Source: Myxococcota bacterium (lineage in GTDB: Bacteria > Myxococcota > UBA4151). Taken from it: a stretch of 12,768 nucleotides of DNA. Below the pieces are notes generated by a model that worked only from the letters and a program-made list of their open reading frames with translations, ran no database searches and was not told where the DNA came from. The position numbers and the translations under genes are program-made. Shown piece after piece: positions 1 to 12,768 of the stretch; within the stretch, counting starts at the first letter, position 1, and each line of letters begins with the position of its first letter. Location: positions 1-12,768 of the forward strand of contig JAYZBQ010000014.1 in assembly GCA_036338695.1 (NCBI GenBank), given 5' to 3'.

Positions 1-275
1 CTGTGATCGAGGCGTCGCGCTGGATCGATGACCACGACTGCCTGCTGCTGTTTGAGGATCACGCCAAAGATCCAACCTGCGAGGTGACGGAGGCGGTCCT
101 TGCCAAGGAGTGGCCGATCTACTTCTTTCATGATGATGGGCGCCTGGACCGAATCGAGTCGGTCGCTCAAGCCGCTGCCCTCAAAACCATAGCGAATCGA
201 GGCTACAACTTCTTTGGGCTGCACCCTGGTGGCTCGTTTGCGCGCCGCTTTGCGGCGAAAATGGGCGGATCATGA
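1..275 (+). CDS. C-terminal fragment of a hypothetical protein (5'-truncated by window edge); weak resemblance to the C-terminus of FkbM-family methyltransferases
   Basis: Frame is open from the window edge to TGA 273-275, which overlaps the ALDH start as ATGA (272-275), typical of translational coupling. The pattern LLLFEDH...WPIYFF...GYNFFG recalls the last strands of FkbM-like proteins, but no SAM-binding motif is inside the window, so the family call is weak. Confidence 0.6.
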   Translation, partial: VIEASRWIDDHDCLLLFEDHAKDPTCEVTEAVLAKEWPIYFFHDDGRLDRIESVAQAAALKTIANRGYNFFGLHPGGSFARRFAAKMGGS

Positions 276-1657
276 GCACGATGCAACGCACGTATTCGCC
301 GGTCGACGGCGCCTTGCTGGTGGAGCGTGAACTCGCAGGGAACTCGGCGCGTGAGCGGCTCCTCGATCGTTCGGTCGCCGCGCAGGCGCTGTGGGCGTCG
401 ACGCCGCTTGAGCGGCGCATCGAGCAGCTCGAGCGCATGGTCGATGCGTTCGTGGCGATGCGGGGCGAGATCGCCGAGGAGATCACGCGCCAGATGGGGC
501 GCCCCCTCGCACAGAGCCCATGGGAGGTCGACGGCTTTGAGCAGCGCGCTCGCGCCATGCTCGAGATGGCGCCGCGGGTGCTTGCGTCGATCCAGCCCGC
601 TCCCATCGATGGCTTCGAGCGCTGGGTTCAGCGCGAGCCGCTGGGTGTGGTGCTGACGTTGGCGCCTTGGAACTATCCGTATCTGTGCGCCGTCAACGCC
701 ATCATCCCCGCCATGGCGGCTGGTAACTCGGTGATCCTCAAGCACTCGGCGCAGACGCCGCTGTGTGCCGAGCGCCTTCAGCGGGCGGCTGACGAGGCGG
801 GGCTCCCCGACGGCGTCTTTCAGACGCTGCACTGCAGCCACGAGGCCGTCGCCGAGTTGGTCGCGGATCGGCGCGTGCAGTTCGTGGCGTTCACCGGCTC
901 GGTCGAGGGGGGCGTCGCAGTAAGCCAAGCCGCAGGCGGCCGCTTCATGGGGTTGGGGCTCGAGCTAGGCGGTAAAGACCCTGCCTACGTCCGGGCGGAC
1001 GCGGACCTGGCGCACGCTGCGCCCAATCTGGTTGAGGGAGCGTTTTTCAACGCAGGTCAGAGCTGTTGTGGGATCGAGCGGATCTATGTGCATCGGAGCC
1101 GTTTTGATGACTTCGTCGAGGCCTACGTTCAGGGCGTACGGGCGCTGCGCCTGGGCAACCCGCTTGATCGATCCACTGACCTCGGACCGGTGGTGCGGAA
1201 AGCCGCCGCCGATCATGTCCGTCGGCAGGTCGCGGCGGCGCAGGCGGCTGGAGCCACTCAGTTGGTCGACCACGCGCAGTTTGGAGCAGCCGACGCCGGC
1301 GTCTACCTGGCGCCGCAGGTGCTCGTAGGGGTCGATCACTCGATGGCGCTGATGCGTGAGGAGACCTTTGGGCCGGTGGTCGGCATCATGGCGGTGGACG
1401 ATGATGACGAGGCGGTCCGTCTGATGAATGACTCGCGCTACGGTCTCACCGCCAGCGTCTGGACGCCCGACCTCGAGGCTGCAGGAGCCATCGGTCAGCG
1501 CCTGCAAACGGGCACGGTCTTCGCCAACCGTTGTGACTACCTTGACCCCTATTTGGCATGGGTCGGGGTCAAAGACTCAGGGCACGGCTGCACGCTCTCG
1601 CCAGTCGGTTATGAGCAGCTGACGCGGCCGAAATCGTTTCACTTTCGCCGACTCTAG
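272..1657 (+). CDS. NAD(P)+-dependent aldehyde dehydrogenase, 461 aa
   Basis: Canonical ALDH motifs: PWNYP, LKHS, FTGS, catalytic Glu in LELGGKDP, catalytic Cys region FFNAGQSCC, EETFGP, YGLTASVW. Confidence 0.97.
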   Translation: MSTMQRTYSPVDGALLVERELAGNSARERLLDRSVAAQALWASTPLERRIEQLERMVDAFVAMRGEIAEEITRQMGRPLAQSPWEVDGFEQRARAMLEMAPRVLASIQPAPIDGFERWVQREPLGVVLTLAPWNYPYLCAVNAIIPAMAAGNSVILKHSAQTPLCAERLQRAADEAGLPDGVFQTLHCSHEAVAELVADRRVQFVAFTGSVEGGVAVSQAAGGRFMGLGLELGGKDPAYVRADADLAHAAPNLVEGAFFNAGQSCCGIERIYVHRSRFDDFVEAYVQGVRALRLGNPLDRSTDLGPVVRKAAADHVRRQVAAAQAAGATQLVDHAQFGAADAGVYLAPQVLVGVDHSMALMREETFGPVVGIMAVDDDDEAVRLMNDSRYGLTASVWTPDLEAAGAIGQRLQTGTVFANRCDYLDPYLAWVGVKDSGHGCTLSPVGYEQLTRPKSFHFRRL

Positions 1658-1665
1658 GAGCGCCG

Positions 1666-2835
1666 ATGTCGTGGACTGGACAATGGAACTTTCCCGCCCC
1701 CATTCGATTTGGATCGGGGGTCATCAAGCAGCTCCCTGATGCTTGCCGCGAGCTGGGTATGGAGCGACCGTTGCTGGTCACGGACCCAGGTTTGTCTGCG
1801 CTGCCAATCGTGGCTGAGGCGGTTGCGATCAACGCCGACGCGCAGCTCAAGACCGCTGTTTTCGATCAGATCCAAGGGAACCCGACTGGCGAAGATGTCG
1901 AGCGCGGCACGGCGGCTCTGCGGGCGGGCGCGCACGACGGCGTGATCGCTTTTGGCGGGGGCTCGGCGCTCGACGTCGGTAAAGCTATTGCGCTGATGGC
2001 GGGGCAGACGCGCCCGCTGTGGGACTTTGAGGATGTCGGTGACAACTGGAAGCGGGTCGACACCGAGGCGATGGTGCCGTGCGTTGCGGTCCCGACGACC
2101 TCAGGGACGGGCTCCGAGGTGGGGCGGTGTTCGGTGATTACGAACAAAGACGAGCACCGGAAGGTGATCATCTTTCACGCCAACATGGTCCCCGGGCGTG
2201 TGCTCTGCGATCCAGACCTGACGATCGGGCTGCCGGCCAAGCTGACCGCTGCCGTCGGGATCGATGCGCTGAGCCACAACCTCGAGGCTTTGTGCGCGCC
2301 CGGTTACCACCCGATGGCGGATGGCATCGCGCTCGAGGGCATCCGGCAGGTTCATTTGATGCTCGAGCGCGCCGTGCGCGACGGCGCCGACATCGAGGCG
2401 CGCGCCGGGATGATGGTGGCTTCGACGATGGGAGCTACAGCCTTTCAAAAGGGCTTAGGCGCGATGCACTCGATGAGCCACCCGGTGGGTGCGGTGATCG
2501 AGGCGCACCATGGGCTGTGCAATGCGGTGTTCATGCCCTATGTGCTCGGATTTAACCGCCCGATGATCGAGTCGCGCATGACCGACCTGGCGCGTTATCT
2601 CGACCTGCCTCATCCCAGCTTTGACGCCGTGCTCGAGTGGGTGCTTGGGCTGCGCGAGCGGCTCGGTATACCGCACTCAAGCGAGCGGCTCGGGGTGATC
2701 CGTGAGGAGATCCCGCTGCTCGCCCGGATGGGCGCGCAAGACCCCACGGCGGCAACCAATCCTGTCCCGCTTGATGAGGGCAACCTAACGCAGCTGTTCG
2801 AGGAGAGCCTGCGCGGCGAGGTCGTCGTTCGTTGA
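1666..2835 (+). CDS. Iron-containing (group III) alcohol dehydrogenase, 389 aa
   Basis: Motifs FGGGSALD, PTTSGTGSEV, DALSHNLE, GAMHSMSH and HHG (metal-ligand Asp/His set). AGGAG RBS at 1656-1660. Confidence 0.96.
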   Translation: MSWTGQWNFPAPIRFGSGVIKQLPDACRELGMERPLLVTDPGLSALPIVAEAVAINADAQLKTAVFDQIQGNPTGEDVERGTAALRAGAHDGVIAFGGGSALDVGKAIALMAGQTRPLWDFEDVGDNWKRVDTEAMVPCVAVPTTSGTGSEVGRCSVITNKDEHRKVIIFHANMVPGRVLCDPDLTIGLPAKLTAAVGIDALSHNLEALCAPGYHPMADGIALEGIRQVHLMLERAVRDGADIEARAGMMVASTMGATAFQKGLGAMHSMSHPVGAVIEAHHGLCNAVFMPYVLGFNRPMIESRMTDLARYLDLPHPSFDAVLEWVLGLRERLGIPHSSERLGVIREEIPLLARMGAQDPTAATNPVPLDEGNLTQLFEESLRGEVVVR

Positions 2836-4118
2836 GCGCTGCAGCGGCTCCGCACCCACCTAAAATGATCCGCTGGCGGCGGCGTATCTTCGCCTCGACG
2901 TGGCTCTGCTACGTGGGGCTGTATTTCGCCCGTAAGCCCTTCTTCATCGTCAAGAAGGACCTCGGTGATGCGATGCAGTTCAGCGCATCGGACCTCGGGT
3001 TGATCGGCAGCGCCTACCTGATCGCCTACGCGGCGGGCCAGTTCGTCGCAGGCAGCGCCGGGACACGCTTTGGGGCGCGCAAGCTGCTGCTCGTCGGTAT
3101 GGGCGCCTCGTTGCTCGCCAACCTCGTTTTCGGTGTCGCCAACGGCTTGTCTGCGTTCGTCGTCTTTATGGTGATCAACGGTTTGGGGCAGGCTACCGGC
3201 TGGGCGGGGACGGTCAGCACCATGGCGAACTGGTTCCGGCGCGCCGAGCGCGGGACCGTGATGGGGCTCTGGGCGACGTGTTTCCAGGTTGGCGGCGTGC
3301 TCGCCAACGCGCTCGCTGCGTACATGCTCGGCGCCTACGGTTACACCTACAGTTTCTTCGCCGGCTCCTGCGTGCTCTTTGTCATCCTCGTCTTCTTTGT
3401 CTTCAACCAGCGCAACCAACCCGAGGACGTGGGCTTGGCGCTGGCGGATCCGGACGCCGGCGAGGAGCCGGCCGAGGGGCTTGTGGGCGAGGGCGGGTGG
3501 ATGCAGCGGATCGGTTGGGACCGAGGCGTCCTGAACACCGTGCTGCTCGTCGGCGGGTTCTACTTTTTCGTCAAATTCATTCGCTATGCGTTGTGGTCCT
3601 GGGTGCCGTACTTCCTGGGCAAAAACTACGGGCTGCGCGGTGACGACGCCGGCTACATCTCGACCTTATTTGACCTCTTCGGGATCGCAGGCTGTATCGC
3701 TGCTGGCTACCTCTCGGATCGTTATTTCAACGGGCGCCGTGCGCGGATCAGCTTCTTCTTCTTGGTGGCGATGGGCGCCTCGTGCGTGCTGATGTACACG
3801 CTCGGGCAGGTGACGATGACGCTCTTTGCGCTCTCGATTGCGCTGGTTGGGTTTACGCTCTACGGACCGGACGCGCTGATGACCGGTGCTGCGGCGCAAG
3901 ATATCGGAGGGCGCGGCACGGCGCTGGCTGCTGGGATCATCAACGGTCTCGGCTCGGTCGGTGCGGTGGTCCAAGAGTTCGTCATCTCGGGGATGTATGA
4001 CGCCAGCGGCGGTGACCTCGGGCCGGTCTTTGGTCTGCTCGTCGGCGCCTCGCTGGGCGCGATTGTGAGTCTAGGGGTTGTCTTATGGCGAAACCGGAAG
4101 GGGCTGAGCGACGTATGA
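2832..4118 (+). CDS. MFS transporter, organophosphate:phosphate antiporter (GlpT/UhpT/SLC37-like) family
   Basis: About 12 hydrophobic segments; YFARK in TM1 and KFIRY in TM7 carry the two OPA-family Arg; WF..xERG and GYLSDR loop motifs. TTG start overlaps the upstream stop (TTGA 2832-2835). An alternative in-frame ATG is at 2865. Confidence 0.9.
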   Translation: MSAAAAPHPPKMIRWRRRIFASTWLCYVGLYFARKPFFIVKKDLGDAMQFSASDLGLIGSAYLIAYAAGQFVAGSAGTRFGARKLLLVGMGASLLANLVFGVANGLSAFVVFMVINGLGQATGWAGTVSTMANWFRRAERGTVMGLWATCFQVGGVLANALAAYMLGAYGYTYSFFAGSCVLFVILVFFVFNQRNQPEDVGLALADPDAGEEPAEGLVGEGGWMQRIGWDRGVLNTVLLVGGFYFFVKFIRYALWSWVPYFLGKNYGLRGDDAGYISTLFDLFGIAGCIAAGYLSDRYFNGRRARISFFFLVAMGASCVLMYTLGQVTMTLFALSIALVGFTLYGPDALMTGAAAQDIGGRGTALAAGIINGLGSVGAVVQEFVISGMYDASGGDLGPVFGLLVGASLGAIVSLGVVLWRNRKGLSDV

Positions 4119-6562
4119 CGAGTTCATTTCCAACGCAGGCGCGCTGCGTCGTCATCGGCGGCGGGATCGTCGGGTGTTCGGTCGCCTATCACCTGGGGCG
4201 GATGGGCTGGACGGACACGGTCGTGCTCGAGCGAGGACAGCTAACCTGCGGCTCAACCTTTCACGCCGCCGGGCTGGTGGGTCAGCTGCGCAGCTCAGCG
4301 AACATCACCCAGCTCCTCAAATACAGCGTGGAGCTCTATGACTCGCTGGAAGACGAGACCGGTCAAGCCACTGGGTGGAAGCAAAACGGTGGTCTGCGGC
4401 TCGCCTGCAACCAGGACCGGTGGACGGAGCTCCGCCGCCAAGCGACCACTGCGCGCAGCTTCGGGCTCCCTGTCGAGCTGTTGACGCCCAAGGAGGCGCA
4501 GGCGCTCTGGCCGCTGATCGATGCGTCGGATCTTGTGGGCGCCGCCTTCTTACCGACCGACGGTCAAGCGAACCCCTCCGACGTGACCATGGCGCTGGCT
4601 AAGGGCGCGCGCATGAGCGGCGTCCGTATCGTCGAGAACAGCCCGGTGCTTGGGATCAACACCCGCGACGGGCGCGTGACCGGCGTGCGCTGCGAGGCCG
4701 GTGAGATCGCCTGCGAGGTCGTCGTCAATTGCGCCGGGCAGTGGGCGCGTGAGCTCGGCGAGATGGTCGGCGTGGCGGTGCCGGTCTGCTCGGTGGAGCA
4801 CCAATACATGATCACCGAGGCGATGCCTGGCGTGACGCGCGACCTGCCGACCTTGAGAGACCCGGATCGGCTCATCTACTTCAAGGAAGAGGTCGGCGGC
4901 TTGGTGATGGGTGGCTATGAGCCCAACCCGATCCCTTGGGCCCCCGACGGGATCCCGCGCGGCTTTACGTTCTCGTTGCTCACGAGCAACTTTGATCACT
5001 TTGAGCAGCTGATGGAGCAAGCGCTCGCGCGGGTGCCGAGCTTGGTGGATGCGGGCGTCAAAGAGCTCATCAACGGACCGGAGGCGTTTACGCCGGACGG
5101 GAGCTTCATCCTCGGTGAATCGCCGCAGCTCAAGGGGTTCTTTGTTGGAGCGGGCTTTAACGCCTATGGGATCGCTGCGGCGGGTGGTGCCGGGCGTGCG
5201 CTGGCTGAGTGGATCGTCGCAGGCGAGCCGACGATGGACCTCTGGCCGGTCGATATTCGCCGCTTTCACAACCACCACGCAGACCCAGCCTGGGTGCGCG
5301 AGCGCACGCTTGAGCTCTACGCCAAGCACTACACGATGTCGTGGCCGCTCGAGGAGCATGACTCGGCGAGACCAAGACGCCAAAGCCCACTGTATGAGCG
5401 GCTGCGTCAGGCGGGTGCGTGCTTTGGCGAGAAGATGGGCTGGGAGCGGCCGAACTGGTTCGCGCCCGCCGGCGTGGAGCCCAAAGACGCGTACTCGTTC
5501 TCGGCTCCCAACTGGGAGGCTCATGTCCGGCGTGAGCACCTAGCTTGCCGAGGCGCGGCGGCACTGTTTGATCAGAGCTCGTTCGCAAAGTTTGAGGTGG
5601 CGGGCGCCGACGCTGAGGCGGCGCTGAGTTGGATCTGCGCCAACGATGTGCGCGGCGCGCCGGGGAAGCTGACCTACACTCAGCTGCTCAACGCACGCGG
5701 CGGGATTGAGTGTGACCTCACGGTCGCTCGCCTCGCCCACGACCGGTTCTACATCGTCACCGGCACCGGCTTTGCGACGCACGATTTCCAATGGATCCAG
5801 AGCCAGCTACCGCAAGGGATGGACGTGACGCTCACCGATCGGACGGAGGCCTACTCCGTGCTCTCCCTGATGGGACCTCGGGCGCGTGCGATCCTGAGCC
5901 AGGTGACCACCGACGACGTCAGCAACGAAGCCTTCCCCTTTGGGCAGACTCGGCGGCTTCGCTGCGGGGCATTCAACGTCCAGGCGCTGCGCGTGACCTA
6001 CGTTGGCGAGCTGGGGTGGGAGCTCCACGTGGCGGTCGAGCATGCCGGTGAGCTGTTCGACCGCTTGCATGCAGCAGGGGCAGCGCACGGCTTGGTTAAC
6101 GCCGGCTACCGGGCCATCGAGACGCTGCGGCTCGAGAAGGGGTACCGCGCCTGGCCCGGTGAGGTCGGACCGGACCACACGCCGCTTGAGGCTGGGCTCG
6201 CTTGGGCCGCCAAGCTGAAAACCGACGTCGATTTTCTGGGCCGCTCTGCGCTGGTCGAGCAGCGCGCGTCCGGGCTGACCAAGAAGATGGCCTGCTTGAC
6301 AGTTGATGATCCGAGCGTTCGGCTCTGGGGCCGCGAGACGATCTTGCGTGATGGTGAGCCGGTCGGGTGGCTCAGCAGCGCCGGTTACGGACACAGCGTC
6401 AACAAATGGATCGGGTACGGCTACGTCCGCAACGCGCAAGGGGTCGACAAAGCCTACTTGCAGTCCGGCGTTTATGAGCTGGAGATCGCAACGGAGCGGG
6501 TACCGGCGCAGCTGCAGCTCGGCCCGCTGGTCGATCCCAAGGGCTTGCGGATCCGCTCTTAG
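4115..6562 (+). CDS. FAD-dependent N-methylamine oxidoreductase with C-terminal GcvT (THF-binding) domain, dimethylglycine/sarcosine dehydrogenase family, about 815 aa
   Basis: GGGIVG dinucleotide fold; GSTFHAAGL (flavinylation His motif, His codon 4262-4264); LRDPD, GPEAFTPDG, GWERP, YVGELGWEL, LRLEKGY. The start is placed at ATG 4115 because it forms an ATGA overlap with the MFS stop; the track start at 4085 adds 10 aa. Confidence 0.95.
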   Translation: MTSSFPTQARCVVIGGGIVGCSVAYHLGRMGWTDTVVLERGQLTCGSTFHAAGLVGQLRSSANITQLLKYSVELYDSLEDETGQATGWKQNGGLRLACNQDRWTELRRQATTARSFGLPVELLTPKEAQALWPLIDASDLVGAAFLPTDGQANPSDVTMALAKGARMSGVRIVENSPVLGINTRDGRVTGVRCEAGEIACEVVVNCAGQWARELGEMVGVAVPVCSVEHQYMITEAMPGVTRDLPTLRDPDRLIYFKEEVGGLVMGGYEPNPIPWAPDGIPRGFTFSLLTSNFDHFEQLMEQALARVPSLVDAGVKELINGPEAFTPDGSFILGESPQLKGFFVGAGFNAYGIAAAGGAGRALAEWIVAGEPTMDLWPVDIRRFHNHHADPAWVRERTLELYAKHYTMSWPLEEHDSARPRRQSPLYERLRQAGACFGEKMGWERPNWFAPAGVEPKDAYSFSAPNWEAHVRREHLACRGAAALFDQSSFAKFEVAGADAEAALSWICANDVRGAPGKLTYTQLLNARGGIECDLTVARLAHDRFYIVTGTGFATHDFQWIQSQLPQGMDVTLTDRTEAYSVLSLMGPRARAILSQVTTDDVSNEAFPFGQTRRLRCGAFNVQALRVTYVGELGWELHVAVEHAGELFDRLHAAGAAHGLVNAGYRAIETLRLEKGYRAWPGEVGPDHTPLEAGLAWAAKLKTDVDFLGRSALVEQRASGLTKKMACLTVDDPSVRLWGRETILRDGEPVGWLSSAGYGHSVNKWIGYGYVRNAQGVDKAYLQSGVYELEIATERVPAQLQLGPLVDPKGLRIRS

Positions 6563-6604
6563 CCCGTTGGTGGCCCTGCGGATCGCCTGCCCCCCCTTTA
6601 TCGA

Positions 6605-6620
6605 TGGCGCCTGGGCCGCT
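6605..6620 (+). promoter_or_regulatory. Possible sigma-54 (-24/-12) promoter upstream of Cys-rich lipoprotein A
   Basis: TGGCGCCTGGGCCGCT has exact GG-N10-GC spacing and ends in W. The -12 box (CCGCT) deviates from TTGCW. It matches the element at 12221-12236 at 11 of 16 positions. Confidence 0.3.
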
Positions 6621-6659
6621 AGGTTTGACCCTCGGGATGGTCCCGGCGAGGTCGGTTTG

Positions 6660-8624
6660 ATGCATCGAGCTTTCATGGTCTGTAGTCTGTTGGTCGTCGC
6701 CTCGTGCAGCGAGCAGGTGGTCGTTCGTGAGGTCGAGTCGACCTGCGGTAACGGCGAGGTCGAGGCGGGTGAAGCCTGCGACGACGGCAACACCCGCAAC
6801 GGCGACGCCTGCACCAGCGGCTGCGCCGTGGCGCAATGCGGTGACGAGATCACGCGTCAGGATCTCGAGCCCGGTGAAGAGGGCTATGAAGCCTGCGATG
6901 ATGGGAACAGCGACGACGCCGACGGCTGCCTCAGCGACTGCGCCTTGGCGCGTTGCGGCGACGGGGTGGTGCGCTTGGATCGCTCCGAGGGCGAGGAGGG
7001 CTTTGAGCGCTGCGATGACGCCAATGACGTCGACACCGATGACTGCCTCAACAACTGCCAACTGGCGCGCTGCGGCGATGGGGTGGTGCGCACCGACTTA
7101 GCCGAGGACGACGCGGGCTTTGAAGCGTGCGACGACGGCGATGAGGATGAGACCAACGGCTGCAAGAATGACTGCACGCCGCAGGTCTGCGGTGACGGCG
7201 TCGTCGGCTTGGGTGAGGGCTGCGACGATGGAAACGACGACCCAGACGACGACTGCGATGGCTGCCGTCCGAAGATCTGCGGCGATGGGATCCTCGGCCC
7301 TGAAGAGCTCTGCGATGACGGCAACGAGATCGACACGGACGAGTGCACCAACCAATGCGCCCCGGCTGCCTGCGGTGATGGAATTCTGCGTACGGACCTC
7401 GACGACGAGGGGAACCCTATCGAGGTCTGTGATGACGGCAACACCCTAGCGAGTGATGGCTGCACGGACCGCTGTCAGGTGGCGCAATGTGGCGACGGGA
7501 TCCTGCGCCGAGGCTTGCAGTGGGGCGCCGAGGGCTTTGAGGAGTGCGATGATGGCAACGCAGACGCAGCCGACGGCTGCTCGGCGACCTGTCTGCGCGA
7601 GGTCTGCGGCAACGGGATTGTGGATCCCGGCGAGGCTTGCGACGACGGGAACCGAAACGAGCTTGATGCCTGCACCAACCGCTGCCTAGCGGCCACGTGC
7701 GGTGATGGTCTGGTGCGGGAGGACCTCGAAGAGGACGCCGAGGGCTATGAGTTCTGCGACGACGGGAACGAGTCGAACAGCGACGCCTGCCTCGACACGT
7801 GTCGCGTGGCTCGGTGCGGCGACGGGTTCGTGCGTGAGGGTGTCGAAGGCTGCGACGACGCCAACGAGGTCGAGGCAGACGCTTGCACCAACGCCTGTTC
7901 GCTGGCGCGCTGCGGCGACGGGATCCAGCGTCAGGACATCGCTGAGGGCGCGCAAGGCTATGAGGCGTGCGATGACGGGAATCAGGTCAACTCGGACGGC
8001 TGCGTGGACGGGTGTCGGCTAGCAGTCTGCGGCGATGGGTTTGTGCGCGCTGGGCTAGAGGCATGTGACGATGGAAACAACGTCCAAACGGACGCTTGCC
8101 TCGACGACTGCGTCGCTGCTCGATGTGGTGACGGCGTGGTGCAAGCGGGTGTTGAGGACTGCGACGACGCCAACAACGACGACGACGACGCCTGCCTGAA
8201 CAGTTGCGCCGCAGCGCGCTGTGGAGACGGTATCGTGCGGGTCGGCGTGGAGGCGTGCGATGATGGCAACAACAACAACAACGACGGCTGCCGAAACGAC
8301 TGCTCGTCAGGCGTCAACGGCGACCTAGGCGGGATTGCTTTCTGCGGGTATGGAACATCGAACGGCCGGCGCGTGGGCATCTACAACAGCCGAAATCAGC
8401 CGCTGCAGCGGCACTACGGTCACGCCAACTGGGACAGCTTCTGCCGAGCCAACGGCTGGGCTCGATCGAACTCGGGACATGGTAATTGGAACCGCGATTG
8501 TGGCTGGGTGATGCAGAATTGGTCAAACTATGGTGTCGGCGGTGGCAATGGATCACACCGCAGCAACGATTACCGGCCCAATCGCGGCAGCGGCAGCCAC
8601 ATCTATATGACCTGTATCGAGTAG
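6660..8624 (+). CDS. Cys-rich repeat lipoprotein A (myxobacterial disulfide repeat / DUF4215-type), 654 aa: signal peptide, 15 four-Cys repeats, 102-aa head domain
   Basis: ATG 6660 follows GAGGT (6648-6652). N-terminus [16 protein letters not shown]16 is a lipoprotein-type signal. Repeats CG[DN]G..E.CDD[GA]N....D.C...C run 6744-8315, and the unique C-terminus 8316-8624. It aligns without gaps to the N-terminus of paralog B, which supports this start over 6303. Confidence 0.92.
6744..8315 (+). repeat. 15 tandem coding four-Cys repeats (30-39 aa) in lipoprotein A
   Basis: Unit lengths counted from the translation: 31,39,39,39,30,31,39,39,31,39,32,39,32,32,32. Confidence 0.93.
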
Positions 8625-8678
8625 GCGGCCGTGACCGCTTCGCCGGATGGGATCCGGTCGCTTAGGAAGGGAACGCTC

Positions 8679-11600
8679 ATGATGCGCCCAGTACTTCTGA
8701 CTGCAGTCCTCTTGTCGCTATCTTGCGGCGATCAAGTGATCGTTCGTGAGGTCGAGAATCAGTGCGGTAATGGATCGATTGAGGGTGACGAGGCGTGCGA
8801 TGACGGCAACGTCGTCAACGGCGACGGTTGCACCAACAGCTGCACGCTCGCGACCTGCGGCGATCAGGTCACCCGCGTGGATCGGGTGCTCGGTGACGAC
8901 GGTTTTGAAGAGTGTGACGACGGCAACAGCGAGGACAGCGACGGCTGCCTCTCGGACTGCACGCTTGCGCGCTGCGGCGATGGCGTCGTGCGACGAGACC
9001 GCTCCGAAGGGGATGAGGGCTACGAGCGTTGCGATGATGGGAACACGATCGATGACGACGCGTGTCTCACCAACTGCCTAGCCGCTGCCTGCGGTGATGG
9101 GATCGTCCGCACCGACTTGGCGGAGGGTGAGGAAGGCTATGAAGCCTGCGATGATGGCGATCGTGACCCCGCCAACAGCTGCAAGAACGACTGCACCCCG
9201 CAGGTCTGTGGGGACGGCGTGATCGGTCTGGGTGAGGGCTGCGATGACGGGAACGATGACCCGGACGACGACTGCGATGGCTGTCGCCCCAAAATTTGCG
9301 GTGACGGCGTCGTCGGCCCGGAAGAGCTCTGCGAGGACGGCAACGAGGTCGACACGGACGCGTGTACCAACCGATGCGCGCCGGGTGCGTGCGGCGATGG
9401 GATCGTGCGAACGGATGTCGACGATGAGGGAGAGCCCTTCGAGACCTGTGATGACGGCAACACCCTGGCGGGCGATGCCTGCACCGACTCATGCCGCGTT
9501 GCGCGTTGCGGCGATGGGGTCCTGCGTCGCGGGTTGCAGTGGGGCGCTGAGGGTTTTGAGGAGTGTGACGATGGCAACGAAGAGCCCGGCGACGGCTGCT
9601 CGGCGACCTGTCTTCGTGAGGCCTGTGGCAACGCCATCGTGGACCCGGGTGAGGCCTGCGACGACGGCAACCGGTCGGACCTTGATGCCTGCACCAACGC
9701 GTGTCAGGTCGCTGCGTGCGGGGACGGTTTCGTGCGTGAAGATCTTGCCGAAGACGCCGAGGGCTTTGAGCAGTGCGATGACGGCAACGCTTCGGAGAAC
9801 GACGAGTGCTTGACCTCCTGCCAGACGGCGCGCTGCGGCGACGGACAGGTCCACGATGGGGTCGAGGCTTGCGATGACGGCAACGGCGTCGATGCGGACG
9901 TGTGCACCAACGGCTGTGAGGTCGCACGCTGCGGCGACGGGATCCAGCGGCTTGACCTCGCCGAAGGGGCGCAAGGCTTCGAGGGCTGCGACGACGGCAA
10001 CGAGGACAACAGCGATGGATGCGTGGAAGGATGCGCCGTCGCACGCTGCGGCGACGGCTTCACTTTTGACGGCCGCGAGGAGTGCGATGACGCCAACGCC
10101 GACAACTCGGACGCCTGCGTCGAGGGCTGCCTTCGGGCGCGCTGCGGCGATGGGTTTCAACAGGACGGGCAAGAGGGTTGCGATGACGGCAACGCCGACA
10201 ACACGGACGCCTGTGTCGACGGGTGTCGTGTCGCTCGCTGCGGCGACGGGTTCACTCAACAAGGCGTTGAAGCCTGCGACGACGCCAACGCCGACAACAC
10301 GGACGCCTGCGTTGAGAACTGCCGCTTAGCGTCCTGCGGCGATGGGTTTGTTCGGCGCGGCGAAGAGGCTTGCGATGACGGGAATCAGCTGAACTCGGAC
10401 GCCTGCTTGACGACCTGTGTCGTCGCGCGCTGCGGCGATGGCTTCGTGCAAGCGGGTCAAGAGGGCTGCGACGACGCGAATGAAGACAACACGGACGGGT
10501 GCGTCGAGGGCTGCCGTGTGGCGCGCTGCGGCGATGGCTTCTTGCAGGCTGGGCGCGAGGCTTGTGATGACGGCAACGAAGACAACTCCGACGCGTGCGT
10601 CGTGGGCTGCCGGGTCGCCCGCTGCGGCGACGGCTTTGTTCAGGCGGGTCGAGAGGCTTGCGATGACGCCAACGCTGACAACACGGACAGCTGCCTCAAC
10701 GTGTGTCAGGCGGCGCGCTGTGGGGACGGGTTCGTGCGAGCGGGCGAGGAGGCTTGCGATGACGGCAACGAGAGCAACCGGGACGCGTGCCTGAACACCT
10801 GCGCGGCGGCTCGCTGTGGCGACGGACATGTCCAGGAGGGCGTCGAGGCTTGCGATGACGCAAACAACGCAAACGACGACGCCTGCCTCACCAACTGCGT
10901 CGCCGCACGCTGCGGAGATGGTCACGTCCAGCGCGGTGTCGAGGGCTGCGACGACGCCAACAATGTTGACACGGACGCGTGCCTCAGCACCTGCGCGGTG
11001 GCGCGCTGCGGCGACGGTCATATTCAAGCAGGGGTTGAGGCGTGCGATGACGCCAACAACCTGAACACGGACGCCTGTCTCACCACCTGTCAACGTGCGC
11101 GCTGCGGTGATGGTCATGTTCAAGCCGGTGTGGAAGCCTGCGATGACGCCAACAACAGCAACGCCGACGCCTGCCTGACGAACTGTTCAGCAGCTCGCTG
11201 CGGCGATGGTCATGTTCAAGCCGGGGTTGAAGCCTGCGATGACGCGAACAACAGCAACGCCGACGCGTGCCTCACCAACTGCACCGCTGCGCGCTGCGGT
11301 GACGGGCATGTTCGGGCGGGCGTAGAAGCGTGCGACGATGGGAACAACTCGCAGACGGATGGTTGCCTGACCAACTGCACGGCGGCGCGCTGCGGCGACG
11401 GTCACGTTCAAGCGGGGGTGGAAGCCTGCGACGACGCGAACAACAGCAACCCCGACGCGTGCCTGACGAATTGCAGAGCCGCTCGCTGCGGTGATGGTCA
11501 CGTGCAAGCGGGGGTTGAAGCTTGTGATGACGCCAACAACAACAACGGCGACGCGTGCCTAACGAACTGCTCGGCGGCTCGCTGCGGTGATGGACATGTC

Positions 11601-12179
11601 CGGGCTGGCGTCGAAGCGTGCGACGACGGCAACAACTCGCAGACGGATGGTTGCCTCACCAACTGCACGGCGGCTCGCTGTGGTGATGGGCATGTCCGAG
11701 CAGGGGTCGAGGCTTGTGACGACGCCAACAACAGCAACACGGACGCGTGCCTGACGAACTGCGCGGCGGCGCGGTGCGGTGATGGGCATGTCCGGGCTGG
11801 TGTTGAGGAGTGCGACGATGGCAACAACAACGACAACGACCTGTGCCGCAACAACTGCACATCCGGTCGTAACGGCGACTTAGGCAGCATCGCCTTCTGC
11901 GGCTATGGAACGGCAAACGGTCGGCGTGTCGGGATCTACAACAGCCAGCTCAACCCGCTTCAGCGGCATTACGGTCACGCCAACTGGGACAGCTTCTGTC
12001 GCGCCAACGGTTGGGCGCGCTCGAACACGGGCTACGGCAATTGGAACCGGGACTGTGCGTGGGTGATGCAGAATTGGTCGAACTGGAACGTGGGTAACGG
12101 GGGCGGACCGCAGCGGAGCACGAGCTACCCACCGAATCGGCGGACCTCGACGCATATCTACATGACCTGTATTGAGTGA
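8679..12179 (+). CDS. Cys-rich repeat lipoprotein B, 1166 aa: signal peptide, 31 four-Cys repeats, 102-aa head domain; paralog of A
   Basis: AGGAAGG RBS-like run at 8664-8670 before ATGATG (8679/8682). N-terminus [16 protein letters not shown]16 (imperfect lipobox). Repeats run 8763-11870 and the head 11871-12179. Confidence 0.93.
10047..11870 (+). repeat. 19 uniform 96-bp (32-aa) tandem coding repeats in lipoprotein B
   Basis: TGC/TGT-GG starts recur every 96 nt from 10047 (checked at 10815, 11295, 11583). Consensus is CGDG[FH]V[QR]AGVEACDD[AG]NxxNxDACLxxCxxAR. Confidence 0.95.
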
Positions 12180-12220
12180 GTCGACAAAGGCAGCGGGCTG
12201 CGCCTAGGACCAAGCGAACC

Positions 12221-12236
12221 TGGCGCAACGGTCGCA
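12221..12236 (+). promoter_or_regulatory. Candidate sigma-54 (-24/-12) promoter upstream of Cys-rich lipoprotein C
   Basis: (C)TGGCGCAACGGTCGCA versus consensus YTGGCACRNNNNTTGCW: exact GG-N10-GC spacing and 2 mismatches. It lies in the 116-bp intergenic gap about 60 nt before the ATG. Confidence 0.45.
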
Positions 12237-12284
12237 CGGCGCAGCGTGAAGGCTGACGCAGGCGCCTTTATGGCAGCCTGCCAT

Positions 12285-12290
12285 GAGGAG
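12285..12290 (+). promoter_or_regulatory. Shine-Dalgarno for lipoprotein C
   Basis: GAGGAG 5 nt upstream of ATG 12296. Confidence 0.8.
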
Positions 12291-12295
12291 TGAAG

Positions 12296-12768
12296 ATGCG
12301 AAATTTGGTGGTGTGTGCGATGCTTCTTGGGGTGGCTTGTTCGCCGCCTGCTACGGTCAGCGAAGGCCGCTGCGGGGACGGCCGGATCAGCGCCGGTGAG
12401 ACCTGCGATGACGGCAACGCGATCGACGAAGATGCGTGCACCAACGCCTGCCAAAACGCGACCTGCGGTGACGGCATCGTACGCGGCGATCTGGACCCAG
12501 GCGTGGTGGGCGCTGAAGGCTGCGATGACGGCAACGCCGAGGACAACGACGCCTGCCTGAGCTCGTGCCAGCCGGCGACCTGCGGCGACGGCATCCTGCG
12601 CACGGACTTGCTCGAGACCGATGAAGGCTATGAGGGCTGCGATGACGGCAACGACGAGCCCTGGGACGGCTGCACCAACGACTGCGTGGTGGTCGGCTGC
12701 GGTGACGGCGAGATTCAGCCCGAGATGGGCGAGGTCTGCGACGACGGCAACGAGGTCGACACCGACGC
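12296..12768 (+). CDS. Cys-rich repeat lipoprotein C (3'-truncated by window edge; absent from ORF track)
   Basis: Manual translation: MRNLVVCAMLLGVA-C15-[142 protein letters not shown]... There is no stop before the window end, and it has a strong RBS. Confidence 0.93.
   Translation, partial: MRNLVVCAMLLGVACSPPATVSEGRCGDGRISAGETCDDGNAIDEDACTNACQNATCGDGIVRGDLDPGVVGAEGCDDGNAEDNDACLSSCQPATCGDGILRTDLLETDEGYEGCDDGNDEPWDGCTNDCVVVGCGDGEIQPEMGEVCDDGNEVDTD

Follow-up and report, generated by a model that had tools for sequence, protein, structure and literature searches.

Tandem genes for predicted lipoproteins with a common head and two stalk lengths probably belong to a genome-wide family of stalks with exchangeable heads in a marine Myxococcota genome

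Fibrillar adhesins, as outlined in the accessible portion of PMC9210967, are large single chains consisting of an anchor, a repeat stalk, and a distal domain, and their repeat number is variable. Periscope proteins have highly identical tandem repeat coding sequences with domains of ~50–165 residues, according to the available part of PMC9704523. The Bdellovibrio MAT fibres are trimeric phage-like fibres, as stated in an excerpt of Caulton et al. 2024 (PMC10769870). For a single cysteine-rich module, the Ca2+ site II of the ADAM disintegrin shoulder (Ds) has the consensus xCGNxxxExGExCD (PMC4885070). The TIGR02232/DUF4215 repeat occurs in a diatom adhesive trail protein, its function being given as unknown in the accessible text (10.1101/2023.03.06.531300), and surface proteins of Peribacteria show weak similarity to it in the portion of PMC4736985 that was available. 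The accessible part of PMC9579167 does not mention this repeat. DUF4215 was not found in one supplement of PMC9210967, nor did the literature search tie it to such adhesins. It has been catalogued yet is almost unstudied, with three papers found that mention it, and no paper describing the expansion reported below was found in the literature outside subscription journals and bioRxiv supplements.

The window is a stretch of 12,768 nucleotides from a Myxococcota bacterium, and all features given here lie on its forward strand. Gene A (6660..8624) encodes a predicted lipoprotein of 654 residues with 15 TIGR02232/DUF4215 repeats and a 102-residue head, while gene B (8679..12179, with the start ATG at 8679 or 8682) encodes a predicted lipoprotein of 1166 residues with 31 repeats and a head of the same length. 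The original prediction that the two genes have the same layout is reproduced in every element. Both have Cys16, a first repeat starting at residue 29, and units 1–12 with lengths of 31, 39, 39, 39, 30, 31, 39, 39, 31, 39, 32, and 39 residues. In A, repeats 1–6 (6744..7370; 31, 39, 39, 39, 30, and 31 residues) form a base that is constant across the family, and repeats 7–12 (7371..8027) are constant inside the A/B clade and variable between paralogs. The corresponding twelve-unit base of B (8763..10046) is 74% identical to that of A. The length gap also lies where it had been placed, in the neck, which has 3 units of 32 residues in A (8028..8315) and 19 such units, each of 96 bp, in B (10047..11870), so that 1166 − 654 = 512 = 16 × 32. 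The heads follow at 8316..8621 in A, with four conserved cysteines, and at 11871..12176 in B. This common layout is not as distinctive as it seems, as 28 of 32 paralogs agree in the lengths of their first six units.

The bases of A and B are 74% identical in amino acids, 75% in nucleotides, and 56% at third codon positions, and the heads are 79%, 75%, and 53% identical, respectively. The duplication is therefore old, with no sign of a recent copy. Within the B neck, the units are 52–91% identical to each other in nucleotides (mean 68%) and include two blocks of more similar units. This divergence makes collapse or expansion by the assembler unlikely. An assembly artefact of the repeat array was nevertheless considered, since the assembler did break at 141-bp repeats in the stalk family. 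Among eight sequencing runs, one of which is possibly the source sample, single contigs span the A neck in runs X1 (7310–8687) and X6 (7608–8419), and overlapping contigs tile the B neck. No unit-sized indel is among the indels and joints listed for the contigs of these runs, which drop rare variants. With both necks covered by independent contigs, divergent neck units, and a 3-unit neck also present in an ortholog, an artefact is extremely improbable; the neck lengths of A and B are real.

Profile matches assign the repeats to TIGR02232/DUF4215 (PF13948), the cysteine-rich acidic repeats of Myxococcus proteins, with TIGR02232 scores of 235 bits for A and 473 bits for B (cut-off 20.8) and DUF4215 scores of 207 and 349 bits (cut-off 27). 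A CG[ND]...ExC[DE]D core is found in 15 of 15 A repeats and 31 of 31 B repeats. The ADAM Ds consensus is exact in repeat 1 of A, which is its only exact copy among the 15 repeats of A, and in none of the 31 repeats of B; a relaxed form occurs twice in each gene, and 36 repeats are exact across the genome. The 32-residue neck units are one residue off this consensus, and their length and the positions of C, D, N, and E are strictly kept in all of them. A four-unit neck model was of low confidence (pLDDT 50.5, pTM 0.29). In a Foldseek search with this model, all ten rows, although weak (E 3–10), are PAPP-A or ADAM chains, and two of them align 32 residues at 1.5–1.8 Å. A profile search with the base gave no genuine PDB relative.

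Both proteins begin with a basic N-region, a hydrophobic stretch, and Cys16. In A the signal peptide (6660..6707) ends in a canonical V-A-S-C lipobox, assigned from the sequence and the family-wide conservation of the cysteine; in B (8679..8726) it ends in S-L-S-C, where the serine at −3 is non-canonical. The signal-peptide cysteine is nearly invariant across 35 family members, and the genome encodes both Lgt and LspA, which makes the predicted lipoprotein signal plausible for both genes. LolA, GspD, and six DsbA-like matches are present as well. Searches for DsbB and VKOR were negative in this genome, which is 93.6% complete; VKOR occurs in four of five of its relatives, and DsbB was not found in any of the six family genomes searched. 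The literature search returned nothing on myxobacterial lipoprotein sorting.

A and B are far from alone. The genome contains 99 repeat-bearing ORF pieces with 1164 repeats, which occupy 222,678 bp or 6.6% of its DNA. First-look TIGR02232 candidates, which are not copy numbers, reach 273–362 per Mb in all six genomes of the family, against 39–56 per Mb in the six other high-count genomes computed, of 55 searched. Thirty-two genes have the A/B-type anchor (type I) and carry ~17 head classes on stalks of 13–31 repeats, B being the longest of those counted; type I and type II genes together number 42. The classes were assigned by Pfam and clusters, because automatic clustering over-linked the heads via multi-domain proteins. 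Two matches were discarded in the analysis, P0009, which looks like a spurious repeat match, and L057, a short partial match. Twelve of the 32 heads are fibrinogen/COLFI-like, four are glycine-rich and ALK/LTK-like, two are RCC1, two are of the A/B type, one is LamG, one is weakly AgmC-N-like, and ten have no assigned class. The predicted plan of anchor, stalk, and head is supported. Among these paralogs only units 1–6 are constant, and units 7–12 show 20 patterns in the 32 genes.

Head type does not appear to follow the stalk tree. On the base tree, the fibrinogen label requires 9 changes, with a shuffled mean of 10.1, and a single clade of fibrinogen heads is rejected (p-AU 3e-5); 14 of the 30 inner branches of this tree are open, and its order could likewise have been disturbed by conversion from stalk to stalk. 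An exchange at a precise point is seen at the end of the window. Gene C (12290..12768), the 5' part of a gene with the second stalk type, is cut by the contig end and by synteny runs on into contig C37, where it has a LamG head. Over 756 bases the stalks of C28 and C37 show 14 differences (98% identity), and from the last cysteine on they diverge. From these sequences, gene C appears to be a recent chimera, in which a stalk copied from another locus has received a new LamG head. Heads have been exchanged between stalks, in this case exactly at the last stalk cysteine.

The size and composition of the stalks could point to another function, in which the stalk itself is what matters and forms a polyanionic, calcium-loaded, disulfide-braced coat that shields against grazers or phages or binds metal, with the heads being secondary. 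The stalks contain 22–26% Asp/Glu and 12% Cys, there are ~1,160 repeats in the genome, and units 1–6 are conserved far beyond the need of a passive spacer. However, the heads are intact and diverse and often belong to ligand-binding classes (C-type lectin, LamG, fibrinogen-like, and RCC1 domains among the siblings), and conservation of the A/B head extends over the family. A coat is therefore considered unlikely.

The same locus in congeners separates what is conserved in A and B from what is not. The loci of G001 and G003 were each read across a contig break; three further genomes are uninformative for the pair, as the locus holds another member of the family (G002) or is interrupted by contig breaks (G004 and G005). 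A, B, and three orthologs from G001 and G003 share one pattern over their 12 base units, whereas their necks have 3, 19, 3, at least 29, and at least 5 units. Neck length varies above a fixed base, as the original prediction had it. Among the paralogs, units 7–12 vary as well.

The central proposal had been a fixed short/long pair, kept by selection, in which A and B display one ligand-binding tip at two heights. In its favour, the two genes share the base and the head, and G001 keeps the tandem order of short before long, its first gene again having three neck units. However, the short gene of G001 carries a different head, non-homologous to that of A (hhalign probability 0.7%), and its counterpart of B has a neck of at least 29 units compared with 19. 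G003 has no 3-unit gene directly behind the gcvT-like gene and carries the alternative head of G001 above at least 23 neck units. A same-head short/long pair is missing in both informative congeners, and stalk lengths form a continuum in the family. Such a fixed pair is thus improbable. The shared head is one lineage's current combination, and one tip at two heights is not the conserved element.

Another possibility is that neck length reflects nearly neutral turnover of repeats in a flexible or compact chain with no defined height. Congener necks of 19, at least 23, and at least 29 units, one with a 39-residue unit inside, are consistent with this, as is the lack of confident geometry between repeats in the neck model. 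On the other hand, unit length and key positions are strict over all neck units, the neck of three units has persisted from one species to another, and a failed prediction on calcium/disulfide modules says nothing for compactness. Neutral turnover is accordingly held to be improbable.

The A/B head has no Pfam or NCBIfam match and, by sequence search against the PDB, no match at E ≤ 10. The B head was modelled with confidence (pLDDT 91.9, built on 11868–12176), and the model gave no Foldseek match at E ≤ 0.001. The best VIA-align result has Z 3.9 over 69 residues with an rmsd of 3.0, and an Atlas search gave a best score of 0.80, which is a lead only. The head thus seems to lie outside known adhesive families, although the lack of matches is no proof of a new fold. 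Motif resemblance had pointed to a C-type lectin or SRCR type of head, which was not supported for A/B, neither family being among the VIA-align rows listed. SRCR matches to the alternative head of G001 are weak (0.78–0.82). Heads of the A/B type also occur on type II stalks; further carriers are an RCC1 protein, which has the head in its interior, and proteins of the thrombospondin-type-3-like and choice-of-anchor-D kinds.

With stalk length and tip reshuffled independently in many paralogs, A and B look like entries of a library and not a fixed pair. The best explanation, to which we give a probability of roughly 0.64, is that they are tandem paralogs of a genome-wide family of predicted lipoproteins with stalks and exchangeable heads, likely an attachment set. 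The stalk would consist of small acidic modules with four cysteines each, likely disulfide-bonded and calcium-bound, in a chain that holds a C-terminal predicted binding domain away from the outer membrane. The proteins would be exported by Sec and lipidated by Lgt and LspA, with disulfides forming in the periplasm and surface delivery possibly via type II secretion. Unequal recombination between 96-bp units may lengthen or shorten the neck on an evolutionary rather than a population time scale, and recombination in the last repeat may swap heads. The whole set would probably let the cell attach broadly, be it to particles, to prey, or to the surfaces of a host, and, if so, hints at how an uncultured marine myxobacterial lineage finds food. 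With necks of 3, 19, at least 23, and at least 29 units above the same base, the locus provides a length series that nature has made, along with natural head swaps, so that the rise per repeat, the dependence on calcium, and the function of the heads can be tested directly. A further yield is a head of ~100 residues whose model is confident and to which no solved structure is clearly related.

Compared with fibrillar adhesins, as far as the excerpt describes them, A and B share the plan of anchor, repeat stalk (15 and 31 repeats), and distal domain but differ in their predicted N-terminal lipid anchor, likely disulfide modules of 30–39 residues, and a head without a known adhesive domain. As in the periscope proteins of the accessible text, the number of repeats under the tip differs between relatives; however, the 32-residue units are not highly identical (mean 68%, maximum 91% in nucleotides), and no population-level copy variation is among the differences listed for the contigs of the eight runs. 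ADAM site II and the PAPP-A cysteine-rich module resemble the repeats through the consensus motif and the weak but exclusive structural rows, yet the eukaryotic proteases have one module where these stalks have 15–31 tandem copies, with longer loops in the 32- and 39-residue units. Relative to known TIGR02232/DUF4215 proteins, the density here is about five-fold or more above that of the other genomes compared, and the stereotyped six-unit base, the documented head exchange, and the head without a family set these proteins apart. What is new is the scale of the expansion, the recent head swap, and this head. No domain shared with the Bdellovibrio MAT proteins was detected in A and B, where Pfam gives DUF4215 alone; the likeness, a set of mosaic surface proteins whose tips are diverse and which, in the part of the source available, belong to a predatory lineage, is no more than a functional analogy. 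Tentatively, ~7% of a small marine Myxococcota genome might be a combinatorial surface library of about ninety lipid-anchored calcium/disulfide stalks of graded length, with tips still exchanged at a precise junction and one undescribed fold. Such a library would parallel the MAT repertoire with monomers and would serve to recognise prey or particles in seawater.

Genes A (6660-8624, +, 654 aa) and B (8679-12179, +, 1166 aa) share a base of twelve repeats and a 102-residue C-terminal head, separated by a neck of 32-residue units, 3 in A and 19 in B. All the numbers that the original prediction gave for this layout are correct on recount from the sequence. Upstream of A, four genes (272-6562) encode an aldehyde dehydrogenase, an Fe-alcohol dehydrogenase (4-hydroxybutyrate-dehydrogenase-like), an MFS transporter (organophosphate-type), and a FAD/GcvT-type dehydrogenase; this catabolic operon is conserved, and a repeat lipoprotein comes next in 4/4 genus genomes examined. 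The bases of A and B are 74% identical in amino acids and 56% at third positions, and their heads 79% and 53%, which indicates that the duplication is old. The genome (3.36 Mb, 99 contigs) is 93.6% complete, and the public runs containing the window's DNA are marine, estuarine, or salt-marsh. Contigs of eight public runs cover both necks: those of X1 and X6 span the A neck, and overlapping ones tile the B neck. No unit-sized indel in either neck is found among the differences listed for the contigs of the eight runs, a comparison blind to rare variants, which contigs hide, and in which one run is possibly the source of the genome. An artefactual length difference between A and B is scarcely credible.

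Orthologous loci have been compared in two congeners. Behind the same gcvT-like gene, G001 has a gene that combines an identical 12-unit base and a 3-unit neck with a different head (hhalign probability 0.7% against the A/B head), for which there is a weak SRCR lead. The second G001 gene is B-like, with a neck of at least 29 units, read across a 141-bp contig overlap, and ends in an A/B head of ~80% identity. The first gene of the G003 locus has this base too, with five or more neck units. The last one, which lies across a gap and precedes the conserved downstream neighbour, counts 23 or more units, among them one of 39 aa, and carries the alternative head of G001. Among A, B, and these orthologs, length varies only in the neck and the base is constant. 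The original prediction is thus half right: the feature and the confinement of length change to the neck stand, while the fixed pair displaying one head at two heights does not, since neck length and head type vary independently among the orthologs. A and B themselves do carry one head on two stalk lengths; a pair selected for two heights nevertheless seems improbable.

The A/B repeats are assigned to the known family TIGR02232/DUF4215, whose unit has four cysteines. The exact consensus of the ADAM disintegrin-shoulder Ca2+ site, taken from a part of PMC4885070, occurs in the first repeat of A and in 36 repeats genome-wide, and the 32-aa units retain its core with one residue more. A structure model of a four-unit neck is poor (pLDDT 50.5, pTM 0.29), and all 10 Foldseek rows obtained with it are PAPP-A or ADAM chains at a non-significant E of 3-10. 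Together, these observations make calcium-bound disulfide beads likely and leave a rod as a possibility. Within the B neck, units 14 and 17 are identical at 87/96 bases, and units 12, 13, 15, and 16 at 79-84 of 96. Such blocks of more similar units are consistent with stepwise unequal recombination between units, by which neck length would change. Neutral turnover of neck length in a flexible chain, which would suit the poor model, appears quite unlikely.

Gene C (12290 onward, +) is cut by the contig end. The same 141 bases close contigs C14 (the window) and C13 and open C28 and C37, and synteny pairs C14 with C37 and C13 with C28. The pieces are window 12290-12768 with C37:1-1456, and C13:1-512 with C28:1-1045. 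The C28 and C37 stalks show 14 differences in 756 bases and diverge at the last stalk cysteine, beyond which C37 continues into a LamG head and C28 into an unrelated Cys-rich domain of 94 aa. Judged by its sequence, gene C is a recent chimera, with a stalk 95-98% identical to the other locus and LamG replacing the Cys-rich head. No gene C counterpart is found behind the B-like gene of G001.

The window's genome contains 99 stop-to-stop ORF pieces with 1164 repeats, covering 222,678 bp (6.6%), a count in which some genes are split across contigs and frames hold a little upstream DNA. First-look TIGR02232 candidates number 273-362 per Mb in 6/6 genomes of the window's family and 39-56 per Mb in six other high-count genomes computed, out of 55. 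The A/B-type N-terminus and base (type I) occur in 34 ORFs, and a second stalk type in eight. The 32 headed type I genes have 13-31 repeats each; the lengths of units 1-6 are identical in 28 of them, and the first twelve units show 20 length patterns. Their heads are fibrinogen/COLFI-like (12, with NF040941 confirmed for both tested), glycine-rich ALK/LTK-like (4), RCC1 (2), A/B type (2), LamG (1), weakly AgmC-N-like (1), and unassigned (10). The AgmC-like head (C59, L075:51-1172, -) scores 69 bits against a cut-off of 275 for the N-terminal domain of this gliding protein. One ORF (C70:2-8395), 2798 aa or longer, consists almost entirely of ~75 repeats, mostly of 39 aa, and has no C-terminal head. 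Two type I genes (C87:2952, - and C89:6918, -) share one and the same signal peptide and nearly the same upstream DNA but differ in stalk and head, reflecting either 5' conversion or strain alleles, and the type I 5' ends at C21:29074-29388 and C25:3087 (-) are 95.6% identical across 297 bp.

A tree of units 1-6 has been built from 30 rows of this genome and 3 from relatives, omitting two deviant-base and two headless genes. On this tree, 9 changes are required for the fibrinogen label, against a shuffled mean of 10.1 (144/500 shuffles as low), a single fibrinogen-head clade is rejected (p-AU 3e-5), and starred sister stalks bear unrelated heads. All head labels jointly cluster slightly (5/200 shuffles as low), and 14/30 inner branches are open.

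The A/B head itself is mobile across carriers. It has four invariant cysteines across 18 sequences, a charge of +5, abundant aromatic residues, and a confident model (pLDDT 91.9, pTM 0.86). No match was found in Pfam, NCBIfam, or PDB sequences, and none was clear by structure search. The head is rare, present in 6/61 genomes, all of the window's family (one by a weak broken match), and in 11 representatives among 1.84 billion, one of them spurious. Its other carriers are the second stalk type, an RCC1 protein (internal), and thrombospondin-type-3-like and choice-of-anchor-D proteins (C-terminal end). In the RCC1 protein (C19, L001:1-2370), the propeller lies on one side and a further, unassigned C-terminal domain on the other. 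At L055:3186-8330, three tandem genes share the type II stalk pattern 31,39,39,33,32,39,39,31,39,38, and each has its own head, that of the third gene being of A/B type. Two distant homologues, P0007 and P0011 (E 1e-10 and 3e-7), lack the repeat, and the P0007 sequence looks like that of a secreted protein from a eukaryote.

The proteins would be lipidated at Cys16, and Lgt and LspA are present. Disulfide bonds would form in the stalks; the genome has six DsbA-like matches. A 678-aa ORF (C48:5018-6787, -) carries three DsbA-like (Thioredoxin_4) domains in tandem and might serve the heavy disulfide load. VKOR occurs in 4/5 relatives and was not found in this 93.6% complete genome, and DsbB was not found here or in the relatives searched. 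In G001 (C10, L099), VKOR is fused to a DsbA-like domain and to one more domain at the C-terminus in a protein of 639 aa. Type II secretion can export folded lipoproteins, and LolA and GspD are both present for a presumed delivery to the outer membrane.

With its architecture and size, the varying necks, and the exchange of heads as observations, we read the family, with a probability of about 0.64, as a modular attachment library of which A and B are one lineage's current combination. This reading is favoured because the commonest annotated heads are ligand-binding or interaction classes. The 22-26% Asp/Glu content of the stalks would suit an anionic coat, which we consider unlikely beside such heads. 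Literature searches found three papers that name the repeat and no paper on a TIGR02232/DUF4215 expansion of this kind; what is new is the extent of the expansion, a head without an assigned family, and a head swap that is dated and has a precise junction. Periscope proteins, in the portion of PMC9704523 drawn on, are defined by highly identical repeats, which A and B lack, and the MAT repertoire (a portion of PMC10769870) offers an analogy only. In their presumed working mode, A and B may be likened to the fibrillar adhesins described in part of PMC9210967.
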